From the NCBI RefSeq assembly GCF_003918875.1, contig NW_025767191.1, forward strand, positions 2,914,001-2,978,000: a stretch of 64,000 nucleotides of DNA. Reading direction: 5' to 3'. A program made the translations under genes and the position numbers. The DNA is from Haliotis rubra. Its lineage: Eukaryota. The notes under the pieces are model-generated. The model worked only from the letters and a program-made list of their open reading frames with translations. It was not told the DNA's origin and ran no database searches. This document shows, piece by piece, positions 1 through 64,000 of this stretch (its first letter is position 1; each line of letters starts with the position of its first letter).

Positions 1-470
1 CTGAAAAATGACTGAGTTATAAGGTTGAGACATCGGCAATACTTCTTAGAGGTCAAGTTGACCTGATTTACTGAAGCAAAATATCTGTCTTTTAATCATG
101 TAATTTATTAGTGGAAAGCAGAAGTTTTCGATATCAATTGTAGAGTTGAATATGTGCTGCATATTTCACAATCGTGCAAACATTTCAAGGAAACACATCG
201 TGACATAATCGTCGTGTGACCAATGACAAACAATTTAAACTCGTGTATATCTGCTGTTGCTTGATTAGGGTAATTAAAAAACCTGAAACGAAATAATTCA
301 AATATCCCATACACTTTCGATGACCGTTGGAATAAGTGTCGTCTAAAGTATGAGCAGATATAAACAGAAGAAAATTAAAAACAGCGCCACCCCCATTAAA
401 CGAATGGTCAAGTTTAACGGGTTGCGACATTATGTCGATTTCAAGAGATGGCATGAACTCCCATGTGTTA

Positions 471-490
471 CTAGTAGTAGTAGTAGTAGT
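471..490 (+). repeat. (TAG)n microsatellite
   Basis: ctagtagtagtagtagtagt seen directly. Confidence 0.85.
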
Positions 491-944
491 TTATTTCTGT
501 CAATCAGGCCACAGGCCCATTTTACAATTAATGTATTCATTTGACAATGTATAAATGTATGTTGATGTTGCGCCACCAGTGCATGTATCAATGTTTGAAT
601 ACAACAATTTATATCTAGTACAATATCCATGTGAATATAAAATATGTAGGTTATATGTGTAATGGACAATTGCTTGCTCCTCATTTTAAGAGCAAAGAAA
701 GTAAAGTTGGCAAAATTATTAAGCATGGAAGTATTTTTGGTGGTAAATAAAAGTTTACATTTACACTCTGAAGGAAATTTGTAGTAATAACTTGTGGACA
801 GTTTTTCTAAGGTCATTATAAAATGGACACACTAGACAGACATGGTATTCTGTTTCGACATTTGGGATGATACAAAATGGACAAAGTCTTTCACTTTTAT
901 GTATGCCTAGTTTTCTACCCTGTGATATCATAAGATCACTACAA

Positions 945-1095
945 GGGCGGTGGGGTAGCCTAGTGGTTAAAGTGTTGGCTCGTCACGCCGAAGACCCGGG
1001 TTCGAATCCCCACATGGGTACACTATGTGAAGCCCATTTCTGGTGTTCCCCGCCCTGATGTTGCTGGAATATTGCTAAAAGCGACGTAAAACCAC
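945..1095 (+). mobile_element. tRNA-derived SINE, family A
   Basis: Head GGTGGGGTAGCCTAGTGGTTAAAG...GGTTCGAATCCC (A/B boxes), body CACATGGGTACA...GCTGGAATATTGCTAAAAGCG; many similar copies in the window. Confidence 0.9.
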
Positions 1096-1200
1096 AGGAT
1101 GTACGAAATTGTGAAAGAGTTATTCTACATGCATCAATATTTAGGATTACTCTTTCACAATTTCGTACATGTGTTACTACATAAACGCAATATAACTTAC

Positions 1201-1385
1201 GTAATGTTGTGTCCAGGGAGGAGTCCTTCTGCCTGAGCCCTCTCGATGGCCAGCGTTGCTGCGGCGGCGTTGTTTTCCCAGCCCAGTCGGACATGTCGGA
1301 ACGGACTCAGCATCCCCAGTCGGAACTCCCTTGCTTGACAAGAACCCAACAGCAAAAGTTCCAGACGCAGTAAGAAACACGCCAT
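1201..1385 (-). CDS. First coding exon of a probable receptor-type guanylyl cyclase / natriuretic-peptide-receptor-like protein (signal peptide plus start of ANF_receptor domain); gene continues beyond the left edge
   Basis: Translates MACFLLRLELLLLGSCQA-REFRLGMLSPFRHVRLGWENNAAAATLAIERAQAEGLLPGHNIT: hydrophobic leader, then the GxLxP...AxxLAIE...LLPGxNxT pattern of periplasmic-binding-type ectodomains. Ends at canonical donor ac|GTAAGT (1200). A candidate acceptor (TTTTTCAG on minus) lies at positions 8-1. Confidence 0.75.
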
Positions 1386-2531
1386 CTGCATCTTTACGTT
1401 TTGATTCTTCATCTTATTATCCCACAACCTAAGCATGTGAATGATGGGGTGGAACCTTGCGCAATGTTTTCTTTTAGTTCACCATCTGACTCGCGACCCA
1501 ACAACTATAACAAACAATAATTGGTGGTTGACATCAGTGGTCAGGATGTATGGAGGAAGACATCAATAACGTCTTCGTTTCTGGAAGCTAATGTGACATA
1601 TAGGTCTCTGCTGTTCCAACGTAATGCTGATATATGACGTGATTCCGTCTCTGCCGTCCTGTTTCAATGTATGGTGTGTTTCTTGGAAGGCGGACCATCA
1701 CCTACGTTTGTCCACCTGAGCACGGCGAATCAGAGCAGTTCATTTCCAGGTATGTTGTGCAGATCAATAACACTCCATGACCAGAGCCAGCCTGTTTATA
1801 TCGGGAATGGCTCAGAACTCTGATAATGTGTAAAGTATGTGTTTGCTACAAAAACTGTAACATACCTTACAAATTTTACCAGTCATCAGAATTCAAAATA
1901 AGATAAATTTACTTTGGCTTACAGTTACTTAAATGCCCATCAGGTAATGACGTACACACATCATATGTTCTGTCGCGCGTATCTGGGGTATTGTGTAGCT
2001 GGTGAAAGCACATGGACCACTGCATAGGAAACAAACACAAATAGACTACTCATTATAAACTGATAGATTGACTAATCGCTGTCTGGAAACTCTAGGCTCA
2101 CATGATACTTTGCATTGCATAATATTATTATGCTGGATATAACAGGAACTTAAACGTTCAATCAGAATTCAGTCGATGAAACTAAATGTGGATCATCTAG
2201 GTACTGGATGCTGTAAAAGACTTGACATTGAAAACCACCAAAAATAAGACAAGCCGCTTATCGCGACGACTGAACAGGGTGTTGGCGATAATCAGCCTCG
2301 GGCGTGTGGAAGAGGTAGGTTATGAGAAGTTACCACAACATATTTCATCCGTGCCGTACATGTATTTACATGGTATGTCTGCTGAATGTTAAACGATAAC
2401 GAGGTGTGACCTTGGGCTGTGAGCGGATATGTGGTGGCAGAATGCAAGCGAAATGTGTTAATATGCATGATCTATTGGCTTAATACACTGTGTGGTTGGT
2501 CAGGTAGATATGAATGTATGTTTGTTCATAC

Positions 2532-2685
2532 NNNNNNNNNNNNNNNNNNNNNNNNNNNNNNNNNNNNNNNNNNNNNNNNNNNNNNNNNNNNNNNNNNNNN
2601 NNNNNNNNNNNNNNNNNNNNNNNNNNNNNNNNNNNNNNNNNNNNNNNNNNNNNNNNNNNNNNNNNNNNNNNNNNNNNNNNNNNNN
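2532..2685. other. Assembly gap
   Basis: Run of N. Confidence 1.
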
Positions 2686-2759
2686 TGTGTAAAAGTGTCC
2701 ATGTTGATTTATGCCTCCTTTCCTCCAAGCCCCCGTTTAATAACGTTTGACGCTTAATC

Positions 2760-2850
2760 TCGAGTCGTGATGTGAGTCATTGGATAGTCTGGTCCAGACT
2801 CGATTATTTACAGACACACATTGCTGAGTGTGGCGTCAAACTACAAACAA
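2760..2850 (+). mobile_element. SINE family B, 3' fragment
   Basis: TCTGGTCCAGACTCGATTATTTACAGAC...TTGCTGAGTGTGGCGT matches longer copies at 18510 and 40099. Confidence 0.7.
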
Positions 2851-3589
2851 AGAAACATCTCGACCCCACAAGGACAAATTTATCTTGAAACAAGGGAGGG
2901 ATAGTGTTTTCATCTATGTGACCACCCAAGTTCCTCCCTTTCAATTCTACGTTAACTTTTTATATACGGCAATAGCGTTGAAACGAGTCTGCGTTTTACT
3001 TTGACTGTTATAGGGAACTGACCCGTTTCAAACTGTAACTTCCCATAACAATCTCACATTTTCATGATCGGAGGGTGATCTACGCCGTTGAATCATCTTT
3101 CTTCTCACACAATTGTTCATTGGTTTAAGAGCCTTCTTAAAGAATGAAGCAGACCTCATTATACAAACTTTGTATATGGTTAATACAGTCCTATTTATTC
3201 TGAAATCAATTTACTCATTGACAGGTTTAGTGTTGTCGCACAGCAAGAACATTAGCGTGAAACATGACAATGAGCCTATTATTTCACACCATTGATACCC
3301 TTTCAGACAGGCTTTAGGGATTTCCTATGAACTTTATCTATTCCAATAATTAAGCAGCCAAGCTTTTGTACCAACCACCACGGTGTACATCAACTCATTA
3401 GCTCAGACATCTTTTGATGTTGGTAATGACGTTTTCATCGTCTTCATTTGTTCGTTAGATTCCTTCCTTTGTAAACACAATTAAAATGTCATCTTCGTCG
3501 CTGGGGATGTTTTTTACATTATGCATATTGAATTTGTTAATCTGTTCATCGTTTTGTTTGTGTAGCTATCGCCTATGCGATGCAGATAA

Positions 3590-3910
3590 AATCTTACAGC
3601 GTCACCCAATGTTCCCCCAATGCAATTGGTTAAATTCTATCTTTGAGACACATGCATGAGTAGTTAGAGTGTTTGTTGATCGAGTAAAGTTACAACATTC
3701 AAGGCTTCAGTAAAGCTTTCAAAAAGTTTATTGGTAGACATTTCGAAATTTGATGCATCAGTGACAAAAATGATGTCCGATGTAATTCCCTATTTTGACT
3801 GGTACCATAGGTTACCGAAATATTTCAGGTGAACCGTTGTCTAGACTTTGCGTATGTTTATGACGGGTGCCATCGATGGAGCAGGATACGCTCACGTTTT
3901 CGCGAACAAT
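3590..3910 (+). mobile_element. Degenerate Penelope-like retroelement 3' fragment
   Basis: Remnant resembling the xxSFxKFxGRH C-terminal motif, followed by GACGGGTGCCATCGATGGAGCAGGATACGCT; a related end GACGGGTACCACCGATGAACAGGATATG occurs at ~4940. Confidence 0.45.
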
Positions 3911-5697
3911 TGGTATCATCACTATTTCATAGTGATTCATTAACACCTGCTCTGTCATTTATCGCATGGGTTTTTCTGGTCCAGACTCAAACAGCTGTAA
4001 TAATGCTGACATAAATTTATACTCAAGATATAGACACAATTGTGCATTCGACTCGAATGTTTATGGATGTGGAAAGGGGTTTGTTGCTTCTATTTCTATT
4101 ATCATATGAGATAATCTAGTCATTAATCCTTAAGAGGTTTCTCTATTCCGACAATTCCGTTTTTAACAAATACTAAAATACTAAATTGTAAGGTATTTAG
4201 AGAAAAGATTTTTCATAGGTAAAATGCGCAGTTAACACACATATTTCAGATTTTAAAGTGGCTTGGTGACATATTATTGGATTTTGTTTTGATATAATTT
4301 GCATAACATGCATATAAAAAATACATTATGTATTACTCAGAAAGATAAAGGGGACATAGCTGTGAAAATTATATGAATGGATAACAGGTTGTACATGTAT
4401 ATTTGTGGCTGCGAACGTTTCATATGTATTATCTTATACCAGGGCTCAAGTAACATATGTAAGAGTCAGTATTACACATTCACAGTAAAATATAGATTCT
4501 AGCACTGTTGTTGGGTTGAGTCCATCCGGGGTTCGAACCCAAACCCATTGACACCGTCGCGTCTGTTTCATATTTAGATATATGCTTAAAGTTATAGAGT
4601 GGTCACTCTACATTAGACTGTATGAAAATGGGAACGACATTCTAACTGTTAACCTTTTCCTTTCTTTCAGCTCTAGCCTGTGTACACATTACAACGTTTG
4701 TGCTACAATTCCGGCATTCTTTTCCTTCGAAAGATATAAATGTAATGCGAATTTTGACAATAGTCACAAGATTTCTGGCCTCAGTGAAGTTTGCCACGCG
4801 TTTTCTGATGGACAAGTGCAGTACCTTTCCAAACTGGACACATCTGTGAAACAACATTTCTGCTGCAATTCCCTATTTTGACTTTTACCATAATCCCCGT
4901 GTTTTCAGGTTAACAACTGACTTTCTTTTCCCATACTTGTGACGGGTACCACCGATGAACAGGATATGTGGGTGGGAACTGTCGCTCTTAATTAATGATG
5001 GTGTTCATGATAATCTCCTATAACAATGGTTGTTGCTGTTCAGTAACAGTTCACAGGTTTCATAATCACCCTGCAACGCGAACTCGCAAATAAACCCGCT
5101 AACTAATGGATAGTGAGGTTCATAATGCATTCGTTATCTCGGTAATGCCAATTACTGAACGCTATTGTTCCATGTACTCATTAGTAAATAATAAGGATAT
5201 CAGTATGAATCGTGTGTTTTCGGTAGCTGTGTACGCTAGGCAATGTCTTATAACGGACGATTTCTAATGGCTGACAACAGTGTATGAAATAAGGCCCGTC
5301 CGACCGCCCGAGACGGGTTAGATTTCAGACGGACGGTCGAGATTTACAGCTAGCCATCCCGATGGTCTGGTAAAAATTTAGATGTTATATACATAGTGGA
5401 TACTAAACGACCTTCCGTGTAATACCATTTTTATTAAACGAGTTAATGATTTGAAGCTAAATCTTTCACGAGTTTAATAAAAATGGTATTTCACAGAAGC
5501 GAGTTTAGTATTCTGTTTATTACTCTCCAACATAAATTGATCGAAACTGGTTACAGTGTGATGACTCTCATGTCAATTTTCCTCGAGTCAAGCAAGGTCT
5601 AATTCATGGATCCGCGCATATTGATTGACAGCTGGTATCAACCAATCAGAAAAAAGCTTTGTTGTCCTTAGTTACCGTGCGGTGAAAAGCGCAGAAA

Positions 5698-8600
5698 ATG
5701 GTATTACGATGCGCGTGGGGGACATGCAATGCTGACGAACGTTACCCTGAAAGACTGGAAGGAGTTTTTTTCGTCCGATTTCCAACTGTCAAACGGAATG
5801 AAGAAAAATGCAAGCGATGGATTAAAGCTTGCGGTTGTCCTCATTAGCAGCTAAATTTATCCAGAATAAATCAACACAAAGCTAAGGTAAAAATTATTGC
5901 ACTTAAATAATATTTATAAAAAAGGCATACTTAATTTTATACAGAATGTTCACTGTTATAACACGAGATCGGAGCAATAATATATCTGGAGAATTCATTT
6001 GTAACCATTTCCGGCAAAGGAAGTTCGATCTCAATTCATTTGATTCGACGTAATTGTTTAGGCCTGATACGTAATTAGATATAGATAGCTGGAAAATGGA
6101 CATGTATTTCTGTTGGTCTTATCTGATAGTATTTTGTTTTATTCCAGCATTTTGTAGGAGGAACAGGACCGAGCAGAGAATATCCTGACCCAGTGCCTGC
6201 AGACGGAGCCTGCCCAAAGCCAGTCAGAAAACCACCCCTGAAACGCCCAAGCCAGTACACTCCCTGCATATCGGATAAAAAGCAGAGGTCATCTCTTGTC
6301 GGAGAGAATATTGACATGTGTGTATTTAAAAACTTACACAAATCAAACTAGATGCATTCTTCAAATTCAATAATGGAAAATACATATATACCGTAATCAT
6401 AATTGTGGGATAATTATTAATATTTCTGGAAATGTATGTATGCAAATTTATTTTAAATAACTTCAATCAAATTTTAGGTTTCATTGCTATTTCTATGTCT
6501 TTCATATCTTTTTTCAGAGTGCCCAGAGTTTTCATTATCCCCTTATTCACTGTAGATGTATGTTTATTTTCATTATGTAGTGTAGTCTGTTCTCAGAGAG
6601 AATACTGACTTGTATACGTTTCACAAATTACACACATCAGAGTAGATTCATTCATGTTTTTTAATGATGGAAAAATACATGTAAATAATATTCATAATGA
6701 CAATAAATAATAAACATCATCATAGTCATGTCAAACATTATATATTCGCTTTTTTCAGACTAAACACAGGCAAGCCATCCACCCAGTCGACTGCTTCAGT
6801 TCAGATATTGTTACCCAATGACCAAGCAGAAAACAAGTCCACTGACTTCCTGATCAACACATCTACACAGACTGATGAAACATGTATGTATATATGGAGA
6901 TTCTGTGTTCATTTATTCCTCGGTGGTTGCATTCTTTAGGTAGGATGCCGCATGATCTCTGTAAAACATGGCTAGTTTCATTAACATTGACTGCATGAAA
7001 ACAATGTCGGGAGTTATTCTCTCCACATGCATGTCCAGTTGAGTGAACACAATAAACTCACAAAACCTGCACCCAGTAACCATCAACTGACCTTGTACTT
7101 GTGCGTAGTGATGGTGAGATCTTTTCAAAGAAGTTACACCATTTTCCTTTTTAAGGAAAAAGTCTAAATCTTCACAAGCATTGTCAGTGGTCATGTTGCG
7201 TGCTGAGTAGGGACATTTGATCTCAACAATCCCACTTTCACCATTGTCACAAATCTTGCTATCAGGTGTTGCTCCCAAAAATGAAAACTCATTGTTTACA
7301 ACAAACCCGCATTCATGAAAATGTCTGTCTGGATATTTCTGATGGTACCTTGCCTTAGCATCTTTTTCATGTTTCTTCCCATATTCTATCGATTGTGCTT
7401 TTATATTTCTTCTAGTGAAAATAGAGTTCAAGAAACCATGATTTGGCCTTTTTTTCTGGACAAAACCTTTCCAAAACTTGATGCAGTTAGACGTTTCCTG
7501 CGTTCATCAAACCAGAGTTCATTTGACTGACTCTGTGTTTTCATTTCAAGAGATTTGGGATCCTTACAGATTGTATCTTCATCATTTAGATGAGCAAATT
7601 CCTGGGTAAGCTTCACTGGTGGAAGCAAGATAACACTGGTGTTCCCATATATGTGTGTAGTTGGTGTTGCATTCTTGATGTGTTTGATCTGAAATTATAA
7701 ATAAATCATTCAAATATTTTGTCGTTTCAGGGATATCAGCAATGGACATACTAGCTCTGGCAGCAGAAAAACATGATTTGAAGCAACAATTACAAGACAA
7801 GTCAAGAGAAATAAGAGAGTTGAACATCAAAGTGGCATCACATGAGAAGACAATATAGGAATTACAGAGAGAGCTTCAACAATCATCATTATTTTCCATA
7901 GATGTTGTGATCACCGGGGGTAAAAAAATCAAAAACTTATTCAAACACTATACAGGTGTTACATATGTGAGATTTCTCACACTACTTACATTTCTGCTAC
8001 CCCAAGGAGAGGACATTGATTATTCATCAGGGAGAAAAGACATCAAGAGACTTAAACCTCAGGATGCATTATTGCTTACTCTCTGTCGGTTAAGGCATGG
8101 GTTTGGACTTAAAGACATTGCAGTTCGCTTTTCAGCAGGCATCATTTTCAACACATGGCTTGATCTGTTATATTTCAAGGTAAGGTAGATTCCAATATGG
8201 CCACACAGGGATGATATAATACAACATATGCCTGAAAAATATCGTAGAGACTATCCAACAACATTAATTATCATTGATGGTTCAGAAGTCAAAACACAGA
8301 CCCCATGTGCTGTAAGTTTGCAAAGTCAAGTCTACAGTGATTACAAGTCCTCTTCTACTCTTAAGGGTTTGATTGGATGTGATCCAAATGGAAGCTAAAT
8401 GTTTGTTTCAGAACTATTTACTGGTTCAATATCTGACAAAGCAATCACTGAACAGTCATTAAGTCAATGAAAGAAATTGGACACATTAATGAAGGTGATG
8501 GCATCATGGTTGACAAAGGTTTTTCTATCAAGAATGAAGTTGTAAAACTAGGTTTGAAACTGAATATACCTCCAAAAGGAAAGACAGGAAAACAATTCAA

Positions 8601-8790
8601 CATGGGAGAAAATGCATGTACAGAAAAAGTGGCAAAGCACAGAGTTCACATTGGGAGACTTATTAACAAGGTGAAACAATATAAATTATTGTCAAATTGT
8701 GTTCCAACATCTCTATTCTCAAGGATAAACAAGATTTGATCTGTTTGTTGCCACCTGACATTATTTTAGGATGTTTTTGTTAAGTACTGG
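5698..8790 (+). pseudogene. ISL2EU transposase (THAP + coiled coil + HTH + DDE_Tnp_4); exons 5698-5886, 6148-6287, 6759-6883, 7731-~8790
   Basis: MVLRCAWGTCNAD...RFP...WIKACG / HFVGGTGP (THAP); KHYTG, LLLTLCRLRHG, IIIDGSE, YSDYKS, FTGSISD, IMVDKGF, RVHIGR. Splice phases are consistent. Several in-frame stops, and the third catalytic Glu appears replaced by Gly. Confidence 0.85.
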
Positions 8791-10238
8791 TGCATATCTA
8801 AGTTGTTCAATGAGGTCAAGCTACTACTGTATACAGCAACTCGTAATAGAACAAAATTTCAAACTCTTCTGAAATGTTTTTAAGTTAGTTGCACCTCTTT
8901 GACATAGATATGTAGATATATACCTGATAAGATAGTGCAGATCCAATTGGCACATCTCCCATAGGAGTTTGCACCGAAGGCAAATCATGTTGTGCTGTTC
9001 TATGCAGGAGTGGTGTGCCCTGTAGAGTTTGAAGACTTGCCATATCAACCCTTGGTAGCCTGAAATACACAGATATACATACAGATCATATACAAACAAA
9101 TCATCTTACAGTTGTGTTTGTAATATGAATTACACATCATTAAAAATGCAGATTTTCTATCATGTATAGATAATTCCTTCATTCTGTTACATAAGGGCAG
9201 TTATCATTCTTAACTTGTAATCAAGTTAAAATGTACATATGTTTCATGGATATCTTGAATTATCAATTTTAGCAAAATTTCTGATGAAATAAGAATAAAA
9301 CTATACTTGTAATTCATGTCGGTGTGGCATTGTATTGGCTTCCGCTTGCGTTGTTCAGTTGGTCTTGCAACCGCAACCTGACTGATAGGCACTGGCAAGA
9401 TTTTGTCTCCCCTTGGCTTGTTCCATTGTTGTGGCATGGATGTGGAACTCAAATCAGATGGAATTTCTTTGAAGTCGTGGAGCTTGAATCCCTGGAATGT
9501 CTTGATCAGACCTATTATATGGGAACACTTCCCACTTAATCTGAAAGAGAAATAGCAAAGATAAAATTTATTTAGCAGATTATGAGTAGATTTTACCTTG
9601 TTTACTTGATACTCAGTCGACTGGTTCTAATAAATAATGCCTTGATCATACAAATGTTCTAACCTAATATTTAAGATTTTCTTCAAGCATGGATTTATTG
9701 GGAAAATGCTGGACCAAAAATTGTGGTATATTTGCATTAATTCACTTTGACAATTTTATTATTAGAAATGACTAAAACTTCATAAACAACATTTGATTTA
9801 GGGCCTCTCAATAATTAAAACCAAACGGTATTTTGACATTGACAAGTCTGGCATCTACGTTCTAGACCCTTTCAAGATTGGCTGTACTATGCATCACAAT
9901 AAATGTAAATCTTACGCACACATTTTCGTAACAGGTATAAAATCATCTGCGAAAATAGCAACTTACCCAGCTTTACAAGAGCAATAAGCATATTTGATTC
10001 GGTCGACATCAAGGTCAAGTGACAGTCGATGAGGCGAGTTGTTTTTCCTGAGTGATGGCCAACACTTGGCGGATACGGTCGGAAACTGAAGTGTCACCTC
10101 ATGAATGTAGCCTTGCTGGTAATAATTAAGTCCCTTTTGCATGCTCTTAGTCGATATTTGATCAGCAATCTGTAAAAAGGACACAGAAAACTTTTCAGGA
10201 ATGCATGCGAGACAATTGCTTTGCTCAGCGGCGGCCAT
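6913..10238 (-). pseudogene. ISL2EU accessory gene: SWIM zinc finger + YqaJ (lambda-exonuclease-like) nuclease; exons 10238-9967, 9540-9307, 9059-8924, 7688-6913
   Basis: CSCKAG/LSGKCSH (SWIM), STSMPQQWNKPRG, QSQSNELWFDERRKRLTASSFG, YGKKHE, FLGATPD, EIKCPY, HYAQVQGQL. GT-AG junctions are in phase; one frameshift in the A-run near 7450. Confidence 0.88.
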
Positions 10239-12829
10239 TTTGTTAGAAAGCGTGGGGTGCCTCGCGACAGTATCCAAGGGGCGGGGCTTAGCGAAGATGC
10301 GCGGATCCATGAATACTATTGCGACAGAGGCATTTGCATTGTGACGTCATAACTGTAACCATTATGACGTCATATGTCTAGCGGTATTACACTAGTGTAA
10401 TATTGCTCCCGCCCCTGGTATATTACCATAAGACCCATAAATATATTACACTGCAGTATCTCCCACGGGTGAGTAATAAATCTGAGTCATATATTGGTAT
10501 CTGGTCTGGTTAAATCCATTTTGGACTGGTAACATTTTGAAGTTACCAGCCCTGGTGTCTGGCTGGGGTTTTGGCTTATTTCATACACTGCTGACAGATC
10601 TCACTCAGCTTTGGACGCAAGGTCTCTAACCTCAGAGGACAATTTCTTCTGAAACAAAATTGCTGGCAGAGTTAAAGGCTTCATTAAAAGAAATACATAC
10701 AGGTGGCAGGATATTTTATAATTCAGGCAAATTTCAGTCTCATTGCAACTCATAGCCCTCTCTACCGCATACACTATTCTGAGAACATCGTATACAGGTC
10801 TAGTCAAAGCGACATTTCGTAATCGTTGACCAACCAGTGAAATGATCGGAAAGACGTTGAAATGACATACTCGGAAAGCCTCTTGTTGTCGAGCTTTACC
10901 TCACAAGTTTCTTCCCAGGATGTGGATTCTCTGTTTCAAATTGAAACTTTAACAAAAGAACATTCTCTAATGCCTTATTGATGGCTGAGGGGGCGTGGCA
11001 GAACTTCAACGAGCAATGGCATTTTCTTCCATTTTCATGTATTTCCTCACTGAAGCGAGGGATAGATGAATGAGAGTTGGAGGAATCAGTCGTACATCCC
11101 GTAACTGTAGCTCGTAATATTACCACTAAATTTGAAAGATATACGCGTCATTTGAAAAAATGATATCCCGAGCGTCACCTTCCCAATACAGTAAGCGACA
11201 CTCCAGTTGGATGAAATGTCGATCTGACGTGACCTGTAACAGGATGTCGTCGAATCTCAGTCAGAACTATGATCTTATTTTAATGAGGATGGGCAAATTC
11301 ATACCCGTCCAGTCTGTTTACACGATGTGGCTGAATTTTGCAAAACCTGCCATTTGTTTGACAAACCGAATCAGAAAACACGCCATACAATTAAAGGCAT
11401 ATCAAGTTTCTGAACTATCCGTTTGTGACCTACGACATTAATATACGTCACACTTGAGTAAAGGGTAGAGATTTGGCACCCCTATTTCTGGGGAACGATT
11501 CCATGGCGAGGGGTTAATTATAGGTCATTTTCAGTTTGCAACTTATCAAAGTGCCAAGTAGCGGATGCATTGTCGTTCCTTGCCTTAGCCATGATGTTAT
11601 TTGTTGAATCCCAAGCTGAAACTAAAAAGTAAACTGGAAATTAGTCCGTAAAAGAACTAGGTTATTTTAACGCTGCAGTCAGCAATGTGGCAGCGGTGTG
11701 TAAAATAACCAGCCAATCTTGTGATCAACAGCATGCGCATCGATCTAAGCAATGGGCGATCATTTTGTTCCGAAGGGTGATAACTCTCCTTTTGAAATGC
11801 TGTAAGCGATAGTCCAACTTCTCGCTTCCGGTCTGGTTCCAGACTCAATGTGCGCTCCGACAAATCGCTACATGTAAAGACAGAGCTCACGCTTTTGCCC
11901 TGCTGCACCTTGATTGAGAAACGATCATTTACGACGAAAAAGCTTTGACTCATACATGTTTTGAGGTGATATTTTGTTTACAAAGCATCGTTTGTTTAAT
12001 TTCCAAGTGCAATGCGAATTGACACGCTAGGAGATAACGGGGAAAACGCCATGAAAAATCGGTATACTGTCATGACATTTTCTACCACAGAACACGAGAC
12101 AGTGTAACTCTCGGGTGTCATAGCATCAATGAAATAATGAAACCTCACTTCATCAGTCCATATGTTATTTCCAAAGACAATTACTCAACCCCCAGTCAAT
12201 GGTTGCTGCATTCACATCTAACAAATAGTTCTCAAATACTATCACAGACCTCAATGTAATAAAATCGAAAATGCAGCCAGCGGGCATCCTCTGGAAGGCC
12301 TTTATCGCCTATAATTATTCCACATCCTAACAATTGAATAAATACCGTGTAGAATGAAACATAAATATAAAAATTACGTTTTGATCAACAGTTCCTCACA
12401 CATCTAATTTCATTTTTTTTAAATTCTGACACAATATTTTTAAAGTATTCTGAATCTATACTCAGCGTCATTAATGAAGTGTCAAGGTATTGGTAACACT
12501 ATTTCTTAAAAGTTGTAAAACTTCGTTTTTGTTTGAAATCTATACAACTGAATGCTTTACAAACGTTCTTAACAGTGTGGAAAAACACCTGAGGCCGTTG
12601 AAATGACACTACGTTCTTTAACGTCCGATGCATTCTGTTGCAAATGGCACATTCTTTATTCAAATTGTCAATATGGAAATCTACCTGCCTCTTAATGTCA
12701 ATGATTTGTATGTGCAAGTCGCCCTATCATGGAAAGTGGAAGACAATACACATGTATTGATGGGTTTTTCACTGCCGTTCACTGTTCAGTACCTGATTGA
12801 AATCGCAGCTTAAAATGAGACGTTTTTGA

Positions 12830-13145
12830 CACTTGCTGAAAGGGGTTAGGGTATAGGCCTTTTAGGCCTGGTCAAACTCAGCGGCAGGTTGCTGTCCGTT
12901 TTACTGTGAGTCGGAGTGCTATTGGTCGACTGTCCCAACGTCGCAACAGTCCGAGATGGTAGGCACATGGTTAACACGTAACAGATTCCTTAACGCAGCA
13001 GATCTCCAGACAGAACACTTCAATGTTAACAATATAAGGATATCCAGGGGCACCGTTCGTCGACGTTTAAGGGCAGCCGGACTCCGCTGTAGACGACCTG
13101 TAGTTCGTCCACCACTAACACCATGTCACAGGCAGGCGCGTTTGA
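12830..13145 (+). mobile_element. Tc1-like transposase N-terminal remnant
   Basis: RNRFLNA...ISRGTVRRRLRAAGLRCRRPVVRPPLTPCHRQARL is a typical HTH_Tnp_Tc3_2 segment. Confidence 0.75.
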
Positions 13146-13860
13146 TTTTGACTCTATTCATAGTGTTTGTCAGGACCCTATCTCGAATGAGTTCTATGTA
13201 TTCTTTCATGAAACTGTGCACAAATAAAAAACAGGTTGTCAACTGCTGCCTTTTGCCATAGGGATTTTTTAAATTTGTATTTTTTCATTTGACTTTGCTC
13301 TTTGTGTGTACTTGACACAGAAGTACAAAGTTACGAATCCAACTTCCATGTTATTGTTTTGATAAGCTCAATCACTACTTCTGTATACGGACGGACAGAT
13401 TAGACAGAAATACTCTCATCAACTTGGATTTTAAGTCACTGTCAGATGATGTTCTTTCAAACTTCTGGTGACTCTTGTTGAGTTTGTTCTTAGTAATGGT
13501 GCTACAAATATGTAAGAGTTGATTCTACTAAAGTATGTTGAACAAGAACAACAATTGGTAGAATGCTGACAATTTGTATAACTGATAATGTATGTGAGTA
13601 GATTTGTTCAAGGCATTACAAATCTAATTCGTTGCCGTGGACAATGTGTTCTTCCTTTTCTCAGAAAAGTAATCAACTGAATTTCGTTGGGTCCAACTGT
13701 ATACCTTTAATGCCGCCATATAGCTGGAATATTGCTGAGTGCGGCGTAAAACTAAACTCACTCACTCACTCAGTATATCTTTAACCCCATCCATACTGAC
13801 AACATTTCGCTAAAGGTCTGAATCCATACTCATCACCATAACAAATGTGAAGCATAATTA

Positions 13861-14100
13861 AGTGAGTGAGTTTAGTTTTACACCGCACTCGGTAGTATTC
13901 CAGCTATATGGCGACGGTCTGCACGTAATCGAGTCTGGACCAGACAAACCAATGATCAACAGAATGAGCATCGATATACGCAATTGGGATACGATGACAT
14001 GTGTCAACTAAGTCAGCGAGCCTGACCACCCGATCCCGTTAGTTGCCTTTTACGACACGCATGAGTTGTTGAAGATCAATTCTAACCCGGATCTTCACGA
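13861..14100 (-). mobile_element. SINE family B, near full length
   Basis: Reverse complement of GTGAAGATCCGGGTTAGAATT...CGGGATCGGGTGGTCAGGCTCGCTGACTT...(ACTC)n. Confidence 0.85.
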
Positions 14101-14840
14101 GTAGAAGCATAATGAAGTTAAAATTATTCATATACTTTTGTTTTCAAGTTTCCCCTTTGTATCGAGCAAAATAGTCAACATACATTGGTGTATACTATAC
14201 ACAGCATTTAATGTGCTTTCTACGAAACATCACGGTTACAATAATCAAGCGTCTACAATGATTTCACGTTTTATGGTAGTTTCCAACCTGACTCAAACGA
14301 TGTATGATACAATTTCTAACCCTGTCTGGTGTAATATTTACGCTCCCGTGTTTTGAGGTGAGCACATGAACGCATGTTTATGCTATAGTCGGATGTACTT
14401 TGCTTTTAGCAGAGACGTCGCATGATTTCGGAAGTTTTAAGTTTCTTTATCGAAATACTTAGATGAACACGTGTATATAACTCTAGCAATATCTGGTAAA
14501 AATGCAAAGAATGCGCCTAATATGAGACTCTCGACATACGTAGCTATGACACATCTCACAGTTGAAACAAATATGTGTTTCTCAGGATCTGACAGGGTGG
14601 CATGATTATTTTAGGATTTCCATGGCAACGAAAAAAACCTCCGTAATTATGTCAAAGGTGTGGCTAAACAGACATTACAATTTGATAAAAATATTATTCG
14701 GGACTAAGCAGGAGGTAAGAAGAACGATGAAATCATTTCTAACTCATGTAAACATCGAACGAAAATAAACATTTAAGGATTACGTCCACGATATATATAC
14801 TCATGTCAATAATGGTTGTCACCCCATTTAATTTTTTAAT

Positions 14841-14890
14841 TGGGGTGGGGGTGTGAGTGGGGGTGGGGTGGGGTGGGGTGGGGAGGGTGG
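14841..14890 (+). repeat. (GGGGT)n G-rich tract
   Basis: tggggtgggggtgtgagtgggggtggggtggggtggggtggggagggtgg. Confidence 0.8.
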
Positions 14891-14977
14891 TGACAACCAT
14901 TATTGGCATGAGTATATGATAATGTTTTATAATACGTGTCCCATCCACTTTCATAAACAAACTGGAATATGTTCAGA

Positions 14978-15180
14978 NNNNNNNNNNNNNNNNNNNNNNN
15001 NNNNNNNNNNNNNNNNNNNNNNNNNNNNNNNNNNNNNNNNNNNNNNNNNNNNNNNNNNNNNNNNNNNNNNNNNNNNNNNNNNNNNNNNNNNNNNNNNNNN
15101 NNNNNNNNNNNNNNNNNNNNNNNNNNNNNNNNNNNNNNNNNNNNNNNNNNNNNNNNNNNNNNNNNNNNNNNNNNNNNNNN
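14978..15180. other. Assembly gap
   Basis: Run of N. Confidence 1.
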
Positions 15181-15490
15181 GGGACATTGTCGCATTGTCG
15201 CGTTGTCGCCCTCTCAAAAACAAGCAAAAAGAGGTAAAAATAACCAAAGCGCGACAACGCGACATTTCGGCCATTTGTCGCATTGTCGCTATGACGCATT
15301 TTTGAATAATAATTTTGTATTCATCAAAAGGGCGAAAATGCGACAAAGCGACAATTTTGAAGGTCAAAATATGTCGCGTTGTCGTATTGTCGCCCTATCT
15401 CAGATGTGTAAAAAAGGCCTAAAAATGCGCGACATTGCGACAACGCGACATAATGAATGTGTCACATTGTCGCGTTGTCGCCCTTTTTCG
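15181..15490. repeat. Complex repeat of 8-bp TTGTCGCR units in alternating orientation
   Basis: Clusters of TTGTCGCATTGTCGCGTTGTCGCCC alternate with GCGACAACGCGACA; abuts the gap. Confidence 0.75.
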
Positions 15491-16499
15491 ATTACCGTTG
15501 CGCATGTGTAGAATATCAATTAGTCTACACATGCGCAGGAACAATTATACTCTCTTTCAGACTTCAGTGGTCTTTTGTTACTTCCAATGGTTTTAAAAAT
15601 GAAGTATATATGTATATATATATGACTATATGTCAAGTAATATGTTATCTGTTCAAGCATTTGCTGTCTACATTGCATAAAGTTTGATGTACAATTGAAC
15701 ATGCCCTTTATCCTGTACTCTAAAGAGAACCATATGAATCTTCCTCAAAAGTTTTTGATCAGGGTTACAACACTGAAGGTCGTAGTAAAGATTCCTTAAG
15801 ATGAATTACCCATGGTTTAAGTGAAAGCAAACACAATCTCCTGTGTCACTCAAAACGCCAATTTACATTCACAGCATGCCAACGGGGGTCAAAACCCAGG
15901 GAAACGCAATGAGGACCCGGGATCTCTGGTGACAACCCTTTCCAGAAAAGTAAAATGTGAAGAATCTTCAATCGTCATCTAGAAATCTAACATTGCTGAG
16001 AGCCAACAGGCTGCAGATTTACAAAACACAAGGTAGCACACTTCAAAGCCTTTCTGAAGATACATGTATATTACAGTCCAGTAAAGAAGTTTCATGTGCG
16101 ACTGAGAATTTAAACGTTCGTCTGAGGTGAAAACAAACGTCGATTCGAATGTGAAGCGGCTACACAATCTCGACTGCACAGCCGTGATCCTACAAGAAGT
16201 CGTGAAGGCGAGTGGGTGGTAATCCGTTTTTCATGGTTCTGATGAGAAAAAAGATGGCACAAATTTCATTTTTCAAAATGTTATTAAACAGGACAAGGAT
16301 TTTGCTATTACCTCGGTGAAGTGATTTAGAAAACCCGACCGGTTTCGTTCTGTGGGAATTGTGTCAGGGGTATGATACGATATTGAGAGAAGCAGGGTCA
16401 GAAAATGTGTATGGCCTTCTAAAGTGCGGATAAGCTACGGAACCATCATGGACGTCCGGACTTGCAGGTGCGCCCGTAAAATGCCTATATATCATATAT

Positions 16500-16770
16500 T
16501 TCATGTGTCAGGTATTAACACGTTATGTGATGCGGATGCATGCCACTGATGTATGTGACATCATAGTGAATGGTCGCACGTGTCTGCAGTAAAAGGAACA
16601 CTGCTATGGTTCCCTGCAATATCCAGGAGACGGTTCACTTTGGGGGAAAGTCAATCGTAGCACGGGTATGCATTTCCTTGTGTTGCAAGATGGACCGCAT
16701 TACCACGTTAATTGGCCTTGGAGATCCTTGAGAGGGCTGTTGTGCCACATTTTGATAACCATCCTCTACC
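16500..16770 (+). mobile_element. Tc1-like transposase remnant
   Basis: Fragment EILERAVVPHFDNHP-like, preceding the second Asp region; highly decayed. Confidence 0.45.
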
Positions 16771-16859
16771 CACGATACTGTACACTCATAACACTAGTAA
16801 ACAGGGCAAAACAGTAGTTAGCATACAAACTGTTTGCCAGATAAAACATTGCAGAAAAT

Positions 16860-17110
16860 GTTTCCCTATATGAAAATACCAGTACCACAACAAGCAACAA
16901 ATCCGAAACACCACGTGGAACCACTTGTAAAACACTCATTGTGACCTGCTCACTTGCAAATTTTGCAAAAACAGTATGTTGGTGATACAAAACGAGAATT
17001 TCACATCCCACTCTCAGAACAGTTTGCCGACAAAGTACATAAAAGAGACTATAACCAACAGCCAATAACCATTTAATTCTACGTGGACATTCTTCTAGCG
17101 ACATTCAGGC
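16860..17110 (+). mobile_element. Penelope-like GIY-YIG endonuclease remnant
   Basis: CKFCK(frameshift)QYVGDTKREFHIPLSEQFAD matches the CxxCxxQYVGET(K)RxxxxRxxEH pattern. Confidence 0.65.
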
Positions 17111-18284
17111 TCGGAAAGAGTGAGCCTGTAACTACCTTACTGAGAAGCGAAGTCAGATTCCTGCTGATTATCCAACACGGCAAAAGCCCACCGTATAGAC
17201 TAGAGACTATAGCTCATTATATTGCCATTTGGCCATTGACAAGGTCTTAAATAATATAACCAGCATATTACATACATTGTTTGATCAAATAGTTTGGTAT
17301 ACGTGACATATCACAATGTCACAAATAGGGCCGGTATGTTAACTGAGGATGACATATGCTAATACCATTCATCTGTGCTATCAACGTTTGTCTTGGCTCT
17401 GAAACCGGAAGACATGTCCTTTCCTCTTTTATACTGGATTCCAAAGCTACATAAAAATCAGTACAAAGAGAGATATTGCTGGGTCCAGTAAATGTACCAC
17501 ATAATCCATCGCTCAAAGATTAACCATAATCTTTAATACTATCGAGGCAGAACTTTATGTATATACTACTCACACTTTGCTAAGGATCACACAAATTCAC
17601 AACTTTACTTAAACGTAGGTTTATAATTTGAAATTGTATCCATTTAAAACTAGATAAATAATAATATGGTAACCCCTCATTAGGCAAATAGTCATTTAAT
17701 CTAACCTTATGCACTTGATACATGAGTAACCATGAAAATGGTTTTCATGGCACCAATCAACCATTTTGCAAATCATGGAACGAGTCATTGACAAATAAAC
17801 AACACATGTCAATAGCAGATATGGGATCCAAAAGATGCAATGACATACTGAAACCTAGGATCCATGCTTAATATAAGCTTAGGCATTTAAACCAAATTTG
17901 CCCCTGCATAATAGTTTTCTGTTGAATCCATGATTTGATCCTTAGCAGAGTGTCAATAGTATATTTTCACAGAAAGTATTTGAGACAACTGAAAGTAATA
18001 CCATGTGGATTCTCAAAAACCCAAAGCATATGCTTGAGGTTGGTTATAATCTCAGAAAAAGACCGAGTTCAGTTCTGTCAAAACATTTGAATTTTCAACG
18101 TTGCACACCACTATCCCACATGACAAACGTAAGGGAAAACTTAATTCCGACATCCAGGACGCATTTGTAAATAAACGAGGTGAACAAAGATATACCTTCA
18201 CATGTATCGTCAGGGGAGGATTCAGAGGGGTGAATAGTGTCAGTCACTGGATTATCTAGCCCACTTTTTCTGTTATTGTTTCCT

Positions 18285-18440
18285 TGTTTAACACTAATCT
18301 CAGCAATATTCCAGCCATATGGCGGTGGTCTCTAAATAATCGAGACTGGACCAGACACTCTATTGATCGACATCATGAGCATCGGTTTACGCAACTGGGA
18401 TACGATAACATATGTCAACCAAGTCAGCGAGCCTGACAAC
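18285..18440 (-). mobile_element. SINE family B, 5'-truncated
   Basis: Matches the copy at 13861-14030. Confidence 0.8.
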
Positions 18441-18509
18441 AGACTCGAGTTATTTGCAGACCACTACTGAATGCGGCGTTAAATAAACACATACTCATGA
18501 TACAGTCAC

Positions 18510-18685
18510 AGGATCTTCAGCAACCCATGCTTGTCGTAAGAGGCGACTAACAGGATCGGGTGGTCAGGCTCGCTGACTTGGTTGACCCATGACATCGGTT
18601 CCCAGTTGCGTAGATCAATGCTCACGGTGTTGACTGGATTGTCTGATCCAGACTCGATTATTTACGGACCGCCGCAGTATAGCTG
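18510..18685 (+). mobile_element. SINE family B
   Basis: CTTCAGCAACCCATGCTTGTCGTAAGAGGCGACTAAC...CCAGACTCGATTATTTAC. Confidence 0.85.
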
Positions 18686-19739
18686 TAATTTCTCAGAAAC
18701 GTATTTAAATAACAGCCTTTGACCCCAACTGTACTGAATCCATACTGAATACCATAACAAATGTGAAGCGAAATTACGTTTAAAAATTCTTAATGTACTG
18801 TTGTTTTATAACTTTCCATTTATGTTGAACAAAATAGCCTTTATGCAGCTTTTGAGTTAAAATCAATCATGTTCTTTCTACGAAGAGTCAATGGCACCAA
18901 GTGACCTTGACCACGGTTACAACATGGAAGTGTCTGTGGAGGTTTCACGTGTTATGGTACCTGTCGCACCAATAACATAAACAACGTCTGATACAATCTC
19001 CAAGCTGTCTTGTATCATGTCCCATGTTGACTTGTCTGTGTTTGTGACATCTGGTGGCACTATTTATTAATTATTCATAAACTCGGAATAGTCGGAATAA
19101 TGTTTTTCTCAGGTTCTGTCAGGCTGACAGAAATACTTTAGGGTTTCCATGGCAACGAAAAGATGTTTGCGTACACATGTCAAAGGTGTGCATAAAAAGA
19201 CATCACATCTTCATAAGAAAATTATTCAGGACGAAGCAGGAGGTAGGTGGTATTATGAAAGCATTTCTAACGAATGTAAAAATCGGACGAAAATGATACT
19301 TTTAGGATTGTGTCGACAATACATATTCATTTCCTGTGTTGTAATAATTGTCATGTCTATTTTGACATACACACTGGAATATGTTTAGACAGATAATTGA
19401 GACTGGGTTATTTCTATTAACATCCATTTTAGTTGATTTTTTCCGATGACAGAGAGGACCGCACGGTTTGACCGAATGTCAAAATGTTTATATTTTTGTG
19501 TCAATTAAAATTGATGTTATGTGGGATATATTCGTAAGGCGGGTGTTGGGGTACCCAGCGGTGTGGATAGCTGCTCATGGGGTCAGTCAATGATTTGTCT
19601 CGTCCATACTCGCTTATATACAGACTGCCGTGGTTTAACTGGAACATTTCTGACTGCGGTGCTATACAACATTCATACCTGCGCAATTCTACTGGAGTTT
19701 ATTATGCTGACTGGAACTCTGAAATCACGTTCCTAAGAA

Positions 19740-19893
19740 GTGAATGAGTGAGTAAGGTTTTACACAGCTTTTAGAAATATCTCGACAGGGACACCAGAAA
19801 TGGGCTCCACAAATTGTACTAGTGTGAGGAATCGACCCAGGTCTTCGGCGTGATGAGCAAATGCTTAAACAGCGGTGCTACACCACTGCCCCA
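19740..19893 (-). mobile_element. SINE family A, diverged
   Basis: GGGACACCAGAAATGGGCT...GGTCTTCGGCGTGATGAGC is the reverse complement of family A. Confidence 0.75.
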
Positions 19894-20099
19894 AGGTTCT
19901 GTTAGCAATGATGCTGATTTACGGTTATTGTTATTACATCAACGATATGTACACGTATAAACGAAGACAGAGGGAACTGGTGAAATGATGTCATTGAAGG
20001 TATAATGAACTTAAATGTCTGTACGGGTATAGATCAATGTCTGTCCTGTCCCTCATCAGGTCTTTGTGTGGCATTTAAAAGTGATACACATGAGGAAGA

Positions 20100-21070
20100 G
20101 AATTTTATAGATGCCAACTTCTTTATTATGGATAGGCTCAACGACAGGTAGTAATATAACTTTAGCCAATGACTTTTATCTTGACTGGCACAGTGGTGAC
20201 TTTGAAATCTTAGGAATAACACTGAATGCTTCTCTTAAAGACCTTTGGGTAATTAACACAAGAAAACGCCTAGAACATATTAATAGATTACTCGCTAGTT
20301 GGCGAAGACGAAACTTGACTCCAATCGGAAAAAATCACTGTTGTCAAAACTCTCATATTTTCTCTGCACTCCCTGACCCGCCAAAAACATTCATCGATGA
20401 ACTCAATAAAATAATCTATAGATTCATATGGAATAATAGAAATGATTAGATTAAAAGGTCAAATATCAATAGAACTTATGAGGATGGAGGCCTCAGAATG
20501 ATTGACATTGAATGTTTCATCGATGCTTTGAAATTATCATTATTAAAATGTTACTTAAGAAAAATTAAAGCTTTAATAGCATCTTTCCCTTAAGTCATCT
20601 GTATTTACTTGGTTCTAATGCTGTTGATTGCTTATCTGACAATGATAATCCTCATTGGAGCCAAATCTTGGCTGAGTTACTTTGGCTAAATCATTTCTTT
20701 AAATCTTCAACATGATAAAAAATTGGTTTGATTGCGGTATACATCATGTCAGAGATATTTGTAATGTAAATGGATTTCTCAGTTTTGAAGATCTGAAACA
20801 GAGGTACAAAATAAGAGGAACCTTCTTAGAGTATCATCATCAGAGGATGAAGCTAGTTGAGATTGATACATGTATTTTTTTGTAAAAATACCTCAGAACA
20901 CATATACGCATGTATGTTTTTACTTTGATTTAGTTAAAAACTTTTGGCACAATGTAGAACAATTTATAAATACCCACCTCCAGTGTAATGTCAAATTTAC
21001 AAAATTCATTATCATGTTTGGAGTGTGCTCAAACAATAAAATACTAAATCATATTATATACTCAGCAGCA
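20100..21070 (+). mobile_element. L1/Tx1-clade LINE ORF2 C-terminal remnant
   Basis: ILGITL...WRRRNLTPIGK...IYRFIWNNRND*IKRSNINRTYEDGGLRMID, and HVCFYFDLVKNFW resembling the H-x-F-x-x-C...W motif; stops and frameshifts. Confidence 0.8.
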
Positions 21071-21214
21071 AAAAACACATCAGTACGAATTCAAAATTAG
21101 ATAGGCACTGTATTAAATCATTACAGAAACGGACATAATAAGCGGATCAAAAACATTTTTTGTGTACAATATCTTGATATATCAATGAATAACGTTTGCT
21201 GTCCATTCAGACCC

Positions 21215-22270
21215 TTGAAGTATCTAGTGTGACCACCACGAGCGGCAATAACTGTAGCACAGCGTCTATGCATGGAGTGCACCAATCGATTGATGAAGCC
21301 CATTGGCACCTTGAACCACACTCTGAGAAAGACCTGGCGCAATAAATCGGCTGTGTTCGGCCTTGGTATGACATTATTCAGTCTCCACTGAATTTCATCC
21401 CAAAGATGTTCAATTTGGTTTAAATCATGACTAAGGGCTGGCCACTGCATAATGTTGACACCGTTCTGCTGTAGGAAGTCCCGTGTAGCTCTGGCAGTAT
21501 GGACCCGGGCGTTATCATGCTGGAAAATGTTGTTCGGGTGACGTGCGAAATGTGGTATGACGTGGGGTCTGAGAGTTTGGTCGATGTAGGACCAAGGTTC
21601 CGGCACACCACAAGACCCACTCTCTGGGTCAGGCCTATTCCACCCCATACCATGATGCTTGCACCTACCCATGAGTCTCTTCCCATAACACATTGGTCTG
21701 AGTAAACGTAGTCGCCATATTCTTGTTCTGCCATCTGCAGTTGATACGCAGTACTGACTCATCTGTGAACAGAACAGGTCGCGATTGCTTGTATCGCCAG
21801 GTTTGGTGTTGTAGGGCAAACTGTAGACGTTCACTCCGATGACGAGGGGTGAGGATAGGTCCACGGTAAGGTCTACGGCAATGGAGGTTCCCGCTGTTAA
21901 GACGTCAGCGTACTGTATCAGTACTGATTGGTCTTCCGTGTGCTCCCACTGTCTGGCGTGCTGTTTCGATTGCCTGCATGAAGGGATTCTGTACATGCTG
22001 TCGCACAGCATGGCAGTCTTGTCGTCTTGTGGTCACCCTTGGTCTGCCAGTACGGGGGCGATCATTTGTGGTGTTGGTGCCCCGGAAACATTGCTGTAGC
22101 CTGTAGATGGTCCGAACGTTGACCTGGAAGTGATTGGCAACAGCTTATGCAGAGTGACCAGCTTCCTAGCGCCTGGTTCCTCTGAGCTGTCGTGAGTCGT
22201 GGCATCCTGCTGACGTTGTAATGTGAATGTTTCAACCAGGTTTGAGGGTGCATTTTATAGGGCTGGTCCT
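21215..22270 (-). mobile_element. Tc1-family transposon, decayed transposase
   Basis: MPRLTTAQRNQALG (ATG 22205) ... SIMVWGGI ... FQHDNARVH ... WPALSHDLNQIEHLW ... ARGGHTRY; multiple frameshifts. Confidence 0.88.
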
Positions 22271-22585
22271 TGTGGACAGCACGTGCAGCACGAGTTGCAT
22301 GAAAAACATGGAGAACACCGTACCATCTCCGAGATCAGGTTGCGTTTTTGAGACCATTTCCTGGGTTCCATTCTGAGTTTGGGAAGGAATGTCTTTGCTC
22401 AGGTAAAGTTGGAGATGTTGTCAAAAATATACAATCAAAACATTAAATGAGTTTACAGCTACCCGTTTCTGCGAAGGAAAATTCCAAACTGACGTTTATA
22501 TATCTTATGATTTTCACTTCACTTGGCAGCACAGACGTCGAAACAGCTGTGAACACACCGAACTACCATCCCCGTACTTGAGATC

Positions 22586-25500
22586 ATGTACGTGATCATT
22601 ATAATGGCATCAGTGGCAATCTTCATCATCAGCACCTGCGGTTGCCTTGGACACGGATTATCACTCAGAGCTATGATCGTCGTTTCAGAGAAGAAAACAA
22701 CGTTTGTGGGTATGTAATGGTGTTGAAGAAACGTATTAATAAGTAGTTCAAGAATATAAACTGTACGAGGGGTATCACCAAGACGTATTCAGGGTAGAAA
22801 CTTTATTTTGATTTCTTGTCCTTAAGACTCATTTCTCCTAAAGTTGCTTGACCTTGCGCAGGGGACGGTTGGGTAGCCTAGTGGTTAAAGCGTTCGCTCG
22901 TCACGCCGAAGACCCGGGTTCGATTCCCCACATGGGTACAATGTGTGAAGCCCATGTCTGGTGTCCCCCGCCATGATATTGCTGGAATATTGCTAAAAAG
23001 CGGCGTAAAACCATACTCACTCACTGACCTTTCGCGGACCGCCTGAATAGAAGTCCACTGACTTCATGGAAATCAAACTCTTGAACGGTCCCATTGGTAT
23101 CGTCAAAACAGCGTCCACGAAGTTGACTCTTCATCTCAGGGAATAAGAAGAGATCACTTGGTGCAGGATCAGGTGAATAGGGTGGATGCGGCATGATTTG
23201 GAACCCACATCGTCTTGACTCCACTTCAGCTGCTTGACACGTGTGGGCTGGCGCGTTGTCAGCTAACAGGTGTACTCCCTTTGTTAGCATACCGCGATGT
23301 GTCTGTTTGATGGCGTCTCGTAACGTGCACAAAAGGTTGCAGTATTAAACTGCGGTGATGGTCTGACTTTTTGCAAGGTAGTCTGTCAGTATGACTACAC
23401 GACAGTCCCAAAAAACTGGCACCATAATCTTACCTGCATATTTTGCACCCTGGCCTTTTTCGGAAGGGGTAACGTGGCGTGCTTCCACTGTTTACGCATC
23501 TGTCTATCTTAACAATAGACCCAACTTTCGTCCATGGTTACAAGCCGACTGACGAAATCCTATTCATCCTGTTCCAGAAGCTCCAACTGTCGTGACAGTT
23601 TCCGTCGAGTGTCTTTGAAGAGGAGTCAGTAACCGAGGAACCCAGCGTCCAAAACCACTTCTTGGACATGTGCATTTGGTTATGGATGATCTTCCATGCA
23701 CTGCTATAACTCAGGCCGGTTTCATGCGTTATTATTTGCATGGTTACACGGCGATCTTCCTCACTTTCTTCACGGTGTCCATATCATCAGTCAGTGAGGG
23801 AAATCCACTTCTTGGCTCATCTGGCAGGGACATATGACTGGTTTTGAGTTTTGAAAATTCCTTTTCCATCTCACAACAGTACCATAAGATGGGCTATCTT
23901 CACCATAAACAGATTTCATCTCCTCTTGAATCTGTCGGGCAGTACATCCATTCAAGTGCAAAAACTTGATAACATTGCGCGCCTCAATTTTCTCCATGCT
24001 TGGAGTTACTCGTGTTTGGGATCAACTAGCACAGGGTTGAATAAAGTCAAGTAAATGGTTTTTGGTCCATTAACTAGATAAGGATCACTGATGTTGCCTT
24101 CACATTTTCATCACAATGGCGATAATTAGATTTTTTTTTTTATTCTTTCGTATTCAACGACTTAATCATCAGTGCTAACCAACTGTATGGGCACAAATTT
24201 CATTTAATTGCATAGACAACGCAAATAATTTTTAAGTGACCCCTGAATATACACACATTCTTACAGTATTATCTGACAATACAACACATATATGTTATTC
24301 TACAGTAAACCAGAGGATACCTTTAGACCTATGGTCAAGGTCTAGTAAAATATTCCTTGACTACAAAGCATTGAGGCAGGAACTATTTTATTTAAATCCT
24401 CAATACCAGTAAATAATTAGCCTCAGTAAATTAGATGTGGCGTAAGAGGTCAAATACTAGTGAAAATCAAATCAATGGACCACTTGACAGGTGTTAGCGA
24501 AAAGGCTAAACATGTCCTGCTTTCCAAGTAGCATCCGAGACTCAGACAATTATGAAAAAATAACAGCCCAGCAGTAGACAATTAAACTCACGGTGGGGAC
24601 ACCAGAAATGGGCGTCACACAGTGTACCCATGCGGGTAATCGAATGCTTTAAGCATTAGTCTACACCACCGCGACGTAAACAGCCAAGTTTTGCCCAGTC
24701 AATTCAAGGGCATTGTTGCAAATACTCCCTGACCATATAAAAGGTAAATACAGGCAATAAAGTAAGACTTACGAAACAAAGATTATTGAAAGGTCAATGA
24801 TAAAAGTATTATCTCACCATACATATACAATGACAATTTTAGGACTGTATATGTTGAATAAACACACTCAGTTAATAAACTGCTTACTTCCTTAACACAG
24901 AGTGAACAAATTAATTCAAAGAACATATAGGGGATAACTATTGGCCATTAATGAAATTGTTCAGCGGAAAGTGTATACGACATCCTCTGAACTGATGCGT
25001 TTAAACTAGCACAAAAGTAAAAAACGAAGAAGTAACTGTTGTATTCTGAAGCTGGTGGGATGAATCAGTAGTTGTTTCAAAGGACCTTTTAAGCGAAAAT
25101 ACATAAGTAAGAGCAAGTGCCGACGCAAAAAGATGCACTGTCCACTTCCACATCTGCTCTTTTGTTGCAGGTCTGTTTGCCCTAATGACTGTCGCCGACA
25201 TGGCTCTCCTTGCTTTGGGGACGGGTCTGCAGGTGTACGAGCTGGCCTCCCCCGAGGAGCACCATCTCCCAGGAGTTCACGCTGTCATGGATTATATAAG
25301 CAGTGTAGCTCTTGTCGCAACAGCTGGCCTTTCTATAGACAGGTGTGTACAACGAATCTGTGTACAGTTGTGGATATGTGAAGTGATGACTCAGATGGAA
25401 TGCCGCCTTAAACAACGTTTCATGTTTAATCATCATAATGCTAACCGAAAACCGGCTGATGTTTGCGACACCCGTTTACCATTTTGGTGCCACAAACAGT

Positions 25501-28500
25501 CTGTTGTATAGTGATAGGTGTCATAATCAACAAAGCGCTAAGATACGAGAGAGCAAGCTGGGCCCCTGGGCGAGAACGTTTAGTTTCGCTCAGAATTCAT
25601 GTTTTGGAGGTTGTAAATATGTGGTTAAAAATACATGAAAGTATCATGACACATAATTCAATTTAATTGAACTTCATTCAACTGTGATACAGTAATAATA
25701 TCTCAAGTGAAAACGTTTATGCGGATACTTGTCAATAATACGGATAGGGATACGTAAGACGGATCATGAGGTATGACTCCGGATGTATACGACCAGGTCA
25801 CCCGTGCGAGCCACACATCTGGTGGCCTTGGTATTTATTTTACCCTTAATGTCATGATCGGCGCGGAACATAACTCACTCACTACAAGGAGAAGCATTTA
25901 ATATGTTTTATATGGTACAATCATGATCCTGTCCTGCTACCAAACACAATATACTTTCTGCTCAAGTATTATCTGCATCGACATTTGCTACTAAGGGACA
26001 CGAATAGCCTAGTTCTCCAAATCGCTATGGGATGTATGCGAGGCACAAGTTTGAATCCCGGGTCATTCCGATTATGTTTGTATTTTTGACAGCAGTATAT
26101 GCCAAGGTCAAAAACGTCTGCCACGAGTGTGACTTCAGGCTTTGCCCGCTCATTAAGCTGCCACGCCGTGGTATTGTCCATTGCGGCTTTGAACCAAATT
26201 CACTCACTTACACTCTACGCGATGAACACGATATGCAGCTTGTTTTTCTGGCTGAAAAGCACATATGAAGCACATTTGATGTTTTAGTTATTTGGTGTGA
26301 TAGACAGATAGACAGACAGACAGATAGATAGATAGATAGATGGGTGTGAGTGTGTGTGTGCGTGTATGTGTGTGTACGTGGGGGTTGGGGTGTCAATGTG
26401 TTGTATAAACTTAGGTTTTTTTGTCACTTGATATTCCAGGTACTTGGCCGTGAAGACACACACTCACTTTCAGATGTGGGACAAACCTGTTACCATGCGC
26501 ATCATCATTTTCATCGTCGTGACTGTCTCCTGTGAGTATACATAAAGCCCTGCTAATGTGCACAGTATATTTGGCACTATATACATAAACATCAACAACT
26601 CTCCAGATTAGTTATGGGATACTGCATCTATTACCAACATTTATCAGTATCCGAATTTCGGATTCACGGGATCTGGTCTGTCTGGTTTGTGGTGTTGTAT
26701 TATGTATTGACGAGATGTGAAGGATGGCCCGTTTCCAGTTTTACTTGGGTTCTAGACAGCGTGTCATACCCAGGTTTAATGTCAAGCTACTAGAATCAAC
26801 CTGATCACAGGCACATATACAAGGTGTTACTCGAAAGATCTCTTAGATATAAATAATGAAACTGTTTTTGTGTGAATATAGTAATGTCTATGCATTGAAA
26901 CCCCTGAAGATCCGGATTAGAACTGGTCTTCAGCAACCCTGTCATAAAAGGCGACTAACGGGATCGGGTGGTCAGGTTCGCCGACTTGGTTGAAACACGT
27001 CATCGGTTCCCAATGGTATAGATCGATCCTCATGCTGTTAATCACTGGATTGTCTTGTCCAGATTCAATAATTTACAGACCGCCGTCATATGACTGGAAT
27101 ATTGCGGCGTTAAACAACAAACCACCCATCTTAATCTTGACAAGATATGTATTCATTATTGCTAACATTGAATGAGATCGACCAAACCATTTCCACAGAT
27201 GATTGCATGTTCCAGTCTACCATTTTCACTCTTCTTCCTAATAGGTGTGACAACTCCGTGGACCTCTCACTTCACCTCCGATCCGATGTGTGCTGCCAGT
27301 AAAACTGTAGTGGCAAGTAATGCCTTCACCTTCCTGACATCCATGACGCTGGTTGCAACAACGGTTGGAGTAACCTGCAGCCTCAGCAGATGGATTCTAA
27401 AGATGGGAACTAGAGTGGCTGCTGTGGAAGCACGTCCTCAACAGAATACCTACAATGACAAGAAGAACGAAATGAGTTCAGCTATGGCAATACGTTGGGT
27501 AATCCTGGTGGAAGTTCTGTCATTCGCATGCCTCGCCTCCATCTCATTCATTGGTCTGATTCATGACAAGAAATGTGCTTCCACTGTGTCAAGTCAATGG
27601 TGGTATCGCTTATTGCAGGCCATCCCGAAGGGTTTGAAACCATTCCTTCTCATGTTTGTAAGCAGATTTTTGAGACAATCTGTCTTTACCAGTGATACGA
27701 ACCACAACGCAAGACACAACACAGACCGACGTGAATCCATTTTCGGTAGTCTCGAAGAGAGCTCTGATCACATTGAATCCTCCTCTGGTCATCTAAATGG
27801 CACTAGTGGCCAAGAAATGTGTCCAGTTACAAATTCAAATATCAGTCACAAAAGCAATAATCGAAGTCAACTCAAAGCGGTAGCTACCATTCAAGGAAGG
27901 CCCTACCCATTCACAAGTCAAAAACCAGTTGCAGCTCGGCGTGTGACAAGAGCTTCGGTTTCTCAAATTCCTAACATAGATGATAGGAATCCTACACATA
28001 TCGACACAACATACAAACCTACCTTCAGTTTGTACGAACTTCACCTACTACCAACACAGGACCCAATACAAGCGCTAGTGGATCGCCCTACAAGCCGAAA
28101 TGAGCAAATATCAGAAAGATTCACTTGTGATTTTCAATTCAATTGTGCCAACTCTTGTCCTGATTTAAATGCAGCTGTGTCTAATGACGATTTTAGTAAC
28201 CAATTGCCCACTGCTAGAGAAAGAGCTCAAACCTTTACAGCTTCCCAATCTCCTGGGCCAGTTTCGGGACATAAACCTCTTACCGAACCTCTGCTAGATC
28301 CAAATAATTGGAGCACATCCAGTCGGAATCTTGAAGTAGAAAAGCATGAAAGGGATATGAATGAATCAAGCGACTGCATTCCAACAACCTGCAATGACCT
28401 ACGGGGTGCAACCTCTCCACAACGCTGGGATTCAATGTGCAATCTAGCTAGAAAGACCTACAGTTTACCATTAGTACATTTAACTGATATCAAGGAAAAT

Positions 28501-29310
28501 GATCCTACTAGCCATATTTGTGAAAGGGATGTAGACAATTCTCGCGAAAGTCCTATAAACCAGAGCATCTCTGGTATTCTCTTGATTGATGACAAAAACG
28601 TATCCACTCAGGTTTTGAAAGATGTCACAGTTTCGCCCACTCTTCAACCTGAGGAACACAGTGAAAAGACACAAGGCGTCATTACTGACAACGAAGTACC
28701 GATGTTCGACACTCCATGGTACAGTGACAACTTTGAGGCAAGAAAAGCATCCAAGAAAACTTTTATGAATTTGTCCAATAGTATAAACTGCGATTCCGTA
28801 TTTGACATGAAGAAGAATGAGCACAAAGAGTCTATAAAGGGATTTCGCAGAAGAACCATTTGTAGCAAATACTCTCTGGGACAGGGAGCTGTTGATATGA
28901 AGACAACACATAAGAGACAGCGCCATCCCTCTGCACCTTCAACATATGGTGACGAGTCCAATGAATCATGCCTAAAGGGCCCATCGCGGATCCCGAGTTT
29001 CGATTCGTTCAGACCAACACTAAAATTCCCGGGTGGATCAGATTGTCCTCCAGAGTTAAAACTTGCATTTTACTATCCTCAGCCTTCCTGTCGACACTCG
29101 AGTCTGAAGACGGAGGGCAGAGAATCAGAGTCAAAATTGTCAACAACTACTTTTGCTGGTACCTGTCCTGACGAGAATGTTTCTCCGACAAAGTGTATCG
29201 ATACACTTAGCTCTCTCTCCTCGCCACAGACCTCTCCAACACGAAAATTCAGTATGTCAGTATACGATCGAGACAGTCATGTGTACCTTGGTCCCTATGA
29301 ATTACCGTAA
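22586..29310 (+). CDS. Divergent class-A (rhodopsin-like) GPCR with long C-terminal tail, ~817 aa; exons 22586-22709, 25171-25342, 26440-26531, 27245-29310
   Basis: In-phase GT-AG splicing gives TM1 (VAIFIISTCGCLGH), TM2 (LMTVADMALL), TM3 ending LSIDRYLAV, TM4 (IIIFIVVTVSCVTTPW), TM5, TM6 (WVILVEVLSFACL) and TM7 (GLKPFLLMFVSRFLR), then ~540 hydrophilic residues with no stop. The start codon is the least certain part. Confidence 0.78.
22765..24250 (-). mobile_element. Mariner-family transposon, decayed, in GPCR intron 1
   Basis: MEKIEARNVIKFLHL...SPSYGTVVRWKRNF; LLADNAPAH...HPPYSPDPAPSDLFLF; frameshifts; interrupted by a SINE. Ends approximate. Confidence 0.85.
22860..23024 (+). mobile_element. 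SINE family A, full length, inserted in the mariner
   Basis: Complete head to (ACTC)n tail. Confidence 0.92.
24590..24672 (-). mobile_element. SINE family A fragment
   Basis: GGGGACACCAGAAATGGGC...TGTACCCATG. Confidence 0.7.
26299..26376 (+). repeat. Compound (GATA/GACA)n + (GT)n microsatellite
   Basis: Seen directly, just upstream of GPCR exon 3. Confidence 0.85.
26900..27127 (+). mobile_element. SINE family B
   Basis: GAAGATCCGGATTAGAACTGGTCTTCAGCAACCC...GGCGTTAAACAACAAACC. Confidence 0.85.
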
Positions 29311-29453
29311 ATAGACAATACTTAGTGACCCTTCTTTGTGTACTGAAATTGTTACTGTTTTCTAACAGCCAATGTTCTGCCTGTTCCAGCCTTTAGTGTC
29401 TGCATCGCACAATGTTGGTGTACAAATGAACGTGCTCTTTCCTCATATTTTAA

Positions 29454-32189
29454 AGAACAAATAAACTTTGGTTTTTTTTACTCTTTTAACTATAACATAT
29501 GACAGATTTGTGGTCAGTCTTATGTGGAACACCAAATTCATTCTATAAAAACTTGTGGTTAATTAGTACCGAGCGATTAAAAGTTGCCAAAAAGTCGCCT
29601 GCTTCACTCTCGCCCGCCAACGAAACCACAGACAGGTTACGTAACTCTGTCGCCAGAGCACTGCAGTGACGTCATATGAGGAAGGATTTTCAGTTAGTTG
29701 TATGGAAAGTGTGTAGCAAGCTCGTCATTTTGATGATTTCTCGACACCAACGAAGACATGCCAAATCGTTGCGTTGTCGTCAATTGCTCCTAGATGTCGG
29801 GCGATGGTGTCGCCATGCACAGATTTCCACAGGACCCCGCAGTTCGTGCAAAATGGGTTATGTTTGTGAGTGCGAAGCGAGCGTTGTGGAAGCCTGAAAC
29901 GATATCTTACTTGTGTTCAGATCGCTTCACGGTAGCTTAAGAAGCAAAAGTACTTACTAGTCGTAGTAAAATATGTATATGATTGATGACCATAAAGATT
30001 TTCCATAACACAACTTGTAACATAACGATTTCTTCCTGGGAAGCGAGGTTGAAGTAACAATAATATTGTAAGTAGTATTATATTGACACCCACCTCGCTT
30101 CCACGAGAGAAATTGTTATGTTATACGATATGTCATCCAAAATCCTATTGGCCATCAATCAAATACATATTTTACTACCAGTAGAAAGTAGTTTTGATTT
30201 TGTAACTCGGTGAAAACAAACCTAAATAGCATTTATCCTCAGACTGGCGGATGTTCGCGACAGGGCGCCGCCATTTTTGAAAATCGTGGAGTCATGGGCT
30301 AAAGTCTGTTAGAATTAATGAGATTATGGTTTGTTTTCATCAAGTTAGAAAATCAAAACTACTTTCTACTCGTAGTTAAATATGTATTTGAATCATAACC
30401 AAAAGCATTTTGCATGACACAACTTATAACATAACGATTTCTTCCAAGGAAGCGAGGTGGGGGGTCGAAGTGACAATACTGCCTAATAATTTTCTGGCTA
30501 CATTCACGTGGTTAACGTGCACTCACCAGTATGTAGATACTAGTCAATGTACGTCTTTATATTTGGTCTTATAATCCTAATTAGTTTATTATCATACGTG
30601 TATGCATTTTGAAACTAAATAAAAAGCAGACGATCTGCTGATACTTATAGTGCATTTATAACAGGACTAATATCTAGACATTTTATAGTTTGCCAATGTG
30701 AATCATAATTCGCACACACGCCCTAGTGTATGTCTCATTACACTTCACGGCGAAAACAACGATTCTGTTGAATACTACGACAAATGAATAAAAACAAAAT
30801 GCAAATATTAAAATTAAAACAGATTAAATTTATAGGAACAATGTCAGGCTATTACCTTGTTCGAGGAATGTATCCATCAATATCCACAAAAACGAGGGAT
30901 ATGCAGCTGTTCCAAGAAATGTGTCTTTTAACAGTCTAGTATACGAAAAAGTGATATATCGTTTCAGGTATGTCACATTGGTGTATAGTCTCATTGGTCA
31001 CCCAAGATAGCACACCTGGCAACTGATTGCATAATGTCCGCCATTCTTTAAAAACGGTAATTTAGTTAGCCAATAATGAGCAATCAATCACTGTATTGGC
31101 GGGTAATCCTTTGAAGGAAGGACGTTGTTTTTACGCAGACACAGACACGACAGAGTGTATTCAGTATAAATTAGTAAATCTACATACATAAACACTACCT
31201 TTTGACAAATCCGCTGTGTAAGATAAAAGTAATTAATCAATCAGCGTGTTATCAGTTAATCCTTTGATCGATGTTTATAATGTTGAATATTTACTCCAGA
31301 CACAAGAAATGCCAAATGGGAACCTTTGTCGGGTAATCTAAGTGGTGTTACCACTAATTATACCTGTTATAAATTCATTAACTGACCATCAAGTGAATGA
31401 TGACAAATAACAACGAGGTTACAACGAGGGAGTATTAATTGCTGTATTGCATGCAGTTTTAATTGCATGTGAAAACTTATGGGCCGACACTGTTTTGAGA
31501 ATACAAACAGAACTTCATTGTTGTATAAGAAATACATATAAGCATTTGCTGTGTGCTAAAACTGTATGTACCTATTTACCTAAGTAAAATTTCAGATTCT
31601 TCTAGCAATGGCAAAATAGGGTTGTTTAGTTTACCGATTCAAATATATCAAATGTCAATTTTTAATATCATACGTAATAGACGTCATAGTTTTACATGAC
31701 ATGATTAAACATCGAGGTGAAAAACACAGAAATGGGATCAATTTGGATCAGTCATTATACAAATAAGGCCTAACGACACCAAGCGATTTTGACAGAATCG
31801 TCTATGAAAACAAGTTGTAACTCGGAAACTAGGCAAAGCAAGAGACAAAATTATATGACAGTAGATTGTGAGAACATATAGCTTTCATTTTCCACAACAG
31901 TTGTCACGATTTCAGGTTTATATAAACCTGTAAACAAGATAATTTACCCCCTAAAATGTAGATGAATTCTGCATCGGCCCTCATATCTATTCCTCATATG
32001 ACGTCACAGAGATGCCCCGCTCTGATTAATTGAAATTTCGTTCGCGGGTGAGAATTGTGCACTGTTGTCAAAAAGGTCGATTTAAGTTGATTAAAGATCG
32101 AAGTGAGTAGTTTTAATGACGGGGTTTAATTTATAGGGATGCCAGTTAGTGATTTATGTATTTGTACCCCCCTAGAGTATATGTGATCT
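29454..32189. mobile_element. Kolobok-like non-autonomous DNA transposon with THAP remnant
   Basis: TTAA on both sides (29450-3, 32190-3); imperfect TIRs AGAACAAATAAAC / GTATATGTGATCT (10/13 match); subterminal inverted GTGACGTCATATGAGGAA (~29666 / ~31990); empty-site paralogue at ~33770-33790. Confidence 0.75.
29758..29930 (+). pseudogene. THAP domain remnant
   Basis: MPNRCVVVNCS*MSGDGVAMHRFPQDPAVRAKWVMFV...WKP...YLCSDRF. Confidence 0.8.
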
Positions 32190-33486
32190 TTAAGGAGCAC
32201 CATACGGATCTTGCTCAAAAGTTGTTTGATAAGGGTTACAACACACAAAGCTGGAGGATTTGAAAGGTTGGATGGATCAATGGTCCATAGTTTACGTCCG
32301 AGCGAACTCACGTGAGAACAACACTTTCCAACGAAGGCCCAAACTCAGTCAGGAAACCCCAAAAGGACCATGGATCAACCACCAGGAACGCTGCAGAAGC
32401 CACAAACCTCCATGAATGTAAAAAAAGTGATGAATCTTCATCCACACCTTCAGATCCAACATTGCGGGGCGAACTGGCCGCATGTCTATGGGTGGCTGAC
32501 AACGAAGCACAGGATATCACACTTCAATGCCTTTATGAAGTCTAATAAAGAACATTCAAGTTAGACTGAACATCTAAACATTCGTTAGAATTCGTTCATA
32601 CATTGTACAAGGATGCCTTAACTGAAACAAAAGCAGTTCGAATGTGGGTCGGCTACACAATTCCGACTGCACAGTCGTGATCCTTCACAAACGTGTGAAG
32701 GCGAGTGAGAATTGTTCATGGTTATGATGAAAAAAAAAGATGACATAAAGTTCATTTTTTCAAAATGTTCAGTGATCTCTATATATAATCTTTTCGCCGC
32801 TATTTGATCGTTTGTGGCCAGTGGAATGAGTTTCGATGGATATTATCTTGCTTTGACATTTTATATATTAACGGGGGAAAACAAACTGCTTCATATCAAG
32901 TGATGTAAGTACTGATCAATTTAAAATGGCAATTAAACATCATAACAAAACCCATACCAGGATACTGATCTCATCCAAAGCATACTTCGAGGAAGAGGTA
33001 TGGAGTAACAGTCGACCATAGCAGTGCAGCAATGTTATGTTGCCCTAAAACATCGGCCACTAGCTGTTGCAACGTCCCCTTATTTGCAAAAAGGGTCAGA
33101 TAATGATATTGAACGATGTCATGCGCCATTTTGGTATGGTGCCACCACCATCGCACATCCAATCCAAAACCTACGAAGTTGACAAACTCAGCTTGGGTGC
33201 CTATGGACAATTGTAAAACTGGGTGGGTGTATAAATTCCGTAGATGCACCAACAAAATATGGTTGTCTTCTTGACCGACGTTACATGTGGACGACTGGAC
33301 CGTGGTGAGACGTGCAGGCTGTCCTGCTGGAGATAACTTTTCCCAAAAATGATATAGTGTTTCGATGACTGGATTACACTTTCTCAGTAAAGTAAAGATA
33401 CTATTTAACTAGTACTCTTGTTTGCAACCCCAATAAGACGAAGGCGAAAACGTCTGATTTAGTGTTAGACCAAACCAGTACATGAC

Positions 33487-33862
33487 TCTCCGACAAAGTG
33501 TACCGATACACTTAGCTCTCTCTCTCCTCGCCACAGACCTCTCCAACACGAAAACTCAGTATGTCAGTATATCACCGAGACAGTCATGTGTACCTTGGTC
33601 CCTATGAATTACCGTAAATAGACAATACTTAGTGACCCTTCTTTGTGTACTGAAATTGTTACTGTTTTCTAACAGCTCGTTCCCCATGTCAAAAAATGTT
33701 CTGCCTGTTCCAGCCTTTAGTGCCTGCATCACACAATGTTTGATGTACAATTGAACGTTCCCTTTCTCCTCATATTTTAAAGAGCACCATGGGAATCTTT
33801 CTCAAAAGTTGTTTGACAAGGGCTACTGCACTCAAAGCCGGAGTATAGATTTGAAAGGTTAG
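33487..33862 (+). pseudogene. Duplicated fragment of the GPCR 3' coding end and 3' flank
   Basis: Closely matches 29182-29453 joined to 32194-32272; carries small indels. Confidence 0.9.
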
Positions 33863-34472
33863 GGGATACATAGAAATACATAGAAGATATTCTTATTAAT
33901 GAAGCTCAAAGTCATAAACATTTAGGAATTACACTTCAAGAGAACATTCAGGGAAAATCCAAATCAACAAAAATTATCAGATAAGAAAGTCCAATGATCA
34001 ACTGCTCTTTAAGTACAGACTGACCAGAATCCTCTTGATACTATGTTTTGTGTCTTAATCCTGCCTAACATCGACTACTGTTGTCATATCAGGGACAACT
34101 GTACCAACGAACAATCATTATTATTCGAGAATTTGTATTTGGACACCCTGAGAATTATTTGTGGGGCGGTTCGTGGTAGTAGCCATGTCAATATATACAA
34201 AGAAATACATTTTCAACCTTTAAAAGAACGAAAGACATCGTTTCAAATTGATTACATTTTACAAAATGAGAAAAGGTATTTCACCTATAGTCCGTTTGGC
34301 TCAAAAGCGGACCGATGAATTGCAATCTAACTCGAAAACTAATAAACATAAAATACTCAATGAAACGCTGATCATAATCGAAACATCATACCAACTCTGT
34401 GATTTATTTGCAGAATTTGTGTCCCAAAAATAAAAAAGTTGTTTAACTAACTGTCATTAAAATATTGACACA

Positions 34473-34645
34473 GTTCACTGTTTGTTACGAGGGAGGAGTG
34501 CAGAGAAAGGGACAGTCAGGTGTTCGAGAAGCACGTTCACAGACAAAGTTATTTATTCATTAACAAGTGCTGTGCCGTCTCCATCCGTTCGCGAACACCT
34601 GGCTGTCCCTTTCTCTGCACTCCTCCCTCGTAACAAACAGTGAAC
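34473..34645. mobile_element. MITE-like hairpin with 58-bp arms
   Basis: 34473-34530 and 34588-34645 are reverse complements with 2 mismatches. Confidence 0.8.
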
Positions 34646-34812
34646 CCGTACCAACTCACGTCTCTAAAAATAGCAATGATAATCTTAGCAATAGATCAAA
34701 CTTACAGACAGTCAAATGAAGAACCCAGTCTTATGCCAGATCGTTTCTTCCGGCCACGATCAACTAAATCTACTTGATGAAGTAACTAATGTACGCTCAT
34801 AAAAAAAGTTAT

Positions 34813-34886
34813 GCCCATTCTGGTGTTCCCCACCGTGATATTGCTGGAATATTGCTAAAAGCGGCGTAAAACTTAACTCACTCACT
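34813..34886 (+). mobile_element. SINE family A, 3' half
   Basis: GCCCATTCTGGTGTTCCCC...GCGGCGTAAAACTTAACTCACTCACT. Confidence 0.8.
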
Positions 34887-35745
34887 AATTAAAAAGTATA
34901 TATCTTTATTAATCGTTTTGATAGAATTATGAATAGACCAGACTTACATTATGTTTCTAGATTCCGCCAAATTTTCCACTGTCGCCTCAGACTCGGCTGC
35001 ACCGACTTAACCCTGATAAAACGGTTTAGACGTCAGGTATCAGATATCCCCGTCTGCACATGTGGATATCGATTTGAGGATACAACAGTTACTCACATTT
35101 TTTTTAACTACCACAAATACAATATGATAGTTCCACAAACACGGGCATCCTTAAATCAGTTCACGACTTTATCGTCAAAAGCAAGTCATTTGAGCACTTT
35201 TAAATTCATGTAGAAAGGATACCAGCATTCTTATATTTTTCCACAGACACCACTTACTTCAAAATACTGGCTTTATATATTCCATTTGTACAATTGTACA
35301 TTATGTTTTGAACTATTTTGTACAACGTATACTAACCAACCGTGTTAACATTAGCACGTTTTGCTCTTTTTACCGATCCAGATTGCTTTCGAAATAAAAA
35401 TATGATTAAACCATATACAGCTGGGCATATATTTGTACCCAAATCATGTAAGACCGGGATTAATGTAGCATGATAATCACATGATACCATGTCGTAAATT
35501 GCAAAACACACATAAACAAACGTGGACGCACTTCGTAAAGTGGGACACAATTGTGCATATTTTGCAAGGCTGGTAAGTAAAATTCGCTGTCGTGGACGTA
35601 TTAATGTAGTATATTTTTTGTTTTACGGAAATGTTGTCCGATAAGCGAGGTGTCCGAATATCTAGCGGGGTTGAACTTTGTAAATAGAAAAGTGGGGTCG
35701 TAACGACCTACTGACATCTATGTAAATACTAACATATGGATCAGC

Positions 35746-35922
35746 CCGAAGTTAGCAGCGGGTTCGATTTTCGTGATTCGTTTTTCGAACGGTGCTGGTT
35801 AGCTTATATCTTATATTTTATGTTTTTATAGAACTGATGGGCATAGAATGAATAACGAACCCACTGCCAGCACGTTATTCCTTATTCGAAACCCGAATAA
35901 AGAACCCGCTGCTAACTACAGG
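35746..35922. mobile_element. Small MITE-like element
   Basis: Inverted GTTAGCAGCGGGTTC (35751) / GAACCCGCTGCTAAC (~35902). Confidence 0.6.
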
Positions 35923-36481
35923 CGGCTAACATGGCGCTGTTTTCACCCAACTCTAACATGGGAGCCAACAAGATTGGGTTTGGGGCTTTTTTTGGATGGT
36001 GATATGTTTGATAAAGGAATGTGTTAAATGTGTTTCTGGACTTTATGTTTGCAATGTTCCAGCGTTGTTTTGAGTCTGATCATGTTTTTGACAACGTTTG
36101 TATTTTTCCGGTCGTGTGGACCATGGCGTGTCTTGTTGTCCGTACTGTCGTAACTGGCGTTTGGGTGTTAGTAAACGCTACCACAGTTACTTATTGATTA
36201 TGGTCGTTCCACCTTGTCAGTGGAGATGTAAGCTCCAGCTCTGCACTCGCTTGGTCCATGGGGAATGCTCAGTCAAGGAGTGAGGGGTCGGGCAACCGTG
36301 ACTCCTAACTAACTACATCACATTCCTGTACTGGCCTACACACATTCAAGGATAAACGCAACACCAAGTTCTATACTCACATAGGTTTACTGTCTCTCAG
36401 TCCATATCTCTCCAAGTACAGCTTCAACACAAGAAAGTACTTAGTAAAGTGGGAACTTAGTAAAGTGGATTGGCTTCCGAA

Positions 36482-36659
36482 NNNNNNNNNNNNNNNNNNN
36501 NNNNNNNNNNNNNNNNNNNNNNNNNNNNNNNNNNNNNNNNNNNNNNNNNNNNNNNNNNNNNNNNNNNNNNNNNNNNNNNNNNNNNNNNNNNNNNNNNNNN
36601 NNNNNNNNNNNNNNNNNNNNNNNNNNNNNNNNNNNNNNNNNNNNNNNNNNNNNNNNNNN
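36482..36659. other. Assembly gap
   Basis: Run of N. Confidence 1.
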
Positions 36660-39600
36660 ATGAGACGAGCCTGACCTTATCTTTATCACATATTTCAACA
36701 TATCGTTTCGATTCGTTAATAACTGTATCTGTCCTTTCACTCATCTGTATTATAATTAGAGGGGTCTCGGACAGCACCGTTCAGTGACTCCCCTTTCCAG
36801 TGATTTGCTACTTCCGTCTCCACCCTTTAACTCCTGTATTTCGTAACTTTCCTCCTTGCCTCACGAAAGTTTAACCAAGTTCATATCTCAATGTTTATCT
36901 TTCTCTTATTCCCGACTTTCTGTCTCCACTATGTGTTTAACCGTTCTTAGTCATGAGCCAAAGGTTATCAGTTCTGAGTCATACTGCTAATCGAAATACG
37001 GAATCTGCTGGAAATCTCTAAGTAATGCTTTAGGGATGCATTTTCACCTTATAACAGTACTTTGAGACAAGCAGTGTATCGCTAATTCGCCCGTACTGAT
37101 ACGCTTCCTCTCGGACCTCACAACAAAGTTAACATGTTTTGTTTATATGTCTATCGTTTAACGCCGTACACAGCACATATTGGAGCTATACGACGATGGA
37201 TTGTACAAACATCGCGTCAAACCAAACAATCCAGAGGTCAAAATGATGAGCGAAGATTGTCTTAACTGGGATATTATGAGAATTGGTAATGTAAAAATAG
37301 AATAACATACAATCAGTGATTTCTTCACGAACAACTACCACAATTACCCCCATCCCAACCCGCCTTGACATAATCAACTTTTTTTAACTTACACAGCTTT
37401 TATTTGTAAGAAGACATAATGATATAATAGCTTCTTGTCCAAATTTCTTGTTTTCAAATTGATTCGAGATTGAAGGAAACGTACGTAAAAGCTATCTGAA
37501 GGCACTTCCAGATAACAATTTCTCTTGACAAAAGGACACTGTTGTGTTGCAGTGTGCGTAAATTACACGTCGAAATGAAAGCCATGTATACATATGCAAA
37601 GGTAGGACTATATTTTATATTACACCCGGGTAGAAATGTCCACAGCGACGGAGAAAGTTTAGGTAAGACATTTTTCTAACATTTAACGCCGGAATGAAAA
37701 TTCTGGGCGGGCGAGAGATGGGAAACATCCTGATGAAATTGCCGATCTTAAAGCCTCATGCATTCTTATTCAACCAAGATATACATGCATCCAGGTAATT
37801 ATGAATGTCAACCTGTGACGAAGCCACAAATGATTAGGCACGAATTTGAGTCTTTTAATAATTACATATACCCATTACTGAAACGTTACCTGAAAGCGAA
37901 GACTGGATATGGGCATATGCGAACAAGTGTCAATGGGCCGGAGTACACTGACAAAGTCAATAACAACTGGAGAACATTTTAGTTAAGCCTATTTACACGC
38001 TTGTAAAACTTTTAAAACCTGAAACTGTGCAAAACGTAGTAATTCGTTTAATTTACATGAAAAGGTCAAACTGTCTTCTACGCAACGATTATTGAATCAT
38101 ATGGGATTTAATGCAATGTATAATTAATTAATTACCACATAAGTCTTTTGGTTGGACATCACTGATATAACATATTTCTACCTCATCGCACAACGATTTC
38201 ATATGTAATCATTGCGACTAACAGAACCGGATGGTCAGACTCACTGACATTTATTGAGTTTATCATATAACCAGGAACATTTGTTTGGCCCATCTTATTC
38301 ATACATTGACTAAGATGTTTGACCCATTGATGAGATATTAAAACTATCAATTTTTTTAATGAAGATAAAATAAGTTGCGTTATCTATGACGGTACTTGCA
38401 TGTAGTCTTGTATGCATTTAGAAAATATAGAATCATGTGCTTTGAGCAAATGAAACGGGAACAAAATAAGGGATTAAAGGGGATTATCACGCCCCAGTGA
38501 GCTCTTCTACTGAAACAATAGGAGTTGGGTAAGTGGGAGGATCCCAATGAAACTGTTATCTCTCATTTCGTTTTTCTCACATGGGCAGTTTGACGGAATA
38601 TTTCAATGGTTCGAAATTTAGCTGAGTTGAATTTAAATACGTTGAATTATGTGTGCATGCTTGCAATTGCAAAACAAAAAAGTGTGTTTTAAGGAAATAA
38701 AAATATTTGTCGGGGATGGGCGCCATATTTGTATATAATAATTTTGATAATTAATAATCATATGAATAAATATAAAGATATTGTTCTAAATTAGACCGTC
38801 GCTGTCAACAGAAGTACTCTAGAGTTCTTGACAAAACTAATTTAACTCATTTTTTCACTTAATTTATTAATGATGTTTATCGCTTAGATATTTAAATTGT
38901 GGTAAAAAAATAAATGCTTTGAAATTCCTTAAAAGAGTTAAAACATTGCAAACAGAACCTATCTGATGGAAGAGTTAGTGGTTTGTTAGTATACTGCAAA
39001 AACTCGGCGCTGGTCTCTAAAATTTATATTGGTAGCATTAAAAGGAATTTAAAGTGTCTTATTGTCATTTAACTACTTGCGATCATTTAGTAAAATGATT
39101 TTCCAATTATTAACATTATCGTGTAGGCATGCTTAAGAAAGTCTCTTTAGTAAATCTTGAACGTAGGACATGTTCAGCAGTGTAACTACTATTCTACTAT
39201 CTATTCTCGCTCAAGATTTACAGTTTATATTTTTGCCAGTTATATCACTTAGAGCGTACTGTAAAAATATGCGTTTAAACTTCACCTTCGGTGAATTTTA
39301 TGAAAGAAATAGATGAAACATTATATAATTTGTGTTCATAATGATAAGAGACCACTAAAAGGCCTTTAAAAGACATCTAGGCTCATTTAAAATTAAATAA
39401 AATATCTCATTTTGCAGAAATACTACACAAATTATCCCGTCTTCGTTCAAAATCCCAGCAGTTATTAATAGAACACATTCCTCGAGTGAACGTGAAGGTC
39501 GTAACGCCTGGGCGAACACAACGCCCTATACATGTATTCTCCTTTAAAAGGCAATGGTGTAACTGAACGTTTCACTGTCAGGTTCGATGCAAATTTCTCT

Positions 39601-40098
39601 TTTGTGACCGTAGATTCAGTTTCAAACCCCACCCTGGTAGACAGGGGACCAGGTAGCGTACGTTGAGTAAGAAAGAAGGACGATATGTTGGCTTTATTCC
39701 GGAGCTGTATAGAGAAGGCTTGATAGCTTGTTCAGTCTCGTTCGTGTCAATCGTGTTACTGTTATTACATTGCCGTACCTGTCGGGCCGTATGCCCCAGC
39801 ACGCAATCTTATGTCATGTGACCTAAGCCAAGCGTCCCTTGTATTCATGTACCTGGGTTCCACTGGCTGAAAGTAATATATCAGTGGGGTTTGTTTAGAC
39901 TGTATGTTTGCATTCGGATAGCTCAGAGCGCGACGTCGTGTCAACCGACATTCGCACAAGAAGGATATACCTGTTCATTTCTGATAGGGATTTCTGAACA
40001 GGATTTCAGTCAGGTAAGAGGCGGTGTTCGACACATCTAACTTAGAAGGAAATTAACACATCATAAACCGTTGTCTTGTGATATTACTAATACTTTTG

Positions 40099-40313
40099 GA
40101 CCCGTGAAGATCCGGATTAGAATTTGTCTTCAGCAGCCCATGCTTGTCGTAAGAGGCGACAAACGGGGTCGGGTGGTCAGGCTCGCTGACTTGGTTGATA
40201 CATGTCATCGTATTTCAATTGCGTAGATCGATCAACATGATGTCAGTCACTGGATTGTCTGGTCCAGACCCGAATAACTGGAATATTCCTAAGTGCTGCG
40301 TTAAACAACAAAC
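40099..40313 (+). mobile_element. SINE family B
   Basis: GACCCGTGAAGATCCGGATTAGAATT...GCGTTAAACAACAAAC. Confidence 0.88.
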
Positions 40314-41649
40314 ACAGTTTCACCGTTTCTCTCTGGTCAACTCACAGGCTTGCTCCTATTTATGCCATCAAAATTTCCTTTCAATTTTCTAAATGAAATT
40401 TATGAAGACGATGCGCCCAGTAGGAAGCAATTATCACATACATGTGGATAATGTTTGTTATTTGATTACACAAATAACAAATAGATTTGCCCACAAAACG
40501 CCACCAAAACAACAGCCAATCCAGCGTTGTAGCTGACAAGCCATAATTACTTAATTTAGCATGTACATTATATCTACAATGTTAAAAACAGTTTACCAGG
40601 TCCAAGGTCAAACCCTCGCCTTGACATGTGCAGTACACATAGCATAAGAGCAGTTAGATGCTAGTTGTATTCACTGCACACGTTCAACGCTGTAGTTACG
40701 GCCGTCGAATACCGACGACTACAGCAACTGACATGAGTATGCATAACTTGATATAGTCCGACATTTTCAGGGCAGGGTAGTTCGTGTTTGATACTTTGGG
40801 GCGTCTGTATGTTAAAGTATGTGATCAACGTACTATCGTAATTAAATTTCATCATACACAAAGACAAGAGGAGGTCCAAAACCATAACCTCATCGTCATC
40901 ATGGTACATTTGTTTGTCCTGCAGTGGGTATATGGCATAGTTTGTTGACAAGTGATTTTCTTTCTTACCTTTAGTAGTCATACAGTCATAAAGAGGTTAT
41001 CACGTGAGTAGTTATAGGATGTTATACATCCATTATTATACATGCATAGCGTATTTTCTTAATACAGCACATTTCCCATCCAAACCACAAAAGCTTGATA
41101 ACGACTTCTTCACACAATATCAATTTTAGAACTTAATATATATTACGTCAGGATGTCAATGATTTGATAATCAGACAGTGACATCAATTAAAATAGTTCC
41201 AATCAATGCCAAATTGTGGACTCCTGGCGAAAGTACGGGTAGGGAAAGTAACAATTGACTGCACACATGTTTTCTATTTGACTTTCGAGACAGGCCATCG
41301 ATCCGCCAACTCGAGTAACTGCCCTTTATCAAAGGGAAGTTACTCCAACTACAGTGTACGAAGGCGTCGTATTATTACAGTTAAACGCTTTTAATATTTA
41401 ACTTGTTAAAGAATTACTCGAAGTTAAGACGTTATGGCTTTCTTTTGCATGATATTATGTACAACGGCAATTGAGCACATGTGATTTATCAAAACATAAT
41501 TTCATAACTAACATTAAACCGAAACAGCAATACTATTCTCTTAGTTGTTAAATTGTTATTGTTAAATTGGTCATATTTCTGTTTTTTATTATAGTCAGTT
41601 AGTCGGCGGACTTTAAAATACGAGCGACTACTGAAGATTAGACAAAGGG

Positions 41650-44600
41650 ATGGCATCCACTAACGTATCTGACGGAACCGGAAGCGCGTTTGCGAATGCG
41701 GGTGTGGGCACGGTAGACCTCGTTGTCATCATAATATATTTGTTCGTCTGTCTTGCAGTTGGTATATGGGTAAGTATTAGCATTGTTTGATAACAAGTAC
41801 TTTCCTTTTACAAGCTACAGGCTGTCAGGAATTTGGTAGTTGCATTCAATTTGTCTTAATCGATGCTGATGGTTTCAAGCACTGGATTGTCTAGACCAGG
41901 CTCTAATTTTCCAATTGCTGTCCTGTTACTTAATGGGTTGTGGGTCAGAATAGTTCCCCAGTACCACATGCCTGTCTACTTGTTTGGCCTGTGGATCAGA
42001 ATTGATCCTATTTGTATCTAAACATGAATCCCTGGTCAAGATGACCATGAGTGGCGACTAAAGCGGTACCGTGTAGTCAGATTCGGTCAAGTGGTTGTCT
42101 GGGTATCATCGTGCGTCAACTACTGTCTTGACTGTTCCACACTCATATTTACACGGTGGTGTTGTATATTTATTGAATGTAGCTGACTGCCATGTAAAAC
42201 AATGAAAATAAATGTTGAACTGTCCGCCAAAGGATTGGTTGGTTTGTTGATTAACGCCGCACTCAGCAGTATTCCAGCTATATGGCGGCTATCCGAAAAG
42301 TCTGGACCAGATAATCTAATGATCAACAGCATGACCAAAGGACCGTAGTACACGTAAAATGATTGAAATTGAAAGCGATACAAATTTACATTTTGACAGT
42401 AGACGGTGTATCAATCGCATAGAAACTAGTCATTTTTACATCAGTATTCAGAATTTGTTTACTGGTGGATAGAACGTATATTTAGATGATGTACATCAGG
42501 ATAGAATGTATATTTAGATGATGTACATCAGGATAGAATGTATATTTAGATGATATACATCAGGATAGAACGTATATTTAGATGATATACATCAGGATAG
42601 AATGTATATTTAGATGATGTACATCAGGATAGAATGTATATTTTGATGATATACATCAGGATAGAATGTATATTTAGATGATATACATCAGGATAGAACG
42701 TATATTTAGATGATATACATCAGGATAGAATGTATATTTAGATGATGTACATCAGGATAGAATGTATATTTAGATGATGTACATTAGGATAGAACGTATA
42801 TTTAGATGATGTACATTAGGATAGAATGTATGTTTAGATGATATACATCAGGATAGAACGTATATTTAGATGATGTACATTAGGATAGAACGTATATTTA
42901 GATGATGTACATCAGGATAGAACGTATATTTAGATGATATACATCAGGATAGAATGTATATTTAGATGATGTACATCAGGATAGAATGTATATTTAGATG
43001 ATATACATTAGGATAGAATGTATATTTAGATGATATACATCAGGATAGAATGTATATTTAGATGATATACATCAGGATAGAATGTATATTTAGATGATAT
43101 ACATCAGGATAGAACGTATATTTAGATGATATACATCAGGATAGAATGTATATTTAGATGATGTACATCAGGATAGAATGTATATTTAGATGATGTACAT
43201 TAGGATAGAATGTATGTTTAGATGATATACATCAGGATAGAATGTATATTTAGATGATGTACATTAGGATAGAACGTATATTTAGATGATGTACATTAGG
43301 ATAGAATGTATGTTTAGATGATGTACATTAGGATAGAATGTATATTTAGATGATGTACATTAGGATAGAACGTATATTTAGATGATGTACATTAGGATAG
43401 AATGTATATTTAGATTATGTACATTAGGATAGAATGTATATTTAGATGATGTACATTAGGATAGAATGTATATTTAGATGATGTTCATTAGGATAGAATG
43501 TATATTTTGATGATGTACATTAGGATAGAATGTATATTTAGATGATGTACATTAGGATAGAATGTATATTTAGATGGTGTACATTAGGATAGAATATATA
43601 TTTAGATGATGGCCATTATGTGCACACATGAATAGGAAGTGATATTCATCTTCAATATTACGTTTGTCACACATTGGACATACCTGTTTCTCAGTGACAT
43701 AAAATATATATAAAAATAATCTAAATCATTAGAACGTATTAACCACACTACACACAGTATTGTATTGTTTAAACACTGAATACGATTATAAACTTTCCAT
43801 ACTGAATATCTCTGGTCCATTCTTGTTTAGAATTAACTTTACCTGAGCTCAGTGACTACTGACATTCAAAACTATAACAACAACATAGTCTATAGTTAGT
43901 ATTTCATCTGTTAGCTGTTCTCACTTTCAGGCGACATGGCGGACACAGCGTGGAAGCGTCAGTGGTTACTTTCTGGCAGGGAGGGACATGCTTTGGTTTG
44001 CGGTGAGTGCCATTCTCAGATCTTATCTTGTACCAAATAGGAAACTTCACGAACCGAACACGTCGGTGTCATCACATTGATTATCTTCTACGTGTAATTT
44101 GAGTCTTAAATTCAGCGACCGCTGCCATATAGCTGGAGTATTGCTGAGTGCGGCGTAAAACTAAACTCACTCACTCACTTAAATTCAGCAACGGATTCTT
44201 GGGCTTCCGGATATTATCCCGTTGTGCAGCGAGAGTAGCGCTGAACACAAACCAAACTAGTGGAGATTATAGCGCACAAGTATATTTTGATTGTGCGCAG
44301 AAATCACCGACCCATGTTTTTAAAATTGGAACGCCGTTTCCTATTAAGGGCCTATTTAGCTGAAGATAAAATGGGTGACACTGTTGTGATATTGCACCTC
44401 AATTGTTGCAGCAGCCCGTGTCCCATAAAACTGAAACGAATCATCGAGACTATTTATTTTACCAAGACAGCTGTGTGTGTTCTAACACTTATTATGTGAA
44501 AACAAACCATTTGAAGATTATAAGGGCGAGAGAAGTTATAGTTATGATAAAAATTGTATGGTGAGGGGTATAAGTATGTCCATTTTATCAGTGTTAAAAA

Positions 44601-47600
44601 CATCTTCATCGAGTTGTGATCATGTGGTTATACTTCCGGGTTGGGTCAACAATCAGGTGACAGCTAACTGCTAAAAAATACGCGTATTTTCAAAGCGCTA
44701 TTGGCCTATTTTGAAATGCACATACTGCTGAACATCAGAGCGTGCAAGCTGGACCTTGGCCAGGGTGTAACCATGTTGTCAAAAGTCAAGGACGCTGTTA
44801 TTGCTTGCAAAATAAATATTTGTATTAGATTTAAAATGTGACAAGATAACCGGGATTCTTCATGTCACACTGGGGCGATGGGGTATCTTAGTGGTTAAAG
44901 CGTTCGCTCGTCACGCCGAAGACCCGGGTTCGATTCCGCATATGGGTACAATGTGTGGAAGCCCATTTCCGGTGTCCACCGCCGTGATATTGCTGGAATA
45001 TTGTAAACTTAAATTCACTCACTCACTCACTCACTCACTTCATGTCACATACTTGAAAATGTTTATTGTTATGTTTGATACAAAGCCAAAGTATTGTAGT
45101 GGTGAGTGTGTATGGTTTTAAGCCACTTTAATATTCCAGCATTATCACGGCGGGGGACACCAGAAATGGGCTTCACAAATTGTAGTTAGAATACTTGACG
45201 CGTATATGCGGTTTTTATGCATCAAAATAACTTAGCTCTTCTTTGAAGCTTACACATTCATCCCTACATTACTTTTATTCATCGAGCTGGGCAGTATGCA
45301 GGCAGAGTGTGTTTCAAAAGATCCTTATATTAACATAACATTGTTGAGGCAGTAAGCGAGTGACAATGTATTATACAGTTGTGCCTTTCCGCGCAAGTCA
45401 CGGCGGCCTTGAACTAACATTCGCGTTAAAATGAGGTTGATATGAGGTCATCTGAAGACGTTGCTGGGTTATTGAAAGGGGGCATGCCTCTCGATGTGAC
45501 ACCATCATCCAATTCGGCGTTATATGGAAGTATCCTGGTTGGTTGTTGGTACACATAGGTTAATGTCTTGTGGCATGAACACAAGGCGTGTTCTGTAATT
45601 TATCTGTAGTCTATGTCAGGGTTAACTGAAGACCATAACTCATACATATGTACGTGAACATCAATTTGAAACAATGGACGATTACTCCCCGTATCTCACG
45701 GTGGCCGATATTTGTGTGTCTTGGGATTACTAGACGTGTTGTCGTTTGGAATAAACTGTATACATTATGCTGGTATATCCGTATGATAATTTTGACGTAT
45801 CATCGCTAGGGTACGGTGGATGATATGTAATATATGGTTCTGCCATGTTGATACAGTCCAAATAGATAAGGGTCTATACCTTAACTCAACCTCAGTCACA
45901 TAAATTGCATGGTATAAACCTTTGTTTGATGCTGGCTAAACGAAACAAACAAGATCATTCGAAAGTGAAGAGAGTCGTACGAATATAATAGTTGAGGGGG
46001 GCGGTGGGGTAGCGTTCGCTCGTCACGCCAAAGACCCGGGTTCGATTCCCCACATGGGTACAATGTGTGAAGCCCATTTCTGGTGTCCCCCGCCGTGATT
46101 TTGCTGGAATATTGCTAAAAGAAGCGTAAAACTAAACTCACTCACTATAATAGTTGCGTTTCGTGATCAAAGCATGCAGTGTTATAGAAAATGTTTCAAC
46201 CAAGCAATCGACAGCACACGAACTCAGCCACCGAGCCTATGGGTTACAAAATACCAGATATTTTAACATTGACTTCTATAGTAACGTTATATTTTTTTTA
46301 ATTATAGATATCAACAGCTGCTATTACATGTACATGTGTGCATAGGCTGGCCTTAAAGAAGCAGTACAAGTATAAAATATCAACAACTCAGGCTATTGCT
46401 TTTCCGAGTACTGGAAGCTAACCAGACCAACACCAGTTCCACACAAAATGTCAACTGCTTGAAAGTGACATTCACATTCAGTATACGTCATCAATAAATC
46501 AAGACAGCATTAAATATTTTAAAATATGGTCAGTTTTAATTACTGGATGGATGTAAATTTTAAAAGAACACAAAATCCTTCCACAAAATCACCCAATCAC
46601 AGTTGTCAGATGATTCAGTCTGCACTGAAAGGTGCTTGTTAAAATATGGATTCTGATTTGGTGTAGTGTGACCTATGACAAATAGAAAGTCCGACAACTC
46701 GTTATCTAGATTACGCACTTCGTGTGCTGTTGATTAGATAACTCACTTAAAGAATGTTGGTTCGAATCCCAGATGGGTCTTCTTTTTACTTGATTGAGAA
46801 AGCTTAATCCAAAATTGTAACATTTGACACATTTGGCCTATGCTTAATATTATTTTACTCCCCACACACATATGTACACACACACATACACAATTATTTC
46901 AAGATCCATAACTTTTGATTCCCTAGGTTGAATACACTGTATTCAAACAAGTATTTTCTATAACTCCCCTCTTTTGTCGTTCGTGTCGATCGTCTTACAT
47001 GTTTTCGAATAAAGTGTGTGACTTGGTTTAAGGGTAACGCGACAAAACAGATCATGGAAATCTGAACGGTCAATATTTGTTATATAGGTTTGACTCACGA
47101 TGGTGCTCTAGATTTTTTAAAATATACTGTTCAAATAAAGGGAACAGAACATGATATGAGGGATACACAATATATATGGGAATACATGGAGTTTAGTATT
47201 TCGGCGTTATTCCTAGTCCTTAGACTGTCTGTATACATTCCTGTTATTGAGGTTACCCGAAAAAGACGATGTCGAATGACTCAGCAAACGGGCGTGCTGT
47301 GAGATGTTTGGTAAAGAACATAACACGCGGCAAAAGGATGGAGCGTTTCATGAGACGTGTGAAGTTCAAGTTCCCAAAGGTCAAGGTGCAATCAAACTGG
47401 AATGCTCAGTCAAACTCGATTTAGAATGTTAATCAAACTCGAAAGATCAATCAAACTCGAATGCTCGGTATAAACACTCTTTAAGGATAACAAGTTATTA
47501 TATTTCGTAAGTGCTACCTGTTGATTCAGGAATGACAACGGTTTATCCATAAAGTGAGTCTTTATTCTACTTCCCAGTTTCTTTAATGCCACTCAAAGAA

Positions 47601-50600
47601 ATTATCGAATACTCAGTTGGAAGACTTGAATGATTCATAATTTCTGCACGCGGGTAGATCCAGTGCTGAATAAGTGAGTGGCTGTGAACTGTATCAGTTC
47701 TATGTATCAGTTTAATGCAGGGGGAAGACCCGAAGTGATGCAGCTCTTTACAATGGTAACATCCACAAACACGAGAATGGTGCTGACAAAGTTACGTTGA
47801 GATATAATCATTTCGAACCCGCACTATTGAGTAACAAATGATAAAAAAACAATCATGACCTAAATAACGTATTTTCTCCCGCAATATATAAATTCTTGTG
47901 ACGAGAAATGTAACCTGTATCATCCATCTGTCTGTCTTCACGGATGCTTCAGTCAGATATTCACGGTAATGTTCACTAGACAGATTTTGTAAAGGTTCAG
48001 TTTCGCTTTGAAATATGATTTCGCACTAGTAAGAATTTTGGCATTTCCAGGAAGAGGAAACGGAGTCGAATACATACTAGAGAATTTAGCATTTGGTAAT
48101 CCATACGGCTTAGGCGGGCATTTTAGGATGGTTGATACAGTTTTATGACTTAAATCATAAGACATCAATGTGAAAAGACTATATTAGCAAAATGGTAAAA
48201 ATCGGAATCTACCGAAATTCCACTGAAGCGCGTCAAATTCAACAGTCATTAGAATACGAGGACAAATGCCATTCCCAACTTTTCGTCCCTACTTACAATC
48301 ATTCACGGCGTTTATCAGGACCATTTTGTTTCCAGATTGGAGCATCTCTGTTTTCCAGCAACATTGGCAGCGGCAGCTTCATCGGCCTCGCAGGAACAGG
48401 AGCGGCGTCGGGAATTGCCGTCGCAAGTTATGAACTTAATGTAGGTTAATGTAGATCAGCCATCCTCAAACATTGACGGGAGATTATATTTAATGTCTTT
48501 CAACATTGTTTCCGTTATAAACATGACGGTGACCGAATATAGTTGTATAGTGAAATATTTTCTCTTAAATTGTATTTTTTTTTCCTTTTTGTGTGTGTGT
48601 GTTCTTGGACAAACAACAAAGGAGACAGACACTGCACTTCAAATTGAAGTCATAAATAACTCTTCTTGTGTTCATTAAGACGAAACCAGTGGAATTCGAT
48701 TATTGACTATATGAAATATTATTTCCGCACAGTTTTAATGGGGGTTTTTACATTAAACTTTGATACAAGGCCTACCGTGTCCAGCAAACGTTTTTTCAAA
48801 AATCAAGTTAAATTATTTTTTGCCAGGATTTATTTTCTTCTACAAAAAGTGAAACATTTTTTTGGTCAAAAACAAGTGAAATTACCTTTTGCCACGATTT
48901 ATTTTCTTTTGATTAGAAGTGAAGTTCGTTCATTCAAGGTTCCTTTCAAAAATGCGATGTGAATACAAGAGAACCTTTTCGCTGACAATAGTTGTGACAA
49001 TCTCCTTCCAGGGCCTGTTCTGCCTGCTGCTGCTAGCCTGGTTGTTTGTCCCTGTGTATATAGCAAGCGGGGTATGTATGCGTATCGGGGATGGCATTTG
49101 TGTGGTAAACCCTCACACGTGCAGGATTATGTCTACAGAGTAATAGATTGGCGTAAAACGACATGGATGTCACAGAGGGCTTACTTAACTTGTGCATAGT
49201 TCCTATGACCTGCAACAGTCTTATCCTTGTTAAGTATGTTTCTTGGTGTGAAGCACAACGTCTACATGAAGGACCGATATATCTTATTTTTGGTTGCTTT
49301 GTATCTTCTTTAAAAACTGATGCCCTGCAATTTCGCTCCAATTATACGGTCGCTGCTCAGAGTTTGAAAGTGGAAAATAAATATAATTTACAAAACGAGT
49401 CAAAACCATAAGTGAGCGTTGGGCTTCCATTTTTACTAAGTTGTCACATCACCATAAATCGTAAAAGATACTCACAGCATGAGAAAAATGTTAATTATGA
49501 CGGTTACCTTTTTCTTTCAATATATACAAATATATTTGTCTGAGTTAAAAAATGAAAATGCCATGAATATTCTGAAATGTTTAAACAATGTTAATTTTAT
49601 TGTATTATTTCATTTATCTTTGTACCAATGTGTAAGAGGTAAACAAACATTTCTGCTCTGCTGGGAATCCTGGGTACACATACGGCAGGCAAGGTTACTG
49701 ATGCATAGGTGTTCGATAATTCTTATACAAAATGTGTAGCTTATACTCAGACTTTGGCTTCAGCAGCTTATGAAATCACCCATGAACACATGCGTGTCAT
49801 CCACCACGCGTGTCTTTCACAGGTTTACACCTTACCGGAGTATTTGATGCGGCGCTTTGGAGGTCAACGGTTACAGGTTTACATGGCGGTGTTGTCTCTG
49901 ATCATCTATGTCTTCACCAAAATATCAGTAAGTGCCCAGATGGCAGTCATTGAATAATAAATATATCCGAACATAACATAGGCAGAGAAAACAAATCATG
50001 TCTGAAGATGTGTGAAAACGAAAATGGATACGAATAAACATGTTGGTTAATGCATTGCTTGGTTGGTAATGTTGGATACCAAATGGCACAAGTCAGCCAA
50101 ACAGCCATACACTAAGGGCTCAGAACATATAGAGTCATGCGTTATTGCTTAAGGGTTTTATATATAAAAGGTGCCATTCGTGGCCAGGTCATCTAACGCG
50201 CCGAAAATCTCTTCGACGAGTTACGTCCCTTAGGTGTGGCAGTATCTCTTGATTGGTTATCATCATGTTTACGGTTTTCGGTTGGTCATGTCATGCAGTA
50301 CAAATTCGTATGATCTCTCTTGAGCAGAATGACTTCGTGCGCCAGGTCCACTGAACTCTAGGCTGATAATGTGTGTGACTCACTGATCTCTCGTGCACGT
50401 AGAGTAACATGAGAGCTTTATAAATTACTTCTTATATATGTAGACTATCATGAGTGCATTACAGTCACTTCCGTTATCTGTAGATTGACATGAGTGTATT
50501 ATAACGACTTCCTTTACGTACACATGAGCATTAATCAACCTCCACTTTTCGCATATTGGTACGGACACACAAAATGCTGTTGTGTATGCATTGAAAACAA

Positions 50601-53600
50601 AATAACCATTAACATGGTACTAGTAACATATTTTACTCCAGTTAAAGCAAAATTAAATTGGAAGTTAGTGACAATTTAGCTGCAGTCTGAAAGGAATACA
50701 CAAATACATGAATATCAACAAGCCGGAATGTTTGACCATCATGACAACGCCACCAATCTTCTTGTCACAGTTCTCAAATAATAATTGTTGTGGTGAACTA
50801 CCATTGCCGACCACACCTCGAACAGGATACCGTCTGCCAGTCTCCGCACACTTACACTCACGTGTTGAATTCTCAACACCGGAGCTCCCTAAGATTCCAC
50901 ATGGAGTGTCTGCTACAATTCCTACAGATTTGGAACATGGGGAACTCTACCTCGCACTTGACTCCAATATAGTCCCGGAGATGTTCGACTTGGTTCATAT
51001 CGGGGATCATTGCGTGCGGCATCGGATTGCAAAGTACTAGAGGAATAAGGACTCCGTCAACGCGTTCATTGGTTTTCTTACGAAATGCTACACAAGGTCA
51101 TAATGTATTGTACTGTGAAGCATTTCGAGTCGGGGGTCATCTCGATTTCTTTTTGATTTTTCTTGACATCTTTAATCCTCGCAAAGACACGAGGGCCTGT
51201 GGTTTGGATCAGAACTTGCCCTTAGATTCAGGTTGTGCTTATTTAGGCTCATGTGTATCTGTAGGATGACATGACTACATTATAAATGGCTTCCTTTATC
51301 TCTAGGCAGACATGTATGCTGGTGCCATTTTCATACAACAAGCCGTCAGGTGGAACATCTACCTTGGCATCCTCGTCCTCCTCGCCATCACCGCCATCAA
51401 CACCGTCTCCGGTAAAATTATACTCATATTGTTGTCGCTTAAATACAAATACTAGTAAATTTGGGCACGCCGAATCTACAGGTATCCATCCTACCATGAC
51501 AAAATATACCTGTACTTGATTATTTGATGTTAAAGAAGGGATCAAATGGAAACTTTATATTAATATATCGCCGACAAAACGTGTATAATTCTGACAAGAT
51601 GGATTTATTTTTTATAAAGTTCTATATGCAATATATGAGATCAACAAGAATGAAATTTTACGCATAGAACAGAACACTAGATTCGGGAGCCGCGTATTTC
51701 CGTGCGTAGATTCAAATAGCTCGCCAAACAATGGTGAATAACTTCGGGGAGTAAACGATTAATATCTTGATCGGTTGTTTTTTTACACGTTGTGACGCCA
51801 CGTAAATTGGTATCGATATTCGTAAATGCAACAGAAGGAGCGAAAGTAGCCAACCTTGCATGAATCCTTTACCTTACTCACCTTACGGTACATAACGTGA
51901 ACGTACATGTTAATAGTTCAGAATTAAATATGAAAACCGAAAGAATAGATGCAATAGAACGTGATCTGAAGCTACGTAGTATTGTATCATACTCAAGCGG
52001 CTTTGTAGAGGGTTTCTCCACTCTCTTATGATCATAAAAGATTCGCGTTAGTGAACACATGATTATCGGGTCCCATATGTTAAGTACACATGAAGGTCAT
52101 CGATTTTGATAATGGAAAACCGTACTCGCTTTAAATACGCATATCACTGTATATACTGTGTTTCAATGCAAAACTTGTTCATTTCCAAAGCATACTACCA
52201 CGTTAACTGAATGTAGGGAGAAGGCGGTAATATGTTTGTCTTTTAGCTCAATACAATATGTTTAACACAAACAACATTACGTATTTCAGGTGGCCTGAAG
52301 GCTGTTATCTACACAGACACTCTACAGACCATCATCATGGTCGCTGGGGCGTTTATACTCATGGGTATAAGTAAGTGTGTTTCTGACATTGAATAACTGT
52401 GACGTGTCAGCCAGATCCAGGTTTTCTTACTGTAAAATACCTCAATAGCGATTGTAAACCGTATTTCCATATATATATGTATCAATAACTATTTTGTTGA
52501 CCGAATTTGTAATTATTTAACATGTTCAAACATCAGTTTAATTTTTAATAGTTTTCATATATTTTGAGACATTGTTTCTGAAATGGAATCTTTATTTGTT
52601 TCCAAAACATGCGATGACATCACAATCGTCGCTATTGCTTTTTGAATAAGCCGTAAGAATATGGCCACAATTCTTCCAATTTCAGGTTTTGCTAAGGTAG
52701 GGGGGTTAGAACCTCTGTACGAAAAATACTTCGAAGCCATTCCGGAGAAACGTATAAACGGGAGTGACGTATGTGGCCTGCCACCTAAAGACGCCTTCCA
52801 CTTGCTGCGGGATGCATCAACGGGTGATCTCCCCTGGCCGGGGAACGTTTTTGGCATAACCATTTTAAGTGCCTGGTACTTCTGTTCTGATCAGGCAAGT
52901 GAGACAGCTTGTTAAAATGTTAGACATATCTACGTGATAGGGCTTAATCATGGAAGTAAACAGTAATTGAATGGAGATGCACTCAGTCAATAATACGAAC
53001 ACGACTAGATTTCAACTGAGCAAATGACAGAGGGACAAAGGAAAATATACCTAATTTTGTCTTTCTGTTATTGAAAAGTAAAAGATGTGTTGTTAACTAT
53101 GATTATGTCTAATTAACCATCACACTTTCCTTCAACGACTGGGAAGATGATCTGTGACTGGATTATTTCAGCTGTAACAAGGTCACCTACTGTTTTCACA
53201 CTTCTGGCAGGTAATTATAAAGGGTATCCTAATAAGGACGAACACAATGTGTAGTACACTATATAACTGATGGTACTACTACAGGTGTTGGTTCAGCGCT
53301 CTCTGGCGGCCAAGAACATGCACCACGTCAAAGGAGGATCCATCATGGCGGCATACCTCAAGGTCATCCCGCTCTTCACCACAGTCTTTCCTGGCATGAT
53401 CAGCAGGATTCTCTATCCAGGTAATTCTCTACTTTAGTAATTCCTTTACCAGGTAATTTTCTATCTAACTGATTCATTATCCTGGTAATTCACTATCCAA
53501 GGCCAGTGTCCGGGTAATTAATATAGACCCAAAGAAATACGTTTGCATGTATTTGAATATCCAAGCAAAGAAATGCTGGGGATATTTTACGTTTATGACT

Positions 53601-56600
53601 TGAAACACAGAAAATGATCTCGTCCACGACCACAGACAAATTTTATCCGATTGCCTGACAATAGGATGAGCTTTTGCTTTTTACTATGTCGGACTCTTTC
53701 ACTTTCTGCTCTTTTCAGTTAATGATTAAATAAGTACTCAGTCTACTTATTGTTAACGTGTATACTTATATAAACCGGTTTATTACCCGCATTATGGACT
53801 GTTGGATATAAACGTTGAAAACAATGTGAACACTTTATCTAGTTCCGTGAAACAATATGTCTACGTTTTGCTCAATCCAGGTAATCAACAAAGATAATTG
53901 TCTATCCGGGTGGTGATAATTCCCAACGATGCGCCAAGGGAATTATGTATGCGGGGAATTTTGTCCAGATGATGATCAATATTGTTCAGATAGTGAACCC
54001 TATCTATGTGTTTGTGATCTGTGAAGGTATCTATGCTCAAACCCACATGGTATACTGTGTTTCAGACCAGGTAGCTTGTGTTGACCCCGACACCTGCTGG
54101 GAGGTATGTGAGAATAGGGCCGGCTGCACGAACATCGCTTACCCTAAACTTGTCATCGAACTCATGCCGGAAGGTAACATCACCCTCTTGCCATTCTAAA
54201 ACATGTACATGTTCTCTTCACTCTCAGGGAAATGAAAGTGGTCAGTCACGGGCATAGATGCTGTGAATCCTTTCAAATATGACACTGGTGCAAATGCATC
54301 GACTTATCCGTACCACGAGAAAAGTGTCGAGTCTTGAGCACTAAGTGCTTATATTCATACCAAACGGATCTGAGAAATATATATTGTAACGTAAGTTGTA
54401 ATAACTTCCTATGTAATGAAGTTTGGATGCCTCTAAAGATAACTGGCTGTCCATATGTGATCCATAATTTCACTTCGACAAAATGGATGGCTCAGTCATC
54501 TTAGCCACATCAATTTGCTGTGCATAGTTGCCTCCCTTGGCCAAGCCAGAAACTTCACATTGTTGGCGTAAAACCCGGTTCGCCCTGATTAGGTTAGTAG
54601 TAAACGTTTGTGAACTTCAACACTTTCGGCTTTCCCCCTACGCTGTCACAACTACGTGATACAACTGGATTAACGTTTAAAGCAACGTTAAACGTTAAAC
54701 TCACTCACTCACGTGGACATAACTTGTTGTTTCATCAAGCATTTTCTTTGATGGTAAGAGCCGTTTATGTCATCGCAGGTCTCAAAGGTCTGATGTTAGC
54801 GTCGATGATGGCTGCGCTTATGTCATCACTGACGTCGGTATTCAACAGCGCCAGCACCATATTCACCATTGATATCTGGAAGAGACTTCGACCTAAAGCC
54901 GCTGACTCCGAGCTGCTCGTGGTTGGCAGGTATGTGGCGATGGCGTCCAAAACGAAGACGTTAGTAGTGGTAGCAACAACGGTGATCGTAGCACTCCGCT
55001 GTTAACGTAACGGTTCCTGGAAAAGTAAGCAGTAACGGCCAGTCATATAGTGTGCCGTAGCAGTAGCCAATCTCACACGACACCGTGGGTAGTCTAATGG
55101 TTAAAGCGTTCGCTCATCACGCCAAAGTCCCGGGTTCGATTTCCCCCATGGTCCAATGTCCATTTCTAGTATACAAAGTCAAAGTCAAAGATGTTTATTG
55201 TACAAAAGGCCTCCGGCCCATATACATTATACATATGTTGCAATAAGTAGTAATTAGTGATCCAAACAGCGAATCATGTTACAGACAGTGAATAATGTTA
55301 CAGATTGTGAATTATGTTACAAGTACAATACGATGGATCCCCGCCGTGATATTGCCGTAATATTTCTAAAAGCGGCGTAAAACCTCACTCATGACGTTTA
55401 CTATATCGTGTCTGAGTCAATACAAACATATATACTTCTAGTTTTCGAAACTCTGTGAAGAAGTTAGCGGATGATATTGTATTGCATTCCAGCATAATTT
55501 CAAATCGATCATAGTACAGGGGAATACGTGGTTAATAATACGAGCACTGATCGGCACATGTAAAATGAGTCCATAGCTCTGTAACACTAGATTTATCAAG
55601 TTAACACTGAAGTGGACCCATTTCAGAGTGTTTATTCTGGTTCTGGTGGGCGTGAGTATACTGTGGATTCCAGTTCTTCAAGCTGCCCAAGGGGGACAAC
55701 TCTTCAACTACATTCAAGCAGTGACGGGATATTTTGCCCCGCCAGTTCTCTCCCTTTTCCTCTGTGCCATATTATGGGGAAGAACAAATGAAAAGGTAAT
55801 CTATAGCATAGCCTAACTTTTAAAAAAACAACACTTCTTTATAGTGACTGCATTTGTTGAAACGTAAGATCAGGATATGTGAAAACGATTTGGGTACTGA
55901 AAGTGAACCACAACAATTTTTTATAGATATGCATCCATGGTCATCAAGTTCACCTTATATGACACAGAGATTTAACAATGAGTGAGCTTTTGGCAAACTA
56001 TCTCAAGTAACGTTTAATTAGATACTACTGCTCCTTAAGAGTAAAAATATGAACGTGATGTTAAACAACGTTAACATCTCCACCTCAACCAACATTTCCA
56101 CAAATTAAGATAAATCACTTTACACTATAACCTTGACCTTGGCCGCTTTTTCCCGAGAATATTATCTGCCATGTACACAGATACCTTTGTGATTACAAGA
56201 CGTGCATACAGATAACAGGTTGAGGTCGAAATGCGTAGATTGAGCAGTAACATACACTCAATGAAACTAAACAAACACAGCCCTCCAGAAAAATAAAAAA
56301 GAAGGTTAAGCTTGTGTATGCGTGCCGTGTAGGTGACTAAATCTGATAAGCATACAGCGGCTGTCATCTAAATCTGCGCGTTAAGTGTGGTGTTGGGATC
56401 GGGACCCCGTCTCACAAAGCGATCTTAGCGCTACGACTGTCGTAAGCCAATAACGTATTGGAGTTACGATCGTCTTCGCTACGACTGTCATAAGCCAATA
56501 CCGTTTTGGAGCTAGGACCGTGTTAGCGCCACGACTGTCGTAAGCCAATAACGTAAGAGCTCTTACGAAACTCTCTACGAAGGAGGAAGCGCTATTAAAG

Positions 56601-59600
56601 GTTAGGACGTATGAAAATGGTTTATATGATGGCTAAAGGTCTCTGATATTTAATTTAACTGGTTTTACTCAACTTGTTTCTGGATTTGTCAGCTCCGCTC
56701 CATATTTGTAGATTTCATTTGATTTCTAGTGTGGATAGGGAGATTTTTTATTATGAAAAAAGGCCAAAATGAATGGTTTGTTTTGTGAAATAAAATAACG
56801 CCACTATTTGTTTGAAAGTGAATATCAAAAAGTGTTTGATGATGCTCAGCAGATAATCAAATTCTAAAAATTCTAAAGAAAACCCATGCAGATCAAGCGG
56901 GCACTATATGAAGTAGTAAAATCCCAAGGCCTGCATCCTACTGCGCATTCCTCCTTCACTTAGCATGCCATGAAGAAATAATGTTCAAAGCTTTGTTTAA
57001 CCAAACTCACTCTCCTTCAATAAAGGAAATATTTTTTAGCGTCTGGAGAACGGTTCAGTATGAAATCTTTATATCCGAAAACGGATCGTACATTCCGAAA
57101 AGTGGTGTCACCATATTTGATGTTATTCGATAGTTAAGGTCGGCAGTTGTTTACTCAGAGTCAACTGATCTACCAATAACTGTTTGTAAATGTATTGCTT
57201 ATACATATGCCGTTTTGTGTGGAAATACAGACAATTGTTTAACTTATCGTTTACTCATCTATGTTAGATGCATAGAAGTAAAACACTTTTACTTCAACCA
57301 GCAATTTTATCGTGAGATAATTGAAAATAATTATATATAAAAATTATTTACATTGAATTTCAACCACTAACACTGTACTGTGTTTACAGTGCTAAAAGCT
57401 ATATTTCTGTGTGTTTTTATAGTCGGGGGTGGATACAGTGTCCCATGTGCACAATTTAAGAAAATGTACAACATATAAATCGACGTCCAGGGAGTTGAAC
57501 GAAGCTGTCCAAAAGGTTTATAATAAGCGTTGTTTTAACACAGGGTGCTTTCTGGGGCATGATGATAGGCTTGGTAATCGGTCTGATCCGGATGGGGTTG
57601 GACTTCGGCTACGGAACCCCAGGCTGTGGAGAGGAGGATAACCGTCCTCTCATCATCTCCAAGGTCCACTTCCTCCATTTCACCATTCTCCTCTTCGTCG
57701 TCAGCATGGTCGCCACCATCGTCATTTCCATCCTCACCGAAGCACAGAATACGTCACATGTGAGTAATGAATTCCCTGGTGGTAACGAAGGTAACGGTAT
57801 GTCGGCGTTGTCTTGGGTCCTTGTGTCTGCTCAAAATGCGTTACAAAGTGTGATTACTTGGTGTGGTGGGGTAGCATAGTGCTTAAAGCGGTCGCTTGTC
57901 ACGCCAAAGACCCGGTTCGACTCCCAGCCTGAGGGGCACATTTCTGGTGTCCCATCGTCGTGATATAGCTTGAATATTGCTTAAAGCGACATAAAACCAT
58001 ACTCACTCACTACTAAGAAACAAATCTAAAGTGAGTGAGTGAGTTTGGTTTTACGCCGCTTTTAGCAATATTCCAGCAATATCACGACACCAGAGATGGG
58101 CTTCACACATTGTACCCATCTGGGGAATCGAACCCGGGTCGTCGGCCTGACGAACGAACGGTTTAACATCAAGGCTACCCCAACCCCTAAAGGGACACAG
58201 TAGATGACGATTAACGTTAGACTGTATCACGGCGGTCCAGACAAACCAGTGGTTGATAGCACGATCAACAGCTCAAAGGCGGGGTTCGACGATAATCAGC
58301 CATGTGACAGAGCCTTACCGCCAGATCATCATACAGTCGAATCCCGGCAACCATACAGAACAAATGTTACTTATTTGAACCCGCAACCCCGACAGGTCTA
58401 CACAACTCTGGCAGTTGCTAATAGTTAATAGCATTTGAATAGGTACACAGTGACACTGTCTGGACACGGTGACATGTACTCTATCAGATGACGTGAAGTA
58501 GTCCATATAACTAATTCAAGTACCTGCCGTGCTTGGAGCCCGCTGTTAAGGGGTGGACCCATAAAGGTTCGGGATTGGATCTGACAGTAACAACAAAGAG
58601 GAATACACCTCACCGAATTCTAGTTATAATGAAGGTTATGGCCTTTAATCCCAGGTTCTTAACATAATCTATTGGCTTGCATAATATCGATTGTGGATAC
58701 AAACATGTGAATTTTCACATCACAGAAACACATTATTTGATTTGGTTGAAATTTACATCATGCATTGAACAGTGCTGTCCTATGTTTCATCTATTGTCTT
58801 GATTCAATGCATTAAAATGTGACTAACCAACTACGTGTTTGTAAATTAGCAATTTATATAACATTCATTTAGTGTGCATCTTGTTGTGTTCAAATAACAC
58901 TTTTACAAGAGAACTGTCCGTTTTGAACATTTGACCTTCATGTTCAAATTTCTTTGATCTCTGGTACTATCGCTCGCAACTGGCAACATGGTTTCAGGAA
59001 GTTCAAGGATAATATCATCAAAAAGTTTATTCGAAATATTTCGATATTTAGTTAGAAGCTATCTCTTTGACTATTTTGTTTGAGAAGGGAATGTGTTTCA
59101 ATAATATTACGGCAGTTCCATACATGGGAATCTTGGAGTAAAACCTTAATTTGCAGCGCATGTTTTGTATGGGATTAATCTTTCTCAGTAAAGTACTGTT
59201 TCGAGTTGAGTCCCATCCGGGATTCTGACCCACACTCTCAGAGTAAAGCACCTATTCGTCGCCATACAAAGTCAGCAATCTAACCCAATCAGCCATCGCA
59301 GTAACCGGTGGCTCAGATAGTGTGGGTTCGAATCCCTGATAGGGATTAACCCTAAAATGTACCAAGATCTGTACTTTACTAAGAAAGTTTTTGAACAATT
59401 TCCTTTTCAATGCCTCGTGTTTTGTCGCAGTCCATCCGGCTGACTTGGTGGACCAGACACAGCCAGGAGGATAGGGAAGAGTTCCCGGAGGAGAAAGCAC
59501 GTAGGGAGAAGGGCCAAGCTCAGAGGAAAACTGATATGGCCAACCGCGAGCCTGTGGGTAAGGATGTATACCTTTACGTCGCTTGGGAACATGTCCGTGT

Positions 59601-61881
59601 CGTTGTACAGATCTATACGTTTACATCAACAAACACTATTGTGCCCAGCAATCGCCCCTGTTCACAGCTGTTAGGGCAGACACGTTAACATGAATATATT
59701 ATGACCAGAAATTATTGAGAATTTTAGGACAATGTTTACTTGGATTTCTAGTATAAACAACCTTGACCAGCTATCAAGTGCTTGATTTCATTCAGGAGAG
59801 ACAACTCCGTTGATCCCTTTTCATTAGTTTGTGAAGAGTTATCCCCCTTTGTTTACTTGCTGGCAGACATTTTCAGTGATCCTCAGTATGGATGATTTAG
59901 AGAAGAGGAAGTTGATTTTAGAGTATTATAACAAGGGCATCAGATCAGCTACAGTGATTTCAAGTAGAACCGGCATCTCTTTGTCCACTGTTTATCGTAT
60001 TTTGAAAAATATTGCAAATGGATATGGCATTGAGCACCATGGAGGCGCAGGTAGGCCCAGAAAATTGACTGTCGGTGACAGGAGGCGGCTTGGTATTCTT
60101 GTTTCTAAAAACAAACGAAGGAGTTTGGAAAACTTAAGGCTGGATATGATTGATAGAGGAACTGTGGCTGTCTGTAAGGAGACAATTAGAACTGAGCTGC
60201 ATGCAATGGGTTGGCAGAAACGTCGAGGAATTCCATCTACGATCACGAAACCTGAACAAAAGGAGCAAAGGTTGAACTGGTGCTTACAGCATAGAAATTT
60301 TAACTGGGACAATGTGATTTTCTCAGATGAAAGTTCTGTGTGGCTGTTTCCTAATACACTGAAATTCTGGACCAAACAAACTGAAAAACCTTTGTATCAG
60401 CGCCCAAAGTACAGTCCGAAATTTAACGTGTGGGGTGGCATATCTGTGTTAGGGGTAACGCCCCTCTGTGTATTTGAAGGGAATATGAACAGTGAGCGGT
60501 ACACAGATATTCTCGGGGGACATTTACTTCCATCTGCTCACCTGTACTATGGAAATAGTTGGATTTTCCAGCAGGACAACCACCCAAAACATCGTTCAAA
60601 GCATTCACAGGCCTGGTTTCGGACCCAAAATATGACATTATTAGATTGGCCAAGCTATAGCCCTGGCCTAAATCCAATAGAAAATGTTTGGGGACTTATG
60701 AAGGAAGGTGTCAATAAGAAAAATGTGACAAATATTGCTGAAATGAAAGAAGAGGTGGTCCGATATTGGTACAGCATGGACAACGACTTTCTAACTTCTT
60801 TGATCAGTAGTATGCCCCGCCTCATTGAAGCCTGCATTGCTGCCCATGGTGACTTGACAAAATACTAACTGTTCACCTGTCTTTGAATCTGGAGTTATGT
60901 TCTGCTAATATTCACATTCAATACGTGAGTAATGAGTGAAACATTTTTAAAAATCTTAAATTCTCAATAATGTCTGGTTGTACTGTATCACATAGGCGAA
61001 TCCAGAGGTTTATTAAATGACCATTGAAACGCGCGTGAAAATGAATTGTGCACTTGAGTATCACTATTGTATTCAGTAATCGTTTTCAGTCATGTAAGGG
61101 CAGAAGGGACCATGCAAACATGAACATACAGTATTTTATCTTACCTTCATGTAAAGTACTTTATTTTCATTGGTCAATGACGCTTTAACAAGTTAAACCC
61201 TCCCAGGAGGATGACAACTGGAAAAAAATATTACCCGCTGCCACGGTAACCGCCAAACTCTCCGCCGAGAAGCTGTATCGCTAAATATCGTATGACGTCA
61301 TAATATGACGCATGCAGTGCACGGAGTTTGAAAACCGTTCGATTATCTGTTTTTGAGTTCACTATGTACACCTTTCTTTTACCGACTGCTTTATATCAAC
61401 TATTTTATAGAATCTACATTAAATCATTTGCACACTCAACTTAAACTTAATTAACCATTTTTAAGCTTGTCAGAATATGTTTCACTGATTTTAAAAATCT
61501 AGTCGAGAAACAAACGCCATTTTGTTTACATGTCATATAGTCGGTAGCGATCTTCAAAATAAAATAATATTTTGTACATTTAACAAGGCGGTAAGATAAA
61601 TACGTTGTATGCTTCTCCCACGAGAGAAGCATATAACTTATAGCATTCACTCCTGGCTTTCGTTCACAGATGTGGCCTCCTTGCCGAAGTGGCGACGTAT
61701 CATATATTTGGTATGCGGGTATGAACCTCCCCAGGCTCAGGAGATCTCGGAGGAAGAGGAGGAAATACAGAGGAAGGTGTTGACATCTATAGAGGAGAAG
61801 CCCAAGTGGAGAATGTTCGTCAACGTCAACGCATTTGTGCTTATGACAATTGGAATCTTTCTATGGGGATTTTTCGGCTGA
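41650..61881 (+). CDS. SLC5-family sodium/glucose (or myo-inositol) cotransporter, SGLT-like, ~658 aa; exons 41650-41769, 43931-44002, 48336-48440, 49012-49071, 49823-49927, 51306-51411, 52290-52370, 52686-52894, 53285-53420, 54066-54173, 54779-54929, 55627-55795, 57544-57759, 59431-59557, 61670-61881
   Basis: Exons sum to 1977 nt in frame. Motifs [105 protein letters not shown] and C-terminal TM ending WGFFG. The exact vertebrate orthologue cannot be assigned by eye. Confidence 0.95.
42235..42335 (-). mobile_element. SINE family B, 3' fragment
   Basis: TTAACGCCGCACTCAGCAGTATTCCAGCTATATGGCGG. Confidence 0.75.
42467..43611 (+). repeat. 32-bp minisatellite, ~35-36 copies, in SLC5 intron 1
   Basis: Unit GGATAGAAYGTATATTTAGATGATRTACATYA, contiguous with no spacers. 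Confidence 0.97.
44872..45038 (+). mobile_element. SINE family A
   Basis: tRNA-like head and (ACTC)n tail. Confidence 0.88.
45100..45182 (-). mobile_element. SINE family A, 3' half
   Basis: ATATTCCAGCATTATCACGGCGGGGGACACCAGAAATGGGCTTCAC. Confidence 0.78.
45996..46146 (+). mobile_element. SINE family A
   Basis: Near-full copy with a small deletion in the head. Confidence 0.88.
55084..55391 (+). mobile_element. SINE family A interrupted by a ~170-bp insert (~55170-55338)
   Basis: Head and tail halves are separated by a segment starting AAAGTCAAAGTCAAAGATGTTTATT. Confidence 0.75.
56402..56580 (+). repeat. Three tandem ~48-50-bp units, probably derived from a small MITE
   Basis: GCTACGACTGTCGTAAGCCAATAACGT-like unit recurs at ~56430, ~56478 and ~56528. 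Confidence 0.75.
57863..58010 (+). mobile_element. SINE family A
   Basis: GGTGGGGTAGCATAGTGCTTAAAGCG...ACTCACTCAC. Confidence 0.82.
58030..58186 (-). mobile_element. SINE family A
   Basis: Reverse-complement copy, tail-to-tail with the preceding one. Confidence 0.88.
59697..60985 (+). mobile_element. Tc1 (DD34E) transposon, full length, in SLC5 intron 14
   Basis: TA on both flanks; ~28-bp TIRs (left TATTATGACCAGAAATTATTGAGAATTT, right reverse complement CAGTACAACCAGACATTATTGAGAATTT). Confidence 0.9.
59888..60868 (+). CDS. Tc1 transposase, uninterrupted 326-aa ORF
   Basis: [35 protein letters not shown] (34 residues between the second D and E), GDLTKY*. Confidence 0.9.
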   Translation: MDDLEKRKLILEYYNKGIRSATVISSRTGISLSTVYRILKNIANGYGIEHHGGAGRPRKLTVGDRRRLGILVSKNKRRSLENLRLDMIDRGTVAVCKETIRTELHAMGWQKRRGIPSTITKPEQKEQRLNWCLQHRNFNWDNVIFSDESSVWLFPNTLKFWTKQTEKPLYQRPKYSPKFNVWGGISVLGVTPLCVFEGNMNSERYTDILGGHLLPSAHLYYGNSWIFQQDNHPKHRSKHSQAWFRTQNMTLLDWPSYSPGLNPIENVWGLMKEGVNKKNVTNIAEMKEEVVRYWYSMDNDFLTSLISSMPRLIEACIAAHGDLTKY

Positions 61882-64000
61882 ACTATTTGTTGTTTCTTAG
61901 GGATGCTATCATTGGTACATAACACTTCGATGTGTTTGTGTATTTTTGCTGCTTCCATCAGTACTGTTTTTTTGTATTCCTGCAATGAAGGTTCTTTTAC
62001 AGCGTAATTGTTTTTCATGGTACATATATTCCAGTAATGTAATTTCATTATACCTCAACGCACGTCTCTTCTAACTGTCCTGAACGCCACTTCACATTCG
62101 AACAGAGCTCTAACGCAAATGAACTACCATTAGTAATAATAAGTTATATTGATTCAAATAATATAATGCAGTTCATTCCACTGCGCCTCATGTTTCTTCT
62201 TGCCTTCTAAAACGCCTTCTCTCACGCCAATGGAACTTGTTATTCGAGCCCTTATTCTTTGACGTTAATCTTGTCGTTTGTAATAGTGATACATGTATTC
62301 ATTATTGGTCCAGAGTAAGCAGTTTGAGCCGGCGCTCACACTCATAAGTGGCTGTCTGACTTAGCCCCTTATATACCCTTGTGATACACACTGCTTACTT
62401 GAAGTTCTGCAACTATTGTCTCCAACTTCCTCTCTCAACTCATTTCCGAAAAAAATACAGAATTATTAATTAAAAGCGTATTGTAAATAATAAAAGGCAA
62501 TGAACATACGAGAAAGTCTGTATATTTGTTGTATATGACTGTCGATGTGGTTACGGGTAAATTTGTCAAATAACTCAGTAGTTAAAGGGTTTAGAACGTT
62601 TGATTCATTCATAACATCCGTGTTGCTATGTCAGTGATGTACGTTTGCTGCTATTCCTGGTCCGTTACTTTTCTTCATGACAACTTAGCTCTTAAACTCT
62701 GACGATTGGCCATTAACGCTTTCTAGTTCACCCAGCACGTTCCTTTCAAGAACGGCCATAAATCACCCGCGTGCTTTAATGTTAAACCGAAGATCAGAAT
62801 GCACATAAACATGAAGTAGTAGGGTAGAGGGCAACATTACAATACTCATTTATAAGATCTGACTGGATGGATAAACTGTTTCTAAAAGTTCTAGATGTGA
62901 TGAAGTTTTACCATGACATTTGATACGAAACAAGTTATGACACACTGAGCAGAATACATAACGGCAGTCAGTTCTGGAACTACAACACAGCTGAGGAATT
63001 ATGTTAGGAAATAGTGTTTGTAGAGATCAGTCTGCAAGAACCCATATGTTTACTGGATCATTACTTATGTCACAAAAATCGAGCAAAATGTGTTGCCGTC
63101 TTCCAAGTTACTTGGACGTCAACAATGTTACCGTCTTCCCATGTTGCTGTTACCATGCTGCTCGATTCTTGAGCACTTGGACAGACAAAATGTCATACAG
63201 TCACATATATCTGCAAAGGCCATGTTAAGGCATATCGAATGTCATAATGGTGCATGCAGCAAGGTCTTTTCTCCGTGTATCTGTGTTATTCATTTCAGAT
63301 TGATCTAAAAATTACTGAAAGCCAAACAAAGTTATTCTATGATTATTTGACTTCTCAATGTTATTATTGGTTGTACCCACACCTTTGCATTGTATCCATT
63401 GTTCTTTACTTTAGTTCTTGATATACATCTTATTTTCATCAAATAATCATATCATTTTGCACCATCTTTCAAGTAATCAGATATGAATAGCAGTTGGTTA
63501 ATAAAGACAAAAGTTAACTCTGGTGTTTGTCATCACATTGATCAACACATATTCTGGTCAAACATTTTCGTTTTTTTTTACATATTCAGTCATCACGGTC
63601 ACTTTTTTTGCAAGCAATTTCCAAACTGTTTGATATAATGGGTTCGGCAGTGCTGAAACTGCCTTGTGATGCCGGGATCAACACAAAAGTGGTTGAATCT
63701 TGGTAATTCCTAGATGGCCATCTTCATCATCTATCAGTTGCCTGCAAACTGGTCAAAGTGCTTGATGCTCTTGCAGACTCAGCATTTGGTCATAGTTGTA
63801 CCAAAATGCCTTGGAAAAGGGTGTCGATGCCACCCATTTTTCACGGGATGTTTCATGGACGACATCCAGCCGTCGAATGAAAACAAAAGAAGGAATAATT
63901 CTAAGATGCAATGTCTCCCTATGTAACAGACTTCAAGTGTTACCGTGTGCAAGTACATAAGCAACAGCAAATTCCTTTTAATACTCAAAAACATACTGTC

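What the first reader, a model, noticed from the sequence alone, without database searches (positions are those of the whole stretch)
7689..7730. 42-bp segment acting as back-to-back splice acceptors on both strands
Seen: CTGAAATTATAAATAAATCATTCAAATATTTTGTCGTTTCAG ends in TTTCAG on the plus strand (transposase exon 4) and in TTTCAG on the minus strand (YqaJ exon 4). Each opens the correct reading frame immediately. Inference: the branch points must lie in this tiny spacer or within the opposite gene's coding exon, giving a doubly constrained sequence. The CTGAAA...TTTCAG symmetry may record how the arrangement arose.
Basis: partly seen in the sequence, partly recalled or inferred. Interest (0 to 1): 0.7.

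Follow-up and report, generated by a model that had tools for sequence, protein, structure and literature searches.

The report
Transposon with two interlocked genes
The 42 bases are the short stretch of intron shared by the two genes of an animal jumping gene, each of which keeps its last exon inside the last intron of the other; the interlocked layout recurs in five related families, but the stretch itself varies from 37 to about 290 bases and its mirror look is likely just two ordinary splice signals facing apart.

Summary
The sequence is as described. It lies in a decayed ISL2EU DNA transposon (5604-10312; THAP-DDE transposase on +, YqaJ nuclease on -). The genes are interleaved: each last exon sits in the other gene's last intron, so the two final acceptors face apart.

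The minus acceptor is used: RNA-like contigs from 3 of 4 runs (one study, a sibling copy) join 7688 to 8924 with canonical ends. The plus acceptor has homology support only (split codon gives a conserved Trp); no junction was seen.

The spacer is 42-44 bp in this family but 37, 102, 136 and 291 bp in four related interleaved families. It diverges like ordinary intron (13% against 5-8% in most exons). The symmetry stops after the hexamers (P=0.50), and TTTCAG ends 7 of 8 other acceptors in these elements.

The real feature is the interleaved layout: 37 of 74 loci, one side of a 100/99 branch of the transposase tree, against 36 tail-to-tail loci. I found no paper describing it. This scan noted it before in a mussel (e1-9813892). 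Origin by duplication and reciprocal loss, and any regulatory effect, are inferred and untested.

The parts
7689..7730 (.). 42-bp stretch that is intronic for both genes: the 3' end of transposase intron 3 (+) and the 3' end of YqaJ intron 3 (-)
   Evidence: sequence; minus junction in contigs; plus acceptor by homology
5604..10312 (+). ISL2EU-type DNA transposon, decayed copy, about 19-bp terminal inverted repeats, flanked by AT on both sides
   Evidence: ends shared by 8 full-length copies with differing flanks; inverted repeat I5; empty-site letters in contigs
5698..5886 (+). transposase exon 1 (THAP zinc finger), one in-frame stop in this copy
   Evidence: Pfam THAP E 0.0013, below the curated cut-off; coordinates
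6148..6317 (+). transposase exon 2 (end of THAP, basic region), predicted
   Evidence: homology to relatives and to L097
6759..6883 (+). transposase exon 3 (linker), phase-1 donor, predicted
6884..7730 (+). transposase intron 3, predicted; holds YqaJ exon 4 on the opposite strand
7731..8787 (+). transposase exon 4 (coiled coil, HTH_Tnp_4, DDE_Tnp_4); broken in this copy, one 376-codon open frame in the majority of close copies
   Evidence: Pfam
9967..10238 (-). YqaJ gene exon 1, predicted
   Evidence: homology
9307..9540 (-). YqaJ gene exon 2
   Evidence: canonical joint 9058/9306 in run X2; homology
8924..9059 (-). YqaJ gene exon 3, phase-0 donor
   Evidence: joints on both sides in contigs
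7689..8923 (-). YqaJ intron 3 (1235 nt); holds transposase exon 4 on the opposite strand
   Evidence: skipped with CT..AC ends in 3 of 4 runs
6913..7688 (-). YqaJ gene exon 4 (lambda-exonuclease-like domain); frameshifted in this copy
   Evidence: Pfam YqaJ E 2.8e-13

Best explanation
The 42 bp are the leftover intron between two splice acceptors that face apart because the transposase and YqaJ genes of this ISL2EU transposon are interleaved; the minus acceptor is used in RNA-like contigs, the plus acceptor is predicted from homology, and the spacer likely has no role beyond carrying two ordinary 3' splice signals. Shown: gene order exons T1-T3 (+), Y4 (-), T4 (+), Y3-Y1 (-); the YqaJ splice across the transposase exon; the same order in five families; free variation of spacer length and sequence. 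Inferred: each pre-mRNA is transcribed through the other gene's last exon and removes it as intron; splicing on one strand does not see the signals of the other, so A+T-rich sequence with a degenerate branch motif serves both. Inferred, weaker: the layout arose once in a tail-to-tail ancestor by duplication of the block holding both 3' ends (tandem, or a nested copy) followed by reciprocal loss, which permutes the two last exons without inverting them and puts the two acceptors back to back.
For: Junction 7688/8924 CT..AC in 3 of 4 runs; all 19 genomic matches run through the spacer, none joins exon 3 to exon 4 there. Trp at the split codon as in 7 of 14 full-length relatives; the next in-frame AGs give Ser, Ser, Ser, stop or Tyr and drop conserved residues. 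Spacer 42-44 bp in 18 of 19 loci of this family, 135-136 bp in 6 of 6 family B, 289-292 bp in 8 of 9 family C (one not matched), 102-104 bp in 6 of 6 family D, 37 bp in metagenome contig L097. Divergence like intron. TTTCAG at 7 of 8 other acceptors of the window and L097 elements. Interleaved 37, tail-to-tail 36, unclear 1 of 74 loci; one change on the transposase tree, support 100/99.
Against: No RNA junction for the plus acceptor. RNA status of the runs is a guess, they are one study, and no DNA run was laid as control. Two of five spacers (37, 42 bp) are about the length of a branch-point zone, so a lower limit is possible. Inner spacers of families A and B are more alike than shuffles (P=0.007, 1 of 10 comparisons). 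Constraint test rests on four older copies and 42 sites, partly post-insertion decay. YqaJ tree supports the split only weakly (69/33). Both trees are midpoint-rooted, so direction is not shown. Tail-to-tail families L074 and L086 have no intron at the YqaJ exon 3/4 position, and L060, L061 and L076 none in the transposase linker, so the origin model needs those introns to be gained first or at the rearrangement.
Confidence: 0.85

Rival explanations
1. The spacer is doubly coded: each acceptor TTTCAG read on the other strand is CTGAA, a 4-of-5 match to the CTRAY branch motif with its A at -39, so each gene's acceptor would serve as the other's branch site and about 40 bp would be a selected length.
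For: CTGAA at -39 on both strands, inside the 18-44 nt human branch window (PMC6988378, passage). L097 is also short (37 bp) and has CTAAA at -34 on the minus strand.
Against: Families B, C and D have 102-292 bp spacers, where the geometry cannot hold. L097 lacks the motif on the plus strand. Other candidates exist (-19 and -44 on +; -14, -22 and -48 on -). Any two TCAG acceptors facing apart give CTGA automatically.
Confidence: 0.08
2. The interleaving is kept because it couples the two genes: their pre-mRNAs overlap antisense over about 2 kb, so transcription of one would damp the other (collision or double-stranded RNA), limiting transposition.
For: Layout kept in five families only 36-57% identical in transposase. 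Contigs bearing the YqaJ splice extend to 6730, across transposase exon 3 (X3 record 14).
Against: Persistence is equally expected if the layout is simply hard to undo. Contigs carry no strand or level. 36 of 74 loci do well tail-to-tail. This rival concerns the layout, not the 42 bp, and is compatible with the best explanation.
Confidence: 0.2
3. The CTGAAA...TTTCAG symmetry is a relic of an inverted duplication, or the remains of a small inverted-repeat element, that created the layout.
For: Mirror hexamers also occur in families C (TTACAG twice) and D (TTTCAG twice).
Against: No symmetry beyond the hexamers (6 of 15, P=0.50). Absent in family B and L097, and broken in 3 of 18 loci of this family that keep both AGs. 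TTTCAG is the common acceptor. A simple inversion of the two last exons would flip their strands, which is not what is seen.
Confidence: 0.04
4. Only the YqaJ acceptor is real; the DDE exon is expressed alone from an internal start, and the plus TTTCAG is incidental.
For: No plus-strand junction seen; a Met lies 4 codons into exon 4, and many database proteins start there (P0050, P0007, P0008, P0011).
Against: Full-length THAP-to-DDE relatives exist, two of them called on contigs (1719 and 2131 nt) too short to hold the intervening YqaJ exon as well (P0013, P0016). An AG with a pyrimidine tract sits at the matching phase-1 place in all five families.
Confidence: 0.03

Closest known systems
[quoted passage not shown]
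   Same: THAP+HTH+DDE transposase, second gene with YqaJ domain, AT target duplication, short TIR, about 4.8 kb.
   Different: The two genes are interleaved rather than side by side. The passages and table rows I saw give no exon layout. Termini read TC, not the usual GG.
Tail-to-tail ISL2EU families of the same genome (36 loci, e.g. L061, L074)
   Same: Same two proteins on opposite strands, same genome.
   Different: Each gene is contiguous and the 3' ends face each other; those inspected lack introns at the two positions that host the swapped exons.
KolobokE / KolobokP (PMC9587614, passages)
   Same: DDD/E transposon carrying an accessory nuclease; KolobokE has a lambda-exonuclease-like domain.
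   Different: There the nuclease lies downstream of the transposase; KolobokP has a His-Me nuclease and long terminal direct repeats, not seen here.
Nested and interleaved antisense host genes of animals (recalled, no call)
   Same: [quoted passage not shown]
   Different: Here the nesting is reciprocal, involves the two cooperating genes of one 4.8-kb mobile element, and the acceptors are 37-290 bp apart.

Membership tests
ISL2EU | Transposase with THAP, HTH and DDE (DDE_Tnp_4) domains | tested here: met
   HTH_Tnp_4 E 5e-9, DDE_Tnp_4 E 1e-7 and 2e-10; THAP E 0.0013, under the curated cut-off in this broken copy; full-length relatives carry PF05485
ISL2EU | Second gene with a YqaJ exonuclease domain | tested here: met
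   PF09588 E 2.8e-13
ISL2EU | AT target-site duplication in an A|AT|T-like site | tested here: met
   AT on both sides of 8 of 8 full-length copies, mostly between A/T bases; contig letters of the host repeat show one AT at the empty site. A blunt insertion with a one-base-longer TIR reads the same and is not excluded.
ISL2EU | TIR of 6-259 bp, usually starting GG | tested here: inconclusive
   TIR about 19 bp is in range but starts TC; the paper says 'usually'
ISL2EU | Length near 4.8 kb, animal host | tested here: met
   4713-5139 bp in 8 copies; relatives named from molluscs, a brachiopod, hemichordate, amphioxus and fish
ISL2EU | Placement in the ISL2EU clade against Repbase reference transposases | not tested
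   No Repbase sequences were available; trees hold only own-genome loci, L097 and database relatives
KolobokP | His-Me finger nuclease and long terminal direct repeats | tested here: not met
   Nuclease is YqaJ; no long direct repeats at the ends
   37-292 bp; 9 of 10 pairwise comparisons not below P 0.05; intron-like divergence
   Only assembled contigs were available, no lariat reads

The most novel reading that the evidence does not exclude
A whole clade of ISL2EU transposons has locked its transposase and nuclease genes together so that each is transcribed through the other's catalytic exon, and this is selected as a built-in mutual brake; in the most compact members the shared intron has shrunk to about 40 bp, where each gene's acceptor doubles as the other's branch site.
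Probability: 0.12. Interest if true: 0.75.

Novelty: new variant of a known kind. Interest (0 to 1): 0.36.

Why it matters
The 42 bp themselves are ordinary. The layout they mark is unusual: reciprocal nesting of the two cooperating genes of one transposon, kept across families only about 40-55% identical. It explains why gene callers often report the DDE exon as a stand-alone 350-residue protein. It also gives a compact natural test bed, with a 37-290 bp length series, for how close two opposite-strand acceptors can sit and whether forced antisense overlap tunes transposase against its accessory nuclease, whose role the ISL2EU literature calls unknown (PMC4482050, passage).

Tried and rejected
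KolobokP/KolobokE, my first guess from memory: rejected. No listed run is on record as RNA. No cover over transposase exons 1-2 or 7824-8155 in the four runs: a blank, no evidence on expression. Laying the same runs on family B copy L040 to catch a transposase junction gave no junction and almost no exon cover. Viral contigs gave only 8 distant YqaJ matches at 24-26%, not examined further; prokaryote genome contigs gave nothing. Of 20 extra own-genome loci, none gave a new measurable interleaved spacer; 4 tail-to-tail ones with both genes entered the layout count. Inversion as origin: rejected by strand logic. Literature: searches 'KolobokP', 'ISL2EU+YqaJ' (3 papers), 'ISL2EU' (46, listing of 40 seen), 'ISL2EU/exons/antisense', 'interleaved genes+opposite strands+transposon+intron' (0), a nested-gene/Harbinger search (2, listing only, unrelated) and 'interleaved/nested genes/antisense/splice acceptor/overlapping introns' (0) found no description of the layout. 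Repbase Reports, where ISL2EU families are annotated, and paper figures cannot be seen here and may show it. Three acceptor strings were off by one base; one search corrects the count for the window to 5 of 6.

Full report
Observation. Window 7689-7730 is 42 bp and ends in TTTCAG on both strands. Neither strand has another AG within it. It is the only such hexamer pair of 30-60 nt span in the window, which holds 39 CTGAAA and 34 TTTCAG. To its right the plus strand encodes HTH_Tnp_4 and DDE_Tnp_4; to its left the minus strand encodes YqaJ; a THAP domain lies at 5698.

The element. A 451-bp search of the own genome gave 19 matches, all running through the spacer. Eight full-length copies are 4713-5139 bp, share about 19-bp inverted ends and carry AT on both sides, with unrelated flanks except one shared left flank. 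Contig letters from the repeat that hosts the window copy show a single AT at the empty site. THAP-HTH-DDE transposase, YqaJ gene, AT duplication and length match ISL2EU as defined in PMC4482050 (section 5 read; 18 rows of Table S2 seen) and in passages of PMC4122938 and PMC9179366. The termini start TC instead of the usual GG. The window copy is dead: both last exons have stops or frameshifts. The host is likely an abalone, since a near-identical protein (P0050) is named Haliotis rubra by its source.

Gene layout. Transposase exons (+): 5698-5886, 6148-6317, 6759-6883, 7731-about 8787. YqaJ exons (-): 10238-9967, 9540-9307, 9059-8924, 7688-6913. Each last exon lies in the other gene's last intron. 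The 42 bp are the only part between them that is intronic for both.

Are the acceptors used? Minus strand: yes, in a sibling copy. Contigs of 3 of 4 runs join 7688 to 8924, skipping 1235 nt with CT..AC ends; the fourth joins 7679 to 8924 with unknown letters between. The runs are guessed to be RNA, come from one study, and no DNA run was laid; but none of the 19 genomic matches shows the joined form. Plus strand: not shown by RNA. Exon 3 ends in phase 1, and with the AG at 7730 the split codon is Trp. Of 14 full-length THAP-bearing relatives among the 120 listed, 9 match the linker motif and 7 have Trp there; downstream in-frame AGs give other residues. Two of these relatives were called on contigs of 1719 and 2131 nt, too short to hold the YqaJ exon as well, so they are likely spliced forms.

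Is the spacer constrained? No sign of it. In this family it is 42 bp in 11, 43 bp in 6 and 44 bp in 1 of 19 loci; the nineteenth, most diverged, has lost the plus AG. I fetched 60 of the 152 YqaJ matches and found three more interleaved families, with spacers of 135-136 bp (6 of 6), 289-292 bp (8 of 9) and 102-104 bp (6 of 6). These acceptors are placed by homology only. An intact element on metagenome contig L097 has the same layout and a 37-bp spacer. Inner spacers do not align better than shuffles, except families A and B (P=0.007, 1 of 10 pairs; B and L097 P=0.05). In four older copies the spacer differs from the consensus at 13.2% of sites with 5 indel events. The last 42 bp of four other introns differ at 13.1, 14.3, 5.6 and 9.8%; the two flanking exons at 6.9 and 6.4%; the short linker exon T3 at 13.7%. 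The test is small and includes post-insertion decay.

Is the symmetry informative? No. Beyond the hexamers 6 of 15 positions mirror each other, against 5.6 in shuffles (P=0.50). TTTCAG ends 7 of the 8 other homology-defined acceptors of the window and L097 elements, so two in a row is the expected outcome. Mirror hexamers occur in three of five families.

Branch points. More than 95% of human branch points lie 18-44 nt upstream in a degenerate CTRAY motif (PMC6988378, passage); I assume a similar range in molluscs. Both strands have candidates inside the spacer (-19, -39 on +; -14, -22, -39 on -) and just inside the opposite exon (-44, -48). The -39 sites are each the other gene's acceptor read backwards (CTGAA). 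This is neat but automatic, and it is impossible in the three long-spacer families.

The layout is the real feature. Of 74 loci holding both genes, 37 are interleaved, 36 tail-to-tail and 1 unclear. The loci were my choice and include many near-copies. In a transposase tree of 30 de-duplicated loci (of 63 long enough) plus 23 database proteins, layout changes once, on a branch with support 100/99. The 23 proteins fall on the interleaved side, but they were found with an interleaved query and their layout is unknown. The YqaJ tree also needs one change, weakly supported (69/33), and its midpoint root places interleaved families among tail-to-tail ones. The five interleaved families are 36-57% identical in transposase, so the layout is old.

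How it likely arose (inference). The change from tail-to-tail to interleaved swaps the order of the two last exons without changing strands. An inversion cannot do that. Duplication of the block holding both 3' ends, in tandem or as a nested copy, followed by loss of the first transposase end and the second YqaJ end, does, and it puts the two acceptors back to back at the duplication joint. Against a simple version: the tail-to-tail families inspected have no intron at these two positions, so the introns must have come first or with the event. I give this route about even odds.

Novelty. ISL2EU is known. My searches found no paper on the interleaved layout, but Repbase entries and figures were out of reach. 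This scan noted the same layout in a mussel (e1-9813892); I had reached the reading before seeing that note, and it is not independent proof. What this window adds: junction evidence for one acceptor, a five-point spacer length series, and a negative test of the double-constraint and symmetry ideas.

Verdict. Observation confirmed; interpretation partly supported; new variant of a known kind; interest 0.36.

Noticed in passing
window 6292-6403 and 6586-6698: The 3' end of transposase exon 2 with its donor is duplicated 294 bp downstream (74% identity), also in sibling copies; it may give one or two extra mini-exons or a decoy donor.
   Followed up: no
window 7152-7284 and 9058-9343: The expressed sibling copy lacks 131 nt of YqaJ exon 4 (2 letters in their place) in X1 and X3, and X1, X3 and X4 join exon 3 at 9343, 37 nt short of the canonical donor seen in X2; the transcript likely comes from a damaged copy.
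   Followed up: partly
window 6681-6913: Contigs with the YqaJ splice extend past the first AATAAA (6912, - strand) and across transposase exon 3, so the mature mRNAs may overlap antisense; contigs carry no strand.
   Followed up: partly
window 5271-5600 and 10315-10597: The element sits inside an abundant short repeat (its two halves are joined in many contigs), next to a 53-bp palindrome (5400-5511), all enclosed by a further 23-bp inverted pair (5271-5293, 10575-10597) with hAT-like CAGTG ends (label recalled): nested insertions.
   Followed up: no
window 5659-5661: The window copy lacks about 57 bp of the 5' subterminal region present in most sibling copies.
   Followed up: no
L034 (G000:C2324:56500-66400): Two partial copies of this family lie in inverted orientation about 500 bp apart.
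   Followed up: no
L108-L109 (G000:C369:1743000-1762800): Six THAP exon-1-like segments within about 12 kb with no DDE or YqaJ match in the fetched stretches; possibly a host THAP gene cluster.
   Followed up: no
L097:1-4794: Apparently intact interleaved ISL2EU on a metagenome contig, closest to Ruditapes proteins P0010 and P0121; a good template for experiments.
   Followed up: partly

What the first reader, a model, noticed from the sequence alone, without database searches (positions are those of the whole stretch)
5698..10238. Mutually interleaved antisense gene pair inside an ISL2EU transposon
Seen: the transposase gene (+) and the SWIM-YqaJ gene (-) start at opposite ends of the element and cross over. 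The YqaJ catalytic exon (7688-6913) lies inside transposase intron 3 (6884-7730), and the DDE catalytic exon (7731-~8790) lies inside YqaJ intron 3 (8923-7689). All six junctions are GT-AG and phase-compatible. Known: ISL2EU elements pair a DDE transposase with a YqaJ nuclease. Inference: the reciprocal nesting forces about 1.9 kb of sense/antisense pre-mRNA overlap. That could act as a built-in control (polymerase collision or dsRNA silencing) and makes the two genes hard to separate by deletion. I do not know whether this architecture has been described.
Basis: partly seen in the sequence, partly recalled or inferred. Interest (0 to 1): 0.85.

Follow-up and report, generated by a model that had tools for sequence, protein, structure and literature searches.

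The report
Interleaved antisense genes, dead ISL2EU transposon
The window holds a dead copy of an ISL2EU DNA transposon whose two opposite-strand genes each keep their main exon inside the other's last intron; this odd layout is real and is shared by a whole clade of these transposons in fish, hemichordates, echinoderms and molluscs.

Summary
Window 5609-10307 is one ISL2EU transposon with 15-nt TIRs that start GG and an AT target duplication. It carries a THAP-HTH-DDE transposase gene (+, four exons) and a SWIM-like/YqaJ gene (-, four exons). The YqaJ exon (7688-6913) lies in transposase intron 3. The HTH-DDE exon (7731-~8790) lies in YqaJ-gene intron 3. All six junctions are GT-AG and in phase, and they fall at the same alignment columns as NCBI gene models in four other species.

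This is not a copy-specific inversion. The same order occurs in Fundulus, Glandiceps, Anneissia, Argopecten, Ylistrum and Haliotis. In both protein trees the interleaved loci form one clade (SH-aLRT 96 and 99), nested among ordinary ISL2EU elements. Those have two intronless, convergent, non-overlapping ORFs (36 of 43 classifiable surveyed loci). Processed contigs show the predicted splicing.

The window copy itself is dead: at least six stops, frameshifts, and a lost THAP cysteine and catalytic Glu.

The proposed regulatory role (polymerase collision, dsRNA) is untested. The papers I could read describe only "two ORFs". I rate it a new variant of a known kind, of moderate interest.

The parts
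5607..5608 (.). left target-site duplication AT
   Evidence: The sequence reads ...TTC AT|GGATCC at the left end and GGATCC|AT GAA... at the right end. An AT duplication is the one reported for ISL2EU (PMC4482050).
5609..5623 (+). left terminal inverted repeat GGATCCGCGCATATT
   Evidence: the repeat finder pair I3 spans 5602-5622 and 10294-10314, 95% complementary. The repeat starts GG, as reported for ISL2EU.
5698..5886 (+). transposase exon 1: THAP zinc finger, with an in-frame stop codon starting at 5845 and a 9-nt deletion that removes the VCS of the C2CH motif
   Evidence: Pfam THAP E=0.033 on the window piece. Intact homologues score 27-29 bits, above the 23.9-bit cut-off. The donor is AAG|GT, at the same column as in P0376 and P0441.
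6148..6317 (+). transposase exon 2 (end of THAP, HFVGG..., and a basic linker)
   Evidence: AG acceptor and GT donor, phase 2, aligned to exon 2 of P0376. A 74-78% identical duplicate of its 3' end plus the donor lies at 6586-6698, inside intron 2.
6759..6883 (+). transposase exon 3 (variable linker ending ...QTDET)
   Evidence: The donor T|GT splits a Trp codon, as in L091, L092 and L093.
6913..7688 (-). YqaJ-gene exon 4 (YqaJ/lambda-exonuclease-like domain), lying wholly inside transposase intron 3; one frameshift near 7430
   Evidence: Pfam YqaJ 2.6e-13. The acceptor is TTTCAG|ATC. The junction column is the same as in P0258 and P0262. About 128 homologues have E<=1e-5.
7689..7730 (.). 42-nt spacer carrying the two opposed 3' splice sites back to back (CTGAAA...TTTCAG)
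   Evidence: Read directly from the sequence. In Fundulus (L093) the corresponding spacer is about 68 nt.
7731..8790 (+). transposase exon 4 (coiled coil, HTH_Tnp_4, DDE_Tnp_4), lying wholly inside YqaJ-gene intron 3; five in-frame stops, a frameshift near 8465, a 15-nt deletion in the HTH, and catalytic E replaced by G. The 3' end is approximate.
   Evidence: Pfam HTH_Tnp_4 3.4e-9, DDE_Tnp_4 6.7e-8 and 2.6e-10. Alignment to P0374, P0376, P0441, P0369 and P0367.
8924..9059 (-). YqaJ-gene exon 3 (linker ending ...PIGSALSYQ)
   Evidence: AG acceptor and GT donor. The peptide aligns to exon 3 of P0258 and P0262, and to the antisense exon found in the 3' UTR of L089.
9307..9540 (-). YqaJ-gene exon 2 (second half of the SWIM-like finger, GKCSH, and a conserved linker)
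   Evidence: tblastn matches in L001, L004, L087 and L093. The junction columns match P0258 and P0262.
9967..10238 (-). YqaJ-gene exon 1 (N-terminus and the CxC half of the SWIM-like finger)
   Evidence: The ATG is at 10238 and the donor is GG|GTAAGT. Pfam SWIM is sub-threshold on homologue P0265: 17.3 bits against a 19.6-bit cut-off.
10293..10307 (-). right terminal inverted repeat (one mismatch to the left one)
10308..10309 (.). right target-site duplication AT

Best explanation
Window 5609-10307 is an old, inactivated copy of an ISL2EU (PHIS/Harbinger-like) cut-and-paste DNA transposon.

It belongs to a distinct ISL2EU clade. In that clade the two element genes each have three introns, and their large 3'-terminal exons have changed places. 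The genes are the THAP-HTH-DDE transposase and the SWIM-like/YqaJ exonuclease-like protein.

Read in the direction of the YqaJ gene, the order is: SWIM exons (+), DDE exon (-), YqaJ exon (+), THAP exons (-). Each catalytic exon therefore sits in the last intron of the other gene.

In an intact element, expression needs promoters just inside both ends. It needs transcription of the central 1.9 kb or so in both directions. It also needs splicing on both strands, using two 3' splice sites that face each other across a spacer of about 40-70 nt.

Shown here:
- the anatomy
- its conservation across phyla
- its single origin inside ISL2EU
- processed (spliced) products

Inferred:
- Both proteins are needed for transposition, by analogy with two-gene PIF/Harbinger elements.
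- The layout arose from an intronless convergent ancestor. One possible route is tandem duplication of the central YqaJ/DDE block followed by reciprocal loss.
- The forced antisense overlap affects expression. The overlap includes about 140 nt of complementarity between the mature mRNAs, because each 3' UTR runs over the partner's exon 3.
For: Element borders, TIRs and target duplication.

Domains.

Exact exons, GT-AG sites and phases.

The same interleaved order occurs in these loci:
- L001, an ENA contig
- L003, Anneissia japonica, where NCBI's THAP..DDE model contains the YqaJ gene in an intron
- L004, Argopecten irradians, where NCBI's SWIM-YqaJ model P0258 contains the DDE gene
- L087, Haliotis cracherodii
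- L091, Ylistrum balloti, where both NCBI models overlap each other
- L092, Glandiceps talaboti
- L093, Fundulus heteroclitus
- L084 and probably L016, metagenome contigs

Junction columns are shared with the NCBI models, and the split Trp codon is conserved.

Survey of loci: 36 convergent, 7 interleaved plus 1 probable, 45 unclassifiable.

Convergent relatives are intronless: L022 has ORFs of 595 and 515 aa, L008 of 594 and 519 aa.

In the YqaJ tree the interleaved loci form one clade, SH-aLRT 96. In the DDE tree nine interleaved loci plus L089 form one clade, SH-aLRT 99. Its nearest relatives are the convergent L005, L051, L022 and L054.

Processed products:
- L089 and L090 carry a contiguous 517-aa THAP-HTH-DDE ORF with no YqaJ exon. 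It is followed by sequence colinear with the genome that carries an unspliced antisense YqaJ-gene exon 3 with its AG and GT.
- L088 carries a contiguous 485-aa SWIM-YqaJ ORF and falls inside the interleaved clade.
Against: - The window copy is broken, so nothing can be said about expression in this genome.
- There is no second copy in the window from which to build a consensus.
- I could not check whether the Logan runs behind L088-L090 are RNA libraries. A retrocopy would look the same, although it too would need the predicted splicing.
- L088 sits at the unresolved base of the clade and could instead be an intronless relative.
- NCBI models may rest partly on protein homology rather than on RNA evidence.
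- Both trees are rooted only at the midpoint, so "derived" is likely but not proven.
- The flanks here are C-AT-G, not the A-AT-T target reported for ISL2EU.
Confidence: 0.9

Rival explanations
1. The crossing-over is private to this copy. An internal rearrangement of an ordinary tail-to-tail ISL2EU element produced it, and the GT-AG junctions are chance.
For: Most ISL2EU loci surveyed are tail-to-tail. This copy is decayed and carries an internal 294-nt-spaced duplication.
Against: The same order and the same junction columns occur in at least eight other loci from six named species in four phyla. Protein identity among them is only 40-60%. The interleaved loci form one clade in both gene trees.
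Confidence: 0.02
2. The four coding blocks are separate genes (THAP-only, DDE-only, SWIM-only, YqaJ-only) that are not spliced together. The DDE and YqaJ blocks would then be a simple divergent pair.
For: ORF-based gene callers, and some NCBI models, annotate the DDE block (260-370 aa) and the YqaJ block (209-255 aa) on their own. The DDE block of L001 begins with Met.
Against: In convergent relatives THAP-HTH-DDE and SWIM-YqaJ are each one continuous ORF. Splice sites and phases are conserved, including a split Trp codon. Full-length spliced NCBI models exist in many species. The contiguous 517-aa and 485-aa ORFs of L089 and L088 lie inside the interleaved clade.
Confidence: 0.05
3. The interleaving is a selected regulatory or anti-cheater device. 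Obligatory convergent transcription and mRNA complementarity would throttle or couple the expression of the two proteins. Alternatively, any internal deletion would kill both genes at once.
For: The layout has persisted across phyla with very tight spacing. In Fundulus about 30 nt separate each stop codon from the partner's exon 3. In L089 the transposase 3' UTR covers the whole antisense exon 3 of the partner, about 142 nt.
Against: No expression or small-RNA data were available. Persistence can equally reflect a frozen accident that is hard to undo. Convergent ISL2EU lineages are more numerous in the survey, so interleaving is not needed for success.
Confidence: 0.2

Closest known systems
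Canonical ISL2EU elements as described in the literature (PMC4482050, PMC4122938, PMC9179366) and as seen in L022 and L008
   Same: [quoted passage not shown] The two genes are on opposite strands and start at opposite ends.
   Different: The canonical elements have two intronless ORFs that converge and end about 240-300 bp apart without overlap. Here each gene has three introns and the terminal exons are swapped, so the two genes are reciprocally nested.
PIF/Harbinger elements (same PHIS superfamily)
   Same: They are two-gene DNA transposons with a DDE_Tnp_4-type transposase plus an accessory protein.
   Different: Their accessory protein is Myb/SANT-like, not SWIM/YqaJ. Their target duplication is TWA. 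The papers read here report no reciprocal nesting.
Nested and interleaved host gene pairs in animal genomes (from my own knowledge, for example the genes-within-introns classes in Drosophila annotation)
   Same: Exons of one gene lie in an intron of a gene on the other strand.
   Different: Those cases are nearly all one-way nesting of unrelated host genes. Here the nesting is reciprocal, it lies inside a mobile element of about 4.7 kb, it involves two functionally linked genes, and it is inherited as a unit across phyla.

Membership tests
ISL2EU group of the PHIS (PIF/Harbinger-ISL2EU-Spy) superfamily | Transposase with DDE_Tnp_4 core, HTH and N-terminal THAP | tested here: met
   Window pieces: HTH_Tnp_4 3.4e-9, DDE_Tnp_4 6.7e-8 and 2.6e-10, THAP weak at 0.033. 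Full-length homologues carry all three above the cut-offs.
ISL2EU group of the PHIS (PIF/Harbinger-ISL2EU-Spy) superfamily | [quoted passage not shown] | tested here: met
   YqaJ 2.6e-13 at 6913-7431 on the minus strand.
ISL2EU group of the PHIS (PIF/Harbinger-ISL2EU-Spy) superfamily | 2-bp AT target-site duplication | tested here: met
   AT at 5607-5608 and at 10308-10309.
ISL2EU group of the PHIS (PIF/Harbinger-ISL2EU-Spy) superfamily | TIRs that begin with GG | tested here: met
   GGATCCGCGCAT[A/C]TT at both ends.
ISL2EU group of the PHIS (PIF/Harbinger-ISL2EU-Spy) superfamily | Extended target A|AT|T | tested here: not met
   The flanks are C-AT-G, giving the palindrome TTCATGAA. This is a preference in the literature, not a strict rule, and only one site was available.
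ISL2EU group of the PHIS (PIF/Harbinger-ISL2EU-Spy) superfamily | Transposase groups with reference ISL2EU transposases rather than with Harbinger or Spy | not testable with these tools
Relatives found here all share the two-gene THAP-DDE plus YqaJ make-up.
Autonomous (potentially active) ISL2EU copy | Both ORFs intact | tested here: not met
   The transposase has six in-frame stops, a frameshift, a lost THAP Cys and catalytic E replaced by G. The YqaJ exon has a frameshift.
Interleaved ISL2EU clade (defined here) | DDE exon antisense inside the last intron of the SWIM-YqaJ gene, and YqaJ exon antisense inside the last intron of the transposase gene | tested here: met
   for the window. for eight further loci.
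Interleaved ISL2EU clade (defined here) | Phylogenetic placement with the other interleaved loci in both gene trees | tested here: met
   SH-aLRT 96 in the YqaJ tree and 99 in the DDE tree.

The most novel reading that the evidence does not exclude
The reciprocal nesting is an adaptive design of this transposon clade. Both pre-mRNAs must cross the same 1.9 kb in opposite directions, and each mature mRNA carries the antisense of the partner's exon 3 in its 3' UTR. The element would therefore make its own dsRNA trigger, which would limit its activity or couple the dosage of the two proteins. In addition, internal deletions could not produce derivatives that keep only one gene.
Probability: 0.18. 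Interest if true: 0.8.

Novelty: new variant of a known kind. Interest (0 to 1): 0.6.

Why it matters
ISL2EU elements are described in the papers I could read simply as "two ORFs". This work shows that one widespread clade has a different and very unusual gene layout: two genes reciprocally nested on opposite strands inside an element of 4-5 kb. The clade occurs in a teleost, a hemichordate, a crinoid, bivalves and a gastropod.

- **Annotation.** Gene finders mostly call only the two big exons, or make chimeras with host genes. One example is the "syntaxin-binding protein 1b" isoforms of Syngnathoides that carry SWIM-YqaJ.
- **Transposon classification.** ORF-based rules for calling a copy autonomous will miss these elements.
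- **A natural test system.** The element is compact and portable. It could be used to study convergent transcription, splicing from two opposed 3' splice sites 40-70 nt apart, and sense/antisense mRNA pairing.
- **Evolution.** It raises a concrete question of how two intronless convergent genes became interleaved.

Tried and rejected
- I looked for other copies of the element, or an empty target site, inside the window. There were none, so no within-genome consensus was possible.
- An Rfam scan of the window found nothing.
- The founding ISL2EU paper (Bao et al. 2009, PMC2727372) is not held. I therefore cannot exclude that consensus entries there already record the exon coordinates.
- Literature searches for ISL2EU together with introns or antisense, and for interleaved genes in transposons, found no description of this layout.
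- L065 was first scored as interleaved. I rejected that. Its DDE fragments lie 2.6 kb away and another lies on the wrong strand, and it groups with convergent elements.
- My first splice model of the minus gene was off by one base at two junctions. I corrected it.
- A poly(A)-signal scan gave no consistent picture. In the window an AATAAA overlaps the YqaJ stop codon, but this is not conserved.
- A TIR search in other loci found a clear terminal pair only in L004 (7970-7990 and 13154-13174).
- No fetched contig looked human. The N run near 14.97-15.3 kb was left untouched. Broken genes were read only in pieces or with X at the breaks.
Full report
**What is in the window.**

The region is one transposon, 5609-10307 (4,699 bp).
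- It has 15-nt terminal inverted repeats, GGATCCGCGCAT[A/C]TT.
- It is flanked by an AT duplication.
- These features, and the length, fit the published description of ISL2EU: AT duplication, TIRs starting GG, mean length about 4.84 kb, a THAP-HTH-DDE transposase and a YqaJ-domain protein (PMC4482050; PMC4122938; PMC9179366).
- Pfam finds HTH_Tnp_4 and DDE_Tnp_4 on the plus strand (7907-8739), YqaJ on the minus strand (6913-7431), and a weak THAP at 5698-5826.
- There is no second copy in the window.

**Gene models.**

Plus gene exons are 5698-5886, 6148-6317, 6759-6883 and 7731-~8790. Minus gene exons are 10238-9967, 9540-9307, 9059-8924 and 7688-6913.
- Every intron is GT...AG and the phases fit.
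- The YqaJ exon lies inside transposase intron 3 (6884-7730).
- The HTH-DDE exon lies inside YqaJ-gene intron 3 (8923-7689).
- The two 3' splice sites face each other across 42 nt (7689-7730, CTGAAA...TTTCAG).

**The copy is dead.**

Aligned to intact relatives, the transposase reading shows these defects:
- six in-frame stops, with codons starting at 5845, 7853, 8186, 8396, 8737 and 8767
- a frameshift near 8465
- a 9-nt deletion that removes VCS from the THAP C2CH motif
- a 15-nt deletion in the HTH
- Gly in place of the catalytic Glu

The YqaJ exon has one frameshift near 7430. An internal 294-nt-spaced duplication copies the end of exon 2 into intron 2.

**Is the interleaving private to this copy? 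No.**

I searched with the intact 172-aa YqaJ piece and fetched genomic loci. The same order (SWIM exons, antisense DDE exon, YqaJ exon, antisense THAP exons) is present in:
- L001, an ENA contig
- Anneissia japonica, L003. NCBI's THAP..DDE model spans the YqaJ gene.
- Argopecten irradians, L004. NCBI's 478-aa SWIM-YqaJ model P0258 spans a DDE gene.
- Haliotis cracherodii, L087
- Ylistrum balloti, L091. NCBI annotates both genes, overlapping each other.
- Glandiceps talaboti, L092
- Fundulus heteroclitus, L093. This is a compact copy inside a RECK intron.
- Metagenome contig L084, and probably L016

Three further results support the models:
- The NCBI models have four exons each.
- The window's junctions fall in the same alignment columns.
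- Transposase intron 3 splits a conserved Trp codon, T|GT...AG|GG, in the window, L091, L092 and L093.

**Is it general to ISL2EU? No.**

A scan of metagenome contigs with a YqaJ alignment gave 80 loci. Over all 89 scored loci (these 80, eight loci fetched earlier and the window), the counts were:
- 36 have the plain convergent order.
- 7 are interleaved and 1 is probably interleaved. One of the seven, L065, is an artefact; the window itself is among them.
- 45 cannot be classified.

Convergent elements such as L022 and L008 have two intronless ORFs, 594-595 aa and 515-519 aa.

The trees place the interleaved loci together:
- In the YqaJ tree the interleaved loci form one clade, SH-aLRT 96.
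- In the DDE tree all nine interleaved loci form one clade, SH-aLRT 99. Its nearest relatives are the convergent L005, L051, L022 and L054.

The layout therefore arose once, most likely from an intronless convergent ancestor. Both trees are rooted only at the midpoint, so this direction is an inference.

**Evidence for splicing.**

*L089 and L090.* These Logan contigs come from two runs.
- They carry a contiguous 517-aa THAP-HTH-DDE ORF that is 61% identical to the Ylistrum model and has no YqaJ exon.
- They sit deep inside the interleaved clade.
- Downstream of the stop the contig is colinear with genomic DNA. On its other strand it carries a complete, unspliced YqaJ-gene exon 3 with its AG and GT.
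- Only a spliced transposase-strand RNA, or a retrocopy of one, fits this.
- It also shows that the mature transposase mRNA would contain about 142 nt antisense to the partner mRNA.

*L088.*
- It has a contiguous 485-aa SWIM-YqaJ ORF and lies in the interleaved clade.
- Its position is at the unresolved base of that clade.

*Limits and other models.*
- I could not verify that these runs are RNA libraries.
- Full-length spliced models exist in RefSeq for many molluscs, an amphioxus hybrid and a hemichordate.

**How it most likely works.**

In an intact element, promoters lie just inside each end. In the window a CCAAT box lies upstream of the transposase ATG and a GC box upstream of the other ATG, read. 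They drive two primary transcripts that cross the central 1.9 kb in opposite directions. Each is spliced so that the partner's catalytic exon is removed as intron.

The following are inferences, not results:
- Both proteins are needed.
- Convergent transcription or RNA pairing modulates expression.
- The layout arose by duplication of the central block followed by reciprocal loss.

**Novelty.**

The papers I could read describe only "two ORFs". The founding paper and Repbase could not be consulted. I rate this a new variant of a known kind, of moderate interest.

Noticed in passing
L002:1852-6765 (ENA ERZ26273167 contig): There is a head-to-tail array of six YqaJ ORFs, most of 247-254 aa (one cut short at 195 aa), with a period of about 814 bp. 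No DDE, SWIM or THAP lies nearby. It looks like the YqaJ exon amplified as a tandem gene array or satellite.
   Followed up: partly
P0126 / P0255 (Syngnathoides biaculeatus, XP_061672472.1 and XP_061672467.1): NCBI 'syntaxin-binding protein 1b' isoforms carry the SWIM and YqaJ parts of this transposon gene, fused to Sec1-family sequence. This is either a chimeric gene model or exonisation of an intronic ISL2EU copy.
   Followed up: no
window:5271-5293 and 10575-10597; window:5400-5511: A 23-nt inverted repeat (91%) brackets the ISL2EU copy at about 300 bp on each side. A 53-nt-arm hairpin lies in the left flank. The ISL2EU copy may have inserted into another short TIR element.
   Followed up: partly
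window:42467-43611: A 32-bp minisatellite with 35.8 copies at 95% match. It explains the GC-skew spike in the composition profile.
   Followed up: no
window:59831-60868 (+) and 21121-22011 (-): There are two Tc1/mariner-type transposase ORFs (DDE_3, HTH_Tnp_Tc3_2). The first is a full 345-aa ORF and the second looks truncated.
   Followed up: partly
window:27172-29310 (+): A 712-aa open reading frame with no Pfam match. It is Ser/Thr/Pro-rich and hydrophobic at its start, and may be a large terminal exon of a host gene.
   Followed up: partly
L003:4134-4259 (Anneissia japonica): The C-terminal part of the DDE domain lies on the opposite strand from the rest of the DDE exon. This indicates a copy-specific internal inversion in that crinoid copy.
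   Followed up: no
L089:2110-2131: The poly(A)-signal-like A-rich end of the processed transposase contig is the complement of the polypyrimidine tract of the partner gene's intron 2 acceptor. One stretch may therefore serve both strands.
   Followed up: no
window:6292-6403 and 6586-6698: A diverged direct duplication (74-78% identity, spacing 294 nt) copies the 3' end of transposase exon 2 and its donor into intron 2.
   Followed up: partly
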